A DNA stretch of 59,825 nucleotides, taken from Candidatus Falkowbacteria bacterium. GTDB taxonomy: Bacteria > Patescibacteriota > Patescibacteriia > Patescibacteriales > UBA12465. Position numbers and translations under genes: made by a program. The stretch spans positions 1-59,825 of the forward strand of contig CAINDR010000054.1 of NCBI GenBank assembly GCA_903847415.1. The letters are read 5' to 3'. Positions within the stretch are counted from its first letter, which is position 1. The number at the start of each line of letters is the position of its first letter. The notes beneath the pieces were generated by a model that was not told the DNA's origin, searched no databases, and saw only the letters and a list, made by a program, of their open reading frames with translations. Shown piece by piece: positions 1 through 59,825 of this stretch.

Positions 1-1
1 T

Positions 2-1204
2 GGTGTTGGTAAATCTGTTTTACAAACAGATATGATTGTTCAAGATATCGAAAATGGCAAAGGAGTTTGTGTTTTTGATCCTCACGGTGATTTAATTACC
101 GATGTTTTAGCTCGAATCCCTCTTGAGAGAGCTGAGGATGTTATTGTGTTTTCTCCTGCTGACATGCAAAGACCATTTGCTCTCAACCTTCTAGAATATG
201 ACCCTCGTTATCCTGAACAAAAAACTTTCGTGATTAACGAAATGATTGGTATCTTTGATAAATTATATGATCTAAAGGCTACCGGTGGTCCAATGTTTGA
301 ACAGTACATGAGAAATGCCCTCCTTTTGATTATGGATGACCCAGAAACTGGTTCAACTCTTCTAGAAATTCCGAAAGTCTTAGCTGATGAGAATTTTAGA
401 AAAATGAAACTAGCGAGATGTAAAAATGCTACTGTCGTTGATTTTTGGCGCAAAGAAGCTGAAAAAGCTGGTGGTGATGCTGCTTTGGCAAATATTGTCC
501 CATATATTACCTCCAAACTAACCCCTTTTGTTTCCAATGACATGATGCGTCCAATTATTGGTCAACAAAATAGTTCTTTTAATTTTCGTAATGCCATGGA
601 TAGCCAAAAAATTATTTTGGTTGATATTCCAAAGGGGGTTATTGGTGAGATTAACACTTATCTTTTAGGAATGATCATTGTTGGAAAAATTTTAATGGCC
701 GCCTTATCTCGTACGGATATGGAACAAAAAGATCGCAAAAATTTCTTTTTATACATTGATGAGTTTCAAAATTTTACCACTAATTCAATTTGCCAAATTC
801 TTTCAGAAGCGAGAAAATATGGGCTTGGTTTGATTATCGCCCATCAATATATTGGACAATTAAGCAAAAATAATAATACAGAAATTAAAGACGCTGTTTT
901 TGGAAACGTTGGCACAATGATTGCTTTTAAAGTTGGCGCCGAAGATGCTGAATTTTTAATTAAAGAATTTGGACCAGTTTTTAATGAGTTTGATTTGGTA
1001 AATGTTCCAAAAGGGACTGCTTATCTGAAATTACTAGCTGATAATGCTGCGCTCCGACCATTTTCTTTGCAGCCAATTTGGCCAATTTTTGGCACCGAAA
1101 GACCTGAAATTTGCGATAAGATTCGAGCTCTTTCTCGTTTGAAATATGGTCAAGATCGCAGTATTGTGGAAGCAGAGATTGCCAGGAGAGCTTTGATAGT
1201 TTAA
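2..1204 (+). CDS. VirD4/TraD/TraG-like type IV coupling-protein family P-loop ATPase, 5' end cut by the window edge
   Basis: The frame is open from nt 2, where GVGKSVLQTD gives a Walker A GxGKS at nt 2-16, and continues into listed ORF 32..1204. A Walker B-like FFLYIDEFQNF and LIIAHQ follow. The true start lies upstream of the window. Confidence 0.7.
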   Translation, partial: GVGKSVLQTDMIVQDIENGKGVCVFDPHGDLITDVLARIPLERAEDVIVFSPADMQRPFALNLLEYDPRYPEQKTFVINEMIGIFDKLYDLKATGGPMFEQYMRNALLLIMDDPETGSTLLEIPKVLADENFRKMKLARCKNATVVDFWRKEAEKAGGDAALANIVPYITSKLTPFVSNDMMRPIIGQQNSSFNFRNAMDSQKIILVDIPKGVIGEINTYLLGMIIVGKILMAALSRTDMEQKDRKNFFLYIDEFQNFTTNSICQILSEARKYGLGLIIAHQYIGQLSKNNNTEIKDAVFGNVGTMIAFKVGAEDAEFLIKEFGPVFNEFDLVNVPKGTAYLKLLADNAALRPFSLQPIWPIFGTERPEICDKIRALSRLKYGQDRSIVEAEIARRALIV

Positions 1205-1215
1205 AATAAAGTCCT

Positions 1216-2820
1216 ATGTCTACTTTATACCGCGATTATCGGCCACAAGACTTTTCTCAGGTATTTGGCCAGAATCATATTAAAATAACCATTAAGAATG
1301 AGTTAGCTGCTAATCGTTTGGCGGGTGCTTATCTTTTTTGTGGTCCAAGAGCGGTTGGAAAAACTACTTTGGCTCGAATTATTGCAAAAGCCGCAAATTG
1401 TGAAGAAAGAAAAGACGGGGAAGCGGAACCTTGTAATCATTGTCCTTCCTGTGTTAGTTCTCAGGAAGGTAAAAACTTAGATCTTTTAGAAATTGATGCA
1501 GCTTCTAATACTGGCGTTGATCATGTGCGTGAAAATATCATTGCTTCTGCTCACCTAGCACCAAATGGCCATAAGTATAAAGTATTTATTATTGACGAAG
1601 TCCATATGCTTTCTACGGCTGCCTGGAACGCTCTCCTTAAAATAATGGAAGAGCCACCGGCACATATTCTATTTATCCTTTGCACAACTGAAATCCATAA
1701 AGTTCCACTGACCATTATTTCTCGTTGCGAACGATTTGATTTTAAGAGAATCAGCTTAGCGGACACAGTTGAAAAATTAAAAAGAATCATTGCCAAAGAA
1801 GGCGTTGAGGCTGACGAATCAGTATTAACTGCAATTGCTCAAAATTCAGGTGGTCATTTGCGTGATGCTGAAAGTTTATTGGGTCAAATTATTGCAATTA
1901 GTGGCAAAAAGATTGATTCAGAAAAAGCTGCCCTGATCTTACCAAAAAATAATAATCGAGAAATAATTGAGCTGTTAGAATGTCTTTCCAAAAAAGATAG
2001 CGCCCAAGCACTTCGCTTAGTTAATAATTTTTTGGATAGTGGTGTAAATATTAAAAATTTTATTTCAGATTTAGTTGAGTTGGTACGTAAAATTTTATTA
2101 AACAAAGTTAGCCCAGGTTTAGCAGAGAACGTTGGTTTGGATTTTGGTGAAAATTTGGAATTAAAAATTAATGAACTTCAAGAAAAATTAAGCTTGGAAA
2201 GCCTTATTCGTTTTGCTCTTAGATTTAATTCTTTGGCCGGAGAACAAAAAAATGCCGCAATCATTCAATTGCCGCTAGAGCTAGCAATTATTGAACTATG
2301 CCTTGGTGAACAAAAAGAAGTAGTCTTGAAAACTAATTATCCCAACCCTGAAATAATCGCCTCATCACCAAAAATAGAGAAAAAAACAGAAATTGTTCCT
2401 GCGGAGAACCTTGATAAAATTGAACTAAAAGAAGGCAATTCAGTTACTAATAATGAATTAGAAAAAAAATGGGTAGAATTTCTCATTAAAATCAAGCATC
2501 TTAACCATTCCTTATCTTTCGTAATGCAAAATTCAAAACCAGAAGGAATTAGTGATGGTATTTTAACCCTCGGCTTTAAATATAAATTGCATAGTGATCG
2601 GGTTAATCAAGCTGAAATCCGAGATTTAATTGAAAAAACACTCCAGGAGGTTTATGGCGCCAAACTAAAAATTAAAGTTCGTCTTGATGATAGCTTAGTT
2701 ATCACTCCTCGTGATACCTCAGAAAAAGAAGAAGAAAAAAAAGTAGAAGTTAAAAATCCAGAAGGAAATTCATTTATCAATAACTTTCTTCAGAGTTTTG
2801 GTGGTGAAATAATAAGTTAA
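1216..2820 (+). CDS. dnaX: DNA polymerase III subunit gamma/tau
   Basis: N-terminus YRPQDFSQVFGQNHI, Walker A GPRAVGKTT, Zn module CNHCPSC, and DEVHML / SRC clamp-loader motifs. Confidence 0.9.
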   Translation: MSTLYRDYRPQDFSQVFGQNHIKITIKNELAANRLAGAYLFCGPRAVGKTTLARIIAKAANCEERKDGEAEPCNHCPSCVSSQEGKNLDLLEIDAASNTGVDHVRENIIASAHLAPNGHKYKVFIIDEVHMLSTAAWNALLKIMEEPPAHILFILCTTEIHKVPLTIISRCERFDFKRISLADTVEKLKRIIAKEGVEADESVLTAIAQNSGGHLRDAESLLGQIIAISGKKIDSEKAALILPKNNNREIIELLECLSKKDSAQALRLVNNFLDSGVNIKNFISDLVELVRKILLNKVSPGLAENVGLDFGENLELKINELQEKLSLESLIRFALRFNSLAGEQKNAAIIQLPLELAIIELCLGEQKEVVLKTNYPNPEIIASSPKIEKKTEIVPAENLDKIELKEGNSVTNNELEKKWVEFLIKIKHLNHSLSFVMQNSKPEGISDGILTLGFKYKLHSDRVNQAEIRDLIEKTLQEVYGAKLKIKVRLDDSLVITPRDTSEKEEEKKVEVKNPEGNSFINNFLQSFGGEIIS

Positions 2821-2824
2821 AAAT

Positions 2825-4075
2825 ATGTTAGATTTAAAATTAATCAGAGAAGAAACTGAAAAAGTTCAAACCGCTTTATTAAAGAGAATGTCTCCTGAAG
2901 ACCTTGATCTCCAGAAAATTATTAATCTCGACAATCAACGTCGGTCGCTTCTTTTGGTGCTTGAAGAAAAAAAAGGCGAAAGAAATCGCTCCTCAAAAGC
3001 CAAGCCTACTGAAGAAATTATCATCAAAATGAAAGTTTTGGGTGAAGAAATTAAAACAGAAGAAGATGAATTGAATAAGGTTGAACTAGAGTTAAAAGAA
3101 GCCATCTCCGCTTTGCCGAACTTGCCAGCTGATGATGTTTTGTCTGGAGGGAAGGAAAATAATCAAGCAATTTACACTTTTGGCGAAAAGCCAAGTTTTG
3201 ACTTTACTCCAAAAGACCATGTGGAGTTGGCAACTGATTTAGGTTTAATCGATTATCCAAGGGCTGCTAAGATGTCTGGTGCTGGTTTTTGGATTTATAA
3301 AGGAGCTGGAGCTCAATTGGAATGGGCTTTATTAAATTATTTTACTGAACATCATAATCAAAGAAATTACCGTTTTATCCTTCCGCCGTATTTACTTAAC
3401 GAATCATCTGCTTACGCTTCTGGTCATTTACCAAAATTTCGAGAAGATTTATTCTGGACGGAAGATGGTCTTTGTCTTAATGCAACCTCAGAGATGATGT
3501 TGAACAATTATCATCGAGATGAAATTCTACCAACCGAAGAATTACCTTTGAAATATTATGCTTATTCGGCTTGTTTTCGGAGAGAAGCTGGTTCTTATCG
3601 CAAAGAAGAACGGGGGATGATTCGTGGTCATCAATTTAACAAAATGGAAATGTTTCAATTCACTAAACCAGAAGATTCTTGGTTAGCTTTCGAAGAGATA
3701 CTTACTTCGGCTAAAGAAATGATTGAGGGGCTTGGTTTGCATTTCCAAATTAGTAAATTAGCAGCCGGAGATTGTTCATCGGCAATGGCTAAAACGGTTG
3801 ATTTAGAAGTTTGGATTCCTAGCATGGAGATTTATAAAGAAGTTAGTTCGGTTTCTAACGCCTTAGATTATCAAGCTCGTCGTTCCAACATTCGTTTTAA
3901 AAATTCGAATGGAAAAAATGAATTTGTTCATACTTTAAATGGCTCCGGCTTGGCCACCAGTCGCTTGTTTCCAGCCATCCTAGAGCAATTTCAGACCTCC
4001 GAGGGAACAGTAAAGGTGCCAGTAGCCCTTCGTAAGTATTTACCAGAAGATCTTTGGGAATTAAAGAAAAAATAA
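2825..4075 (+). CDS. serS: seryl-tRNA synthetase
   Basis: Coiled-coil N-arm starting MLDLKLIRE, then class II motifs (FRREAGS, GHQFNKMEMF, GSGLATSR). Starts 4 nt after the dnaX stop. Confidence 0.92.
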   Translation: MLDLKLIREETEKVQTALLKRMSPEDLDLQKIINLDNQRRSLLLVLEEKKGERNRSSKAKPTEEIIIKMKVLGEEIKTEEDELNKVELELKEAISALPNLPADDVLSGGKENNQAIYTFGEKPSFDFTPKDHVELATDLGLIDYPRAAKMSGAGFWIYKGAGAQLEWALLNYFTEHHNQRNYRFILPPYLLNESSAYASGHLPKFREDLFWTEDGLCLNATSEMMLNNYHRDEILPTEELPLKYYAYSACFRREAGSYRKEERGMIRGHQFNKMEMFQFTKPEDSWLAFEEILTSAKEMIEGLGLHFQISKLAAGDCSSAMAKTVDLEVWIPSMEIYKEVSSVSNALDYQARRSNIRFKNSNGKNEFVHTLNGSGLATSRLFPAILEQFQTSEGTVKVPVALRKYLPEDLWELKKK

Positions 4076-4090
4076 AAAGCAAATATTTTA

Positions 4091-4124
4091 AAAAAGCCTC
4101 CTGATTAAGGGGGCTTTTGTTTTA
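4091..4124. terminator. bidirectional intrinsic terminator between serS and 4126..4935
   Basis: AAAGCCTCC-tgattaa-GGGGGCTTT flanked by an A-run and a T-run. Confidence 0.7.
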
Positions 4125-4125
4125 T

Positions 4126-4935
4126 TTAGGAAACAAGAAATGCCTGACTTTTGTCTATTGCGATCTCCTTTTCAAATGTTATAGTTACATGAGACATTGC
4201 TGGTAGCAATTCTTTTTTTAGGCTCATGATATTGGCAAATTCTTTATTAAAATCTGACTCAGAAATTTTTTGGTCAACAAAAGATTTCGCAAGTTCAATC
4301 ATTTCTGCTTTCTTTTCTTTTTCTATCTTTCCTATCTTTTTAGACAGAAAATCTTTAACAGAGAAAGTGAAAGAAACATTTGCTTTTTTATTCGATTCTT
4401 TATCGAATAATATTTTTGCTATCTCTAGGCTGTAATGGCTGTAGTTATCGAAAGTGAGACCAATTTTAAAGGTCACTGTTACTGGGAATTTTAGGCCAGG
4501 ACCATACAGCGATGAAGTGAATTCATGACTATAATATCCACTTTTTTCTAAGTGCATATAACAAGTTAGTCCTTTTGACCAATATGGTTTATCAATGATT
4601 TTTAAATCTTCTCCACATTTTAGCACAATAAAAGGATCAGTTTCTTTTACTTTATAAAATAAATCTCGAGTTACTGGCCTAGTAATATATTTCTTAATTA
4701 TGTAATACGCATAGGCGCAGTGAATTACGGATATAGAAAAAAATAATATTACCAAATCCCAGACTAACACCGTAGGTATAATATTTAAAAAGTTTAGGAC
4801 AACGAAAGTCACCGCTGCGATCACGTTTACTACGAAAGAATACCAAACTGGATGAGCAGTAAAGAACAAAAACCAACTTTTTTTAGGGTTTTTGCAGAAT
4901 AAAGAAATAGCTTCCTTGATTTTCTGTTTTTTCAT
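4126..4935 (-). CDS. hypothetical 2-TM membrane protein (paralog A of the 5069..5794 product)
   Basis: 269-aa ORF starting MKK. Shares WFLFF..HP, two hydrophobic helices, YYIIKKYITRP and IIDKPYW with the neighbouring ORF. Confidence 0.6.
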   Translation of the reverse strand: MKKQKIKEAISLFCKNPKKSWFLFFTAHPVWYSFVVNVIAAVTFVVLNFLNIIPTVLVWDLVILFFSISVIHCAYAYYIIKKYITRPVTRDLFYKVKETDPFIVLKCGEDLKIIDKPYWSKGLTCYMHLEKSGYYSHEFTSSLYGPGLKFPVTVTFKIGLTFDNYSHYSLEIAKILFDKESNKKANVSFTFSVKDFLSKKIGKIEKEKKAEMIELAKSFVDQKISESDFNKEFANIMSLKKELLPAMSHVTITFEKEIAIDKSQAFLVS

Positions 4936-5030
4936 GTTTTAAGTTTTTTTTTAAGTTTTTAAAGATTAATTGAACTAAGTCTAAACGGCTTAGTTTAATA
5001 AACTAACAAAATAAACATTTTTTGTCAATA

Positions 5031-5058
5031 AAAAAAACCGTTGTTGATCCAACGGTTT
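5031..5058 (-). terminator. intrinsic terminator after 5069..5794
   Basis: AACCGTTG-ttgatc-CAACGGTT, with a T-run on the minus strand (plus-strand A7 at 5031-5037). Confidence 0.7.
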
Positions 5059-5068
5059 ACCTTTTGTG

Positions 5069-5794
5069 TTACAAGCGAAAACTATGCCTGATTGAAATGT
5101 TATCATCAAAAACCACTTCCACTACTTTTAAATGGGGCAAGGAATATTTTTCTACATTTAAGCTTAGAAAAATTTTCTCCCGGAGAAGCTGATCAGACAA
5201 TTTTCCTTCAAAATACGACAAACAAGCTAGGCCTATTTTTTCTTTATTTCTGCGCTTGGCTTTTTCCACTAACCAATTAGCAAACCGATCTGGTCTAGTG
5301 CTAATTAATGTTTCTCTTTCATTTTTCTGAATAAATTCTTCGTATAAATCTTCATCGGCTAAAATTTTCTTTATTGAAGCAATTTGAGAAATCCGATTAG
5401 TGGATGGCTCCATTATTATTGTGAAGGGAATAGTTACTTCTAGTTCTGTAATTTTGAAAGACCGACTCCAAAGCCCTCGACCAATAAATTGCGCTTCGTA
5501 TCTATGCGTATTTTGCCATATTGGTCTTTCAATAATTGATACTTCGGGATTCATGATAAATCTAAACTGCTCCTCACTTTTTTGGAGCGGTCTAATTATT
5601 TTATAAAATATTAAATAATAGACCAAAACTTGGTGCCCTAAAATAACAAAGAGTACGAAAATAAATGTCTTCAAAGTAACTTGAAATAAAAGAGCAAAAA
5701 CTGTCACCAACAAACCAATTAATAGTGTATGAATAATTGGATGTTTCGAAAAAGAAAGAAACCATTTTCTAAATAGATTTGTTGTTTTTTTCAT
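5069..5794 (-). CDS. hypothetical 2-TM membrane protein (paralog B)
   Basis: 241-aa ORF with the same layout as 4126..4935 (WFLSF..HP, two TM helices, YYLIFYKIIRP, IIERPIW). Has its own downstream hairpin terminator. Confidence 0.6.
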   Translation of the reverse strand: MKKTTNLFRKWFLSFSKHPIIHTLLIGLLVTVFALLFQVTLKTFIFVLFVILGHQVLVYYLIFYKIIRPLQKSEEQFRFIMNPEVSIIERPIWQNTHRYEAQFIGRGLWSRSFKITELEVTIPFTIIMEPSTNRISQIASIKKILADEDLYEEFIQKNERETLISTRPDRFANWLVEKAKRRNKEKIGLACLSYFEGKLSDQLLREKIFLSLNVEKYSLPHLKVVEVVFDDNISIRHSFRL

Positions 5795-5907
5795 GATTTT
5801 TTTTATAAGATTAATATTTAATTAACTAAAAATTCACCATTTTTTTGATTGAACTTTATAGTTAATTAAATATCTTCTTGCTTGTGAAAGAACTAACTTA
5901 GCTTTAA

Positions 5908-5936
5908 AAATTATCAAACAAACTAAAAATTGTCAA
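5908..5936 (-). promoter_or_regulatory. candidate promoter for 5069..5794
   Basis: On the minus strand: TTGACA (5931-5936), 17 nt, TAATTT (5908-5913). Implies a long 5' UTR. Confidence 0.35.
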
Positions 5937-5956
5937 CATTAAAGTCAATCTTTTTC

Positions 5957-5985
5957 TTGACATCAACAAAACTTTGTGTTAGAAT
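5957..5985 (+). promoter_or_regulatory. sigma70-type promoter for 6011..8014
   Basis: TTGACA (5957-5962), 17-nt spacer, TAGAAT (5980-5985) with an upstream TGt extended -10. Confidence 0.6.
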
Positions 5986-6010
5986 CTTAAGTTGAAATAT
6001 TAGCAAATTT

Positions 6011-8014
6011 ATGCCAAAAAAGACCATAAAAATCGCGATTTTTACCATACTAACCCTTTTAATCGGCTTTCAGCCGTTGTTTGCATTGGCCGCAACTGAG
6101 CCAGGGACACCAAAAATTGCTAATTATTATTTAAAATACGAAATTAGCGATGCTGAAGCAGAGGAGCTTGCCAAATGGGATTTTCTGATTTTAGATATGG
6201 AAAACCAGGAAACCAGCCCGGCCCAGCTGACAAAAATCAGGGAACTGAACCCAAAAATTAAAATTGTTGCCTACCTTACTTCTGAGGAAATCTTAGAGTA
6301 TGTTAATTCTGGTTATGCACCAATGCGTGCCGAACTTCGATCAGAAATTAAAGAAAGCTACTGGCTCAAAGACCAAAATGGCAATAAGCTTTCTTTTTGG
6401 TCGGGAACCTTGATGCTTAATGGTAGTGACACTAGCTCCGACTCTTGGAATACTTATCTCGCAAATTTTATTAATCAAAGAATCAAAGCCTCCGGTTATT
6501 GGGATGGCGTCTTTTTAGATAATCTTTGGCCAGAAATTTCTTGGTTTAATGGAGGAAATATTGATTTAAATAATGATGCAAAAAAAGATTCTGCTGGTGA
6601 TTTAAACGCTCGCTGGTTGAATGGTTCAAAAAATTTATTAACCCAAATCCGCGCCAAAACTGGCAACAGTTTTTTAATTATTGCTAATGGCCAGGCCGAT
6701 GCTCGTTTTGAAAAAGATTTGAATGGTCGTTTGTTGGAAAATTTTCCAACCCTTTTTAGTAATGGCGGTTGGACTAATGCCATGAAATCTTATTCCTTAT
6801 CAGTAAATGCTCAAAAAGCGCCAAAATTAGCAGCCTTAAATACTTATAGCAAGAACCAATACGATTACCGCAAATTCCGCTTTGGCCTTACCAGCGCTTT
6901 AATGTCTGACGGATATTATAGTTTTGATTATGACGTCACAAACCATGGTCAGACTTGGTGGTATGATGAATACGATGTAAAATTGGGGCAAGCGGAAAAT
7001 ACTGCTTATAATTTATTAAACAAAAATTCAAACTCCTGGCAGGCCGGTTTATGGCGTCGCGATTTTGAAAATGGTATTGCTGTAGTAAATTCGACAAACA
7101 AAACTCAAACTTATTCCTTTCAAAAAGAAAATTTTGAAAAAATTTCTGGTACTCAAGACGTTGGAGTTAATAGCAGTGAAAAAACGAACTGGGTCAAACT
7201 TGTACCCGGTGACGGTATTATTCTTCTAAAAAAGAATACTGAGATTATTGAAAGTGCTTTTACTAACGGAGAATTTGTTCGTGTTTTAAATGACCGAAAT
7301 CAAGCTGTTCAAAATGGTTATTTTACTTACCTTGATTATATTCCTGGCTCGGCTCAGGTTCTAATCACAAATTTCAACGACGGAAAAGCAACAATCAATT
7401 CAGTTGGCGGAAAAATTACCATTACTCGTCAAGGAAAAATTCTAAAAAGCTTTCGTGCTTATTCTGATAATAACTTGAACAATGTGACATTAGCGACTGG
7501 TGATATCTTTGAAAATACTGAAAAAGAAATTATTGTTGGCGCCGGAAAAGGCAATGAACCTTGGGTCAAGATTTTTAGTCGAAATGGAAAACAACTCGGT
7601 AAATTTTATGCTTTTGATCAAACCTTTCGGGGAGGGGTAAGGGTTGCGGTTGCTGATTTAGATAATGATGGTAAAATAGAAATAGTTACTACCCCAGGAC
7701 CTGGCCTTAATTCGCAAGTAAACATTTTTAGTAGCGACGGAAAATTAAAAAATCAATTCAAGGTTTTTGAAGACGGCTTTAAAGGTGGTGTTAGTGTTGC
7801 TACTGCTGATATCGATGGTGATGGAATTAGCGAAATAGTAGTGGGTGCTGGCCCTGGTGGCGGACCACAGGTAGCAATTTATAATGGAAATGGTGAGTTA
7901 AAATCACAATTCTATGCTTATGATAATGATTTTAAAAAGGGGGTTCGTGTCTCCGCTTCTGATGTAAATAAAGACGGAAAGGCGGAAATTCTTGCCGGTA
8001 TTATTAACTTTTAA
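6011..8014 (+). CDS. secreted protein: N-terminal putative glycoside-hydrolase-like (GHL-type) domain plus C-terminal FG-GAP/VCBS repeats
   Basis: Signal peptide ending LFALAAT. C-terminal repeats are VADLDNDGKIEIV, TADIDGDGISEIVVGAGPGGGPQV and ASDVNKDGKAEIL. The N-domain assignment is inference only. Confidence 0.65.
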   Translation: MPKKTIKIAIFTILTLLIGFQPLFALAATEPGTPKIANYYLKYEISDAEAEELAKWDFLILDMENQETSPAQLTKIRELNPKIKIVAYLTSEEILEYVNSGYAPMRAELRSEIKESYWLKDQNGNKLSFWSGTLMLNGSDTSSDSWNTYLANFINQRIKASGYWDGVFLDNLWPEISWFNGGNIDLNNDAKKDSAGDLNARWLNGSKNLLTQIRAKTGNSFLIIANGQADARFEKDLNGRLLENFPTLFSNGGWTNAMKSYSLSVNAQKAPKLAALNTYSKNQYDYRKFRFGLTSALMSDGYYSFDYDVTNHGQTWWYDEYDVKLGQAENTAYNLLNKNSNSWQAGLWRRDFENGIAVVNSTNKTQTYSFQKENFEKISGTQDVGVNSSEKTNWVKLVPGDGIILLKKNTEIIESAFTNGEFVRVLNDRNQAVQNGYFTYLDYIPGSAQVLITNFNDGKATINSVGGKITITRQGKILKSFRAYSDNNLNNVTLATGDIFENTEKEIIVGAGKGNEPWVKIFSRNGKQLGKFYAFDQTFRGGVRVAVADLDNDGKIEIVTTPGPGLNSQVNIFSSDGKLKNQFKVFEDGFKGGVSVATADIDGDGISEIVVGAGPGGGPQVAIYNGNGELKSQFYAYDNDFKKGVRVSASDVNKDGKAEILAGIINF

Positions 8015-8020
8015 AAATAT

Positions 8021-8761
8021 ATGAATCTCTTAAAAAATCTTCATAATCGTTCCAAGAATCGCTATGAAAAATTTTATCGTGGACGGTATTTTCATTTAAG
8101 TATCGACATAATTTTATTAGTAATTATTATTACCTTGGCCAGTTTGCTTTTTGCTGTCTATCGTTATGAGCCAGCAAATTCAAACTTAAATGTTCCAAAA
8201 CATCAAGAAAAAGTTGCTTCTACTAGCACTCCTGAAAAAAAAGAAGAAATCATAAAATTACCAAGAAAAACTCCAAGCAACTTGGTTGTGCAAACCCTAA
8301 TTTATTACCACAGTCCTCAGGGTGATCAATTGGGCTCTGGCCCAATTCCACCAATCGTTGGAATTCCAACAACCTATTGGTTATTTTTTAAGGCGGAAAA
8401 CCAAGGTAATGAAATTGGTGAATTTTTAATGAGCGCTAAATTACCAAATAATGTTGTTTTTACTGGAAATAAAACCTTAAATGCCGGCGATATCTCTTAC
8501 CAACCTGATCGTCATCTTTTGATTTGGAAAGTAAATAGTTTATCAAAAGAAAAATCTTCTTATTCGGCTGGAATGGAAATATCCCTAACCCCAACCCCGC
8601 AGCAAGTGGGGAAAAATTGCGAGTTAGTAGGTAGTATTTTTTATTCAGCAAAAGATTTGGAGGCAGAAACTGAACTAAGTGGTAATTTAAAAAGCATGAC
8701 AAGTTTCCTGGATTTTGATAAAATAAATCGAGGGCAAGGGAAGACTGAGGCTCTGGATTAA
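8021..8761 (+). CDS. hypothetical N-terminally anchored protein
   Basis: 246-aa ORF with one TM helix (IDIILLVIIITLASLLFAVY). Follows the previous gene by 6 nt. Confidence 0.55.
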   Translation: MNLLKNLHNRSKNRYEKFYRGRYFHLSIDIILLVIIITLASLLFAVYRYEPANSNLNVPKHQEKVASTSTPEKKEEIIKLPRKTPSNLVVQTLIYYHSPQGDQLGSGPIPPIVGIPTTYWLFFKAENQGNEIGEFLMSAKLPNNVVFTGNKTLNAGDISYQPDRHLLIWKVNSLSKEKSSYSAGMEISLTPTPQQVGKNCELVGSIFYSAKDLEAETELSGNLKSMTSFLDFDKINRGQGKTEALD

Positions 8762-8770
8762 TTATTATTT

Positions 8771-9919
8771 ATGATTATTTCTTTTTTAAAAAAAATTCGT
8801 CAGCCAAACTATCAACCTTTAAATAAAATAGAAATTTCTTCTGACCGCTTATTGGCCAATTTTCGCTTTCTTAAAAACCTTCAACCAAAATCAGAAATTA
8901 TCCCAGTCTTAAAGTCAAACGCCTATGGCCATGGCTTACGTGAAGTTTGCCAGATAATTAATGGCCACGCCAAAATGATTGCAGTTGATTCATTCCCAGA
9001 GGCGCAAATCGCCTATCGTTATTTTAAAGGAAAAGTTTTAATTATTGGGGAAATGCCTCTTGAGGCTTATCTTTATTGTCGACCAAAGAAAACTGAGTTT
9101 TGCGTTTATAATGACCAGACTTTGAAATTTTTAGCTAATCATTTTTTAAAACCAAGTATCCACCTCTTTGTAAATACTGGCATGAATAGGGAAGGTATTA
9201 AAAATTTGCCAGATTTTTTAGAAAGAAATAAAAATTTTTTAAAGAAAGTAAAAATTACCGGACTTTGCTCTCATTTAGCTTCTGCAGAAACGGATGCTTA
9301 TTTAAACAAAAAACAAGAACAAAGCTTCCTGAATTGCCTCGAACTTCTGAATGCCAACAAAATTCATCCGAAATTTATTCATCTGGGAAATTCTGCTGGG
9401 ACCTTTACTTTAAACAATTCAAAATTAAACGCTTTTCGCTGTGGACTATCTTTTTATGGATACAATCCATTTCCTAGCGAAAGTCCTCACCACAAGAGCG
9501 CTGAAGCCTTATCACCTGCCTTAAGAGTGGTTTCTCAAATTGTCGCCTTCCAAGATTTAATTAATGGTGATAGCGTATCCTATAACGAAACTTATCGCAG
9601 TGAAAATCAAGAAAAAATAGCAGTAGTTCCTTTCGGCTATCACGAAGGTTTGCCACGCAGCCTTTCTAATAAAGGGAAATTAAAAGTGATTAGCAAAAAT
9701 AAAAATTTTTGGGCCTCAGTTATTGGTAAAATTTGCATGAATCTTGCTTGTATTCAAATTGGCGATGAAAAAGTGCAACTAGGGAGCCCAGTGGAAATAG
9801 TTTCTTGGAACAAAAATGAGCACAATTCTTTGGAAAATTTAGCGAAAAATGCCAACCTAATTATTTATGAATTTTTAATTCATCTTGATAGCAAGATTAG
9901 GAGGGAAGTGGTAAAATAA
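8771..9919 (+). CDS. alr: alanine racemase
   Basis: PLP-lysine motif VLKSNAYGHG and a length and C-terminal beta domain typical of Alr. Confidence 0.88.
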   Translation: MIISFLKKIRQPNYQPLNKIEISSDRLLANFRFLKNLQPKSEIIPVLKSNAYGHGLREVCQIINGHAKMIAVDSFPEAQIAYRYFKGKVLIIGEMPLEAYLYCRPKKTEFCVYNDQTLKFLANHFLKPSIHLFVNTGMNREGIKNLPDFLERNKNFLKKVKITGLCSHLASAETDAYLNKKQEQSFLNCLELLNANKIHPKFIHLGNSAGTFTLNNSKLNAFRCGLSFYGYNPFPSESPHHKSAEALSPALRVVSQIVAFQDLINGDSVSYNETYRSENQEKIAVVPFGYHEGLPRSLSNKGKLKVISKNKNFWASVIGKICMNLACIQIGDEKVQLGSPVEIVSWNKNEHNSLENLAKNANLIIYEFLIHLDSKIRREVVK

Positions 9920-9924
9920 CTTCT

Positions 9925-10833
9925 ATGGATTATCAGAAAAATAAAACTAAAGATAGTTATTTGCTTGGACTTCGAAAACAAAGAAGATCCCTAAAAAAAG
10001 ACTATTTATCAAAAAAGTTAGACAATCCTTTTTATAATCGGAGAGCTAAAAGAAAAGAAAAAATTTCTGGCCGTTTAAAAATTCTAATGATCTCTTTTTT
10101 TGCCCTACTAATTATATTGTTTTGGTTATTTTTTTATTCACCATTATTTAATATCAAAAACATTAAAACTAATGGAGTGACTAGAATCGGCAATCAACAG
10201 CTAGACAGTCTTGTTTTTTCACAAACCGCAACCAGGCGAGGATTTATTTTTCAACAAAAAAATCTTTTTATTTTTTCTGATCAAGAATTAAAAAAAACAA
10301 TTCAAAATAACTATAACTTTGCCGAAATAAAAATCAGCAAAAAAATACCAAACACAATCATTTTGGATATTAGCGAAAGACCATGTGCTTTTATTTGGGA
10401 AAGTGCTAAAAAATCACCTTACTTCATTGATCAAGACGGTTACTTGATTAAAGAAATTACTGTTTCTGATTCCGATCGAAGTAAACTACCGGTGATTGAA
10501 GATCAAAGAGATTTGCCAGATGATAACTATCAAATTAGTTTAGATCGTCAATATTTATCTTTTGTGTTTGAGTTGTACCAAAAGGTTAATAGCACTGGGT
10601 TAAAAATTGATAAGTTTGTAATTGATAAAAATAGCACTGATAGCATCAGAGTAAACCTAAAAGAAGGGCCATTTTTACTGTTTAGCTTTAAAGAAACCCA
10701 AGACAAACAACTAAACAAACTAATCGCCCTTAGACAGGAAAAATTAAAAGATAATTTTAAAAATATTAAATATTTTGACTTGCGCTACGGCGATAAAGTT
10801 TTTTATATTGATAATCAAGAAGCAGGGAAGTGA
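9925..10833 (+). CDS. ftsQ: FtsQ/DivIB-like cell-division protein (POTRA domain)
   Basis: Basic N-tail, single TM, then IKNIKTNGVTRIGNQQL, a POTRA-type start. Ends with TGA. Confidence 0.7.
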   Translation: MDYQKNKTKDSYLLGLRKQRRSLKKDYLSKKLDNPFYNRRAKRKEKISGRLKILMISFFALLIILFWLFFYSPLFNIKNIKTNGVTRIGNQQLDSLVFSQTATRRGFIFQQKNLFIFSDQELKKTIQNNYNFAEIKISKKIPNTIILDISERPCAFIWESAKKSPYFIDQDGYLIKEITVSDSDRSKLPVIEDQRDLPDDNYQISLDRQYLSFVFELYQKVNSTGLKIDKFVIDKNSTDSIRVNLKEGPFLLFSFKETQDKQLNKLIALRQEKLKDNFKNIKYFDLRYGDKVFYIDNQEAGK

Positions 10834-10863
10834 GCCCTGCCCTTACCCTAATAATTAAAATAT

Positions 10864-11019
10864 ATGCTTAACTCAGAGGGGTTTTTCAAATTTATTTTTG
10901 GTTTCGCAATCTTCCTATTTTGTTTAATTACTATTGGAGTGTTTTTAGTAATTATCAAAATTGTTTTATTGTTTATTCCAGAAGTTAACATTATGGGATT
11001 AATGATGTCTTACCGTTAG
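10864..11019 (+). CDS. possible small hydrophobic membrane peptide (51 aa), below the ORF-track cutoff
   Basis: ATG..TAG ORF encoding MLNSEGFFKFIFGFAIFLFCLITIGVFLVIIKIVLLFIPEVNIMGLMMSYR. No clear RBS. Confidence 0.25.
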   Translation: MLNSEGFFKFIFGFAIFLFCLITIGVFLVIIKIVLLFIPEVNIMGLMMSYR

Positions 11020-11089
11020 TTGCATTATGCAAAAGCTAAAAGCTTTGAAATTGCAATCAGTCCTTCTGATTAAAAATAATCACAACACC

Positions 11090-11118
11090 TTGACTATTGT
11101 TTATTCTTTAGCTATAAT
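11090..11118 (+). promoter_or_regulatory. sigma70-type promoter for the recombinase gene
   Basis: TTGACT (11090-11095), 17 nt, TATAAT (11113-11118). Confidence 0.6.
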
Positions 11119-11172
11119 TGAGTGTAAGAGATATTATACTCAGTTATATTATTAAGCTAACATATCATCAAT

Positions 11173-12111
11173 ATGACCGAAACTTTACCTTTATTCGACG
11201 ATTTTCTTCTAGATTTAAAAGTAAACAACTATTCCCCGGAGACTCTTTATAACTACGAACGAGATCTAAAAACTTTTGAAGATTTTTTAATAGATTCACA
11301 AATCAGCTTTTCCAAATTATCTAAAAAAAATATTTTACACTACAAAGCTTTTTTAACCTCTACGGATCGAAAAACTGCTCAACACTATGATGCTCAAATC
11401 CGTCTGGGTGCATATTCTATTAATCGAGTTTTATCTGTTCTTAGAAGCTATTTGCGTTATTTGAATGAAATGGACTATCCTTCCCCGCTCTCACCCGATA
11501 CAATTAAAATGTTGAAAACTGTCAAGAAGAAGCTTCAAATTGCTGAACTTGACGAAATGTCAAAATTATTGGAATCACCAACAATTCTTGAAAAAGATAA
11601 AACCATCGGCTTAAGAAATAGGGCGATGCTGGAAGTCCTCTTCTCTACTGGGATGAGAATCTCGGAACTGATTAATATGAAAATAAGCCAAGTTGATCCA
11701 GAGGGCCGTATTTTCGTTTTAGGAAAAGGAAAGAAGGAACGCTTTGTCTATCTCACCCCAAGAGCCAAAGAGTGCCTAGAGGCTTATTTAAAGACCAGGA
11801 TGGACAATTCCCCTTACGCCTTCATTCCCTATCGTGGCCAAAATGCCGAGGCTCAAGAAAAAAAGATTTCAACTAACTATTTACAGTATAAGATTAAACA
11901 ATACCGAGAATTACTGGGAATTAATTTGCCAGTTTCCGCTCACACTCTGCGTCATGGTTTTGCCACCTATTTAGCAGAATCTGGGGCCAATCCGGTAGCT
12001 ATTCAGGTCTTATTAGGACACGAATCACTAGACACCACGACTCGCTATGTTCATGCTTCGGATAATTACGCACGACTGGAGCAGAAAAAATTTCACCCAC
12101 TAAAAAAATGA
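11173..12111 (+). CDS. xerC: XerC/XerD-type tyrosine recombinase
   Basis: SAM-like N-domain. C-terminal catalytic signature RHGFATYLAESGANPVAIQVLLGHESLDTTTRYVH, with ARG...MRISEL upstream. Confidence 0.88.
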   Translation: MTETLPLFDDFLLDLKVNNYSPETLYNYERDLKTFEDFLIDSQISFSKLSKKNILHYKAFLTSTDRKTAQHYDAQIRLGAYSINRVLSVLRSYLRYLNEMDYPSPLSPDTIKMLKTVKKKLQIAELDEMSKLLESPTILEKDKTIGLRNRAMLEVLFSTGMRISELINMKISQVDPEGRIFVLGKGKKERFVYLTPRAKECLEAYLKTRMDNSPYAFIPYRGQNAEAQEKKISTNYLQYKIKQYRELLGINLPVSAHTLRHGFATYLAESGANPVAIQVLLGHESLDTTTRYVHASDNYARLEQKKFHPLKK

Positions 12112-12168
12112 TTAATTGACATTTAAATTAAAAAAGTAGAAAATTCAAAAATAAAAAGTTTTTTAAAA

Positions 12169-12573
12169 ATGAAAAAAATAGATATCATCCTGCCGATAAT
12201 TTCTGGCACGGCCTCACTCTTTGCTTTTATCTTGGTTTTATCTTGTCGGATACCAATTGCTGACGAAGGAGTAAGCAAGTTAGTAATTATTGCTTCAATT
12301 GGTGCTTATTTGTCTTTGTTAGTAATTTTTCTCTTATTTACAAAAAAGAAATTATTGGTTGATGTCGTCAATGTTTTAACAATTTTAGCCTTTATTAGTT
12401 TTATTAATTCGCTCGGAGCGCAAAACTTAAAGTTGCTTGAATTAAATTCAGTTAATATACTGATCGCATCATCAGTAATTTTGTCCATTTTAGTAAAAAT
12501 GTATGAAGTCTTGCTATTAGGCTTGGTTATTATTAAAAAAATTTTCAAATTAAAAACCCCAGTAACTAGATAG
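12169..12573 (+). CDS. hypothetical polytopic membrane protein
   Basis: 134-aa ORF with about four hydrophobic helices. Confidence 0.5.
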   Translation: MKKIDIILPIISGTASLFAFILVLSCRIPIADEGVSKLVIIASIGAYLSLLVIFLLFTKKKLLVDVVNVLTILAFISFINSLGAQNLKLLELNSVNILIASSVILSILVKMYEVLLLGLVIIKKIFKLKTPVTR

Positions 12574-12589
12574 TTATTGGGGTTATTTT

Positions 12590-13378
12590 TTAAAATTTTT
12601 GTCTGACATGACACTCGCAGTTTGGAGTATGCTCAATAATTGAATAAACATCATGATTATTTATTAAATTAATTCGCTTTCCAGAACTTAAGTTCATGGA
12701 AGATGTTATTAAGCAAACATCATGCTGCATGAGTGTTTTTTGGCATTCATTCATTTGCCTAAAGAGAATCATTGTTTCTCCAAGATCTAAATAGCGGATA
12801 CCACTATAGTCTTCTAGTTTTTTTACTATTTTATTCTCAGCTAGATAATCTGACCTGAAAGATACATCATCATAATCCAAAGCATTACAAAAATTAATTT
12901 CCAGTGTTCCGGCTAATGAAGCTAAAGAATCGAGGTAAAAAGAATTTTCTTTTAGTGGTCGCTTGCTACAAGTTTCGTCATTTAAAGAAACAATCGAATC
13001 AAGATAATGACTTCGAATTAATTGATTTTTAGACCGAATAAAAGGATTAGAACCGTTTACTTCGATTAATTGCTCAAAAAAGAAAGAAGCCTTCTTTTGA
13101 TTTAATTTAGCTCTATCTTCAATTTTCGGAAAATAAGTAAGCAATGGATAATTAGCAAATTTTTTTTCTAAAGCAATTTTGATGCTCGGTAATCGACTAC
13201 TTTCAATCCAAAGATCATTCAAATTAATTTCCTGAGAATTGAACTGTGATTGATAAAAATGTTTTTGCCAATTAAGCATTGACTCCAGTGACCAAGATAA
13301 TAAGTATCGGTCGAGATGATTTTCCTTAAACCATTCCTGAAATTTTTTAAAACTAATAAATTCCTTTTCCATTTCCAT
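12590..13378 (-). CDS. hypothetical protein (no recognisable motif)
   Basis: 262-aa ORF, soluble-looking, C-terminal CECH. Confidence 0.5.
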   Translation of the reverse strand: MEMEKEFISFKKFQEWFKENHLDRYLLSWSLESMLNWQKHFYQSQFNSQEINLNDLWIESSRLPSIKIALEKKFANYPLLTYFPKIEDRAKLNQKKASFFFEQLIEVNGSNPFIRSKNQLIRSHYLDSIVSLNDETCSKRPLKENSFYLDSLASLAGTLEINFCNALDYDDVSFRSDYLAENKIVKKLEDYSGIRYLDLGETMILFRQMNECQKTLMQHDVCLITSSMNLSSGKRINLINNHDVYSIIEHTPNCECHVRQKF

Positions 13379-13417
13379 TTTTATTTGTTTGTAAAATTAC
13401 TATAAAAATAGCTTAAA

Positions 13418-13455
13418 CAAAAAAAGAGTTAACGTCAAATAATTACGTTAACTCT
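13418..13455 (-). terminator. intrinsic terminator after the M23 peptidase gene
   Basis: 11-bp stem AGAGTTAACGT/ACGTTAACTCT with a T-run on the minus strand. Confidence 0.7.
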
Positions 13456-13474
13456 TAGGAAAATTTTATTTAAT

Positions 13475-14695
13475 TTAAGGTAAATAATTTAATGGATTAA
13501 CTGGTAATCCATTTTTTCTAACCTCAAAATGTAAGTGGGCACCAGTGCTAAAAGCACCAGAACCCAAAGAGCCAGGCATTCCGCCAGTTCGACCAATAAC
13601 TTGACCCTGAGTTACATATTGATCTGCAACAACATTTACGGCTGATACGTGACCATAAACAGTGGAAAGTCCGTTACCATGAATGATCATGATATAAGCA
13701 TAATTTTTATTACCATCAAACTTTACTCGAGCGACATAACCATCAGCAGCGGAACGCAGAGTACTTCCCTGTGCAGATTTAATATCAATGGCCGAATGTT
13801 CACCGATACTGTTACGAAATGGATAATCTGGATCATGAAAGATGGAGGTAATAATATTTTTTGCAACTGGCCACTGAAGAGTAGCATTGGGGTTTAAAAT
13901 TTGTTTCGATTTTGCTAATTTTTCACGAACAACTTTTTCCATATTCGCAATATCAGCAGTAGCTGCGTTTTGCTCTTTCTTGGCTTGCGCTAAAAGTTTT
14001 TGATAATTTTGTTCAGAAAGCTTGGTTTCTTGTAAAACCTGTTCTTTGCTGTTTTGTTCATAAACCAAAGCATCCTTTCTTTCTTCTAGTTTTCTTTTTA
14101 GCAAAGAAAGTTCTTCACTCTTTTTTTTCATCGCTTCTTGTCCGGCTAAAAGTTGCTCGCGACTAGTTTTTAAGTCATCAAGGCTTTTAGAAACCTCACC
14201 ACTGGTATTTTCTAGATATTTTGCTTGATCCAAAAACTCAGACAAAGAATCGTTTGCTAACAAAATTTCCAAGGTAGATATTTGATCTTGTCGATACATC
14301 AAAGTCAATAAAGAGGCGATATGTTCTTTGTTTTTTTCCGTAGCACGATTGATATTTTCTAAATCAATTGTAATTTTCTTAATTTCTAGTTCTGTTTCTT
14401 TTATTTCGTTATCGGTTTCTTCTAAATCTAGTTCTGATTTACTGACCCGATTTTCAATAATTACTAATTGATTGTTTAAGTTTGCCTGCTCTTCTCTTTT
14501 TTTAGCGATCAAAGAGGAATAGGCCTTCTGTCTTTGTTGAATTGAAGAGATTTGATCACGCTGAGCTTTGATTTTAGCATTTAAGGCATTAATTTCTGCG
14601 TCATATTTTTCCCCAATTGCTGATGGCGAAGAAAATAAAAACGCTAGTGCGATACTCATTAAAACAGATATTTTAAAGCGGTTTGCTTGAAACAT
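13475..14695 (-). CDS. M23-family metallopeptidase with long N-terminal coiled coil (EnvC-like)
   Basis: Signal or anchor at the N-terminus, about 250 aa of heptad-rich sequence, then M23 motifs HSAIDI and GAHLHFEVRKNGLPVNP. Confidence 0.85.
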   Translation of the reverse strand: MFQANRFKISVLMSIALAFLFSSPSAIGEKYDAEINALNAKIKAQRDQISSIQQRQKAYSSLIAKKREEQANLNNQLVIIENRVSKSELDLEETDNEIKETELEIKKITIDLENINRATEKNKEHIASLLTLMYRQDQISTLEILLANDSLSEFLDQAKYLENTSGEVSKSLDDLKTSREQLLAGQEAMKKKSEELSLLKRKLEERKDALVYEQNSKEQVLQETKLSEQNYQKLLAQAKKEQNAATADIANMEKVVREKLAKSKQILNPNATLQWPVAKNIITSIFHDPDYPFRNSIGEHSAIDIKSAQGSTLRSAADGYVARVKFDGNKNYAYIMIIHGNGLSTVYGHVSAVNVVADQYVTQGQVIGRTGGMPGSLGSGAFSTGAHLHFEVRKNGLPVNPLNYLP

Positions 14696-14738
14696 AAAAA
14701 AACCTAAAAAATTATAACAATCAAATTATACCATTTTT

Positions 14739-16175
14739 CTAAATTTTTGTAAAAGAAAAATTAATTCGATTTAATGATTCTTCTCTTCCTAAAACCGCAG
14801 CGATCTCAAAGGGGCTCGGACTATTTTTTTCACCAGATAAGGCAACTCGCAAGGGCCAAAGATAATCGCCATTTTTCTTATCATTTTCTTTAATCCAGGA
14901 AAAAACCAACTCTTCCAAGCTTTCTTTATTCCAAGCAAAACTTTTATTTTCTAAAATAACTTTTAATTCTCGAAGATTGCTAATTGAATCAGAAACACTT
15001 AAGGTTTTCCAGACTAATAGGCTGGAATCATAATTTGGCAATTCAAAAAAGAAGCCAGATAATTCAGTGATATCAGAAATTTTCTTTAAACGATCTTTTG
15101 CCAAAGAAACTACACCGAGAAGAAACTCCTCTTCAAAATTATTCGGCAAATAATGACGACATAATTCTAATAATTCTTGATTGGTTTTCTGACGAAGATA
15201 ATAACTATTATAAAAATCGAGCTTCTCTAGATCAAAAACGGCTGGACTAACCCCCATTCCCGAAACAGAAAATTCTTTTTCTAATTCTTGAAGAGTAAAA
15301 AATTCCTGATCACTTTTAGGATGCCAACCTAAAAGAGCGCAAAAATTAACAATTGCTTCCGGTAAGTATCCTTTAGCGCGATAGTCTTCAACAAAAACAT
15401 CACCTTGACGTTTTGATAATTTTCCACCCCCCTTATTTAAAATTAAAGGTAAATGAAAAAATTTTGGCGCTGTCCAACCAAAAGCGTCATAGAGTAAAAC
15501 ATTTTTCGGAAAAGATGGGATCCATTCATCACCACGAGTAACATGAGTAATTTCCATCAGATGATCATCCACGATATTAGCGAATTGATAAGTTGGCACG
15601 CCATCTGATTTTATTAACACCTGATCATCTAGATCAGCAGCAGAAAAAATAATTTCACCACGCAATTCATCAAAAACTTTTACCTCTCCATCGAGAGGCA
15701 TCTTTTGGCGAATCACAAATTTTTCTCCCGCTATCATTTTTATTTCCGATTCTTCCGGCGAAAGATCCCGACAAGCTCGATCATAACGCGGAGCCAGCTT
15801 CTGGGCTTGTTGATTCTCACGCATCGCATCTAATCTCTCTGAGGTACAAAAACAACGATAAGCCTTCCCTTCTTTAATTAATTGTTCAGATAAGTCATGA
15901 TAAATTGCTAAACGTTCGGTCTGAATATAAGGACCAAAATCTCCACCCAAATGAGGCCCTTCGCTAAATTTAATGCCAATCCAATCCATTATTTTGATTA
16001 AACTTTCTAGGGCGCCCGTAACTTCTCTTTTTTGATCAGTATCCTCTAAACGTAAAATAAAATCACCGTTAAGACTTTTAGAAAGAAGATAGCCGAATAA
16101 AGCGGTACGCAAATTACCGACATGTAAAAAGCCGGTTGGTGATGGAGCAAAACGTAATCTGATTTTTTGATTCAT
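14739..16175 (-). CDS. gltX: glutamyl-tRNA synthetase
   Basis: RFAPSPTGFLHVGNLRTALF (HIGH region) and KLSKR (KMSKS region). Confidence 0.92.
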   Translation of the reverse strand: MNQKIRLRFAPSPTGFLHVGNLRTALFGYLLSKSLNGDFILRLEDTDQKREVTGALESLIKIMDWIGIKFSEGPHLGGDFGPYIQTERLAIYHDLSEQLIKEGKAYRCFCTSERLDAMRENQQAQKLAPRYDRACRDLSPEESEIKMIAGEKFVIRQKMPLDGEVKVFDELRGEIIFSAADLDDQVLIKSDGVPTYQFANIVDDHLMEITHVTRGDEWIPSFPKNVLLYDAFGWTAPKFFHLPLILNKGGGKLSKRQGDVFVEDYRAKGYLPEAIVNFCALLGWHPKSDQEFFTLQELEKEFSVSGMGVSPAVFDLEKLDFYNSYYLRQKTNQELLELCRHYLPNNFEEEFLLGVVSLAKDRLKKISDITELSGFFFELPNYDSSLLVWKTLSVSDSISNLRELKVILENKSFAWNKESLEELVFSWIKENDKKNGDYLWPLRVALSGEKNSPSPFEIAAVLGREESLNRINFSFTKI

Positions 16176-16181
16176 ATAATT

Positions 16182-17381
16182 TTAATTTAGGGTTTTTTGA
16201 GCAAAAGCTAAGAATTTTTCAGCCATTTCACGACGAACTGGATGAATTTCTTTAACCAAGTCAGCAAGCGGAATAAAGCGATAAGCGCGATGATCCCAGA
16301 AGTCAATTTTTATTTCTTCGTTCAAATCTTTCATTTCAGCTATTAAAAAAGATTGACTTTGACCACAATAATCATAATGCTTTGGAGAACCAGTACTAAT
16401 CCCTCTTCCTCGAGAAGCCCCCTTAGGAAATTGATATCGATAAGCATTCTTTAAAACACCAAGGATTTTTATTTGGTGAATATTTGTTTCCTCCCTAATC
16501 TCTCTTGCACCTGCTATTTCCACTGGTTCGCCATCGGTACCACCTTGAGGAAGTTGCCAGTGACCCAATGATTCTTGACGCTCAACAATTAATACTTCCC
16601 AGGCACCAAGGTTCTTGCGAAGCAACATGCAGGAAACATTTTTTCGATAACGATGTGGGTTGATAAAACGCCACAAAATAACTTTCCAAAAAAATACCGC
16701 AGTTGCTCGCCAAATTCTCTTCAAGCGCCTTGGCTGTTTAATTAAGCGCCATAGCCATTCTAACCCTAAACGCTGAAAAATTCTAGGGGCTCTGGTGATC
16801 TTTTTTGTGAGAAAATCAAAAGCTCCACCAACGCCAATCGCTAAACCAATGCCAGGGATTTTCTTTAAATTATGATAAATAACTTTTTCTTGAAAAGGGG
16901 CGCCAAAAGTGCAAAATAAAAGCTTTGGAGCAAAACGATTCAGTGAAGATAATATTTCTTCTGGTAAGTAAATTTCTTTTTCTAAATCAATAATTTGAAA
17001 TTTTAAATTAGGCCATCTTTCACTGAGAATTTCTCTGATATCTGAGGCGCTAGATAAACCTTGGTGCCAATTTAAAATACTAACCGAAAAATTACTGGTT
17101 TCTGCTTGACTAAGTAGCTCGGGAACAAGGTCAGCTCCAGTGATTCTCGGAATTTTTTCACCAGCCAATTGACCAGCCAAAACCAAACCAAAGCCATCAG
17201 CGGGCGCGAGAGAGGCTTGATTTAAAATATAAAAATACTCTTCATCTCGATGAGCAGTCAAAATAATCTCTGGATTGACTGTTGCAACATAATGCTGACC
17301 GGAATTTATAAATTCGGTAAGTTTGTTTTTTAAATCTATCTTTGACAAGGTAGAAATATTTATTCCTAAAATATTAATCAT
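16182..17381 (-). CDS. fusion protein: WecG/TagA/CpsF (GT26) glycosyltransferase domain plus C-terminal Nudix hydrolase domain
   Basis: Residues 1-235 have a GT26-like layout (INILGINI.., TVNPEI, GADL, FGAPFQE, IGVGGAFDF, WLWRL). Residues about 248-399 carry the Nudix box GGTDGEPVEIAGAREIREETN at nt 16479-16547. Confidence 0.8.
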   Translation of the reverse strand: MINILGINISTLSKIDLKNKLTEFINSGQHYVATVNPEIILTAHRDEEYFYILNQASLAPADGFGLVLAGQLAGEKIPRITGADLVPELLSQAETSNFSVSILNWHQGLSSASDIREILSERWPNLKFQIIDLEKEIYLPEEILSSLNRFAPKLLFCTFGAPFQEKVIYHNLKKIPGIGLAIGVGGAFDFLTKKITRAPRIFQRLGLEWLWRLIKQPRRLKRIWRATAVFFWKVILWRFINPHRYRKNVSCMLLRKNLGAWEVLIVERQESLGHWQLPQGGTDGEPVEIAGAREIREETNIHQIKILGVLKNAYRYQFPKGASRGRGISTGSPKHYDYCGQSQSFLIAEMKDLNEEIKIDFWDHRAYRFIPLADLVKEIHPVRREMAEKFLAFAQKTLN

Positions 17382-17449
17382 TTATCTATTTTTTGATTTT
17401 TTATTTATGCTATAATAATAACATACAATCTTATTATAAAAAATAATCC

Positions 17450-18412
17450 ATGTCCAACCATAAAAAAATTTCAAACAAAATTGAAGAGTTGATCATTGAT
17501 AATCCGGGATCACCATTTCGACTCAGTTGGGTTAATATCACTGGGGCTGATCAAGAGGAGATTTCCTACCTAAAAAAGCGCTTTAATTTTAAAATTCAAA
17601 ATCTTAACGCCTCGATCTCAACTGTTTTTTCTCAGAGACCGATGATTTTTGAGGAAGATGGCTATCTATTTATGATTTTGCATTTTCCAATTTTTGAAAA
17701 TAATAAAATTATTCCTGCTGAAATTGAGTTTTTTGTTGGGCATGGCTTCTTAATTACCGCCCATAACGATAATATTCCTGCTTTAGGAAAATTTTTTAAT
17801 TTTTGTAAAGAAAATAAAGACTCCCTTCTTTCCTATGTTAACGAGTCATCAGTCATGTTGCTTTATGAAATCCTCGACCGCCTCATTAAAGACTGCTACC
17901 CTTTAATTGATAAAAATAGTATTAAAATTGATGAAGTTGAAGAGCAAATTTTTTCAAAAACCCAAAAGCAAACTGCTGATGGAATTCTGTCTGTTAAAAG
18001 AAATATCATTAATCTTCAAAAAATTCTTCAAAATCATAAAAATATTCTTAAACATCTCACTGAGATGAAAAGCAGTATTGTGGAAAGAGATTTAATCAAA
18101 AAGCATTATGATGGATTAGTTGAGCATTCCAAAAGAATTTGGGAAATGCTGGACATTCAAAAAGACATTATTGATGCTTTGCATGACACTAGCGAATCAA
18201 TTTCTAATGCCAAGATGACTAGTATCATGAAAACTTTAACGATGTTTTCTGTAATTATTTTTCCATTAACACTTTTTGCGGCCATCTTTGCAATGAGAAC
18301 CGCTTACCTGCCACTAGAGTCTCATCCTTACGGTTTTTGGCTGATTATCGGAATCATGGCCTTTATCGCCGTTATAATGCTTCTAATCTTTAAAAAGAAG
18401 CGTTGGATGTAA
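17450..18412 (+). CDS. corA: CorA-family divalent cation transporter homolog with non-canonical AMR in place of GMN
   Basis: The C-terminus MKTLTMFSVIIFPLTLFAAIFAMRTAYLPLE..YGFW..KKKRWM is collinear with CorA TM1-loop-TM2. The signature codons are at 18290-18298. Confidence 0.8.
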   Translation: MSNHKKISNKIEELIIDNPGSPFRLSWVNITGADQEEISYLKKRFNFKIQNLNASISTVFSQRPMIFEEDGYLFMILHFPIFENNKIIPAEIEFFVGHGFLITAHNDNIPALGKFFNFCKENKDSLLSYVNESSVMLLYEILDRLIKDCYPLIDKNSIKIDEVEEQIFSKTQKQTADGILSVKRNIINLQKILQNHKNILKHLTEMKSSIVERDLIKKHYDGLVEHSKRIWEMLDIQKDIIDALHDTSESISNAKMTSIMKTLTMFSVIIFPLTLFAAIFAMRTAYLPLESHPYGFWLIIGIMAFIAVIMLLIFKKKRWM

Positions 18413-18446
18413 ATAAAACCTAGGATAAAATAATTTTTTAGAATAG

Positions 18447-18478
18447 AAAAAACCTTCAAGAAGTCTTGAGGGTTTTTT
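18447..18478 (+). terminator. intrinsic terminator after the corA-like gene
   Basis: ACCTTCAAG-aagt-CTTGAGGGT followed by TTTTTT. Confidence 0.65.
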
Positions 18479-18535
18479 AAATATTTTATTTAATATTAGC
18501 AAAATATACCCCAAAGTAGTCTAAACCCTGAATAC

Positions 18536-18564
18536 TTGACAAAAGTAAATAAATAATGTATAAT
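18536..18564 (+). promoter_or_regulatory. sigma70-type promoter for GT4 gene 18589
   Basis: TTGACA (18536-18541), 17 nt, TATAAT (18559-18564). Confidence 0.6.
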
Positions 18565-18588
18565 ATAAAGTCAAAGTAAAAGACTAAT

Positions 18589-19704
18589 ATGAAAATTTTT
18601 CTCATTGGACAAAAAGGAATCCCTGCTAAAAACGGTGGCGTTGAAAAACACGTTGAGAATTTAGCGGTTCGTCTGGCTAATTATAACCATGAGGTTTTTG
18701 TATATGCTAGAAATAATTATCAAACTGAAAAAATCTCTAAATACAGAGGAGTTAATATTATCACTCTGCCAAGTATCGGCACTAAAAATCTAGATGCTAT
18801 TTCTCATACTTTTTTTGCTTGTTTAGATCTGATTTTATTTCGAAAACCAGATGTAGTTCACTTTCATTCAGTTGGCCCATCTTCCCTGCTTTTATTTATC
18901 AAAATATTTCGTCCAAATTTAAAAATTGTTTTTACCTATCATTGCCAAGATTATCGTCATCAAAAATGGGGCAAAATTGCCAGATGGTATTTGAAATTTG
19001 GTGAAATGATTGGTTGCCGTTTCTCAGATAAAACAATTACAATTTCTAAAGAATTACAAAAATACGCCAAAGAAGTTTACCAAATTGATACCGCTTATAT
19101 TCCAAATGGCGCTGAACAAGTTACTGAATCTGGCTCAAATCAATTAGCTGCTTTCGACTTAGAAAAAGAAGAATACCTTGTTTCTATTTCCCGTTTAGTT
19201 CGTCACAAAGGAATTCATTATTTAATCGAAGCTTACCAAGGACTAACGACTAACAAGAAATTAGTGATTGTCGGCGATGGTGCTTTTACGGATGAATATG
19301 TCGCTGAAATAAAAAAGCTTGCTGGCACAAACAAAAATATTATCTTTACCGGCAACCAAAGTGGTCAAGTTTTGTCTCAACTGTATGTTAATGCCTATGC
19401 CTTTGTGCAACCATCGGAATATGAGGGTTTATCAGTCGCTCTTCTGGAGGCAATGTCTTTCGGTCTTCCCTGTGTCGTTAGTGATATTGAGGCGAATCTA
19501 GAGGCCACAGGCGAAAATGCCCTTGTCTTTAAAAATAAAAATTCGGAAGATTTAAAAAATAAATTAAACGAATTATTAACAAAACCAGAACTAGCAAAGA
19601 CTCTTGGTCAAAAATTACAAGAACGAGCAAGCACAGAATATAACTGGGATACTATTGCCCAAAACACCGAAATATTGTATAATCAGTTGATAACCAAAAA
19701 ATAA
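18589..19704 (+). CDS. GT4-family glycosyltransferase
   Basis: GGVEKHV N-terminus and EYEGLSVALLEAMSFGLPCVVSD, the E-x7-E region. Confidence 0.85.
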   Translation: MKIFLIGQKGIPAKNGGVEKHVENLAVRLANYNHEVFVYARNNYQTEKISKYRGVNIITLPSIGTKNLDAISHTFFACLDLILFRKPDVVHFHSVGPSSLLLFIKIFRPNLKIVFTYHCQDYRHQKWGKIARWYLKFGEMIGCRFSDKTITISKELQKYAKEVYQIDTAYIPNGAEQVTESGSNQLAAFDLEKEEYLVSISRLVRHKGIHYLIEAYQGLTTNKKLVIVGDGAFTDEYVAEIKKLAGTNKNIIFTGNQSGQVLSQLYVNAYAFVQPSEYEGLSVALLEAMSFGLPCVVSDIEANLEATGENALVFKNKNSEDLKNKLNELLTKPELAKTLGQKLQERASTEYNWDTIAQNTEILYNQLITKK

Positions 19705-19813
19705 ACAGGCGAGTTTTTGTCTCGCCACCAGAAATTCTAAGATAGAAGTTCTGGTTATGAGACAAAAGTTGTTTCATCAAAAAAAAGAACATTAACAATT
19801 AAAAAAAATAAAA

Positions 19814-21568
19814 ATGAAAGCAAAAAAAGTATTTTTCTTTTTTTTCGCCATAGTAATGGTGATTTTAGGAAATAGTTCTTGTACTAAGGACTATGATCCA
19901 CTAGTTGACGGAAAATCTCCCGTTCCTTTAAGCGCCAAAATCTCTATCACAGGCAGCATTGCTGCCGGAGATAGTGTCCAAGTTGGCACACTTATTAATT
20001 GTTCCGGCGCTTTAAGCACTGGAACTATCCAATCATTCCGATTGGATTGGGGAGACGGAACGCCAGTGGTTGTAACAAACGTTACTACTGCCAGCCAAAT
20101 TGCTGGCAGCCATAGTTACCAAACTATTGGTCAAAAACTGTTAAAACTTGAGGTTTACTCAGGTTTAAATGGCTCTGGCGAACAAGCTGGGGCAAGTAAA
20201 ATTATCCATGTCGTGAGCAATCTTCCTCCGGGAGCTGCATTAAGTTTTAGCGGAGTAAGTGTGGTTGGCGATAGTGCCCTATTAAACACTAACGTAGTGA
20301 TTAGTGGGCAAAATTCAACCGGCACCATTAAATCATATTCAATGGAATATGGTGATGGCACTAATAGTGGAATAATTAACGTATCTTCAGCGGCTCAAAT
20401 TTCACAACTGAAAACTTACAATTCAATTGGAGTTTTCTCGGTTAAGTTAACCGTTTACGAAGGGGTTAACGGCACTGGTGCTCAATCATTTATGGTTAAG
20501 CATTTATCAGTAATTAACCAATTACCTAACCTAATCCCGATTATTACTTTCAGCTCTGCGAATATGAGCGGAGACACAGTAATGGTAAATACTAATGTGG
20601 TAATCAGCGGTGCCAGTTCGACTGGAATAATTGGTTCCTTTGGTATGAACTATGGGGATGGCACTTTTTTGGCAACAACTAATGTCAGCAGCAATGCCGG
20701 AATTACTGCCAATAAAGTTTACACTGCCATTGGTACCTATACAGTTAAATTAACTGTATATAGTGGATATGGTGGCACTGGAAGTTACGCATCGATCAGC
20801 AGAAATTTAGTGGTGGTAAACATACCGCCAGTAAATAATCAATTACTAATCAAATACGACTCCCTTTATCAAGGAGCTGGAATTTGGAAAAACAGTTGGA
20901 AGCTTAACCTTTCCTTAGCCTTTGGCCAAGGATATAGCAATGATTGCTATTACAAGGGGGATGCGAACGGCTGGGGAATGACTTCTCTGTCCGCACCAAT
21001 TGCTGGTTGGGTATACTTTGAAACTGTTGGTTCTCAACGTTTCACAATAATAAACAAACTAGCAAATGGGACTGAAAACTGGGCGAAGTTGACAACAAAT
21101 GTCAACTTAAATGAACAGTCATTAACCAAGTGGAATTCTTGGGGTTGTGTGGAAGTAGAGAGTAAAGTTTCTGCCACCTACCCAATTTTCGATCCCGGCA
21201 GTATTGGGGATCAGTTAATTAATATTAATAAATTACCAAATGGTAATTTACGAATTAATATTAAAAGCTCCCCTGGCACCTTTGTGGTGACACCAGGAGT
21301 TGCTCCAGCGCTACGGATTCAATATCCAAGTGGTTGGGTAATCAGTGCTTTAACTGCTCACCCTAACGATCCTTTTGGTCACTACTACTACTTAGACGTA
21401 GTGCCAAGTAGTTTTAATGGTGGGATGGTTAATATTCAGATTCTACCGAATATTAACCAACCAAGCAGTTATTTTTACTGGGGAGGCTCTTATTGGGCCC
21501 CCAACAGTACAAATAGTACCTATTCAATTTCCAGTGTGATAAATCCACCCTGGAAAAGCAAAAAATAA
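19814..21568 (+). CDS. putative surface lipoprotein with three PKD-like tandem repeats and an uncharacterised C-terminal domain
   Basis: Signal peptide ending ILGNSSC followed by TKDYD. Three units of about 101 aa each contain (D/E/N)(W/Y)GDGT ... Y...G.Y.VKL.VY. Confidence 0.7.
   Translation: MKAKKVFFFFFAIVMVILGNSSCTKDYDPLVDGKSPVPLSAKISITGSIAAGDSVQVGTLINCSGALSTGTIQSFRLDWGDGTPVVVTNVTTASQIAGSHSYQTIGQKLLKLEVYSGLNGSGEQAGASKIIHVVSNLPPGAALSFSGVSVVGDSALLNTNVVISGQNSTGTIKSYSMEYGDGTNSGIINVSSAAQISQLKTYNSIGVFSVKLTVYEGVNGTGAQSFMVKHLSVINQLPNLIPIITFSSANMSGDTVMVNTNVVISGASSTGIIGSFGMNYGDGTFLATTNVSSNAGITANKVYTAIGTYTVKLTVYSGYGGTGSYASISRNLVVVNIPPVNNQLLIKYDSLYQGAGIWKNSWKLNLSLAFGQGYSNDCYYKGDANGWGMTSLSAPIAGWVYFETVGSQRFTIINKLANGTENWAKLTTNVNLNEQSLTKWNSWGCVEVESKVSATYPIFDPGSIGDQLININKLPNGNLRINIKSSPGTFVVTPGVAPALRIQYPSGWVISALTAHPNDPFGHYYYLDVVPSSFNGGMVNIQILPNINQPSSYFYWGGSYWAPNSTNSTYSISSVINPPWKSKK
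19934..20840 (+). repeat. three in-frame tandem repeats of about 303 nt (PKD-like modules)
   Basis: Repeated ..S(F/Y).(L/M).(W/Y)GDGT....NV(T/S)..... at a spacing of about 101 aa. Confidence 0.6.
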
Positions 21569-21588
21569 AAAAGGCAAAAAAGCCTTAG

Positions 21589-21618
21589 GCCCTGATTAAA
21601 ATTAATCAGGGCTTTTTT
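21589..21618 (+). terminator. intrinsic terminator after the PKD-repeat gene
   Basis: GCCCTGATTAA/TTAATCAGGGC followed by TTTTTT. Confidence 0.7.
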
Positions 21619-21642
21619 AATAGCCAAGCATCTTGTTAATAT

Positions 21643-21676
21643 TAAAAAAGCCGTTTCAATTTGAAACGGCTTTGTT
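21643..21676 (-). terminator. intrinsic terminator after 21677..22303
   Basis: AGCCGTTTCAA-t-TTGAAACGGCT palindrome with T-runs on both strands. Confidence 0.65.
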
Positions 21677-22303
21677 TTATTTTCTAGTTATTTTGATTTT
21701 ATCGCCATAACTATGAGCATCATTTGGACCTTTAAATCCATAAATGGTTGTTCTTGTGCTACCCATTTCCCCGGAACTTTTTGGTGTGGGAAACTTCCTG
21801 GGTTTGAAAGTTTCCTCTCCATTATTTACCACTGAAGCATTTTGATTGCCAACAGCAGTAACTATAGATTTTTCTGGTAAATTAACAGGAGGGTTTTGGC
21901 GAGAATTATTATTTCCTCTCCGATTCTCCGGTTTTTGTGGAGTATTTCTCTTGTTGTTTTTTTTCTTGGTCTTCTTGTCTGAAGGCAAAGTATTTTTAAC
22001 AACAGGAACGGGAGTAGTAATAGCTACTGGATTAGTAGTTGTATCAACCGTAAACGCAGAAGAGCTTGTGTCCCCTAGCTGACAAAGAGCAAGAGCTTGC
22101 GCTAACGAGTCATTAACTTTCGCCAATGAATCACATTCGCTATTCTTGCTAAGAAGAAATTCATTATCTTCCTTGAGAGAAGTAATGGATTCTTGTTCGC
22201 TATGTAGCAAATACCAATAGTATCCGCCACTTAGGATTAACAATCCAATAATCAGGTACAACAGCAACCAGAAGGCTCTGTTTTTTTTGTTATTTGTGGC
22301 CAT
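21677..22303 (-). CDS. hypothetical N-terminally anchored protein with a basic low-complexity region
   Basis: TM helix FWLLLYLIIGLLILSGGYYWYLL, a short coiled coil, then a KKTKKKNNKRNTPQKPENRRGNNNSRQN tract. Its start overlaps the upstream stop (TAATG). Confidence 0.55.
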   Translation of the reverse strand: MATNNKKNRAFWLLLYLIIGLLILSGGYYWYLLHSEQESITSLKEDNEFLLSKNSECDSLAKVNDSLAQALALCQLGDTSSSAFTVDTTTNPVAITTPVPVVKNTLPSDKKTKKKNNKRNTPQKPENRRGNNNSRQNPPVNLPEKSIVTAVGNQNASVVNNGEETFKPRKFPTPKSSGEMGSTRTTIYGFKGPNDAHSYGDKIKITRK

Positions 22304-23226
22304 TACACCCTCCCTTCTGTTAAAAAGTTAGGAACAGGCTTATCCACGCAGGAAAGCTTAACATCGAAGTTAAACTTGTCCCAAATTAGAAAAATTACTG
22401 GAACCAGATTTACTTTAAACTTTAAAATAAATCTACTATTTTCCATAATCTGATATTCTGGAATTATCTCCAAAATATTTTGTTGGAAATAAGGAAGCTT
22501 AAAAAAGCTTACTCCACCGCCAACGGTAAAATACTTCATGGATTTATCCAGCCCAACAACAGGATGTTCCAAACCAAAACCGGCCATTAAGTCAAAATTG
22601 ATTGACCAATTATCGCTAATAAATAAATTAGCAACAGTTTCGGTAAACCGGGCTTGAAACATTTGTCCGTTCCAAGTTAATGAATCACCAATCTCAGTGA
22701 TTATATCCTTGAAAAAAAGCTCCTTCTTAGCAGACAACGGTTGTTTGTATTTTACTTCCAAACTGTGTCTGCTAAAAATTATAGCATCTGGATCAAAAAT
22801 GGCTATATTGAGATAGCCTGATAGATTGAAATCTACCTGCTTGTCTTGATAACCATAGGCAGCCACATCACTTCTTGTGGTGGCCTGACCAAAACCTAAT
22901 CTGGTCTTCAGAAACCACCCACCATCGTATTCACCAGCACCAAAAGTAGTGTTGAGGGATACACCGGCACTCCAGTTATTAGAAGAACTAATCCATTTCT
23001 GGGTTTCGTTCTTAAGACGAATCCCGCCAGTTTCGGCATAGAAGCCGAACAAGGTGGTGCCCTCTCCAATTCGAATTGGGCACACATCAATACTTAACTC
23101 CCGAAAGTTCATTTCGTCAGTTAAGCCAACATTACTGATACCATTATTAATAATGGCATCCAACTTTTGTGCCTGAGCAAAGATGCTGGCAACTAAAATA
23201 ATCGCTGTTAAGATTATTTTTTTCAT
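22303..23226 (-). CDS. signal-peptide protein rich in alternating beta-strand patterns (outer-membrane beta-barrel-like)
   Basis: N-terminus MKKIILTAIILVASIFAQAQ. The body has repeated aromatic/Gly alternating segments. Strong RBS (AAAGGGGGAcaaaATG). Confidence 0.6.
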   Translation of the reverse strand: MKKIILTAIILVASIFAQAQKLDAIINNGISNVGLTDEMNFRELSIDVCPIRIGEGTTLFGFYAETGGIRLKNETQKWISSSNNWSAGVSLNTTFGAGEYDGGWFLKTRLGFGQATTRSDVAAYGYQDKQVDFNLSGYLNIAIFDPDAIIFSRHSLEVKYKQPLSAKKELFFKDIITEIGDSLTWNGQMFQARFTETVANLFISDNWSINFDLMAGFGLEHPVVGLDKSMKYFTVGGGVSFFKLPYFQQNILEIIPEYQIMENSRFILKFKVNLVPVIFLIWDKFNFDVKLSCVDKPVPNFLTEGRV

Positions 23227-23340
23227 TTTGTCCCCCTTTTTTATTTAATTTTTAATTTTTAATTTACAATCTAAACTAGAAACAACTTTTGTTCCCTCGC
23301 TGGACCTCAAGAAAGGCCTGGCGGCGAAATAAAAATTTTC

Positions 23341-24183
23341 TTAACGTGGCAAAATATTACTCATATTACCAACTAACACAACTTCTTCGGTCACTTTTTT
23401 GGAACCATGCTCAACAAAATTACCGGATAAAAATTCTGGCTCTGATTTAATAATCACCCGCTGAGCTGGCGCCTTCTCTGTTTTAACTGGTATCTCTTGT
23501 TGACTGGCGGTGACCAGCACTTTGCGAGCCTGATGACGTTTTACCCTGGGACGACCAAAGAGATAAAAATTATATTTCTCTTCTGGTAAAAAGTAAATAT
23601 ACAGGAAAGAAAAAGCTAAACCGAAAATAACAGCAAGTAGAAAATTAACTACCGGGTTCGGATTTGTTGGATAACTCGAAACTAATGGCTGAGCAATCAC
23701 ACTCACTCGGACTGTATCACCCATCCCCTGATAATTAAAGTTTTTATTGATCAAAACATCATTAATTGCCAAAGCAATTTGTTTTGCCTGATAAGGATCG
23801 GGATGATAGACCTCCATTTCAATAATTCCAGTATTACTTAAACTTTTTGCCTTAACCGTCTTCGCCCAGATTTTTTGCTGACGAGAAGCCTTATCGGTAA
23901 AATAGGAGCGATCAATGTTATACTGAGAATCAAGGGCTAAATCATAAAAAGAACTTGAGTAAATAACTTGAGAAAAAAGATTTCCCAGGTATTCATTGGA
24001 TTTGGAAACGGTATAAGGGTCAACCTCTCTGGTATTCTGAATAACTAGTAATTTGGATTTAGTACTATATTTTAAGGGTTGAACAAAAGTAAAAATCATC
24101 CCCAGGGCAATAAAAACAAAAATCCAAGACCAGATGGTTTGGCGTTTTTTTGACGAAAGTTTGATAAAATCTCTTAATTCCAT
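23341..24183 (-). CDS. Wzz/YveK-like polysaccharide chain-length determinant protein
   Basis: N-terminal TM followed by QPLKYSTKSKLLV, a periplasmic-type domain, and a second TM (VVNFLLAVIFGLAFSFLYIYF). Confidence 0.7.
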   Translation of the reverse strand: MELRDFIKLSSKKRQTIWSWIFVFIALGMIFTFVQPLKYSTKSKLLVIQNTREVDPYTVSKSNEYLGNLFSQVIYSSSFYDLALDSQYNIDRSYFTDKASRQQKIWAKTVKAKSLSNTGIIEMEVYHPDPYQAKQIALAINDVLINKNFNYQGMGDTVRVSVIAQPLVSSYPTNPNPVVNFLLAVIFGLAFSFLYIYFLPEEKYNFYLFGRPRVKRHQARKVLVTASQQEIPVKTEKAPAQRVIIKSEPEFLSGNFVEHGSKKVTEEVVLVGNMSNILPR

Positions 24184-24228
24184 ATTTATATTACAATTAC
24201 CTGCTTGCTTACCTTTAATTAACTCTTA

Positions 24229-24257
24229 ATTATAGTATATAACTTTTTATTTGTCAA
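24229..24257 (-). promoter_or_regulatory. sigma70-type promoter for the Wzz-like gene
   Basis: On the minus strand: TTGACA (24252-24257), 17 nt, TATAAT (24229-24234). Confidence 0.55.
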
Positions 24258-24276
24258 TAGCTAGCGGGAGTTACTA

Positions 24277-24305
24277 TTGACAAAAAAAGATAAACAATGT
24301 ATACT
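24277..24305 (+). promoter_or_regulatory. sigma70-type promoter for 24354..25646
   Basis: TTGACA (24277-24282), 17 nt, TATACT (24300-24305). Confidence 0.55.
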
Positions 24306-24353
24306 TAGAAGACAAAAAATAAAGAAAGGAAAATTATCAATTATTATAAACTT

Positions 24354-25646
24354 ATGAAAAAAATTATCTCACTAACTCTTTTGGCTGCTGTTCTGCTTTT
24401 TGCGGCAGTGCCAATCGGTAAAACAAAAAACAAATCCTATTACTCCGGTGATGCGATTAGTTATAACGGGCAATTAGTGGTTGCTTCCGCAAACACTGAC
24501 AGTTTAGAAATTTTTAAACTAAACGGCGCTAACTTAGAAAGAATTAGTCGCACCCGCCCTCTGGAAGCACGCTTTAATCGTTATGGTAGTTATTATGAAG
24601 TAAAGCTAATCGAAGAAAATGGCCAGCTTTATGCTTATGCAATTACTGATTTTAAAATTGATAAATATAATATTAGTGCCTTAGATGCTTCCCCAATTTT
24701 AGAAAATAATTTAAGTAATACTTATTGGGAGTGGTATGGTGGTTTGGAAAAACTTGGCAACAATCATTATCTTACTATTGGCAATAAAGGAGTTAAACTT
24801 TTGAATCAAGATTTACAGGTAATTGATAGCTATGATTTTAAAAATACCCAGAATCAATATAACATTCAAGTTAGTGCCGATGGTCGTTATTTACTTGATA
24901 TTACCGGCAACACTTTGCGAGTCTTTGATCGTCAAAGCCGTACAGTGATTAATGAAATCAGTTTAAATTATAATAAAAATTTAGAAAATCGACGAGCTTC
25001 AATGGATGCTAATGGCGATATTTTTGTGGCTGATGATGTTTACACTAAGAAATTTTCTCTTGATGGAACCACAAAAGCTAGTTTCCGCCACTTGGATCAA
25101 CCTGCCTTCGATACCGTTCTTTCTGATTCTAGTCTTTATTTTAGTAACGGCGTTGGTGTTGTTAAATTAGCAAAAAGTGATTTAAAATTGTTAGACTACA
25201 AATACACTAGTTCTTATGGTGGAAATGGTTGGGCAATGGGACTAAAAGTTGTTTCCAGTGACAATGGTGATAGAGTAATTTCTTTTAACAACTCTGGTAT
25301 TTTAGTCTTAGATCAAAATCTAGAAAAATTAGCTTTCTTTGTTGGTGATACTGATGAAGAAGAAATTTCTGCTCCTACTGAAAATTTATGGTTAAAAACC
25401 GATAGCTACTCTGCAAAAGAAGGTTCAACAGTAAAATTAAGTGGTGGTGGATTTGCGGCTCGCGAAAAACTAGTAATTTATTTTGCTGGTGCCGGAAACC
25501 AAGAAACAACTGCCGATAACCAAGGAAGATTTACTAGTGATTTAAAAGTGCCGCCAATTAGTGATTCTCAAAAAAAGTTAGTAGATATTAAGGTCGTTGG
25601 CTCCTCAAAACTGAGCTACAGTTCCAGCTTTACGATTGAAAAATAA
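24354..25646 (+). CDS. secreted hypothetical protein (beta-propeller-like repeats plus C-terminal Ig-like domain)
   Basis: Signal peptide MKKIISLTLLAAVLLFAAVP. 430-aa ORF. Confidence 0.6.
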   Translation: MKKIISLTLLAAVLLFAAVPIGKTKNKSYYSGDAISYNGQLVVASANTDSLEIFKLNGANLERISRTRPLEARFNRYGSYYEVKLIEENGQLYAYAITDFKIDKYNISALDASPILENNLSNTYWEWYGGLEKLGNNHYLTIGNKGVKLLNQDLQVIDSYDFKNTQNQYNIQVSADGRYLLDITGNTLRVFDRQSRTVINEISLNYNKNLENRRASMDANGDIFVADDVYTKKFSLDGTTKASFRHLDQPAFDTVLSDSSLYFSNGVGVVKLAKSDLKLLDYKYTSSYGGNGWAMGLKVVSSDNGDRVISFNNSGILVLDQNLEKLAFFVGDTDEEEISAPTENLWLKTDSYSAKEGSTVKLSGGGFAAREKLVIYFAGAGNQETTADNQGRFTSDLKVPPISDSQKKLVDIKVVGSSKLSYSSSFTIEK

Positions 25647-25656
25647 TTGAATTATC

Positions 25657-25686
25657 AAAACGCCCCGGTTAACGGGGCGTTTTTTG
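25657..25686. terminator. bidirectional terminator between 24354..25646 and GT4 25669..26892
   Basis: AACGCCCCG-gttaa-CGGGGCGTT plus TTTTT. The hairpin overlaps the last codons of the minus-strand gene. Confidence 0.7.
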
Positions 25687-26892
25687 ATTTAAAACTTGGT
25701 GATAAATTTTTACAAGCGCCTCTAGGTGATTTTTTAAACTAAACTGTCTCACGCTTTCAATTGTTATCGCAGCAATGTCTTGAGGTAAAGTAGCTAGGGT
25801 GTTTATTTTTAGGGCCAGATCTTGAACGTTTTCCGCCTCAAAAAGAAAACCATTTTTCCCGTCTTGAATTATTTCTGCCAAACCACCAACTCGCGAAGCA
25901 ATCACAGGTGTGCCGGATCCTAAAGATTCAAGCATTGTAAAAGGCATGTTCTCTGGCCAACGAGAAGGAATAACAACTGCAGATGCTCGAGAAATCAAAC
26001 CCTGTAGTTCAATCCCAGACTTAAAACCAACAAACTCAATTCGATCAGACAATTTCATTTTTTTCACCAAAGCCCTTAGCTGATCATCTGCCAAGCCAAT
26101 CCCCGCAATCTTTAAAGACAAGTCGGGAACCTGGCTCATGGCCTTAATTAACAAATCAATCCCCTTCTCTTCACTCAAGCGACCATAGCAAAAAAGATAA
26201 CTTTCTTTTTTTTCTGGTTGGTCAGACAAGCGATCAACAAAATTAGTTAAAACCGTAATTTTTTCTGCTGGCCAAGAAAACTTAATTGCTTCTTTTTTTG
26301 CAAAGAGACTTGGAGAAATAAAGAGATCAACACCTTTCTCATAAAATTTAAAAAGATGATGATGGACCCACATCTCTAGACTAGCAATAAAACTGCGAAA
26401 AAAAGAATTATCCAAACAACGATACTTGAGACATTGAGAATATTTACCATTTTGACATTTTTCACAAAAAGAATTTTTTGTATAAAGCTTGTAGTTTGGG
26501 CAAAATAATTTGTAATCATGAAGATGCATCACTACTGGAATCTTTCTTTTTTTTGCTGGTCCAAGAATAGATGGTGATATTTGGTGATAAATATTATGCA
26601 AATGAATAATGTCTGGCTGAAAATCATCAAGAAGTTTCGCAAATTTACGACGAGCTTCTAGACTATAAATAATTCTTCCAGGAATAAAAAATAAATCCCA
26701 AAAATTATTTTTTCGAAAATCTAAATTAGAAACAAAATATTTTTCCCAAGAAGAAGGATGATTGTTTGGATGATGCATTGAAAACAAAGCAACTACATGA
26801 CCAGCGTCTTCCAGGGCTGAAACGATATCTAAAAAATATTTCTCAGCTCCCCCTCGACGATAATTAAATTTATTGACCTGAAGAATTTTCAT
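25669..26892 (-). CDS. GT4-family glycosyltransferase
   Basis: GGAEKYF N-terminus and RWPENMPFTMLESLGSGTPVIASRVGG, the E-x7-E region. Confidence 0.85.
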   Translation of the reverse strand: MKILQVNKFNYRRGGAEKYFLDIVSALEDAGHVVALFSMHHPNNHPSSWEKYFVSNLDFRKNNFWDLFFIPGRIIYSLEARRKFAKLLDDFQPDIIHLHNIYHQISPSILGPAKKRKIPVVMHLHDYKLFCPNYKLYTKNSFCEKCQNGKYSQCLKYRCLDNSFFRSFIASLEMWVHHHLFKFYEKGVDLFISPSLFAKKEAIKFSWPAEKITVLTNFVDRLSDQPEKKESYLFCYGRLSEEKGIDLLIKAMSQVPDLSLKIAGIGLADDQLRALVKKMKLSDRIEFVGFKSGIELQGLISRASAVVIPSRWPENMPFTMLESLGSGTPVIASRVGGLAEIIQDGKNGFLFEAENVQDLALKINTLATLPQDIAAITIESVRQFSLKNHLEALVKIYHQVLNQKTPR

Positions 26893-26960
26893 ATTTTTGA
26901 AGATTTCTTTGACTTTCTGAATAAAAATAGGCTAATATTATAATACCATACTTATGATAT

Positions 26961-28304
26961 ATGAAAAAATTTAATCTCAAAATTACCTACAAATCAAGCT
27001 TAGTTCTCGCTCTTCTAAGTATCCCGTTAATTATCTCCCTCCAATTACCTTTTATTTTGACTATTCTAGCAATTATTTTCTCTCTGATTTTTTTCATTGG
27101 AATTAATTGGCCAAAAATTGGTTTATTTTGTTTTATTTTTTTAAGACCGGCTGTTGATTTCTTATACCAATACCGACTGAACAGTGATCCACCTCTTAAT
27201 TTTACCTCTCTTTTTGCGATTTTAGCAATTATTTTCTGTTTGGTAGTTTTCTATGAAAACTATCGTCAATTTCCAAAAATAAAAAGCTCTTTCACGTGGA
27301 TGTTTTTAATTTTTATTGGCATCCTATCTTTTTTCTATACCATCAACCAAACTGCAACCTTAGACGAACTACTGCGTCTAATCAGTATTTTCCTTTTGTT
27401 TATTAGTTCGTACCTCTTATTAAAAGATACCGGTGATCTCACTAATCTAATTCGAATTATTATATTTTCCAGTATTATTCCAGTGGCACTAGGTTTTTGG
27501 CAACTAGCCAATGAAACCGGCTTAATGGAAGATGGGCAAAATCGAATTTTTGGTACTTTTGCTCATCCAAATATGCTCGCTTATTTTTTAATTTTACCAA
27601 TTACTTTGTCAACCTTTGCTGCACTTAATCTTGGCAAAAAAAGAGTAGAAAGCTATGCCTATGCTTTAATTTCTTTAATCCTAGTAATCGTTCTTGCCTT
27701 TACCTACACCAGAGGGGCTTATGTTGCCCTGGCCTTAATTTTGGCGATTATTGGTTTAGCAAAATTTCGTGGTTTTCTTTTAATTTCAACAATCTTTGGT
27801 ATTATTATTTATCTTAGTCTTCCGCCGATTCAAGCCAGAGTAAACAGCTTATTAAATTTTGATCCCTATGGCTCGATTGGCTGGCGAATTCGTCTCTGGA
27901 CAGACGGTTTCTCCTATTTTAAAGAAAACCCTTGGACCGGAAATGGACTTGGAACTGGACCAATGGTGATTGCCGAAAATCGTGATTTTAAACTTGGGGC
28001 AACTGAACCCCATAATGATTATTTAAAACTAGGCCTAGAGCTTGGTTTCCCGGGTGTCGCTGCTTATCTGGCAATTATCATTAGTGCTCTTTTAGATTTT
28101 TATTATAGTTTTAAAAAACAATTAAAACCGAGGTTAAAGATTTTAACTCTTTTTGCTTCAGCCTGTTTAATTTCCCTCGCCATTATGAGTTTTGGTGATA
28201 ATATTCTAAATGATACCGCTCTACAATGGTCACTCTGGGTTTTGTTTGGAGCAATTTTAGTAAATAACCACCGAACCAATCAAAAACTAGAAATTAAAAA
28301 TTAA
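26961..28304 (+). CDS. O-antigen ligase / Wzy_C-family polytopic membrane protein
   Basis: More than 10 TM helices. Loop motifs YTRGAY and EPHNDYLKLGLELG are typical of the family. Confidence 0.8.
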   Translation: MKKFNLKITYKSSLVLALLSIPLIISLQLPFILTILAIIFSLIFFIGINWPKIGLFCFIFLRPAVDFLYQYRLNSDPPLNFTSLFAILAIIFCLVVFYENYRQFPKIKSSFTWMFLIFIGILSFFYTINQTATLDELLRLISIFLLFISSYLLLKDTGDLTNLIRIIIFSSIIPVALGFWQLANETGLMEDGQNRIFGTFAHPNMLAYFLILPITLSTFAALNLGKKRVESYAYALISLILVIVLAFTYTRGAYVALALILAIIGLAKFRGFLLISTIFGIIIYLSLPPIQARVNSLLNFDPYGSIGWRIRLWTDGFSYFKENPWTGNGLGTGPMVIAENRDFKLGATEPHNDYLKLGLELGFPGVAAYLAIIISALLDFYYSFKKQLKPRLKILTLFASACLISLAIMSFGDNILNDTALQWSLWVLFGAILVNNHRTNQKLEIKN

Positions 28305-28315
28305 TTATCTGATAA

Positions 28316-28358
28316 AAACAAAAAGTAGACATCCAGCAAAAGATCGTCTACTTTTTTT
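28316..28358. terminator. bidirectional terminator between the O-antigen-ligase-like gene and 28383..29135
   Basis: AAAAGTAGAC ... GTCTACTTTT, with a 15-nt loop and T-runs. Confidence 0.6.
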
Positions 28359-28382
28359 AAAGTTCCAAATTTTAAATTATTT

Positions 28383-29135
28383 TTATTGAAGAATATCGAT
28401 TAATTCAACAAAAGTCACAGTTGTTCCACTTTCACCACCGGTAGCATAGTTGATAACCATATTCTTAACCTTAATAATTACTTTCTTGTTATACTTCTCT
28501 TCTGAGCTGCCAGTTGTCATGTTTTTTTGCAGATCATCCAACTCGGGAATTTTTTTGGCAATCTCTTTTTTAGCTATTTCACTATTTTCAATCATTAAGT
28601 TTGGACTTCCGCAAACTAGTCCTTTGATCTCTGATAACTTTTTTCCTTGATCAATTGAATTTCCTCGAGAAAGATCGGGGAGTGCAGAATGTTTATCTGG
28701 ATAGAAAAATAAACCGCTGCCAGATTCGGCTAAAACCAAAGTTCCAGACAATATTTGCTCTCCTTTGAAATAAATACGACCGCTATAATCTTCTTCACAA
28801 TCTTTTTCGCAAAAATTACCGTCAATTGCTGATATTTTTAAAGATCCAAAAACATCACCAGACCTTAAAGAAGATATTTTTACTGGTACTTTTGAGCACT
28901 GATAGATCAAAGACTTATTGATTGATTTTTTAGTTTTGAAATCACTAACCACATTAATTACTGAAGACGACTTAACGCCCCCTGGATTAACTTGACGCTC
29001 AAGAGAATAAAGAGAAGCGGTTAGCGCGGCAATCACTGCTGCAAACAGAGACAGGGAAAAAATTATGATTACCACAAAATCTTTTTTACTCGTCACCACA
29101 AATTTTGTTGTTTTTTTAACAATTTTTTTATTCAT
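28383..29135 (-). CDS. hypothetical N-terminally anchored protein
   Basis: 250-aa ORF with a single TM (VVIIIFSLSLFAAVIAALTASLY). Confidence 0.55.
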   Translation of the reverse strand: MNKKIVKKTTKFVVTSKKDFVVIIIFSLSLFAAVIAALTASLYSLERQVNPGGVKSSSVINVVSDFKTKKSINKSLIYQCSKVPVKISSLRSGDVFGSLKISAIDGNFCEKDCEEDYSGRIYFKGEQILSGTLVLAESGSGLFFYPDKHSALPDLSRGNSIDQGKKLSEIKGLVCGSPNLMIENSEIAKKEIAKKIPELDDLQKNMTTGSSEEKYNKKVIIKVKNMVINYATGGESGTTVTFVELIDILQ

Positions 29136-29157
29136 ATTTTTAAATTAAACTAAAAAA

Positions 29158-31011
29158 TTATTTCACGAGCTGATCAGTTTCCAAATTAAGAACTTTTCTA
29201 CCCTGTTGAGGTGAATTAAAGATAGCACTTTCAATCCGACTACCACTTTGTCTTTGCCAATAAAGTTCATATTTCCCTGCCTGATACTGTTCAAATATTG
29301 TATTCGGCAAACGATATTTTAAGGTTATTTCCCCGCTTTGTTGAGTATCTACCATTAGAAAGAAGCCGAAAATAGTTTTATTTAAAACTTTATCCTCAAT
29401 CACATCAACCTTGCTCGCAGCCCCATTAAGACTGATTAAGGTGCTGCCAAGAGGAGCCAAAACTCTCGTGTAGCTTCTATACTTGGTTGTGCGCCAGTCT
29501 TTTTTTCCATCATGACGGTACTTTAAACTTAAATTAGCATTTAAAGTTTGATCATTGTTTTCTAAAGAATACAACCAATTTTTTCCAACAACTGCATCGC
29601 TTTTAAAGGCGGCGAGATTGGCATCAACAATCATTAAATAATCGCTACTTGGATTTTTAATTTCCCCAGCCCAACCAAAATTTTTAATTAATTCTTGTCC
29701 AGAAGAATTATTTAAATAAATTTGAATATTTTTTTCAGCTAAATTATTATTTACCAATAATATAATTTTTGAATAATCTTGAGAAGGCAAAGCAAATAAT
29801 CTCTTTTTCAGTTCTGCAAAAATATCATTAATGACTTCTTTGCGGTCCCAAGAAGAAATATTCTGTTTAACATAACTCATTTCCACTTCATATTGAAGAA
29901 GTTCTTGAAAGTTATCTCCTTTATACAAAACATTTTTAACTTTGATTGGGCCAACCAAATCAATTAGATCAGCAGCGAAAGAAGGGTTAATTGCGATAAC
30001 GCCATTAAAATCAAGAGGATTCTTTTGATCTAAAATTAATTCGCGACGATAGATTTCTTCAATTTGACGAGCAGAACTTGGCCAATCTGGTGACCAATTA
30101 GCATCACGCAAAAACCAACGATTAACTTTTAGATAATCTTTCAAAGGAGCTGGTGGGTAGATATCCAGAGTATCCTTGACTGGCATATCGAGATGATAAA
30201 CATCTTCGGCAAAAAAACTTTTTAAGGCGCCATTTTGAACTTCTAAAATTCCATAAGTCCCCAGAAAGCCGCCGGTCGGTCTTAACTCGTCGTTGTTTTG
30301 AAGCATAATCAAAAATCTTGCTGGCTCAGGGCTACCAACAAAATAACCAGACAACTCAGTAATCGGAATCACTGAGCTTAGGAGATAATTGGCTTCGGTT
30401 AGTTTTTGATCAATATCTTTAATCTGTGAAGTAAGTGGCAATAAAATCCCAATTTCATGAATTTTTTCAATATTTAAGCGAGCAAGATTTAAATCGGCTT
30501 TGATACCATTCAACTCTGGAGCGCTTTCTTTGGCTAAACGAAACAAATCCTGTTTTTTCTGATCAGATAAGTTATTAAAATCTCCAGATGCTGAAGAAGA
30601 AATAACTGTTTGAAAGCGGTCAGCGAGCAATGATCCATTAACAATCGCTCGACTCAGAATCTCTCCTGTTTTTGTTAAATAGTTCAAATCATCAATTTGA
30701 TTGCGATATACAAAAAAATTTTTCATCCACGGTTTTTCAGAAATTACTTGTAAATCTTGCCCGGCTTGAATAAAATTTTCTTGTGCTTTTTCTGCCTGCT
30801 TAGCGGCGGTTTTAAAATCTTTACTTTTGACCGCATTAACTGCCTCATTAATCTCCGTCTTTGCACTCATTTCTGCAACAAAGAAAGATCGAAAACGATT
30901 AATTGTTGGGAGAAAAAATAATAAAAATAAAATAAAAACTCCAACCAAGATCCAGGAAGCAGTTTTTAGTAATAATAAGATTATTTTGATACTATTTTGG
31001 CGCCAGGGCAT
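29158..31011 (-). CDS. DUF4012-domain membrane-anchored protein
   Basis: N-terminal TM, then NNDELRPTGGFLGTYG and NANLAAFKSD-type motifs that I associate with DUF4012. Confidence 0.75.
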   Translation of the reverse strand: MPWRQNSIKIILLLLKTASWILVGVFILFLLFFLPTINRFRSFFVAEMSAKTEINEAVNAVKSKDFKTAAKQAEKAQENFIQAGQDLQVISEKPWMKNFFVYRNQIDDLNYLTKTGEILSRAIVNGSLLADRFQTVISSSASGDFNNLSDQKKQDLFRLAKESAPELNGIKADLNLARLNIEKIHEIGILLPLTSQIKDIDQKLTEANYLLSSVIPITELSGYFVGSPEPARFLIMLQNNDELRPTGGFLGTYGILEVQNGALKSFFAEDVYHLDMPVKDTLDIYPPAPLKDYLKVNRWFLRDANWSPDWPSSARQIEEIYRRELILDQKNPLDFNGVIAINPSFAADLIDLVGPIKVKNVLYKGDNFQELLQYEVEMSYVKQNISSWDRKEVINDIFAELKKRLFALPSQDYSKIILLVNNNLAEKNIQIYLNNSSGQELIKNFGWAGEIKNPSSDYLMIVDANLAAFKSDAVVGKNWLYSLENNDQTLNANLSLKYRHDGKKDWRTTKYRSYTRVLAPLGSTLISLNGAASKVDVIEDKVLNKTIFGFFLMVDTQQSGEITLKYRLPNTIFEQYQAGKYELYWQRQSGSRIESAIFNSPQQGRKVLNLETDQLVK

Positions 31012-31017
31012 AATTTT

Positions 31018-31638
31018 TTATTTAACTTTCCCCTTATTAATTGCGATTTCATCATCAACTAAAACAATTTTTTTGCCATGAATAATATTGTAAATAAAGA
31101 AATCAGCGATATCTACTCGATAACGATATTCACGATAATCCATGATGGTATAATTTAATTCACGGCCCAAATCTTCTTCCAATTCACTAATTAAGGGAAT
31201 AATTTTTTCTCGATTAAATCGACCAACTAATAAAATATCGGTTTGTGATTTTGAATTATTGGCCAGAGTGCCACTTAAAATTAATACTTTTGGTGAACAG
31301 GCATTTTTTAATTTTTGGACGAATTCATTGCTAGAAAGAATTTGAGATTTTACGACTAACGATTTAATCTCCGGAAAAAGAACAAAATCTTGATCAACAT
31401 GATAATATTTTTTATCAGTTTTATTTCTTTCTTGATCTTCTTGAGTTGGCAGGTCACGATGCTCATCAGCGATTAACAAGCCAAAAGACTGAAGATTTTC
31501 CAGTTCTCTTCTTACTGAATTGACTTGCATTTTTAAATCACGAGCAAGTTGGCGAAGATAAAATTTTTCATTCTGATTAAGAACAAATACTTTTAAGAGC
31601 TTCACTCTTGCTTGAGATCCAAATAACTTAGTTAGCAT
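31018..31638 (-). CDS. winged-helix (ArsR/MarR-like) transcriptional regulator with C-terminal nucleotidyltransferase-like domain
   Basis: FGSQARVKLLKVFVLNQNEKFYLRQLARDLKMQVNSVRRELENLQSFGLL. Confidence 0.65.
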   Translation of the reverse strand: MLTKLFGSQARVKLLKVFVLNQNEKFYLRQLARDLKMQVNSVRRELENLQSFGLLIADEHRDLPTQEDQERNKTDKKYYHVDQDFVLFPEIKSLVVKSQILSSNEFVQKLKNACSPKVLILSGTLANNSKSQTDILLVGRFNREKIIPLISELEEDLGRELNYTIMDYREYRYRVDIADFFIYNIIHGKKIVLVDDEIAINKGKVK

Positions 31639-31726
31639 TTATTTATTCACTGCTTTGTTGTATAATAATGATATAACAAGAGACCAAAAGCGTCAAACTA
31701 AAAATTTATCAAGACTAACATTTTTT

Positions 31727-33991
31727 ATGTATAAAATTGCTCCATTAATTCTTAATTCTGGGAAAAAAACTGGTGGTGCTGGCCAAATCTTTATCGCTCA
31801 ACCAGATGCACTCAAAGAAGATTTAGCTGGCAAGCTCTTTATCCTTTTTGAAGCAAAAGGAAAAAGTAGTGATTTAAGTCAAGTTGCTGATTTCTTGGTT
31901 GCTAATTTAAATTATTATTATTACGAAAACGAAAAATTATCTTTGCTCGGCAAGATGAAGGATCTGAAACCAGCAAATATTTTTGAAAATGCTCTCGCAA
32001 AAACCAACTCAGAGTTCTGGGAGTGGATTAATAAAGAAAAATTATCCTTCAATCCTCTCAATGCTAGCATCACCGCCGGGATTGTTTTGGAGCAAGAAAT
32101 TCATTTTTCATCTTTTGGAAGCAATAAGATCCAATTAGTTTTTAAAAAAAATGGTGACTATGGTTTAGTCGATTTATTAAAAAATGAGCCAGAAATCGAA
32201 GGTTTTGGAAATAAAATATTTTCTTCAGTAGTCAGTGGAGAGCTTCCACCAGACTCTTCTTTTGTTTTATCCAATGAAGCTTTTTTGGAATACATCAATA
32301 AAAGTGAATTAAAAGATATTATTTCTAAGCTACCACCGATTAGCGCCTCTGAACAATTAAAAAATATCCTCATGGGCGCAAACTCTTTTGTCCCCTTTTT
32401 GGCGATTATCATTAAAAGCGCAAAGATAGGCAGTGAAAATCGTGATGTAACTTATAGCGACTCTGCTAGTGCTCATTCTTCGATGAATAATTTGAATTAT
32501 ACCGAAGAAAAAACCGAGAGACTACTTTCGCCAATTGGTATTATTAATTTTAAAAAAAGTGCCAAAAAGCTGGGAGGATTTTTTGAAAGATTTATTCCTA
32601 GTCCTAGAAGTCCAGAATTAATTCAGAATAATTATCAAAATGAAGATCAGAGTAAGTCTCCCTTCATCTCTCCAATCAGTAATGGTCCGCAAAAAATAGG
32701 AATTTCTGGAACCATGCGGCGTAAGTCAATTCAAAATAAAAAAAATGGCACATCATTTGGGGACCTATTAAAAATGGGATTGGTAATAATTATCAGCGGA
32801 ATCAAAAAAATACCCTTAATTTTTAATCTAAATTCCTGGAAATCATTGCCAAAAAAAATAAAAACCTGGATTTTATCCCTAAACTTAAGCCAAAAAATCT
32901 TATTTTCGATAATGGTTATTGGTATTTTTATTTTGATTGGTAGCCTTTTTTCTACCGAAAGTATTAATAAATCTCGAGAAGAAAAGAAAATCAGTTTGGC
33001 AACTATTGCGGCTATTAAAGAAAAAGAAAACCAAATTGATTATTATCTCCTTTATGGCAACGAAGATGGGGCAAAAATTATCGCTCAAAAAATTAAAATG
33101 GACTTCGCTAATCTAACTCAGAAATATCAAGAGAATAAAGAAGTAAAAACTTTGCAGGAAAAATTTGCAACCCAACTGGCTAAAATAGAACATCTTAATA
33201 AAGTGGAGGCTATTGAAATTTTTGATTTTGCCAGCAATCAGCCCGGAGCGAAACCAGAAACTATTTATTTAAAAGATTTCTCTCTTTTCGCTTTTGATAG
33301 CGTGTCCAAAACTTCTTTTCTTTATGATTTAAAAAATTCAGAAGCTGCAAAAAATCAAATCACAAAATTAGATTCACCAATTTTTGGTACTAGTGATAAA
33401 ACGGGAAATGTGTTTGTGTTCAGCGGACAAAATATTGGAAAATTAAATGCGAATCAAAACTCACTAGAATTCACTCCCGTAACTCTTGAGGGACAACAAA
33501 TGATCGTTGGCTTGGATACGTTTGTTAACAAAATGTATCTGCTAGATGGAAGTAATGGTCAAATTTATCGTTACGCTCTCAAGGACGGAAAATATCAAGG
33601 CGGTGAAGCTCGTTTAAAAATTCCAGCTGGACCAGATGCTATTACCTTCACAATCGATAAGCTGTCTGATAATAGCCCGATATTCTTAGTTAAAAAGAAT
33701 GGTGAAATTCAAAAATACTTAAACGGCGAAAAACAATCCTTCACTTCTGATTCCCTGTTCCCTGGCTCTGAGGGGATTTCTAAAATTATTTTAAATAATA
33801 ACAATCTTTACTTAGTAGATCGGCAGGAGAAAAGAATTATTGTTTTTGCTTTAGACGCTGGAAAAACGAGAGCAAAATTTAAAGCTCAATATCAATTCAC
33901 AAATTTATCCGAATTACGTGATGCGACAATCGGCGGAAATACTGCTTATCTACTAAGTGGTAGTAAAATTTATCGAGCGGAATTGAAATAA
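31727..33991 (+). CDS. large hypothetical protein with a central TM segment and a C-terminal beta-propeller-like region
   Basis: The ORF track starts at TTG 31655, only 16 nt from the divergent gene and upstream of a TATAAT at 31661-31666. The ATG at 31727 (MYKIAPL) is the more plausible start. Confidence 0.6.
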   Translation: MYKIAPLILNSGKKTGGAGQIFIAQPDALKEDLAGKLFILFEAKGKSSDLSQVADFLVANLNYYYYENEKLSLLGKMKDLKPANIFENALAKTNSEFWEWINKEKLSFNPLNASITAGIVLEQEIHFSSFGSNKIQLVFKKNGDYGLVDLLKNEPEIEGFGNKIFSSVVSGELPPDSSFVLSNEAFLEYINKSELKDIISKLPPISASEQLKNILMGANSFVPFLAIIIKSAKIGSENRDVTYSDSASAHSSMNNLNYTEEKTERLLSPIGIINFKKSAKKLGGFFERFIPSPRSPELIQNNYQNEDQSKSPFISPISNGPQKIGISGTMRRKSIQNKKNGTSFGDLLKMGLVIIISGIKKIPLIFNLNSWKSLPKKIKTWILSLNLSQKILFSIMVIGIFILIGSLFSTESINKSREEKKISLATIAAIKEKENQIDYYLLYGNEDGAKIIAQKIKMDFANLTQKYQENKEVKTLQEKFATQLAKIEHLNKVEAIEIFDFASNQPGAKPETIYLKDFSLFAFDSVSKTSFLYDLKNSEAAKNQITKLDSPIFGTSDKTGNVFVFSGQNIGKLNANQNSLEFTPVTLEGQQMIVGLDTFVNKMYLLDGSNGQIYRYALKDGKYQGGEARLKIPAGPDAITFTIDKLSDNSPIFLVKKNGEIQKYLNGEKQSFTSDSLFPGSEGISKIILNNNNLYLVDRQEKRIIVFALDAGKTRAKFKAQYQFTNLSELRDATIGGNTAYLLSGSKIYRAELK

Positions 33992-34014
33992 AAATAGTAA
34001 GAGTCTACCAAATA

Positions 34015-34042
34015 CAAAAAACACCCTTTCGGGTGTTTTTTG
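34015..34042. terminator. bidirectional terminator between 31727..33991 and rplL
   Basis: ACACCC-tttc-GGGTGT flanked by A5 and T6. Confidence 0.75.
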
Positions 34043-34075
34043 TTTTGAAGTATTTTTCTAAGTGGCTTAAATAGC

Positions 34076-34477
34076 TTATTTCAAAGTTACTTTTGCACCA
34101 GCTTCTTCTAATTCTTTCTTGATTTTTTCAGCTTCTTCCTTCTTAACGCCTTCACGAACCATCTTTGGTGCAGCGTCTACTAAATCTTTAGCTTCTTTTA
34201 AGCCAAGTTCAGTCAAAGTGCGAACAACTTTAATTACATTAATTTTGCTTGCACCAGCATCAGTCAATTCGATATCAAATGTATCTTTAACTTCAGCAAC
34301 TTCAGCGCCTGCAGCAGGACCAGCAGCCATCATCATAGCTGGAGCAGAAGCAGAAACACCAAATTTTTCTTCTAAGATTTTAACTAATTCAGCTAAATCC
34401 AAAACACTCATTTTTTCGATTTCACTAACGAGGGAAGCAAATTTTGCTGGTACCTCGATTTCTTTTTTGTCTTCCAT
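34076..34477 (-). CDS. rplL: 50S ribosomal protein L7/L12
   Basis: [20 protein letters not shown], an Ala-rich hinge, and C-terminal [18 protein letters not shown]. Confidence 0.93.
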
Positions 34478-34507
34478 AGATTTAAAATTAATTTTATTTT
34501 TTATAAG

Positions 34508-35035
34508 TTAGGCTTTTTTCTCTTCAATCGCTTTTAGAACATAAACGAAATTGCGTAAATTTCCGGCTAAAGCGTTGACGAAACCGGAGATAGGCGCGTT
34601 CAAAGAACCGACCAACTTGGCATACAATTCAGTTTTGCTTGGTAATTGAGCTAAAGCGATTACTTCATCTTTGGAAAGAATTTTTCCCTCCAAAATACCA
34701 CCTAAGAAAAAAATATTTGCTTCTTTTCCTTTGGCGAAAGCATGAACTGCTTTTGCTGGCGAAACTTCATCTTCGTAAGAGAAGATTGCCGCTACTTTAC
34801 CGTCAAAACCTCTTGCATTCAAGCCTTCAATTCCCTGATTTTTGAAAGCCAAGTTCATCAAAGTCTTTTTTGCTACAAAATACTCACCATTTTCGGCGCG
34901 TAATTTTTCACGCAAAGCTTCGTTGTCCTTAACCCCCAAAGCATTGAAGCCAGCGAAAACAATTGATTTGGATTTTCCAATTTTTGCTTCCAAGCTTCGT
35001 AGAATTTCTTGCTTTTGGATTTTTGTTTTTGGCAT
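34508..35035 (-). CDS. rplJ: 50S ribosomal protein L10
   Basis: Length, position immediately upstream of rplL, and motifs FAGFNALGVKDNEALREKLR and LPSKTELYAKLVG. Confidence 0.92.
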   Translation of the reverse strand: MPKTKIQKQEILRSLEAKIGKSKSIVFAGFNALGVKDNEALREKLRAENGEYFVAKKTLMNLAFKNQGIEGLNARGFDGKVAAIFSYEDEVSPAKAVHAFAKGKEANIFFLGGILEGKILSKDEVIALAQLPSKTELYAKLVGSLNAPISGFVNALAGNLRNFVYVLKAIEEKKA

Positions 35036-35174
35036 ATATATTAAGTTATATATAAATAATAAAAAAGCGACCTTTCGGCCACAGAGGAAAATAAGCTAAA
35101 AATAGCTAAATTATCGCCTCGGCAAGACTTATTGATGTCGCTTGCGGTCTGTGGCTTTGCTTCTTGTTATCTAA
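35036..35174 (-). promoter_or_regulatory. structured 5' leader of rplJ (candidate L10 leader / attenuator)
   Basis: About 140-nt leader. Long-range complements are GCCACAGA/TCTGTGGC and GCGAC/GTCGC. A GGCC-GAAA-GGTC hairpin followed by TTTTTT lies just before the rplJ start. Confidence 0.4.
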
Positions 35175-35202
35175 ATAATAGCATAAATACGTTGGGTGTC
35201 AA
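35175..35202 (-). promoter_or_regulatory. sigma70-type promoter for rplJ-rplL
   Basis: On the minus strand: TTGACA (35197-35202), 16 nt, TGcTATTAT (-10 at 35175-35180). Confidence 0.55.
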
Positions 35203-35213
35203 GAGTTGAGGAT

Positions 35214-35242
35214 ATAAAAAAGGGTTAGATCTCTCTAACCCT
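35214..35242 (-). terminator. intrinsic terminator after the AlaE-like gene
   Basis: AGGGTTAG-atctct-CTAACCCT with a minus-strand T-run. Overlaps the stop codon. Confidence 0.65.
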
Positions 35243-35963
35243 TTGCGAATTTTCTTTTAGAAAAATATACTCTGGTTTTATCCAGAATATATCCAAACAA
35301 CCACCCAAAAATCATGTTATCAAATAAGTAAATTAAACTTAAAAATAAGACAACGTGGTAATCAATTCCCAAAATTAATGCTGAAAAAACATATGCTGGG
35401 ATTTGATAAAGGGATAATGAGATTCCGTCAGAAATACCTTTCACAATAAAAATAATAATTTTATCGGAAATTACAAATTGTGATAAAAGATAAAACTTAT
35501 TACTAATTAAAGCTAATTTTAAAGAAAGAAACAACACCAATCGCCTTTTAGTGGAATAAAAGAGTGAAATAGTGATTATTTCAAAAAAATCACTAATTTT
35601 TTTAAACAAATAATGAACGGAAAAGAAAAGAGCCTGATAAACAAATTGACGAAACAATTTATTGTTAATCTTTACTCTTAGCTGATCAGTCATTTTTCCA
35701 AGGAAGTAAACTCCCAATAATCTAATAAGATTATAGAGAATTCTCACTTGCCACCATTGATTTATTTCTACTTGAGCAATTAATACCTCGTAGATAATTG
35801 TGACGATGCTAGTTACTACCCCAAAAATAATAAAAGCGATTGTATCCACTTTTATTCTTTCCCAGATTTTCTGGGATCGAGATTTTATTACCGCTAAAAA
35901 AATAGCAATAATAAGAGAATCAGATCGAAAACGATCAATTAAAATTACTACTATTTTTTCCAT
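35235..35963 (-). CDS. AlaE-like (L-alanine exporter family) membrane protein with a central insertion
   Basis: VDTIAFIIFG..IYEV near the N-terminus and YQIPAYVFSALILGIDYH...GWLFGYILDKTRVYF near the C-terminus resemble E. coli AlaE as I recall it. It is about 90 aa longer. Confidence 0.45.
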   Translation of the reverse strand: MEKIVVILIDRFRSDSLIIAIFLAVIKSRSQKIWERIKVDTIAFIIFGVVTSIVTIIYEVLIAQVEINQWWQVRILYNLIRLLGVYFLGKMTDQLRVKINNKLFRQFVYQALFFSVHYLFKKISDFFEIITISLFYSTKRRLVLFLSLKLALISNKFYLLSQFVISDKIIIFIVKGISDGISLSLYQIPAYVFSALILGIDYHVVLFLSLIYLFDNMIFGWLFGYILDKTRVYFSKRKFAKG

Positions 35964-36025
35964 TTATTTAATTTTTAATGAATTTATGCCTATTTAAAAT
36001 ACCGCTATTTTTTATTTTAGTCAAA

Positions 36026-36056
36026 TTAAAAAGCGAACCTGTCTGATTCGCTTTAA
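36026..36056 (-). terminator. intrinsic terminator after the tandem-domain gene
   Basis: AAAGCGAA-cctgtctga-TTCGCTTT with a minus-strand T-run. Confidence 0.6.
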
Positions 36057-36068
36057 AATATTTTCTTA

Positions 36069-36485
36069 TTATTTGGCTTCAATAATTTCTCTGCGCCTAT
36101 CCGCTAACCACGAATCCCAGGTTGCTAAATATTGAGGAAATTGCATTTTATTTTCAATAATATAATTTAGCCACTCTTCGGCTAAATCAAACTCCCCTCT
36201 TTTTAAAGCCTCCCTGAAATCACTAGTTTTTCTCATCCCAAATTTTTTAATTAATTCTTGTTGTGCCTCTTCTTTGCTTCGAATTTCTAGATTTTCTTGC
36301 TTACCAGAATTTTTTATCTCTTGGTAAATCAGAATATCGTTTTCTCTGTCTGCCAACCACGAATCCCAGGTTGCTTCATATTGAGGAAAATTTACTCTAT
36401 TTTCCACTATATAATTAAGCCAGTTCTTAGCTAATTCAAGATTTCCTTGTTGCAAGGCTACTTGAAAATCGCTAGTTTTTCTCAA
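36069..36485 (-). CDS. hypothetical protein made of two tandem copies of an approximately 60-aa domain (RKTSDF..ALxxG...A..WLNYIxEN...FPQY.ATWDSWLADR)
   Basis: The listed ORF begins at TTG. The same frame continues upstream to ATG 36585-36587 but is broken by TAA at 36510-36512. Confidence 0.55.
   Translation of the reverse strand: MRKTSDFQVALQQGNLELAKNWLNYIVENRVNFPQYEATWDSWLADRENDILIYQEIKNSGKQENLEIRSKEEAQQELIKKFGMRKTSDFREALKRGEFDLAEEWLNYIIENKMQFPQYLATWDSWLADRRREIIEAK
36108..36375 (-). repeat. in-gene tandem duplication, 249-nt period
   Basis: CCACGAATCCCAGGTTGCT occurs at 36108-36126 and 36357-36375, and the surrounding codons encode the same domain twice. Confidence 0.7.
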
Positions 36486-36633
36486 ACCAAATTTTTCAAT
36501 TAATTCGTCTTAAGCCTCTTCTTTGGTTCTTTTTTCCATTTCTTGATTGTTTTTGTTGTTATTAATGAATGACTGTTCGCTAATCATAATTTTAGATTAA
36601 TTATTATTTACTATAATGATAGCACTTTTTTAA

Positions 36634-37794
36634 TTAATAAGCTTTTTTTGTTCCTCTCTTTCTTCCAAAGTTAGCAAAACGATGCGCTTCTTCCCTCACC
36701 TTCAATAATACTGGTTTAAGATTTTTAGAAAGTTCTTTGGAATTATTTTTAGTGCCCCGAGCAAAAATTAATTTATCACCACCAAATTTTGAGATACCAA
36801 CGAGTGATGGGCGTAAATTTAATTTTGCTAATTCACGTGTTAAGAAAGAGATCTGTGGTGAGCCACCATCAATCATAATCAAATCTGGCAAAGGCCATTC
36901 GGTGTGCTTAAAACGACGAATCAAAACCTCCAACAAAGCCCTTTCATCATCACCATCGTGCGCTTCTTTCAACTTAAATAAACGATACTGTGCCCGGTCA
37001 GCTTCTGCGCCAGAAAATACAACCATTGAACCATAGGCTTCTTTACCTGCTAAATGAGAGATGTCGTATCCCTCGATGCGATTCAAATGTGGAGTATCCA
37101 AATTCTCTTCCCTCATTAACAAGGAAACATCTTGTAGGTGGAGCAAGGCTTTTTCTTGAAGCGGATTCTCTTTCGCTAATTGTTTTAATAATCTGGTTCT
37201 CTCGCCAGACAATAACATTTCTAAATGTTTAATATTCTTCTGGTAATCTTTTTTATTAATCGTCCCCAAACAAGCTCCAGGACATAGTCCCACTTGATAA
37301 TCAAAACAGGCCTTACCATTTTCCGGCACACAAGTACTCCAAGGGAAAACCCGGCGAATCAAACGAAGGGCGTTGGCGATTAAAGTTTGTGATTGATATG
37401 GTCCAAAAACTTTGTATTTATCTTCTGGAAACTTCTTGAGGTCTTGGCCACGGATGATTACTGGTTTTGGATAATCACCAGGACTAATCACAACATAAAT
37501 AAATGAACGATTATCACGATCACGAACATTATACTTCGGCCAATGACTTTTAATCTCTTTTGCTTCCAGAATAATTGCCTCCAGGAGAGTTTCTGTTTCC
37601 ACCCAACGCAAATTACGAGCACTGGCCACCATTTCGGCAATGCGAGGTTCAACATTCTTCTGAAAATATTGAGAAAGCCGATTTTTGAGACTGGTCGCCC
37701 GCCCAACATAAAGAACTTCTCCCAATTCATCTAACCAAAAATAGACGCCAGGCGCTTTGGGAGCTAATTTCAGTTTTTCTTTAAGATTGGGCAT
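36634..37794 (-). CDS. uvrC: excinuclease ABC subunit C, compact form
   Basis: GIY-YIG region (GVYFWLDELGEVLYVGRATSLKNRL), Cys cluster CFDYQVGLCPGAC, and 5'-nuclease residues IEGYDISH, DGDDERAL, IDGG, REEAHRFA. Only 386 aa. Confidence 0.88.
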   Translation of the reverse strand: MPNLKEKLKLAPKAPGVYFWLDELGEVLYVGRATSLKNRLSQYFQKNVEPRIAEMVASARNLRWVETETLLEAIILEAKEIKSHWPKYNVRDRDNRSFIYVVISPGDYPKPVIIRGQDLKKFPEDKYKVFGPYQSQTLIANALRLIRRVFPWSTCVPENGKACFDYQVGLCPGACLGTINKKDYQKNIKHLEMLLSGERTRLLKQLAKENPLQEKALLHLQDVSLLMREENLDTPHLNRIEGYDISHLAGKEAYGSMVVFSGAEADRAQYRLFKLKEAHDGDDERALLEVLIRRFKHTEWPLPDLIMIDGGSPQISFLTRELAKLNLRPSLVGISKFGGDKLIFARGTKNNSKELSKNLKPVLLKVREEAHRFANFGRKRGTKKAY

Positions 37795-37808
37795 AATTTA
37801 CGTAAGAC

Positions 37809-37837
37809 TTGACATATAACTATTTCTGTGATACAAT
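37809..37837 (+). promoter_or_regulatory. sigma70-type promoter for 37878..38147
   Basis: TTGACA (37809-37814), 17 nt, TGaTACAAT (-10 at 37832-37837). Confidence 0.55.
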
Positions 37838-37877
37838 TTCTTTACAATTAACAGGAATTATTTAACAAACAAAAATA

Positions 37878-38147
37878 GTGATGAGAAACACGATTTTAGT
37901 ATTAGTATTTGGACTAATTATTAGCGCAACAATATCTTCACCAATAATAGTGGACGCGCTGACTCATGGAAAAACAATGGTTGTAGTAAAAAATGATAAA
38001 GGTTATTTAAACCTCATAGAACTTACTCCGGCTGTCAGAGACTTGCCAATCGGTTCAAGAATATCATTCCATCCGCAAGACAATTATTATTGCGGCTACA
38101 GTGAATCATCTGAAGAAAAAGGAGAAATTATTGAAATTAGAAAATAA
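37878..38147 (+). CDS. small secreted hypothetical protein
   Basis: GTG 37878 or ATG 37881 start. Signal-like ILVLVFGLIISATISSP. Preceded by a consensus promoter and followed by a hairpin with a T-run. Confidence 0.45.
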   Translation: MMRNTILVLVFGLIISATISSPIIVDALTHGKTMVVVKNDKGYLNLIELTPAVRDLPIGSRISFHPQDNYYCGYSESSEEKGEIIEIRK

Positions 38148-38170
38148 TTATTTCTTAACTAAAAGAGTAA

Positions 38171-38197
38171 AGGAGACTCAAAAAGTCTCTTTTTTTA
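38171..38197 (+). terminator. intrinsic terminator after 37878..38147
   Basis: GAGACT-caaaa-AGTCTC followed by T7. Confidence 0.6.
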
Positions 38198-40741
38198 TTT
38201 CCCCAACCCCTTTCCCTTCTCTTTATAAACAATAAAATCCAAATATTCTTTCAAATATTTTCCCGTAATACTTTTTTCATTCTTCGCCACTTCTTCAGGT
38301 GTACCAGCGGCAACAACCTTGCCACCCTTCTCGCCACCTTCTGGGCCGAGATCAATCAGATAGTCCATGGACTTCAACATATGAAGATTGTGTTCAATCA
38401 CTAAAACGGAATTTCCTTTCTCAACTAATTGATTAAGCACAATTAACAACATCTCAATATCATGATGATGCAAACCAGTAGTCGGCTCATCTAAAAGATA
38501 GAGCGTTCTTTTGCCAAGCGTCATTGAAAGTTCTTTGGCAATTTTTACCCGCTGAGCTTCTCCGCCTGAAAGAGTGGTTGATGATTGCCCTAATTTCAAA
38601 TAGCCAAGGCCAACAGAGCGCAAAACTTTTAATTTATCAGTAATAAAATAATTGTCACCAAACAAATCAATCGCCTCATCAATCGTCATGTCCAAAACAT
38701 CAGAAATATTCTTACCCTTGTATTTAACTTGGAGAGTTTCGCGGTTAAAACGCTTACCACGACAAACCTCGCATTCCACCATCACTGCCGGCAAGAAATG
38801 CATCTCAATCATATTAAATCCTGCCCCCTCACAGGCCTCACAACGCCCACCAGGACGATTAAACGAGAAACGCCCAATTCCGTATCCTCTTTCTCGAGAT
38901 TCTGGTAGAGCGGCATAAAAATCTCTAATTGGCGTGAAGAAACCGGTATAAGTTGCCGGATTAGAGCGAGGTGATCTCCCAATTGGTGATTGATTGATAA
39001 TAACCACCTTGTTCACATATTCAACCCCTTTTACCTCGGAAACATCCTCCAGATTCTTTTTACCAGGATGGTTTTTGATATAGGTAATATTTTTGTATAG
39101 GACGTCATAGAGCAAGGAAGATTTTCCACTCCCAGAAACTCCACTTACTCCGACTAGCCGTCCAAGAGGAATTTCTACTTTTATATTCTTGAGATTGTTT
39201 GCCCGAGCGCCCACAAATTTTAAAATACCACTAGTTTTTTCACGTCGCTTTTCTGGGAGACCAATAGAAAGGGCGCCGGTCAAATACTTAACTGTTAAAG
39301 ATTTCTCTAAAGCTTTTTTATTCTTCGCGGGATTGAGTAAATCTTTAGTTGGTCCACAAGCTACTACTTCCCCACCATGCACCCCAGCCAAAGGACCAAG
39401 ATCAACAAGATAATCCGAAGCCCGGATTGTTCTTTCGTCGTGTTCAACAATAATGACCGTGTTATTTTTATTCTTTAAAGTTAAGAGAGTTTCAATTAAA
39501 CGATCGGTATCTCTTTCGTGCAAACCAATCGTTGGTTCATCAAGAACATAAAGAGTGCGAGAAAGTTGTGAACCAATCTGGGAGGACAGTCTAATGCGCT
39601 GCGCTTCCCCGCCCGACAAAGTTTCCGCTTGGCGATCTAGTGATAAATAATTCAAACCAACTTTATTCAAGAAGTCCAAACGATTTAAAATCTGGCCAAT
39701 CACATTTTCAGCAATCGTTAACTCGCGCTTCGTCATCTTCTGATAATATTTCCAAAAAAAGTCATGCGCTTTGTCTAGAGATAAATTACTGGCTTCAGCT
39801 AAGTTCTTGCCAAAAATTCTGACCGACAAAGATTCTTTGCGCAAACGCTTTCCCTCACAAGCTGGGCAAGCTTTTTCGGCGAAGTAGCCAATCGTTCCCA
39901 AACCAGTACACTCCGGACAAGCACCGTGCGGTGAGTTAAAAGAAAATAATCGTGGCTCTACCTCCGGAAAAGAAAAGTTATCATGCGGGCAAGTCCAATT
40001 TGAAGACAACAAAAACTCATTATCTTCAAAATTAGCAATCACCAAGCCTTTACTATAATTAATGGCATTTTCAACGGCTTCAAAAAGACGACTTTCATCA
40101 CTCAACATGACTTTATCAATCACGATTTCAATATCATGCTTTTTCTGGGCAGATAATTTTATCTGGTCACGTAGCGAATGCATTTCACCATCAATTCGCG
40201 CCTCAGCGTAACCAAGGTTCAGGTAGTCATATAATAATTGATAACTCTCTCCTTTTCTCCCCCGAATCACCGGACTCATGATGGTAACATATTCTTTCTT
40301 TAAGTCACGACCGCGGGTTAAAATGATATCAATCATTTCTTCCAAGGAAAGCTTTTCGATTTTCATCCCACACTCTGGACAAAAAACTTCTCCCACGCGA
40401 GCATAGAGAATACGTAGGTAGTCGTGAATCTCGGTCAGAGTACCGACAGTTGAACGAGGATTGTGCGAAAGAGCTTTTTGGTCAATTGAGATCGCTGGTG
40501 CAAGACCAATAATTTCATCAACCTCAGCTGGTTTCTTCTGTCCCAGAAATTGACGCATGTAGGGTGATAACGATTCAACATATTGCCTTTGTCCTTCGGC
40601 GAAGATGGTATCAAAAGCCAGTGACGACTTGCCACTCCCAGAAACTCCCGTGATTACCGTTAAAGCATTATGAGGGATTTCTAAATCAATATTTTTTAAA
40701 TTGTGCATCCGCGCCCCGCGAATGATTATTTTATCTTGCAT
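38195..40741 (-). CDS. uvrA: excinuclease ABC subunit A, short form
   Basis: Two ABC modules ([14 protein letters not shown] and [18 protein letters not shown] twice) and Zn modules [37 protein letters not shown]. Confidence 0.95.
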
Positions 40742-40751
40742 AAAAAAACAA

Positions 40752-41324
40752 TTAAAACCTTAATTCTTTGTGCTGGTGGAGATCAATCCCGTAGCGTTGA
40801 TAGATATTAATAGTGCCAATGTGCCCAGCATCTTTACCGGTAAGACCCAATAGCGCTAAGCCATCTTTCACCGCCGCCTCACTCTTCCCTTCAATTTCTA
40901 AAAAGCATGGGATTTGTGGCCAGGTGTCTAGACAAAATTCAACATTATTAAAAATAAATTTGAGACGCTTATTCTCTTGATAATAAATACTACTCGTAAA
41001 ATTAATCGCTCGAATAATTTTGTCCGCTTCTTCAAAGTCGGAAACTTCTACTTCATATTCAGTGGTCTGGTCCATGCCAATTCCTTGGCGATTTTTATAG
41101 GTCAGCTCGGCTTTGATTTTATCAACCCCATCCAGCAATGAATGAACCTCTCGCAAACGAATCCATTCTCCCATATTTGGCGTTTCTGAATTAAGACAAT
41201 TGATATCATAAACAAAACGACGTTGAAATACTTCAGGCACTTCCAGTGCCCCAAGTTGTCGCATTTTGTTAGCTATCTCGTCTTTATTAATATCCAATAC
41301 TTGGGTTTCAAATTCAATTGCCAT
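40752..41324 (-). CDS. CYTH-domain protein (CyaB-like class IV adenylyl cyclase / triphosphatase fold)
   Basis: N-terminal IEFETQV (ExExK-like), WIRLREV, ELTYK, EYEVEVSD, LDTW..FLEIEG. Confidence 0.8.
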   Translation of the reverse strand: MAIEFETQVLDINKDEIANKMRQLGALEVPEVFQRRFVYDINCLNSETPNMGEWIRLREVHSLLDGVDKIKAELTYKNRQGIGMDQTTEYEVEVSDFEEADKIIRAINFTSSIYYQENKRLKFIFNNVEFCLDTWPQIPCFLEIEGKSEAAVKDGLALLGLTGKDAGHIGTINIYQRYGIDLHQHKELRF

Positions 41325-41350
41325 ATTTTTCGAAATAAATTATTTATGTT

Positions 41351-42817
41351 TTAAGCTGATTTTTCTGTACCGCTATAATCCCAGCCGGGGTGTTGATAGG
41401 TGCCGCCAGTAGAATCAATAGGGCTTTCTTTTTGGTTGACTGCTAAATCTTCAAACATCTTTCGGAAGTTTTCGTAGCCTTTTTCGGGGTCACCATGGTC
41501 TTCAGTGTATTTAATAAGATTTCGAGAGCCTCGATTAAAAATATGCTGGTTCTCTTTAAACATCTTCATCATTTTTTTGTATATTTTTTCAGTAAACTGT
41601 TCTCCCGGCTTCATTATTTTAAATAAAAGCAAGTCTTCTCTCAAAGCAATTAATCTAACATATCTTTCGGTAGACCATTTATGATATTCATCCATAGTCA
41701 TACCGTTAACTAAACCAGGTTCATTTTGAGGAGCAAACGTATCTTCGGATAATATTTTTTTTGCTTTAATAGACATCCCTATATCAGCATTAGTCGCTAG
41801 ATGAGCCAATTCATGTTCAATAGTCCCAAAATCCATAAGATCAATAGGGATACAAATCATGTTAGTATTAGGCATAAAAAATCCACTAGCACCAGAAACC
41901 CGCTTCTCAATATCTCCAGCAAAATCAAATTCTATTTCGGCGTGTTCTACGTTACTAACTCTCACTTGCTGATGTCTCACAGCTGTTTCTCGATTACAAT
42001 CAAATTCCTTCATTAACCGCTCAATATACCCAGGATCTTTCATTATTTTGAGTAGATTGTTTTGGGCACGCTGAAAATCGCGGAGCAAATCTGGAGCATT
42101 TTTAACTGCTTCTAATTCTTCTGCAGAATAGTTAACTAATCCATCTTTACTCATGTGCTCCCGCTCATCAATCAAGGCCTGCACTTGATCTCTAATAACC
42201 TGGATTGAATCTAAAGAAGAACCGTTTTTTTTAGCAATTACTATTTGGTGTTTTAATTCAAAAATCTGATTATTTATGATTCCAATCCTATTGTTTAAAA
42301 TCTGCTCCTTCGCAAAGTCTTGAGCGACATTAGTATCGGTGGCGGCTCTTTTTTGTTTATCAATTTTATCATAGTTAATCATCATCATTTTACTCAAATC
42401 ATAATCTTCTGGGTTAGGATTCTTAATAGTATCTTGAATTTCCTGATGATTATCCAAATTTACGACTATTTCTTCGTTGATAGAAGTAGCTCTTTCTATT
42501 TGATCTTTCTCTAATCGCAATTCGTTGTTTTCTGCCTCCGCAAACTTTGTTGACCCAACAAATAATCCCAGGGCAGCTGCCGTTTGAATAAATTTCCTCG
42601 CAATACCACTTCTGAGGAATTCTAAAAGTGTTTTCTTTTGACCGTTACTCTCCGTCTTTGAGTCTAAAGCTAAATTTACCCCATCTTCAATCGCTTCAAT
42701 CGCTTCTTGAGCTTGCTCTAAAATTTTCTCGCTTTCAAACTCAGAATTTTTTATTGTTTCTATATCCGGAACCTTCTCAGAAACAACGCTTTGATTGTGA
42801 AAATTTTCTTTAAACAT
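41351..42817 (-). CDS. hypothetical protein with one hydrophobic segment and an HExxH metallopeptidase-like motif
   Basis: FIQTAAALGLFVGST at about residues 76-90. HELAH at nt 41801-41815. Confidence 0.6.
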   Translation of the reverse strand: MFKENFHNQSVVSEKVPDIETIKNSEFESEKILEQAQEAIEAIEDGVNLALDSKTESNGQKKTLLEFLRSGIARKFIQTAAALGLFVGSTKFAEAENNELRLEKDQIERATSINEEIVVNLDNHQEIQDTIKNPNPEDYDLSKMMMINYDKIDKQKRAATDTNVAQDFAKEQILNNRIGIINNQIFELKHQIVIAKKNGSSLDSIQVIRDQVQALIDEREHMSKDGLVNYSAEELEAVKNAPDLLRDFQRAQNNLLKIMKDPGYIERLMKEFDCNRETAVRHQQVRVSNVEHAEIEFDFAGDIEKRVSGASGFFMPNTNMICIPIDLMDFGTIEHELAHLATNADIGMSIKAKKILSEDTFAPQNEPGLVNGMTMDEYHKWSTERYVRLIALREDLLLFKIMKPGEQFTEKIYKKMMKMFKENQHIFNRGSRNLIKYTEDHGDPEKGYENFRKMFEDLAVNQKESPIDSTGGTYQHPGWDYSGTEKSA

Positions 42818-42828
42818 ATTAATAAAAA

Positions 42829-44718
42829 TTAATTTTCTTGGTGATCCAACATATCCTCAATCTTTTTAATAATTGTTTGAGGAGTGATACCATGTTTTTT
42901 ATTATATTCCAATTGTTTGATTCTTCTTCGTCGTGATTCGGAAATTGCTAATTCCATTGAATTAGTAGTCTTATCGGCATATAAAATAATTCTCCCAGAA
43001 ACATTTCTCGCTGCTCGACCCATCGTTTGCAGCAGCGAAGTCTGACTACGCAAAAATCCTTCCCGATCAGCATCAAGAATTGCCACTAAAGTAACCTCTG
43101 GCAGATCCAAACCTTCGCGCAGTAAGTTAACACCAATTAAAACATCAAACCTTCCTTCACGAAATTGTTTTAAAATCTCAGTGCGTTCAAAAGTTTTAAT
43201 ATCAGAATGAAGATAATTCGCTTTTAGACCCTTCTTGTTCATAAACGAACACAAATCTTCGGCTTGGACTTTCGTTAAAGTATTCACAATCGTTCTTTCG
43301 TTCTTTGCCGCTAAACGTTCAGCTTCGATTATCACATCATTAATTTGACTGTAGTTTGTCTCCTTGTTAAAAACTGGACGAATCTCAATCTCTGGATCAA
43401 CTAAACCAGTGGGACGAATCACTTGTTCGACGACACGAGTTGAGTTTTCATTTTCATATTCTCCTGGAGTGGCAGAAGTAAAAATAGTTTGACCGATTCT
43501 TTTTAAAAACTCGGCAAAACGCAGAGGACGATTATCCATCGCCGAAGGCAAACGCCAACCATATTGAACAAGTGTTTTCTTGCGTGCCTGGTCACCATTA
43601 AACATCCCTCTAACTTGTGGCACAGAAATATGTGACTCATCAATGATCGTCAAAAAATCTGGCTTACCATCTTTCCAGGGAAAATAGGCTAACAAAGAAT
43701 CAGGTGCCTGACCAGCTAATTTACCGGTGAGGTGGCGAGAATAGTTTTCGATGCCATGACAATAACCGAGTGAACGAAGCATTTCCACGTCATAGCGAGT
43801 TCGTCTTTCGATGCGCTCCGCTTCAAGCAATAATCCGGTTTCTTTAAAATAAGTCAGGCGATCATTCAACTCTTCCTCGATCTGTTTAATCGCCGCTTCT
43901 ATTTGAGGTTGAGTGGAAACAAAATGCTTCGGCGGAAAAATCATTGTTTCAGATAAAGATTCAAGAATATTTTTAGTGGTATTATCAACAACGGAAATAT
44001 CTGAAACTTTTTGATCTTTCAACTCTAAGCGATAAACCAAATTTTCTGATTTTGGCCGAACTTCAAAAACATCACCTCGCACGCGAAATTCACCACGCTC
44101 AACATCGCCGTTTACTCTTTCAAATTGCATTTTTACTAATTGACTAATCAAGTCAGCACGAGTCATTGGTTGATCTTTGGACAAGCTAAGAGCGGATTCT
44201 AAATAATTAAACGGGATTCCTAAATTATAAATACAAGAAACCGAAGCAACGATAATCACGTCACTCCGGGTCATCAGAGACGAGGTGGCCGCATGACGCA
44301 AACGATCAATTTCTTGATTAATCATCGCTTCCTTATCGATGTAAGTATCAGTAATTGGCAAATAAGCTTCCGGCTGATAATAATCGTAATAGGAAACAAA
44401 ATAATGAACTGCATTGTTAGGGAAAAAGTTTTTATATTCTCGATAAAGTTGGGCCGCTAGCGCTTTATTCGGCGCCATCACCAAAGTTGGTCGATTGAAC
44501 TTTTGAATTAGGTTAGCAGCGGTAAAAGTCTTGCCACTCCCAGTAACTCCCAAAAGAGTCTGAAATCTTTCACCAGCTAACAATCCTTCACTTAAACCCT
44601 TAATTGCTTCTGGTTGGTCACCAGCAGGCTTAAAAGGAGATTGCAAATCAAAAAGAATCTCTCCTTTTGAGTTATTTTTTGGTTTTACTAGTTGTTTTTT
44701 TAACATTGGTAATTCCAT
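42829..44718 (-). CDS. uvrB: excinuclease ABC subunit B, lacking the C-terminal UVR tail
   Basis: GVTGSGKTFT Walker A, DESH, beta-hairpin region YYDYYQPEAY, helicase motif VI QTMGRAARN. Ends soon after KKHGITPQTIIKKIEDML. Confidence 0.95.
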   Translation of the reverse strand: MELPMLKKQLVKPKNNSKGEILFDLQSPFKPAGDQPEAIKGLSEGLLAGERFQTLLGVTGSGKTFTAANLIQKFNRPTLVMAPNKALAAQLYREYKNFFPNNAVHYFVSYYDYYQPEAYLPITDTYIDKEAMINQEIDRLRHAATSSLMTRSDVIIVASVSCIYNLGIPFNYLESALSLSKDQPMTRADLISQLVKMQFERVNGDVERGEFRVRGDVFEVRPKSENLVYRLELKDQKVSDISVVDNTTKNILESLSETMIFPPKHFVSTQPQIEAAIKQIEEELNDRLTYFKETGLLLEAERIERRTRYDVEMLRSLGYCHGIENYSRHLTGKLAGQAPDSLLAYFPWKDGKPDFLTIIDESHISVPQVRGMFNGDQARKKTLVQYGWRLPSAMDNRPLRFAEFLKRIGQTIFTSATPGEYENENSTRVVEQVIRPTGLVDPEIEIRPVFNKETNYSQINDVIIEAERLAAKNERTIVNTLTKVQAEDLCSFMNKKGLKANYLHSDIKTFERTEILKQFREGRFDVLIGVNLLREGLDLPEVTLVAILDADREGFLRSQTSLLQTMGRAARNVSGRIILYADKTTNSMELAISESRRRRIKQLEYNKKHGITPQTIIKKIEDMLDHQEN

Positions 44719-44724
44719 AGATAT

Positions 44725-45936
44725 TTAGACCGTAACTTCTAATAGCTGATTTTCTTTCTCTATTTCTGTAGTCATGGGTGTAGTAAGGTTTTTGTTTTGA
44801 ACAAATTTTAAAACAAATAATAGAGATAAGACAGAAAACAAAGCAGCAAGGAAAAAGGGTCCGGCAGGATGTTTAATAAAAATAAAACCAGCCAATAATG
44901 GACCAATAATCATACTAAGAGAAGTAATAGATGTCAAAACACCAAGTAGCTCTCCTTGCCTTGACGAATCAGCTTTCTTTGCTAATAAACTAGTTAAAAT
45001 AACTCTCCCAATTGATTGTCCAAAAGTTATCCCTAGCACGCCAATCAAAAAGAATGGCAAATAGCCAATACCTAGAAAGATAAAACCAATCCCCAAGAGT
45101 ATCAGTGAAATAATCGCAAGATAATCTTGCCTGAAACTTCTAATTAATTTTCTTAAAAGAAATCCTTGATTAAAAGCAATTAAAACTCCAATACCGGCCA
45201 TTAATAGTCCAACAGCAAACGTGCCCCAGCCAAAAACTTGATAAACATAAAGAGAGAAAACCGACTGCTGGATTGCGATCGCTAGACCAAAAAAGAAAAT
45301 AGCAAGTAAACCGGAAAGAAAAATTTTCTGTTTGATTACAGAAACAATTGGCACCAAGGGGTTAAGTGATATTTTTCCCTCACGACGAGTATGATTTGTT
45401 TCTGGCAAATAAAAATAAGCAAAAATCGTATTTAATAAAGCTAAAAATCCGACGAAATAAAATGGAAGTCGCAGTGAAAATGATCCAAGTAAACCACCAA
45501 ACATTGGACCAATAATAAAGCCGATCCCAAAAATCGCACCAATCAAGCCAAGGTTGGCAGTTTTTTCTTTTTCGGTTTTTGCGATATCTAAGAGATAATT
45601 TTGAGCAATCGGAAAATTACCTGCCGCCAGACCATCAATGATTCTTCCCAAAAACAAGAAAAATACCGAATTCGCAGCTGCAAAAATCAACCAACCAATT
45701 GTGGTGCTCAATAAACTAATAATCAGCACTGGGCGACGACCAATTTTATCTGATAAAGCCCCTAGAAAAGGAGAGCTAAAGAAAGAAAAGAGAGAGAAAA
45801 CCGCAAACAAAGCAGTCACTACTCCCGCACCAACCCCAAAAGATTCCACAAAAAAAGGCAGGATCGGAATAATAATTCCAATCCCTAAAACATCAACAAA
45901 AACTGTGATGATGATTATTAACCTTTGTTTTTTCAT
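44725..45936 (-). CDS. MFS transporter (drug:H+ antiporter-like)
   Basis: 12 predicted TM helices. Motif A-like GALSDKIGRRPVL. Confidence 0.85.
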   Translation of the reverse strand: MKKQRLIIIITVFVDVLGIGIIIPILPFFVESFGVGAGVVTALFAVFSLFSFFSSPFLGALSDKIGRRPVLIISLLSTTIGWLIFAAANSVFFLFLGRIIDGLAAGNFPIAQNYLLDIAKTEKEKTANLGLIGAIFGIGFIIGPMFGGLLGSFSLRLPFYFVGFLALLNTIFAYFYLPETNHTRREGKISLNPLVPIVSVIKQKIFLSGLLAIFFFGLAIAIQQSVFSLYVYQVFGWGTFAVGLLMAGIGVLIAFNQGFLLRKLIRSFRQDYLAIISLILLGIGFIFLGIGYLPFFLIGVLGITFGQSIGRVILTSLLAKKADSSRQGELLGVLTSITSLSMIIGPLLAGFIFIKHPAGPFFLAALFSVLSLLFVLKFVQNKNLTTPMTTEIEKENQLLEVTV

Positions 45937-45942
45937 TTTAAT

Positions 45943-46299
45943 TTATCTAACAATTAAGTGGTTAGCCAATTCTTCTCGAGCGCGAGAATCATGTTTTTTA
46001 ATTTCAGCAAACATCGCACTGGCATCCTTTCCGCAACCGTTCACGATTTTTTCTCCACCAGGGTGTTTTGCGGATTGGATATAAGAAGATAGGTCATAAA
46101 ACTGTCCGTCAATCATCATCCAGCAATCATTAGCGCTAGCATGTTTACTGACTTCTTCAAGGCTTAAAGCTGGGTTATTACTAACGGCAGCTTCTGGAGT
46201 TTGGTTAATCACTGGAGCTTGAGCCCCCTTAGTTCCGCAGCCAGACAAAATAAGCACAAAAGATAACAAAGAAAGAGTAATAAAATACTTCGTTTTCAT
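45943..46299 (-). CDS. cytochrome b5-like heme-binding domain lipoprotein
   Basis: Lipobox LILSGCG. CWMMIDGQFYDLSSYIQSAKHPGGEKIVNGCGKDASAMF contains the HPGG motif. Confidence 0.75.
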   Translation of the reverse strand: MKTKYFITLSLLSFVLILSGCGTKGAQAPVINQTPEAAVSNNPALSLEEVSKHASANDCWMMIDGQFYDLSSYIQSAKHPGGEKIVNGCGKDASAMFAEIKKHDSRAREELANHLIVR

Positions 46300-46438
46300 A
46301 ATATTTATTTAAAAATTAATTATTATTAGATCTCAAGATCTTTATAAAGAATATCATAAATAATCAATAAAAACAAAGTTTAGTCACTTTTTGTAACACT
46401 TTCCGGTTTTAATCGTATTATTTAGTAGAAAAAAATAT

Positions 46439-46600
46439 ATGAAAAAGTTAAACGCCCACAACCCAGCCTGCCAAAAAACCATGAATTATTCCTGGAACTT
46501 TATTTTTGGCTTGGTCTCCGATTCTCAAGCCGGGTTGGTGTTAGCTAATGCGCCCTTAGAGGTGCAGTACTGCAAGAAGAAAAAGCACCGTAATAGATAA
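46439..46600 (+). CDS. possible 53-aa basic peptide, or a structured RNA (unresolved)
   Basis: ATG..TAA ORF encoding MKKLNAHNPACQKTMNYSWNFIFGLVSDSQAGLVLANAPLEVQYCKKKKHRNR. Followed by a strong terminator at 46623-46659. No RBS seen. Confidence 0.25.
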   Translation: MKKLNAHNPACQKTMNYSWNFIFGLVSDSQAGLVLANAPLEVQYCKKKKHRNR

Positions 46601-46622
46601 GATTTATTGAAAAATAAAAATA

Positions 46623-46659
46623 TCTCCCCAAGCTTTGAATCCAGCTTGGGGATTTTTTA
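46623..46659 (+). terminator. intrinsic terminator after the 46439..46600 small ORF/RNA
   Basis: TCCCCAAGCT-ttgaatcc-AGCTTGGGGA followed by TTTTTT. Confidence 0.75.
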
Positions 46660-46720
46660 TATAGTTTTCTGTTCATTAACAATTAAAAATTTAACATCAT
46701 GAAAAAAAAACATTATTCGT

Positions 46721-47881
46721 TTGTTTTTAGCTCACGCTTTGATTAGCGGAGTAGCGATTTCTTTCTTTTTTACGACCTACACCTTATTTCTAAAGGAAAA
46801 AGGAGTGACTTTAATGGAAATGAATTTAATTAATGCCGCTTTTATGGCAGCAGTGTTTTTATTAGAAGTGCCCACAGGGGCTTTCGCTGATTTTTATGGT
46901 CGAGTTCGCTCGACTGTGATTGGCTCTTTATTACTAATGCTTTCTTTCGCCGCGTATTTCTTCTCTGATCATTTTTGGCAATTTATTAGTGCTGAATTAA
47001 TTGGTGCCTTGGGTCATTCTTTGATTTCTGGGGCAACAAGATCATGGTTCGTCGACTGGCTAAATCACCTAGACATTGGTGCTAAAAGTAAAAAAATCTT
47101 TGAACACCAAACCAGTCTCAGTCAACTAGGTATCGTTATTGGCGCTTGGGTAGGTAGTCAGCTGGGAAGCTACGATTTATCTTGGCCCTGGCTCGCCTCC
47201 GGATTTTCTTTTTTATTAGTCGCTATTTTTGTTTCTTTTTGGCCGGAAAATCATGGTCAGAAAAAAAATGAAAAAATCTGCTTAGCTCCGATTATCAGAA
47301 TCGCCAAAGAAGGATTACGCTTTAGTTTGAAAAGGAAAGATATTTTATATATCTCGCTTTTCTCTGCCCTCTTAGCCTTTTCTATTCAGGGAGTAAATAT
47401 GTATTGGAGTATCTTTTTCACCGAAAAAGGACTGACTATTAGTCGACTGGGACCGATGTTTATGGGAGTGTCACTAGCAATGATTGTGGGTGCCAATCTC
47501 GGAAAATTAATCCCTAAAAAATATGAGGCAAAAAGATTCTTCTTAATTTTACCCCAATTAATCACTGGAATAGCAATTATTGGTTTGTCTTTTTCACTAA
47601 AGAATCCATTCTTAATTTCGTTATTTCTGATTCATGAAGCGGGACGCGGATTTTTCAAGCCACTTAAAGACTACCAAATTAACTTAGCTGCTCCAGAGAA
47701 AATCAGAGCAACCGTTAATTCTTTTAGCTCGATGCTAGAAAAGTTGGGAGCCTTTCTGGGTTTATTATTCTCTGGCTGGCTGGCTCAAACTCTTTCAATT
47801 GGAACTTCTTGGCTCGCTAGCGGTGTTATCCTGAGTGTTGGTACGCTTCTTTTCTTTCTCTTTAGGAAGAAGCGCCACTAA
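46721..47881 (+). CDS. MFS transporter
   Basis: Multi-TM ORF with EVPTGAFADFYGRVRS motif A. The listed start is TTG. An ATG at 46699 is one frame off across an A9 run. Confidence 0.8.
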   Translation: MFLAHALISGVAISFFFTTYTLFLKEKGVTLMEMNLINAAFMAAVFLLEVPTGAFADFYGRVRSTVIGSLLLMLSFAAYFFSDHFWQFISAELIGALGHSLISGATRSWFVDWLNHLDIGAKSKKIFEHQTSLSQLGIVIGAWVGSQLGSYDLSWPWLASGFSFLLVAIFVSFWPENHGQKKNEKICLAPIIRIAKEGLRFSLKRKDILYISLFSALLAFSIQGVNMYWSIFFTEKGLTISRLGPMFMGVSLAMIVGANLGKLIPKKYEAKRFFLILPQLITGIAIIGLSFSLKNPFLISLFLIHEAGRGFFKPLKDYQINLAAPEKIRATVNSFSSMLEKLGAFLGLLFSGWLAQTLSIGTSWLASGVILSVGTLLFFLFRKKRH

Positions 47882-47885
47882 CAAA

Positions 47886-47914
47886 AAAGGAGCTTTATTA
47901 ATTAAAGCTCCTCT
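47886..47914. terminator. bidirectional terminator between the MFS gene and the GT-C-like gene
   Basis: AGGAGCTTTA-ttaat-TAAAGCTCCT. Confidence 0.6.
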
Positions 47915-47929
47915 TTGTCTTGTAAAAAT

Positions 47930-49447
47930 CTATAATTCAATTAAAGCCCCATTTTCATGTTGATAGATTGGTGCTAATTTTTTCAGAATTGGTAAAATTT
48001 TATTTAAATCACCACGCAAACCATAAGTTTCAATAACTCTTCGCTCTGGAAAGAAGATTTTATCACTACGACTGGTGATAATAATTGCCTGATCTGGTAA
48101 ATCTTTCAGAAGCTTTGCGGCCATAATCCGATTTGCAGAAACCTTTCGGCGCACAGCTAAAATATTATTTGGATCGGAAAATAAAATTTGCTGAAAACTA
48201 ATTGCACTAAAAATTATTAAGACCACCAAGCTAAAATATTTTAATTTCCAGCGACGAGAAACTTCATCAATCACCAAGGAAACAAAGGGCAAGCTTAGAA
48301 CAAATAAAATTAACCAATAACGAACATAAGAAGCTCCTAGCTGGTTAAGGCGCAAAGTTCGCAAATCTTCAAATTGCCAAGAACCATAGTAGTTAAGCAA
48401 CCAAACAAAAATAAAGATAGTTAGCCAAAAATAAAGCTTTGAACTTTTCGTTTGCTCTCGCCATTTTTTTAAATAAAGAAAAATACCAAAAACTGAAAAC
48501 AAGGCGGTGAAAGGTGAACTTAAAATAAAATAATGCCAAAAATTAGAAACAGCCAACCAGGGGTGAAAACCAAAAGGAATCAGAGCCTGCTTTAATAATC
48601 GAATAACTGGGTTAGTTTGAATAACTAATTCTGGTAATTTATCATAACCGGAAATGAGAAAGCTGCCATAAATTAATTCCTGAAAAAATAAAGAAGGAAA
48701 AATTGCCAACCACGCACCAAGAATCATCACAACAACACCCAATAAGCTGAATTCTTTTTTCTTACTTACTAAAATCACAAAATAAATCAGTGCCAACCAA
48801 ACAAACTCCGCTGGTCTAATCGCTAAAGCCAATCCAGAAAAAAGACCAAAAGCCCCCCATAAGCAAAGCTGATTTTTCTTTAAATAAATTAAGACCGCCA
48901 AACTGATCAAAACAAAGGAGGTAAAAGGCACATTTGGCAGTAATGATTCAAAAGAATAATATTGCCAAGGAGCGCTAAACAAAAGAAGAATGGAGGAAAA
49001 AAGCGCAATTTTTTCCGAAGAAAATACTTTTTTAAGTAAAAAATAAAAAGCCCAAACACCCCCAAGCATGACAAGCGGCGTAAAATAAATAATCGCCCCT
49101 AGTCCAAAGAACTTTGCCAAAAAAGCATATAGAATAATTAATCCCAAAAAACTACCAGGAACCAATGATCCTGAAAAATTAACGTTAAAGCTACGGGGAT
49201 GAACTAGGTTGTCGGCAAATGAATTGACTGGCTCAGGGATCGCTAAGCGATGATTGGTGCTTAATTCCCTAACCCAAAAATAATTAGCAACTTCATCTGG
49301 CCAATCAAATTTTGGACCATTTTCTAGCTCTAATTTAATTGGAGTAATCACAATAAACTGAAAAATCAAAAATAAAACTGAAAAAGAGAGTAAAATTTTC
49401 AGTGGTGAAAAATGAATTGTTTTTAATCGATGAAAAAAATTAATCAT
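47930..49447 (-). CDS. polytopic membrane protein, candidate GT-C fold (ArnT/PMT-like) glycosyltransferase
   Basis: 505 aa with more than 10 TM helices and a soluble C-terminal tail. The family assignment is inference from architecture only. Confidence 0.5.
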   Translation of the reverse strand: MINFFHRLKTIHFSPLKILLSFSVLFLIFQFIVITPIKLELENGPKFDWPDEVANYFWVRELSTNHRLAIPEPVNSFADNLVHPRSFNVNFSGSLVPGSFLGLIILYAFLAKFFGLGAIIYFTPLVMLGGVWAFYFLLKKVFSSEKIALFSSILLLFSAPWQYYSFESLLPNVPFTSFVLISLAVLIYLKKNQLCLWGAFGLFSGLALAIRPAEFVWLALIYFVILVSKKKEFSLLGVVVMILGAWLAIFPSLFFQELIYGSFLISGYDKLPELVIQTNPVIRLLKQALIPFGFHPWLAVSNFWHYFILSSPFTALFSVFGIFLYLKKWREQTKSSKLYFWLTIFIFVWLLNYYGSWQFEDLRTLRLNQLGASYVRYWLILFVLSLPFVSLVIDEVSRRWKLKYFSLVVLIIFSAISFQQILFSDPNNILAVRRKVSANRIMAAKLLKDLPDQAIIITSRSDKIFFPERRVIETYGLRGDLNKILPILKKLAPIYQHENGALIEL

Positions 49448-49457
49448 AATTTTAAAG

Positions 49458-52121
49458 TTATTTTTTTCTTTTCGAAAAATAAAATTTTACTAGCTCAAGC
49501 ATTGCTAGATTAATAATTGCAATTAAACACACCAGAAGCCAGATATTAGGCTTCAGCGGGTTTGTACTAAGTAGACGATTAAAAAATGGCAAATAAATTG
49601 CTAGAAACATCAAGGTTACTCCAGCAAAAAAAGCTAGCAACAAATAAGGATTACGGAGGTGATTAGTTTTAAAAATAGAAGTACTTAAATTTCTAATACT
49701 AAAAATACTCAATAATGATTTAAAGATCACAATCGCAAAAAAGACACTGCGCAAATAATCTTCACTCCAAGTTAAAATATTTAATCTGGTAGCTAAATAA
49801 TAATATAAAATAAAAATTCCCAAATCACGAAAAATTCCCACACCTAAAATAATCACTTTCATTTGATCATTAAAAATTGGCTCCTTTCTTTTTATCGGTT
49901 TGCGATCCATCACATCTTCATCGCCACCTTCAAAAGCCAAAGAAAAATTTGGCAAACCATCGTTAACAATATTAATCCAAAGAATTTGAGTTGGGAGAAG
50001 AGCTAATGGTAAATGAAACAAAATTGAACCCAGAATTAAAAACATTTCCGAAAACGAATCAGCAATAAGATAAGTGAGAGATTTTCTAATGTTATCAAAA
50101 ATAATTCGCCCTTGCTTGATTGCTCCGACAATCACGCTAAAATTATCATCTAGTAAAACTAGATCAGCAGTTTCTTTGGCAACCTCTGTCCCCGAACCAA
50201 GACACACGCCAATATCTGCCGCCTTAAGAGCCGGAGAATCATTGAGTCCGTCACCGGTCATGGCTACCACTTCTCGATTATGCTTCAAAGCTTTGACGAT
50301 TCTAATTTTATGCTCTGGGCTAACTCGCGCAAAAACAGAAACCTGGCGAACCAAGTCTCGCAAATCATGATCGCTAGTTTGATCTAAAATATCACCAGTG
50401 ATAATTCTCCCATTTTTGGAAGTAATTTTTAATTCTGTAGCAATAGAAAAAGCAGTACCGGGATGATCACCAGTAATAATAATTGGCCTAATACCCGCTT
50501 TTTTACACAAAGCAATCGTTGCCTTTGCCTCCTTTCTCAAGGGATCTCGAAAAGTAGCGAAAGCAACAAAAATAAGCTTTTGATCAACTAAACTCCAGTC
50601 TTTCTGCTCTGACTTAACGTCAAAAGTATTTTTTTTCAATTCACGTTTTGCTAAGGCGATTACGCGAAAACCCTGGGCAGTAAGAGCTTCATATTTTTTT
50701 AAGATCTTTTCACGATCAATTGTTGTTAAGGTTTTTAATTCGCCATTACTCTGAAAATGAGAACATTTTTTTAAAACAATTTCACCAGCTCCCTTTTCAT
50801 ACAAGATCGGGCCATTAATTCCTTGATGCAAGCTGATCATGAATTTTTTATCGCTACTAAAAGGGAGTTCCGCTAGGCGAGGTGATTTTTCAAGAAATGA
50901 TTCTCGACTCCAACCCAAATTAGCAGCAGTCTTTAAAAAAGACACTTCTAAAGCTGAGCCAAGGTCACGACCGCCACTTCCGGCCAAAACGGCATTATTA
51001 CACAAGAGGCCAATTTGAAAAGCTTCCCCAAAATCCACCAGTTGATTCAGTTTTTTTTCATCCAATAGATGAACGATTTTAAATTGCTCAAAGAAAGAAT
51101 GAATCTCTTCTAGCTTCATTATCCCCTCGGTGAGGGTGCCGGTCTTGTCGGAGCAAATAACCGTAATTGAACCCAAAGTTTCAGCAGCCAAGAGTTTTCT
51201 GGTTAATGCCTTTTTCTTGACCGTCTGATGCATCCCCAAGGCTAAAATAACCGTTACCGCCACTGACATTCCTTCAGGGATAATAGCCACAGCAATCGCG
51301 ACTGAAGCGGAAAAAATAGAAATAATTGGAAAACCATTTAAGATGCCCGCCAAAAAGACAATCGCACAAATAAACAAGGTGGTAATTCCTAAAAATTTTG
51401 AAATACCAGTCAGTCTTTCCTGAAGTGGTGTTGATTCATTTTCAGTATTTTTAACCATTTCAGAAATTTTACCAATTTCTGTATTTCGACCAGTAGCCAC
51501 AACGACTGCTAAGCCATTTCCGTTAAGAATATTCGTACCAGCAAAAACCATACTTCTCCGATCAGCAAGAGCAACGCCTTTCTCACTGGGTTGAACACTC
51601 TTATGCACTGCTGAAGATTCGCCAGTTAAACTAGCTTCATTTGCTTCTAATTCAGAAACTTCAAACAATCGAGCGTCCGCGAGCACAAACCGTCCTGGTC
51701 GCAAAATTAAAACATCACCAGGAACTAAATCAGCAGCCAAAACTTCTACATCAAGTCCATCTCTTCTGACCAGAGCTCGATATTCAATCATTAATTTTAA
51801 TTTATTTAAGGCTCGATTAGCCTTATCTTCCTGAAAATAACCAATGAACACATTGATCACAACAGCAGCGATAATCACTTGCGCATCAGCCCCTTCTCCC
51901 ACAAAAAATGACAGAGCAGCGGCAATCAATAAGATAAAAATCAAGGAATTATTAAATTGACCAAGAAAAACTTTCCACCGACTATAAGGTTTCTCTTTAC
52001 TTAAAATATTCAAACCATGCTCTTTTAATCTATTTTCCGCCTCTTCTTTTGATAAGCCAGATTCGGAAGAATTAAGCATCCGAAAAACCTCATCGCTTAA
52101 TAAATAATAAAATTCGAGCAT
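49458..52121 (-). CDS. P-type (type II-like) cation-transporting ATPase
   Basis: TGES, ICSDKTGTLTEG, MTGDGLNDSPALKAADIG, N-terminal cation-ATPase domain LSKEEAENRLKEHGLN. Confidence 0.92.
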   Translation of the reverse strand: MLEFYYLLSDEVFRMLNSSESGLSKEEAENRLKEHGLNILSKEKPYSRWKVFLGQFNNSLIFILLIAAALSFFVGEGADAQVIIAAVVINVFIGYFQEDKANRALNKLKLMIEYRALVRRDGLDVEVLAADLVPGDVLILRPGRFVLADARLFEVSELEANEASLTGESSAVHKSVQPSEKGVALADRRSMVFAGTNILNGNGLAVVVATGRNTEIGKISEMVKNTENESTPLQERLTGISKFLGITTLFICAIVFLAGILNGFPIISIFSASVAIAVAIIPEGMSVAVTVILALGMHQTVKKKALTRKLLAAETLGSITVICSDKTGTLTEGIMKLEEIHSFFEQFKIVHLLDEKKLNQLVDFGEAFQIGLLCNNAVLAGSGGRDLGSALEVSFLKTAANLGWSRESFLEKSPRLAELPFSSDKKFMISLHQGINGPILYEKGAGEIVLKKCSHFQSNGELKTLTTIDREKILKKYEALTAQGFRVIALAKRELKKNTFDVKSEQKDWSLVDQKLIFVAFATFRDPLRKEAKATIALCKKAGIRPIIITGDHPGTAFSIATELKITSKNGRIITGDILDQTSDHDLRDLVRQVSVFARVSPEHKIRIVKALKHNREVVAMTGDGLNDSPALKAADIGVCLGSGTEVAKETADLVLLDDNFSVIVGAIKQGRIIFDNIRKSLTYLIADSFSEMFLILGSILFHLPLALLPTQILWINIVNDGLPNFSLAFEGGDEDVMDRKPIKRKEPIFNDQMKVIILGVGIFRDLGIFILYYYLATRLNILTWSEDYLRSVFFAIVIFKSLLSIFSIRNLSTSIFKTNHLRNPYLLLAFFAGVTLMFLAIYLPFFNRLLSTNPLKPNIWLLVCLIAIINLAMLELVKFYFSKRKK

Positions 52122-52140
52122 AAAAATTTAGTTTACCAAT

Positions 52141-53427
52141 CTATTGAAAGAAACTATAAAACATGGAAAGTGACGCCAAAGACATAATTACAAAAGTAAG
52201 CCAGACCAAGCCAGTGGAAATTATTCCGCTACGATACTCTCCCATGATTTTCTTATTTCTAGCGATTTTAGCAACCAAGAATAATAATGGAACCGCAGCC
52301 ACTCCGTTGAATACTGCTGCAAAGACCAAGGCTTTCATTGGATCAATATTTAGGAAATTAATCATTAAGCCAATTAGCGTTGCAATTGTAATTACTCCAT
52401 AAAAACCATGAGCTCTTTTAAATTTGAGATTTAAACCATCGCGCCAATTCATTGCCTCCGAAAGAGCGTAAGCAGCCGAGCCAGAAAGGACTGGCACCGC
52501 CAAAAGACCCAAGCCAATGATTCCAAAAGCAAATAAAGCTTTTGCCAAAATACCAGAATAAGGGAAAGATTGAACTAACGGCTCTAAAGCACGAGCGGCG
52601 TCCGCGGCTGTGCCGATGTTAGTGACTCCATTATTATGCAGCACTGTTCCGGCCAAAACAATAATACACCAAGCTGCTGACTGAGAAGCAAGCATGCCGA
52701 TAAAATTATCTACCCGCAAATCTTTCAAAAAATTTTTCAAACCGCGTGGGCGATCATTTCGACGAATCAAGTGACGAGCTCTCTCCTCCTCTACTTCTTG
52801 AGAGGCCTCCCAAAAAAACATGTAAGGAGAAATTGTGGTTCCAAGCACACCGGTAATCACAAAAAAGAAAGCAAAAGAAAATTCAATATTGGGGATAAAA
52901 GTGGCCCTCACAATCTCGTCCCAAGGTTGAGAAACCAAAAGAACAGAGATTGGATAAGCTAATAAAGAAATAATAAACCACTTCAAAATTTTTGAATAAG
53001 TACGGTAAGAAACAAAAATTTCTAAAACTAAAATTAAAGCTGTGAAGAATAATAAAAGAATTGAAAAGTTAACCGGCAGTAATAATTGAGCTGCTTCAGC
53101 CATTGCACCAATATTCGCCCCAATATTAATTGTATTTGCAACTAACACTAAACCAACTACAAAGAATAAAACCTTTTTACTGTAATATTGTTTAATAACC
53201 GCTGCTAAACCCTTCCCGTTCACTGCACCAATTCTGGCGCAAGATTCCTGAACAGCAACCATCAGTGGGAATAACCAAGCCATTGACCATAACTGTCCAT
53301 AACCAAATTGAGCACCAGTCTGAGAATAAGTCGCAATTCCAGATGGATCATCATCAGCTGCTCCTGTAACAATTCCCGGTCCAGCGACCTTAAAAAATTT
53401 CTTGATTTTCTTCAAAACTTTGTACAT
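52141..53427 (-). CDS. Nramp-superfamily (COG1914-type) metal transporter with a non-canonical TM1 motif
   Basis: GPGIVTGAADDDPSGIATYSQTGAQFGY, and 11 predicted TM helices. Confidence 0.8.
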   Translation of the reverse strand: MYKVLKKIKKFFKVAGPGIVTGAADDDPSGIATYSQTGAQFGYGQLWSMAWLFPLMVAVQESCARIGAVNGKGLAAVIKQYYSKKVLFFVVGLVLVANTINIGANIGAMAEAAQLLLPVNFSILLLFFTALILVLEIFVSYRTYSKILKWFIISLLAYPISVLLVSQPWDEIVRATFIPNIEFSFAFFFVITGVLGTTISPYMFFWEASQEVEEERARHLIRRNDRPRGLKNFLKDLRVDNFIGMLASQSAAWCIIVLAGTVLHNNGVTNIGTAADAARALEPLVQSFPYSGILAKALFAFGIIGLGLLAVPVLSGSAAYALSEAMNWRDGLNLKFKRAHGFYGVITIATLIGLMINFLNIDPMKALVFAAVFNGVAAVPLLFLVAKIARNKKIMGEYRSGIISTGLVWLTFVIMSLASLSMFYSFFQ

Positions 53428-53510
53428 AAAAACGGATCTTTTAATTATTAGATATTTACCAGAATATTATAACAAAGAAAAACATAATTAAAAAATAAAT
53501 TTACTTCTAT

Positions 53511-53539
53511 TTGACAAATAACCACTTTATTTGTAAGAT
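53511..53539 (+). promoter_or_regulatory. sigma70-type promoter for 53575..54102
   Basis: TTGACA (53511-53516), 17 nt, TAAGAT (53534-53539). Confidence 0.5.
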
Positions 53540-53574
53540 ACTTGAAACCAGATTTTTAACAAATATATCAAACC

Positions 53575-54102
53575 ATGAAAAAAATAATAGAAGTTAACAG
53601 AGGACCTGGGCATCTTTTTCCCAAAAAGTTTGAAGATGAATATGGAAAATTTTCAATTAATGACTGCAACCAACGGTCTTATGAAGTAAACCGATTTTCC
53701 TTAAACGATTTAATTTTTTTGCAACACCCATATTCAAAAAAGTTAATCTGTGGCTCAGAATTTGAGGCATGGATCAAAAAACAAGGATTTGTGCCTTTGG
53801 ATATTTTTCAGGCAAGAACTATTTTTAGTAAAAGAGAAACATTAAAAGCTTTAATCGAAAAATGGCGCCAAGAGTGGTGGGAATTGCGCAAGCCAAATTT
53901 TTTAGCAACAATCAACTTCTTTGGCAGCACAACCTTTAAAGAGGGTGGCGATGGGGTATTTCATATTCCCTGCTTTAAATTAGCTCGACAATGTTGTTGT
54001 GAACTAGAAGAAATGGTGGCTTACGAAAACACGAAGTGGATGGGGCAAAATGATTTTGCCTTAGTCTTCAAAAAAGAATTTATTAAACAACTGGGAATTT
54101 AA
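53575..54102 (+). CDS. hypothetical protein
   Basis: 175-aa ORF with its own consensus promoter and hairpin terminator. No motif recognised. Confidence 0.55.
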   Translation: MKKIIEVNRGPGHLFPKKFEDEYGKFSINDCNQRSYEVNRFSLNDLIFLQHPYSKKLICGSEFEAWIKKQGFVPLDIFQARTIFSKRETLKALIEKWRQEWWELRKPNFLATINFFGSTTFKEGGDGVFHIPCFKLARQCCCELEEMVAYENTKWMGQNDFALVFKKEFIKQLGI

Positions 54103-54117
54103 AAAAGTTCCCAAAAA

Positions 54118-54160
54118 TCAAAAGACGGAACAAGCATTATGCTCACTCCGTCTTTTTTAT
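54118..54160. terminator. bidirectional terminator between 53575..54102 and the ABC-F gene
   Basis: AAAGACGGA ... TCCGTCTTT with an inner AGCAT/ATGCT pairing, followed by T6. Confidence 0.65.
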
Positions 54161-54179
54161 TTTCTCTATTTGTAATATC

Positions 54180-55634
54180 TTATAACTTCCCAAATTCAAA
54201 ATAATCATCAATTTTGAGTTGCTTCACAAAATCTTCCATATGACTAACAATAATCACCGCTCCTTCATATTTATTAATCGCTTCAGCAATTACTGGTAAA
54301 TGACGAAAGTTAATATGATTAGTTGGCTCATCAAAAATCAGGATACCTGGCTTCATTAAGACCAAACGAGCAAAGGAAACCAAGCCTTTCTGTCCTTCGG
54401 AAAGTTCAGAAATTTTACTACCCATTAATTCACCATTGATTAGAAAACCAGCGGCAATTGATCTCATTTCCGGAACATCCAAACCGTCAGCCATCGAATC
54501 TTTCAGAGAGTCAAAAACTGTTTGATTGAAATCGAGAGTCGAAAAATCTTGGCTATAATAACCAAGTCTCACTCCCGACATAATTTTTGCTCCTTCATAA
54601 TTTCCAGCCGCTAGTGTGCGCAAGAAAGTGGATTTACCGATACCATTGGGGCCGGAAACTAAAATATGATCTTGACGGCCAATTTTTCTAACAAAATCTT
54701 TATCAGTTGCTTCGTGATTCTTAATAATTTTTACTGACTTAATTTCAGCAACTGTGCCAGACAAATCTTCTTGGCAAGGAATAGTGAAATCACGAATGGT
54801 TTTATCCTCTCGACGAACGTCAACCATATCTTCTTCAAGTTCTTCGGTTTCAGTTCTCATTTTCTTAGCTAATTTTCTCATCTTACCACCTTTATTAGCA
54901 AAAAAGTTTACCTTCTCTTTTCGGTCTTTAATTAATTTCTCTAATTGAGCATTTTTGCGCTCTTCTCTTTCTACCCGATCTTTAATTTCTTCAACTACTG
55001 AATAATAATCGCCAACATAGATTTCAGTTTGATGAGTATAACCATCTAAATAAATAACCCCCTCGGTGAAACAATTTAAAAAGTCAGCATCATGAGAAAT
55101 CACTAAAACAGTTTTGTCATACATGATAATAAATTGAATCAAGTGATCAATCCCAGCGGCATCAAGGTTATTTGTTGGTTCATCAAGCAATAAAATATCT
55201 GGATTTTGAATCAAGGCATAAGCTAAAAGCAAGCGAGCTTGTTGACCGCCAGAAAGCTCGCCAACAATCCGATCCAAAGGAATCTCAAAATTAACCGCAT
55301 TCAAGGCCTTGCTAATCAGACTACGTAAAGCTGGCGGAACTGGTGTGAAGGCTTGAGCAAAATACTGCTCAACATTGAGAGCAAGTTCATCCTGACCAAT
55401 CACCTGTTTTGCAGTGCCAATGGTTGCTCCGTTTTTAATCGAAATTGCACCGTTTTTTGGTTTTAACTCACCACGAATTAAGCCAAAAATCGTGCTCTTT
55501 CCTGCCCCATTTTGCCCCATGAGAGTTATTTTTGAGCCTGAACGCAAAGAAAAACTTGCTTCATGCAAGATTGGTTTCTTGTGTACATATTCAAAATCGA
55601 CTTCGCTAAAACGAAGGACTACTTCTTCAGCCAT
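54180..55634 (-). CDS. ABC-F family ATPase (two ABC domains, no TM domain)
   Basis: GQNGAGKST and GPNGIGKST Walker A motifs, LSGGQQARL and LSEGQKGLV signatures, charged inter-domain linker. Confidence 0.85.
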   Translation of the reverse strand: MAEEVVLRFSEVDFEYVHKKPILHEASFSLRSGSKITLMGQNGAGKSTIFGLIRGELKPKNGAISIKNGATIGTAKQVIGQDELALNVEQYFAQAFTPVPPALRSLISKALNAVNFEIPLDRIVGELSGGQQARLLLAYALIQNPDILLLDEPTNNLDAAGIDHLIQFIIMYDKTVLVISHDADFLNCFTEGVIYLDGYTHQTEIYVGDYYSVVEEIKDRVEREERKNAQLEKLIKDRKEKVNFFANKGGKMRKLAKKMRTETEELEEDMVDVRREDKTIRDFTIPCQEDLSGTVAEIKSVKIIKNHEATDKDFVRKIGRQDHILVSGPNGIGKSTFLRTLAAGNYEGAKIMSGVRLGYYSQDFSTLDFNQTVFDSLKDSMADGLDVPEMRSIAAGFLINGELMGSKISELSEGQKGLVSFARLVLMKPGILIFDEPTNHINFRHLPVIAEAINKYEGAVIIVSHMEDFVKQLKIDDYFEFGKL

Positions 55635-55689
55635 AAGATATTAGATAAATTTATTGATTTCTTAGTGTAACAGAAAAGCTCAAAAAAAG

Positions 55690-55716
55690 CAAAAAGTCGC
55701 CAAAAAAGACGACTTA
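55690..55716 (-). terminator. candidate terminator after 55738..56130
   Basis: On the minus strand: AAGTCG-tcttttttgg-CGACTT followed by TTTT. Confidence 0.45.
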
Positions 55717-55737
55717 TTACCTAAAATTTAATGAATT

Positions 55738-56130
55738 TTATTGGTTAATGGTTGTTGTTGCTGGGACGGAACCCTCAACTTCTGGAACTTGAGTTTCTGG
55801 GACACCTGCTGGCATATTACCAGGGCCAGAACCATCTCTAGGGCCAGATCCACGGTTTGAATCACGCATCATTGGGCAAGAGTCTTTTTCCCCACCACAT
55901 TGACCAGATCCTTCACGATTAAAGCTATTGGCATTCTTTTGATTAAGGTATCTACCCTCTGAGCGATCACCAAAACGAGCGCCAATGCTAACACCAATTA
56001 AAAATACCACCAAGGCAACTGCGATTGCCATTGCGATTTTTAGCCATTTTTTATGACATGCGCACTTACCGCCGGAACAGCAAGCGTCTTTTGTGTTTTC
56101 TTCCATAGATATTAAAATATTAGAGGCCAA
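55738..56130 (-). CDS. small membrane protein with a Cys-rich N-terminus and a Gly/Pro/Ser-rich tail
   Basis: DACCSGGKCACHKKW, TM helix IAMAIAVALVVFLIGVSIG, then GSGPRDGSGPGNMPAG. The start may be the internal MEEN at 56106. Confidence 0.5.
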   Translation of the reverse strand: MASNILISMEENTKDACCSGGKCACHKKWLKIAMAIAVALVVFLIGVSIGARFGDRSEGRYLNQKNANSFNREGSGQCGGEKDSCPMMRDSNRGSGPRDGSGPGNMPAGVPETQVPEVEGSVPATTTINQ

Positions 56131-56267
56131 ACGGCCATTTACTAGTTATACGCAAGTGAAAGGAAAAAAATTTTAGTCCCCACACCATTAAATAAGATTA
56201 TAGCTCAAAGAACTTTTGATTAACAGTTTTATTGTTAAAATCATAAATTAATAAAATACTTGGCTGT

Positions 56268-56295
56268 TTGACATCTTTCTAAATTTTGCTAAAAT
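56268..56295 (+). promoter_or_regulatory. sigma70-type promoter upstream of the tRNA-Asn gene
   Basis: TTGACA (56268-56273), 16 nt, TGcTAAAAT (-10 at 56290-56295). The tRNA starts at 56359. Confidence 0.5.
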
Positions 56296-56407
56296 GTTAT
56301 CAGTCATAAATAAACCGAAAGGTTTTTTTCTTTGACTAGAAATTAACAAGCAAAATATTCCCGGGTAGCGCAGCGGTAGCGCAGTTGACTGTGAACTCTT
56401 TCTTGTC

Positions 56408-56418
56408 TTTGGTATAAT
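56408..56418 (+). promoter_or_regulatory. possible internal extended -10 promoter for the intron ORF
   Basis: TTTGGTATAAT, with TATAAT at 56413-56418, 8 nt before ATG 56427. No convincing -35 and no RBS. Confidence 0.3.
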
Positions 56419-56426
56419 ATTTATAT

Positions 56427-56777
56427 ATGCCAAAAGAAAAGAGAAAATACGCCGATCGTGCTGAGTATTTAAAACAAGCAGTTGTCAAAAGACGAAAGAA
56501 AATTCGACAACTAGCAATTGAATACAAAGGTGGCAAATGTTCCCTTTGTGGATATGAAAAATGTCTACGAGCCCTTGAATTCCATCACTTGGAATCTGAC
56601 GAAAAAGATTTTGGTATTTCTGCAAAAGGTTATACTAGAAGCTGGGACTCAGTAAAACAGGAGCTCGATAAGTGCATTTTAGTATGCGCAAATTGTCATC
56701 GAGAAGTACACGAAGGCACTACGCAGCTTCCTCAAGTAATTGAGGTCGAAGAACGAGGTGAATTGCTGGAAGCCTAA
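56427..56777 (+). CDS. HNH homing-endonuclease-like protein encoded inside the tRNA intron
   Basis: CSLCGY...LEFHHL...CANCHREVH, an HNH/CxxC pair. The ORF 3' end overlaps the intron P3/P4 strands. Confidence 0.85.
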   Translation: MPKEKRKYADRAEYLKQAVVKRRKKIRQLAIEYKGGKCSLCGYEKCLRALEFHHLESDEKDFGISAKGYTRSWDSVKQELDKCILVCANCHREVHEGTTQLPQVIEVEERGELLEA

Positions 56778-56986
56778 TGCATAAGCTAAGGTAATCAGCA
56801 GCCAAGCCCTGAAGGTTCAGGGAAGGTTCAGAGACTATCCCGCAAGGGAGTAGGGTTATCTGAAGATAATTCGAAGCGCCTCGCATCCGTCACGGACGGA
56901 TGATGATATAGTCCACCCCTTTAGGAAACTATTGGATAAGTGTAATCAATTGGTCGTGGGTTCGAATCCCACCCCGGGAGCATAAC

Positions 56987-57017
56987 GAAAAAGAAAGAAT
57001 TTATTCTTTCTTTTTTG
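56987..57017 (+). terminator. intrinsic terminator immediately after tRNA-Asn
   Basis: AAGAAAGAAT/ATTCTTTCTT arms followed by TTTT. Confidence 0.6.
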
Positions 57018-57059
57018 GTATGTGCCTCGAAAAGGCAGAATTCGAAGTTTATGCCCCGG

Positions 57060-57084
57060 ATGGGGTAAATCCCACCCCGGGAGC
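57060..57084 (+). pseudogene. decayed duplicate of the tRNA-Asn 3' end (T-arm 3' strand plus acceptor 3' strand)
   Basis: The 17-nt AATCCCACCCCGGGAGC at 57068-57084 is identical to 56965-56981, with a degenerate T-stem (ATGGGGTA) before it. No matching 5' half. Confidence 0.55.
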
Positions 57085-57101
57085 CAAACATAAATAGACT
57101 C

Positions 57102-57129
57102 AAAAGACTTAATTTTATTAAGTCTTTTT
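57102..57129 (+). terminator. second intrinsic terminator after the tRNA 3' fragment
   Basis: AAAAGACTTA-attttat-TAAGTCTTTT. Confidence 0.65.
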
Positions 57130-57272
57130 GCGTACACTTAGTAGTAGCTGTTATAATACAACTAAAGCATCAATGGATCTTAAATAGAATTGGGGACTTA
57201 AAACTTTAAAGGAATTAGTCTATAATATTTTTACAACTATTACTAATGCCTTTAATTAACTAATACTTTTTT

Positions 57273-57998
57273 ATGAAGAATATATTTTATTTTGGTGAAC
57301 AGAAAGATGAATTTCCAGTGAGGGTTCTAAACGAAAGAGAGTTGCGAGCTGGAGCTGGAATCCTATTTGCATTTGCCATGATAGCGCTAATGAATGTAAT
57401 TTTACTTGGTAATTTTTATGTAATTAAACTTTTTATTATCATCTTTATTCTTGACTTTATTATTCGGATTTTTATTAATCCCAAGTTTGCCCCCAGTCTT
57501 ATTGTTGGGAGAATGGCGGTATCTAAGCAAAAACCAGAATATGTTGGCGCTCCTCAAAAACGTTTTGCTTGGAGTTTAGGATTAATCTTAGCACTTTTTA
57601 TGTTTTTCGTGACTGTTTTAGGCACAGCTCCGCTCGTCCTGAGCTGTTTAGTTTGCCTCGTCTGTCTCGTTTTATTATTTTTTGAAAGCGCTTTTGGTGT
57701 TTGTGTCGGATGCAAAATCTATAATCTCTTCAACAAAGAAAAGGCCAAGCTTTGCCCTGGCGGTGTTTGTGAGATTCTTAAAAAAGAGGAGATTCAAAAA
57801 GTTAGTGTCACCCAAATCTTTATCGCTCTAATCTTTGTATCCTTCACTGCTTGGCTCACTATAACTGGCGGTTTTTTCTTAAAAAATAACAAATCAATTA
57901 ACAGCTCTGTGATGTCTGATTGTATGCTTAGTAACAGCTCTGATTCTCCTTGCCTAAGTGCACCAAGAAACTTAATAAAATCAAAATCAAACCCTTAA
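57273..57998 (+). CDS. DUF4395-like membrane protein
   Basis: RVLNERELRAGAGILFAFAM...FESAFGVCVGCKIYNLF, as I recall for DUF4395. Four TM helices. Confidence 0.65.
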   Translation: MKNIFYFGEQKDEFPVRVLNERELRAGAGILFAFAMIALMNVILLGNFYVIKLFIIIFILDFIIRIFINPKFAPSLIVGRMAVSKQKPEYVGAPQKRFAWSLGLILALFMFFVTVLGTAPLVLSCLVCLVCLVLLFFESAFGVCVGCKIYNLFNKEKAKLCPGGVCEILKKEEIQKVSVTQIFIALIFVSFTAWLTITGGFFLKNNKSINSSVMSDCMLSNSSDSPCLSAPRNLIKSKSNP

Positions 57999-58051
57999 TT
58001 TGCTTGGTTTATCTTACGTGTAGCGAAAATAAAAGACATCTGAAAAGATTT

Positions 58052-58087
58052 AATTCCTTAAGACCTAACTAGTTTTAAGGAATTTTT
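58052..58087 (+). terminator. intrinsic terminator after the DUF4395-like gene
   Basis: AATTCCTTAA ... TTAAGGAATT followed by TTT. Confidence 0.55.
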
Positions 58088-58237
58088 AATTTAAAGATTT
58101 AGTATCCAAAAAGCTAGCTAATTAACTAAAATTTAAAAATTCTAATCTCAAAATTTTATTAGTGCACATAAAGATGATATAATATTTTTAAATCTTATTT
58201 GTATTAAAAAATCTAATCACAAAATATTAATAACCTT

Positions 58238-59467
58238 ATGAAGATGAGAAATATTTACGCTGGAAGTTGGGTGCCGCGCACCGCTCTACACGTAGAAGAA
58301 TTTTACAATTTTTTGGCTTCAGGTAAAAGTCACTTAAATCTTGATGAAAAAAAACTAACTAATTTGAGAAAAAATCTAAAAGTTAGCAATTTGACCATGC
58401 TTGAAGATGGATCGGGGATATCAGCGCGACTTGGCGAGCTAGATTTCAACTATCAGGATGATGGATTAATTATTTTTAATAAGAGAGTTGAGATTTTAAA
58501 TAAAGATATTATTGATCTTGGAAATTTTTCAATAAAAAAATTATTTCCAGCTTTTTCTTATCTTTATAGCTTAGGATCACCAATGCCTAAGATTTTTACA
58601 GCCATATTTTCAGTAATGCCTTTTATTATTACTGTTGACTCGGGAAGCGATTCTGAAATTAGAAAGATTTTTTCTAATTCAAACAAAGAAATAAAAAAGG
58701 TTGTTACTGATGGCGATTCAAAATTATATTTTAGTGATGAACTTCTAGTGATAAGTTCTCCAAAAGATGACCTAGAGCTCATTAAGAGTTTAATATTTAT
58801 TGAAGATTGCCGTAGTCAGTTTAATAAAATTCTCAATCTTCATCGCTTTATTTGGGAAGAAGTCGATAAGATTAAAGAAATGAACCGTCTGCCTTATAAC
58901 AAGTTATCTACTATTAGAGACTCTCTAACCGAACTTGATAATGAAGTGGTGTTTCTATCTTCACGTTTAAATCAGACCATCCTCTTGTTGTCTGGCTTCG
59001 ATTCTGAATACAGTTCCCTGTCTTTCAAAAAATATCTCACTGGCAACATATCTTCTTTAGAAAAAACCGGCAATTATTTATCTGATTTATGGCACATGAC
59101 TGAAAGTCGAGTAAAATCTGCTCAAGATTTAATTGCATCTCTTTATCAAGAAAGCACCCAGAAACAATTAAACATCTTGCAGATCATTTTCATTATTAGT
59201 GCCATGGCTTCAATAATCGCCTTAGGCTCTATTTATGGCTTTGAGTTTAAGGCTTATGACTTGTCTGGACAGATGACCTATTATGGGAGCACCAAATCAT
59301 TTGCGCTCTTTGATTTATTGCGTTTCGGGTTATCCGCCTTGTTCTCTGGAATAGCTGTGTATTTAATCTTTTTCTTTGTCTATAATAAAGTTTCATATTC
59401 GAAGATAACAAATAATAAAAGTTTACAAAACCAAGAATTAGAAAATATCAAAAAAATGTTTCGCTAA
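58238..59467 (+). CDS. hypothetical protein with a CorA-like C-terminal TM hairpin
   Basis: Soluble N-domain of about 320 aa, then LQIIFIISAMASIIALGSIYGFEF, a loop and a second TM helix. Confidence 0.5.
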   Translation: MKMRNIYAGSWVPRTALHVEEFYNFLASGKSHLNLDEKKLTNLRKNLKVSNLTMLEDGSGISARLGELDFNYQDDGLIIFNKRVEILNKDIIDLGNFSIKKLFPAFSYLYSLGSPMPKIFTAIFSVMPFIITVDSGSDSEIRKIFSNSNKEIKKVVTDGDSKLYFSDELLVISSPKDDLELIKSLIFIEDCRSQFNKILNLHRFIWEEVDKIKEMNRLPYNKLSTIRDSLTELDNEVVFLSSRLNQTILLLSGFDSEYSSLSFKKYLTGNISSLEKTGNYLSDLWHMTESRVKSAQDLIASLYQESTQKQLNILQIIFIISAMASIIALGSIYGFEFKAYDLSGQMTYYGSTKSFALFDLLRFGLSALFSGIAVYLIFFFVYNKVSYSKITNNKSLQNQELENIKKMFR

Positions 59468-59469
59468 TC

Positions 59470-59500
59470 AAAAGGAAGTCCCTCAAGACTTCCTTTTTTT
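59470..59500 (+). terminator. intrinsic terminator after 58238..59467
   Basis: AAGGAAGTC-cctcaa-GACTTCCTT followed by T6. Confidence 0.7.
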
Positions 59501-59825
59501 ATTTCCCAAAAATCATCACCATTTCTTCCCTCGCCTTTTCCCAGTTTTGGGTTCTGAATTCTTATACAAAAAAGGAGGGGTATCGATATAAAAACGAGCA
59601 GAAATGCCCGTTTTTGTTATGTAAAATCAGTTCAAAAATAAGGCTATATTTTTACATTTTTAGCAAACACCTTAATTTTATTGGCTCAAAAAAGTTCGAA
59701 TCCTTTGAACTGTACCCCAAAAAGTGGACACGCAAGTGTCTGCTTTTTTTGTGGGCAAAATAAGATATAATAAATAACAAACTAAGATAAATAATATGAG
59801 TAACAGGAGATGGACCGATGTCCAA

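Follow-up and report, generated by a model that had tools for sequence, protein, structure and literature searches.

ORF-less group I introns of subgroup IC3 interrupt tRNA-Leu(UAA) of cyanobacteria and plastids, tRNA-Ile(CAU) of Azoarcus and tRNA-Arg(CCU) of Agrobacterium. Group I introns with LAGLIDADG genes are also said to occur in rRNA genes of CPR bacteria, as reportedly described by Brown in 2015. Such introns in CPR rRNA genes are documented in a survey that is silent on both tRNA and HNH (Tsurumaki 2024, PMC11270868). Group I introns in CPR tRNAs have received one passing remark in the literature (PMC8172020), and the supplementary files of that paper contain no list of intron-bearing tRNAs. 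The cyanobacterial tRNA-fMet intron carries its own homing endonuclease gene, whose target is the anticodon region of the gene without the intron (PMC3984707, PMC5733544, PMC3943268). All phage introns known at the time of review lay in protein genes, despite the many tRNA genes of phages (PMC3984707), and a phage tRNA cluster in T4 includes the free-standing GIY-YIG homing endonuclease SegB (PMC2330249). We found no description of a tRNA-Asn group I intron, or of an HNH-bearing tRNA intron, in the open-access literature; Asn is absent from the bacterial tRNA intron hosts described in reviews, and an insertion site at 35/36 matches no described member. An earlier sequence-only reading of the locus analysed here had supposed that a tRNA-Asn host and an HNH-bearing tRNA intron in a CPR-like genome were undescribed. 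The open-access literature agrees with that reading. The element itself is no rarity of this locus: it is common in public genomes of several phyla and is not confined to CPR bacteria.

The locus lies in a 59.8-kb stretch of DNA (the window) from a Candidatus Falkowbacteria bacterium. The element is real, and is a known kind of system extended to tRNA-Asn (Table 1). Like the cyanobacterial tRNA-fMet intron, it is a tRNA intron with its own endonuclease gene; however, the host is tRNA-Asn rather than tRNA-fMet, the endonuclease is a small HNH protein rather than a PD-(D/E)xK tetramer, the ORF sits in the P1 loop and runs through the guide sequence into P5, and the range covers several phyla rather than a few cyanobacteria only. 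With the ORF-less IC3 introns it shares an anticodon-loop position after U, a compact core, GNRA loops on P2 and P9, and a short P1. By contrast, those introns are ~200-250 nt long and have no ORF, whereas the element described here is 550 nt long with an ORF, sits in another tRNA at another site (35/36, within the anticodon itself), and in most members has two hairpins between P7 and P3', where the compact IC3 architecture has no P7.1/P7.2. The phage introns with I-HmuI (SPO1), I-TwoI (Twort) and I-BasI (Bastille) likewise combine a group I intron with an HNH homing endonuclease, but in protein-coding genes rather than in tRNA-Asn. T4 SegB is similar in being encoded in a tRNA array and favouring inheritance of its neighbourhood; however, it belongs to another nuclease family and has no intron partner, whereas the HNH lineage here is also found inside a ribozyme. 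The CPR rRNA introns come from the same host group and also associate self-splicing introns and homing endonucleases with structural RNA genes in reduced genomes, but with rRNA hosts and LAGLIDADG or GIY-YIG enzymes instead of a tRNA host and an HNH enzyme.

Table 1. Features of the split tRNA-Asn(GUU) locus, in window coordinates.
Feature	Position	Strand	Basis or detail
Candidate sigma-70-like promoter, pre-tRNA	56268..56295	+	TTGACA, 16-nt spacer, TG, TAAAAT
5' exon, tRNA-Asn(GUU)	56359..56392	+	TCCCGGGTAGCGCAGCGGTAGCGCAGTTGACTGT; folds with the 3' exon as tRNA-Asn in ARAGORN
Group I intron, 550 nt	56393..56942	+	RF00028; intron-less alleles; 77-locus comparison
TGGTATAAT, extended -10-like motif, possible intron-internal promoter	56410..56418	+	ORF start codon follows 8 nt downstream
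HNH endonuclease ORF, 116 aa	56427..56777	+	ORF call; PHROG matches; stop codon at 56775-77
Internal guide sequence C-GCAG-C	56722..56727	+	GCAG (56723-56726) pairs with exon CUGU (56389-56392)
P2 hairpin CCUCAA / UUGAGG, GNRA loop GUAA	56730..56745	+	Covariation
P3 5' strand, P4, P5, P6, P6a	56754..56827	+	Rfam alignment, covariation; P3 5' strand 56754-60, P4 56764-69 / 56795-800, P6a 56807-12 / 56817-22
P, Q, R, S core elements	56761-74, 56793-803, 56826-38, 56903-14	+	Sequence
P7 5' strand, two extra hairpins, P3 3' strand	56833..56883	+	Rfam alignment, covariation; P7 5' strand 56833-37, hairpins 56838-49 and 56853-72, P3 3' strand 56877-83
P8, J8/7, P7 3' strand, P9, terminal G	56884..56942	+	Covariation; P8 56884-91 / 56895-902, P7 3' strand 56909-13, P9 56918-24 / 56929-35 with loop GAAA, terminal G (omega-G) 56942
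3' exon, tRNA-Asn(GUU)	56943..56980	+	TAATCAATTGGTCGTGGGTTCGAATCCCACCCCGGGAG
A+T-rich inverted repeat then T run, possible pre-tRNA terminator	56981..57022	+	Pair I1, 20-nt arms, 90% complementary

ARAGORN with default settings called no tRNA anywhere in the 59.8-kb window. With positions 56393-56942 removed, the joined halves were called tRNA-Asn(gtt), the only tRNA-Asn within the window. The 5' exon contributes the 5' strand of the acceptor stem, the D arm, the 5' strand of the anticodon stem, loop CU, and anticodon G34 and U35, ending in U; the 3' exon contributes U36, loop AA, the 3' strand of the anticodon stem, the variable loop, the T arm, the 3' strand of the acceptor stem and the discriminator G. 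The insertion point is between anticodon positions 35 and 36 (U35/U36), which upholds the anticodon-loop position proposed from the sequence and refines it to a site inside the anticodon itself. CCA is unencoded in the window, where discriminator G73 is the G at 56980; among related loci the tRNA 3' ends all read ...GGAG or ...GAG, followed by CCA or by flanking sequence. G73 is an identity element for Asn in E. coli. The predicted exon-exon junction reads ...GTTGACTGT / TAATCAAT..., and the predicted ligated tRNA is identical at 72/72 positions to an uninterrupted gene on a metagenome contig (L188) that scores 73.5 bits against the Rfam tRNA model. The upstream promoter candidate matches consensus at 11/12 positions, with TG before the second hexamer, and may serve the pre-tRNA, as judged by its consensus match only. 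Downstream, the inverted repeat may act as the pre-tRNA terminator; a terminator scan made no call there, the arms having too few G-C pairs.

Every coordinate and sequence in the sequence-only reading holds in the window, including the positions of the P, Q, R and S elements, of which R and S are near the RF00028 consensus. The proposed Rfam check returned a match of Intron_gpI (RF00028) to positions 56668-56935 (+), covering the full model (1-253) at 88.5 bits (E = 2.8e-21; gathering score 50 bits). This was the sole Rfam match in the window and is far beyond chance; of the first 40 related loci examined, 37 also matched the model, as did further loci. Alignment of intron-less alleles to the window by blastn broke at 56395/56396 and restarted at 56943, the apparent overrun of 3-4 nt beyond 56392 being due to a fortuitous similarity between GAA of the intron and TAA of the exon; the boundaries from the 77-locus comparison agree with those from the intron-less alleles. 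In all 77 loci, exon 1 ends CTGT, the intron ends G and exon 2 starts TAA, so that the expected exon-terminal U and intron-terminal G are invariant, while the base preceding the terminal G differs among loci (T or C).

All 77 loci have the guide GCAG at the corresponding position. At the splice site, P1 of the window forms a G.U wobble, and C56722 pairs with intron G56393; the pair formed by intron position +1 and the base before GCAG covaries (GC 53, AU 12, GU 3, UA 1, CG 1; n=76). There is an A-C mismatch at exon position -5 of the window P1, and the guide shows no covariation with position -5. Over the whole ribozyme fold, 93.5% of cells were paired across the 77 loci, as compared to 72% for shuffles and 32-46% when the partners were slid, and none of 500 shuffles reached the observed pairing. 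Compensatory pairing of the helices, as claimed from the single sequence, was borne out by changes on both sides of 40 of 51 pairs, including all six pairs of P2 (97% of cells paired); P7 is invariant and hence uninformative for covariation. The two extra hairpins, at the P7.1/P7.2 position, both covary (helices 9 and 10), although cmscan reads 56838-56874 as an insertion relative to RF00028; most loci have both, as does the window, and a few have neither. Sequence inspection revealed no convincing P10 pairing with the 3' exon. We discarded an alignment to an approximate sequence of the Azoarcus ribozyme, made as a test of subgroup, which scored ~3 sd over shuffles yet was visibly out of register.

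The ORF reads from the P1 loop through P2, P3 and P4 into P5. The final ~20 codons share their nucleotides with the guide, with P2, P3 and P4, and with the P5 5' strand, and the stop codon falls in the P5 internal loop. The predicted protein matches three PHROG families (phrog_2255, HNH endonuclease, E = 5.9e-31; phrog_3106, 1.1e-25; phrog_35854, 3e-21). Pfam and NCBIfam searches with the ORF yielded sub-threshold or spurious matches only: the window protein scores 18.5 bits against Pfam HNH (PF01844), under the cut-off of 21.4, although several close homologues have a precomputed PF01844 match. The earlier identification of a 116-aa HNH ORF is therefore upheld by the PHROG matches and a conserved motif rather than by Pfam. 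This motif, CxxC...HH...CxNCH...H, comprises C38/C41, H53-H54, C87-x-N89-C90-H91 and H95, and so includes the predicted catalytic His, Asn and His and the predicted zinc-binding CxxC pairs. These residues show little or no variation among 25 homologues, and C41, H53, H54, C87, C90, H91 and H95 are invariant. A profile search of the PDB gave marginal matches only, to the HNH regions of McrA and a group II intron maturase, and an AlphaFold2 model from the 25-sequence alignment (mean pLDDT 58.7, pTM 0.44) was of too low a quality to bear out a beta-beta-alpha-metal fold. Among characterised proteins, phage HNH endonucleases are the closest to this family. The enzymes of the SPO1, Twort and Bastille introns are larger, with extra DNA-binding modules (PMC3943268). 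Of 75 loci, 24 have a TG-extended -10-like motif ahead of the ORF start, as compared to 1.7 expected from shuffles, and the motif at 56410..56418 may act as an intron-internal promoter giving a leaderless or near-leaderless mRNA.

We observed the element in 77 of the best 80 species-representative genome loci, with tRNA-Asn as the host in every case. Hosts include many Patescibacteria lineages as well as Omnitrophota, Elusimicrobia, Acidobacteria and Aerophobetes, and complete genomes (OZ246407.1, OY970195.1, OY970389.1, BOKZ01000001.1) are among the carriers. Related genome loci number at least 542, besides viral ones, and a locus identical to that of the window is present in the ENA assemblies ERZ27313463 and ERZ18649448. 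In the P7.1/P7.2 region and the first intron bases, the types found in Acidobacteria, Elusimicrobia and Omnitrophota are distinct from one another; intron lineages thus appear partly congruent with host groups, and much of the spread may be vertical. The proposed search for intron-less tRNA-Asn alleles recovered at least 120 near-identical ones in metagenomes, with the same unusual tRNA body, among them the identical L188 gene. One empty locus (L274) is 90% identical to an occupied one (L028) over 1.8 kb of flank, beginning exactly at the 3' exon. For the window locus itself, comparison with intron-less alleles and flanking synteny found no same-species empty allele, and among window neighbours the ABC-F gene alone recurs in related loci. 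Introns without an ORF occur at L070, L075 and the viral locus L107, and at these loci an intact free-standing HNH copy adjoins the tRNA-Asn gene. Free-standing HNH relatives also adjoin tRNA-Asn in phage tRNA arrays, lying 9-20 nt from tRNA-Asn genes on many viral contigs and in phage Bastille. For 48 of 77 loci in such arrays the closest tRNA is Asn, as compared to a 12.5% share of the tRNAs there.

We propose, with a probability of roughly 0.85, that the locus is a mobile group I intron with an HNH gene in tRNA-Asn(GUU), which is spliced and homes into intron-less alleles. Transcription of the gene would yield a ~620-nt precursor, in which exon CUGU and intron G1 would pair with the guide C-GCAG, 330 nt downstream, to form P1; the predicted core extends from P2 to P9, P2 and P9 being capped by GNRA loops and P7 being separated from P3' by two extra hairpins. 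External guanosine would attack after U56392, and the freed exon would then attack after terminal G56942, with ligation restoring the loop CU-GUU-AA. An extended -10 promoter of its own probably drives the HNH gene in the P1 loop, giving a leaderless message. The encoded enzyme most likely makes a cut or nick in intron-less tRNA-Asn genes, close to the sequence encoding the anticodon loop, and recombinational repair would copy the intron into the cut allele. As expected of a mobile intron, an endonuclease gene lies within the intron and empty alleles exist in related genomes.

The first question is which tRNA is split. The window junction can be slid by 2 nt (CT/GT...TG/TAA), a point missed in the sequence-only reading, and a tRNA-Thr(UGU) with its intron at 56391-56940 and exons ...GACT and TGTAATCAAT would also meet the requirement for U at the exon end and G at the intron end. 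ARAGORN with introns allowed, a check proposed in the sequence-only reading, called tRNA-Thr(tgt) i(33,550) rather than Asn in the window and in about half of the related loci. Tabulating junctions across 81 loci (the 77 distinct introns plus identical same-species copies) settled the register comparatively and ruled out the Thr call, which is a product of the slide. The intron ends CG, not TG, in seven of these loci (GCG 4, ACG 2, TCG 1), and its first base is A in 17, C in one and T in one; in the deviating loci the slid junction is impossible, whereas the register CUGU/...G/UAA fits all 81, and ARAGORN called all 81 in-silico spliced products tRNA-Asn(gtt). In addition, every tRNA has U1-A72 and discriminator G73, which are tRNA-Asn features, whereas bacterial tRNA-Thr has G1-C72, as in the E. 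coli identity sets. CUGU is the partner of guide GCAG, covariation at the +1 pair follows the Asn register, and the intron-less alleles read CTGTTAA, leaving next to no chance that the gene is tRNA-Thr. It is also very improbable that the tRNA gene is dead, with an insertion that is never removed and tRNA-Asn supplied by another gene in the genome. The view from 59.8 kb of the genome is limited and default tRNA finders are blank here, as that explanation would have it; yet both exons are intact and covary between lineages with the cloverleaf kept, compensatory changes preserve the ribozyme helices, and a separate intron-less tRNA-Asn flanks only one of the 80 genome loci (L064), in a rearranged locus without the ribozyme.

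A more serious alternative, though still an unlikely one, accepts that the ribozyme works and is needed for tRNA-Asn but holds that the HNH protein is no longer, or never was, a homing enzyme here and that the intron is inherited essentially vertically. The protein could then have been domesticated as a splicing helper (maturase), survive as a weakly selected relic, or act as a nuclease on some other target. Its small size and its strongly basic, conserved N-terminal helix, which could bind RNA as well as DNA, are compatible with this explanation, as are the association of intron variants with host lineages and the persistence of ORF-less introns at L070 and L075. By contrast, the catalytic residues are unchanged across homologues of 66-84% identity, the nuclease lineage is tied to tRNA-Asn even without an intron in the phage arrays, relatives as close as L274 and L028 differ in intron presence, and an ORF-less intron is always paired with an intact free-standing HNH copy beside the gene. 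We also note that 116 aa is small for a sequence-specific homing enzyme, which counts against the favoured reading, as do the sub-threshold Pfam score, the poor structural model, the lack of an evident P10, the A-C mismatch in P1 and the partial congruence of intron lineages with host groups. Taken together, these considerations lead us to favour the mobile, spliced intron. The sequence-only identification of a group I intron with an HNH ORF in tRNA-Asn(GUU) thus stands, on the strength of RF00028, covariation in 77 loci, the invariant U-1, omega-G and GCAG, the identical intron-less allele and the PHROG matches.

We tentatively suggest, at somewhat less than even odds, that a single HNH lineage is dedicated to tRNA-Asn and exists in three states: beside an intron-less tRNA-Asn gene, as in phage arrays; beside a tRNA-Asn gene with an ORF-less intron, as at L070, L075 and viral L107; and inside the P1 loop, as in the window. 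The merged element would have crossed between phages and at least five bacterial phyla, and in Patescibacteria an intron-internal promoter would give it a leaderless mRNA. If this is true, the three states are a natural series that leads from a separate endonuclease gene and ribozyme to a single mobile element, and they would explain tRNA-Asn genes left unannotated in many metagenome-assembled genomes.

tRNA-Asn joins the four usually cited bacterial tRNA hosts as a fifth, with an apparently broad taxonomic range, and apparently no earlier tRNA intron is known to carry a homing endonuclease of the HNH type, as far as could be found in the open-access literature. Because empty sites, ORF-less introns with a neighbouring nuclease and merged introns coexist, the family is a good system for testing how endonucleases colonise introns. 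It is also a compact case of protein and RNA constraints acting on one sequence, since the tail of the ORF and the guide and core of the ribozyme use the same nucleotides. Carrier genomes will seem to lack tRNA-Asn because ARAGORN defaults miss the split gene and tRNAscan-SE, according to its authors, was not designed for group I introns (PMC8450103). This apparent loss of tRNA-Asn bears on completeness checks and claims of a reduced translation machinery in CPR bacteria.

The sequence-only reading placed in the window a tRNA-Asn(GUU) gene split by a 550-nt group I intron (56393-56942) that carries an HNH endonuclease ORF, and the positions it gave for the two exons, for core elements P, Q, R and S and for the ORF all proved exact. 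With default settings, ARAGORN called no tRNA across the entire 59.8-kb window; when 56359-56392 was joined to 56943-56980, it called a 73-base tRNA-Asn(gtt). The only Rfam match in the window was to the group I intron model RF00028, which aligned over its full length to 56668-56935 of the forward strand with 88.5 bits (E = 2.8e-21; gathering score, 50). Because the positions, the ARAGORN call and the RF00028 match agree, the split tRNA-Asn gene with its group I intron is real, far beyond chance, and the original interpretation is supported overall.

The sequence-only reading overlooked a 2-base ambiguity in the splice junction. In the window, the 5' exon ends in CTGT and the intron ends in GTG, followed by TAA, so a junction shifted by two bases would also give an exon-final U and an intron-final G. 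ARAGORN, when introns are allowed, picks the slid junction (CT/GT...TG/TAA, slashes marking the splice sites), and calls tRNA-Thr(tgt). To test this alternative, we gathered relatives via the intron ORF. With each GTDB species represented by one genome, at least 542 loci encode a relative of the 116-aa protein, and 77 of the best 80 contain the same split tRNA, with inserts of 503-655 nt or, in two loci whose intron has no ORF, of 232 and 251 nt. The CTGT end of the 5' exon, the TAA start of the 3' exon and the intron-final G are invariant in these 77 loci. By contrast, the first intron base varies (G, A, C or T), and the penultimate intron base is C in 7 of the 81 tabulated loci (77 distinct introns plus identical same-species copies). 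Hence, the tRNA-Thr(tgt) junction fails in some loci, and only CUGU/...G/UAA fits every one, locating the intron between anticodon positions 35 and 36. Splicing in silico in this Asn register yielded tRNA-Asn(gtt) for 81/81 loci, all with U1-A72 and discriminator G73.

Features of the window and of loci with ORF-less introns
Feature	Locus	Position	Strand	Remarks
Sigma-70-like promoter candidate	window	56268-56295	+	good match; pre-tRNA expression predicted
-10-like motif TGGTATAAT	window	56410-56418	+	inside intron; ends 8 nt before ATG
HNH ORF	window	56427-56777	+	116 aa; within P1 loop
Internal guide sequence GCAG	window	56723-56726	+	pairs with exon CUGU 56389-56392; U.G wobble at cleavage site
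A+T-rich hairpin and T run	window	3' of tRNA gene		terminator-like
tRNA-Asn with ORF-less group I intron and neighbouring HNH gene	L070	2023-2791		intron 251 nt; RF00028 74 bits
tRNA-Asn with ORF-less group I intron and neighbouring HNH gene	L075	2093-2809		intron 232 nt; RF00028 81 bits
tRNA-Asn with ORF-less group I intron and neighbouring HNH gene	L107 (viral)	517-1149		intron 206 nt; RF00028 67 bits

The guide sequence GCAG occurs at the equivalent position in 77/77 loci. The pair formed by the first intron base and the base before GCAG covaries (G-C in 53 loci, A-U in 12, G-U in 3, U-A in 1 and C-G in 1; n = 76), which fixes both the P1 helix and the splice site. Pairing of the exon with GCAG puts the ORF in the P1 loop; in the ORF-less L070 intron this loop is only five bases, marking the insertion point of the nuclease gene. 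ORF codons T99-Q100 are the guide sequence, subsequent codons traverse P2, P3 and P4, and the stop codon lies inside the P5 internal loop, such that the last ~19 codons (56721-56777) double as the guide sequence, P2, P3, P4 and part of P5. Since these codons overlap the ribozyme, and since many homologues end ~14 codons sooner (~102 aa), right after the guide sequence, the conserved tail 'TQLPQVIEVE..GELLEA' probably reflects RNA rather than protein constraint.

We projected the structure read from the window (P2, P3, P4, P5, P6, P6a, P7, P8, P9 and two hairpins between P7 and P3') onto an alignment of the last 245 nt of the 77 introns. Standard pairs occupied 93.5% of cells, versus 72.4% with partners shuffled and 32-46% with partners slid by 1-3 columns; 40 of the 51 pairs showed changes on both sides, and none of 500 shuffles reached the observed values. 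P7, the guanosine-binding helix, was invariant across the 77 introns, as expected, and is thus uninformative on pairing, either way. Of the first 40 related loci, 37 scored above the RF00028 threshold, as did several more. The core of the window intron is near the RF00028 consensus and shares with compact tRNA introns their typical tetraloops on P2 and P9, which are GNRA throughout the alignment; unlike compact tRNA introns, most members carry two extra hairpins at the position of P7.1/P7.2 in subgroup IA. Peripheral structure varies at alignment columns 323-395 and 109-170: both P7-P3' hairpins are absent in some introns (L034, L053, L059, L074, L077 and L061), an Acidobacteria/Elusimicrobia group has a single, different hairpin there, and L026 has a ~60-nt insertion within P4. 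We found no convincing P10 pairing. The anticodon stem is reported to keep the exons of intron-bearing tRNAs joined (Zaug et al. 1993, as cited in PMC3984707).

The 116-aa product has strong matches to PHROG families of HNH endonucleases (5.9e-31, 1.1e-25 and 3e-21), and C38/C41, H53-H54, C87, N89, C90, H91 and H95 are (nearly) invariant among 25 homologues of 66-84% identity, but the Pfam HNH score (18.5 bits) is below the 21.4 threshold. The AlphaFold model was too poor for use. Profile matches and the conserved motif lead us to file the protein, for which more than 3,200 clusters of homologues exist, as a putative HNH endonuclease, and we infer its activity and target. No Shine-Dalgarno sequence precedes the ORF ATG in the window, and 24 of 75 loci, mainly Patescibacteria, have a TG-extended -10-like motif 3-9 nt upstream of the start codon, versus 1.7 expected from shuffles. 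Together, these features suggest an intron-internal promoter and a leaderless nuclease mRNA.

Past the terminator-like hairpin lies a 60-120-nt module (57024-57086 in the window; also in L019, L044, L052, L069 and L080, of which L044 and L080 are alignable to each other). It begins with a short hairpin and a T-loop-like GAATTCGAA or GGATTCGAA, and ends with an exact second copy of the final 14-21 nt of the tRNA (56965-56981 = 57068-57084 in the window, where CCA follows the copy and is absent from the actual gene). The module could be an integration-site remnant, a tRNA-like minihelix or a repair scar. The genome was correctly described as CPR-like: named homologues of the neighbouring ABC-F protein (70-73% identical) are nearly all from 'Patescibacteria group bacterium' or 'Candidatus Falkowbacteria', and G+C is 30-40%.

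The split tRNA-Asn is not a singular oddity of the window. Many Patescibacteria lineages carry the element, as do genomes labelled Omnitrophota, Elusimicrobia, Aerophobetes and Acidobacteria, the last with a closed Pyrinomonadaceae chromosome of 5.5 Mb among them; the host gene is invariably tRNA-Asn. In one Aerophobetes genome (L043 1-2735), the intron-bearing gene is directly downstream of 23S and 5S rRNA genes. Several loci whose tRNA-Asn and intron are nearly identical to Patescibacteria ones (L008, L013, L014, L016, L017, L021 and others) are labelled 'uncultured Gammaproteobacteria bacterium', probably a wrong taxonomy of co-assembled bins.

Intron-less alleles, which the sequence-only reading had proposed seeking, are common. 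A metagenome scan with the predicted ligated tRNA, allowing A-U or G-C at the 31-39 pair, returned at least 120 uninterrupted genes, all of them at loci that lack the HNH gene. One (L188; 73.5 bits on Rfam tRNA) is identical to the predicted tRNA of the window at 72/72 positions, which directly supports the exon junction. Alignments of uninterrupted genes to the window stop at 56395/56396, a chance overrun of 3-4 nt into the intron, and restart at 56943. The downstream flanks of an empty locus (L274) and of an occupied one from a Magasanikbacteria genome (L028) are 90% identical for 1.8 kb, and the match begins precisely with the 3' exon. A Saccharibacteria locus (L064 2210-2792) is rearranged and has no ribozyme: a degenerate remnant of the 5' exon, with the start of the intron, is followed by an HNH ORF that lacks the tail overlapping the ribozyme, then by a full intron-less tRNA-Asn gene and finally by incomplete copies of the 3' half of the tRNA.

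In IMG/VR viral contigs, most relatives of the nuclease (core identity 50-70%) are stand-alone genes within tRNA arrays. The nearest tRNA is Asn in 48 of 77 viral loci, often 9-20 nt off, whereas Asn accounts for 66 of the 528 tRNAs there; in viral loci L088-L167, free-standing relatives directly adjoin intron-less tRNA-Asn genes. Bacillus phage Bastille (NC_018856.1 5857-6685; L290) has the annotated order tRNA-Asn, HNH endonuclease, tRNA-Asn. An intact free-standing HNH gene immediately adjoins the tRNA-Asn gene with the ORF-less intron in each of L070, L075 and L107, an arrangement that looks like an intermediate between free-standing and intron-borne nuclease.

Phage protein-coding genes are known to host HNH-bearing group I introns, whereas that of the window lies in a tRNA-Asn gene. 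The bacterial tRNA hosts of group I introns named in PMC5733544 and PMC8450103 are Leu(UAA), fMet and Ile(CAU), to which Arg(CCU) is added, and of these only the fMet intron bears an endonuclease, I-Ssp6803I of the PD-(D/E)xK family (PMC3943268). A 2014 review that treats bacterial tRNA introns never mentions Asn (PMC3984707); the single relevant remark that we found in open-access papers is a passing one on group I introns in CPR tRNAs (PMC8172020), and a large CPR intron survey limited to rRNA genes mentions neither tRNA nor HNH (PMC11270868). Consistent with the novelty first suggested, keyword searches of the open-access literature, to which our search was confined, turned up no description of a tRNA-Asn intron. 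The family is apparently undescribed but common, within a known kind of element. Based on the empty alleles, the L274/L028 pair, the broad spread, the phage neighbours and the ORF-less cases together, the most economical reading is that the intron would encode a tRNA-Asn-specific homing endonuclease.
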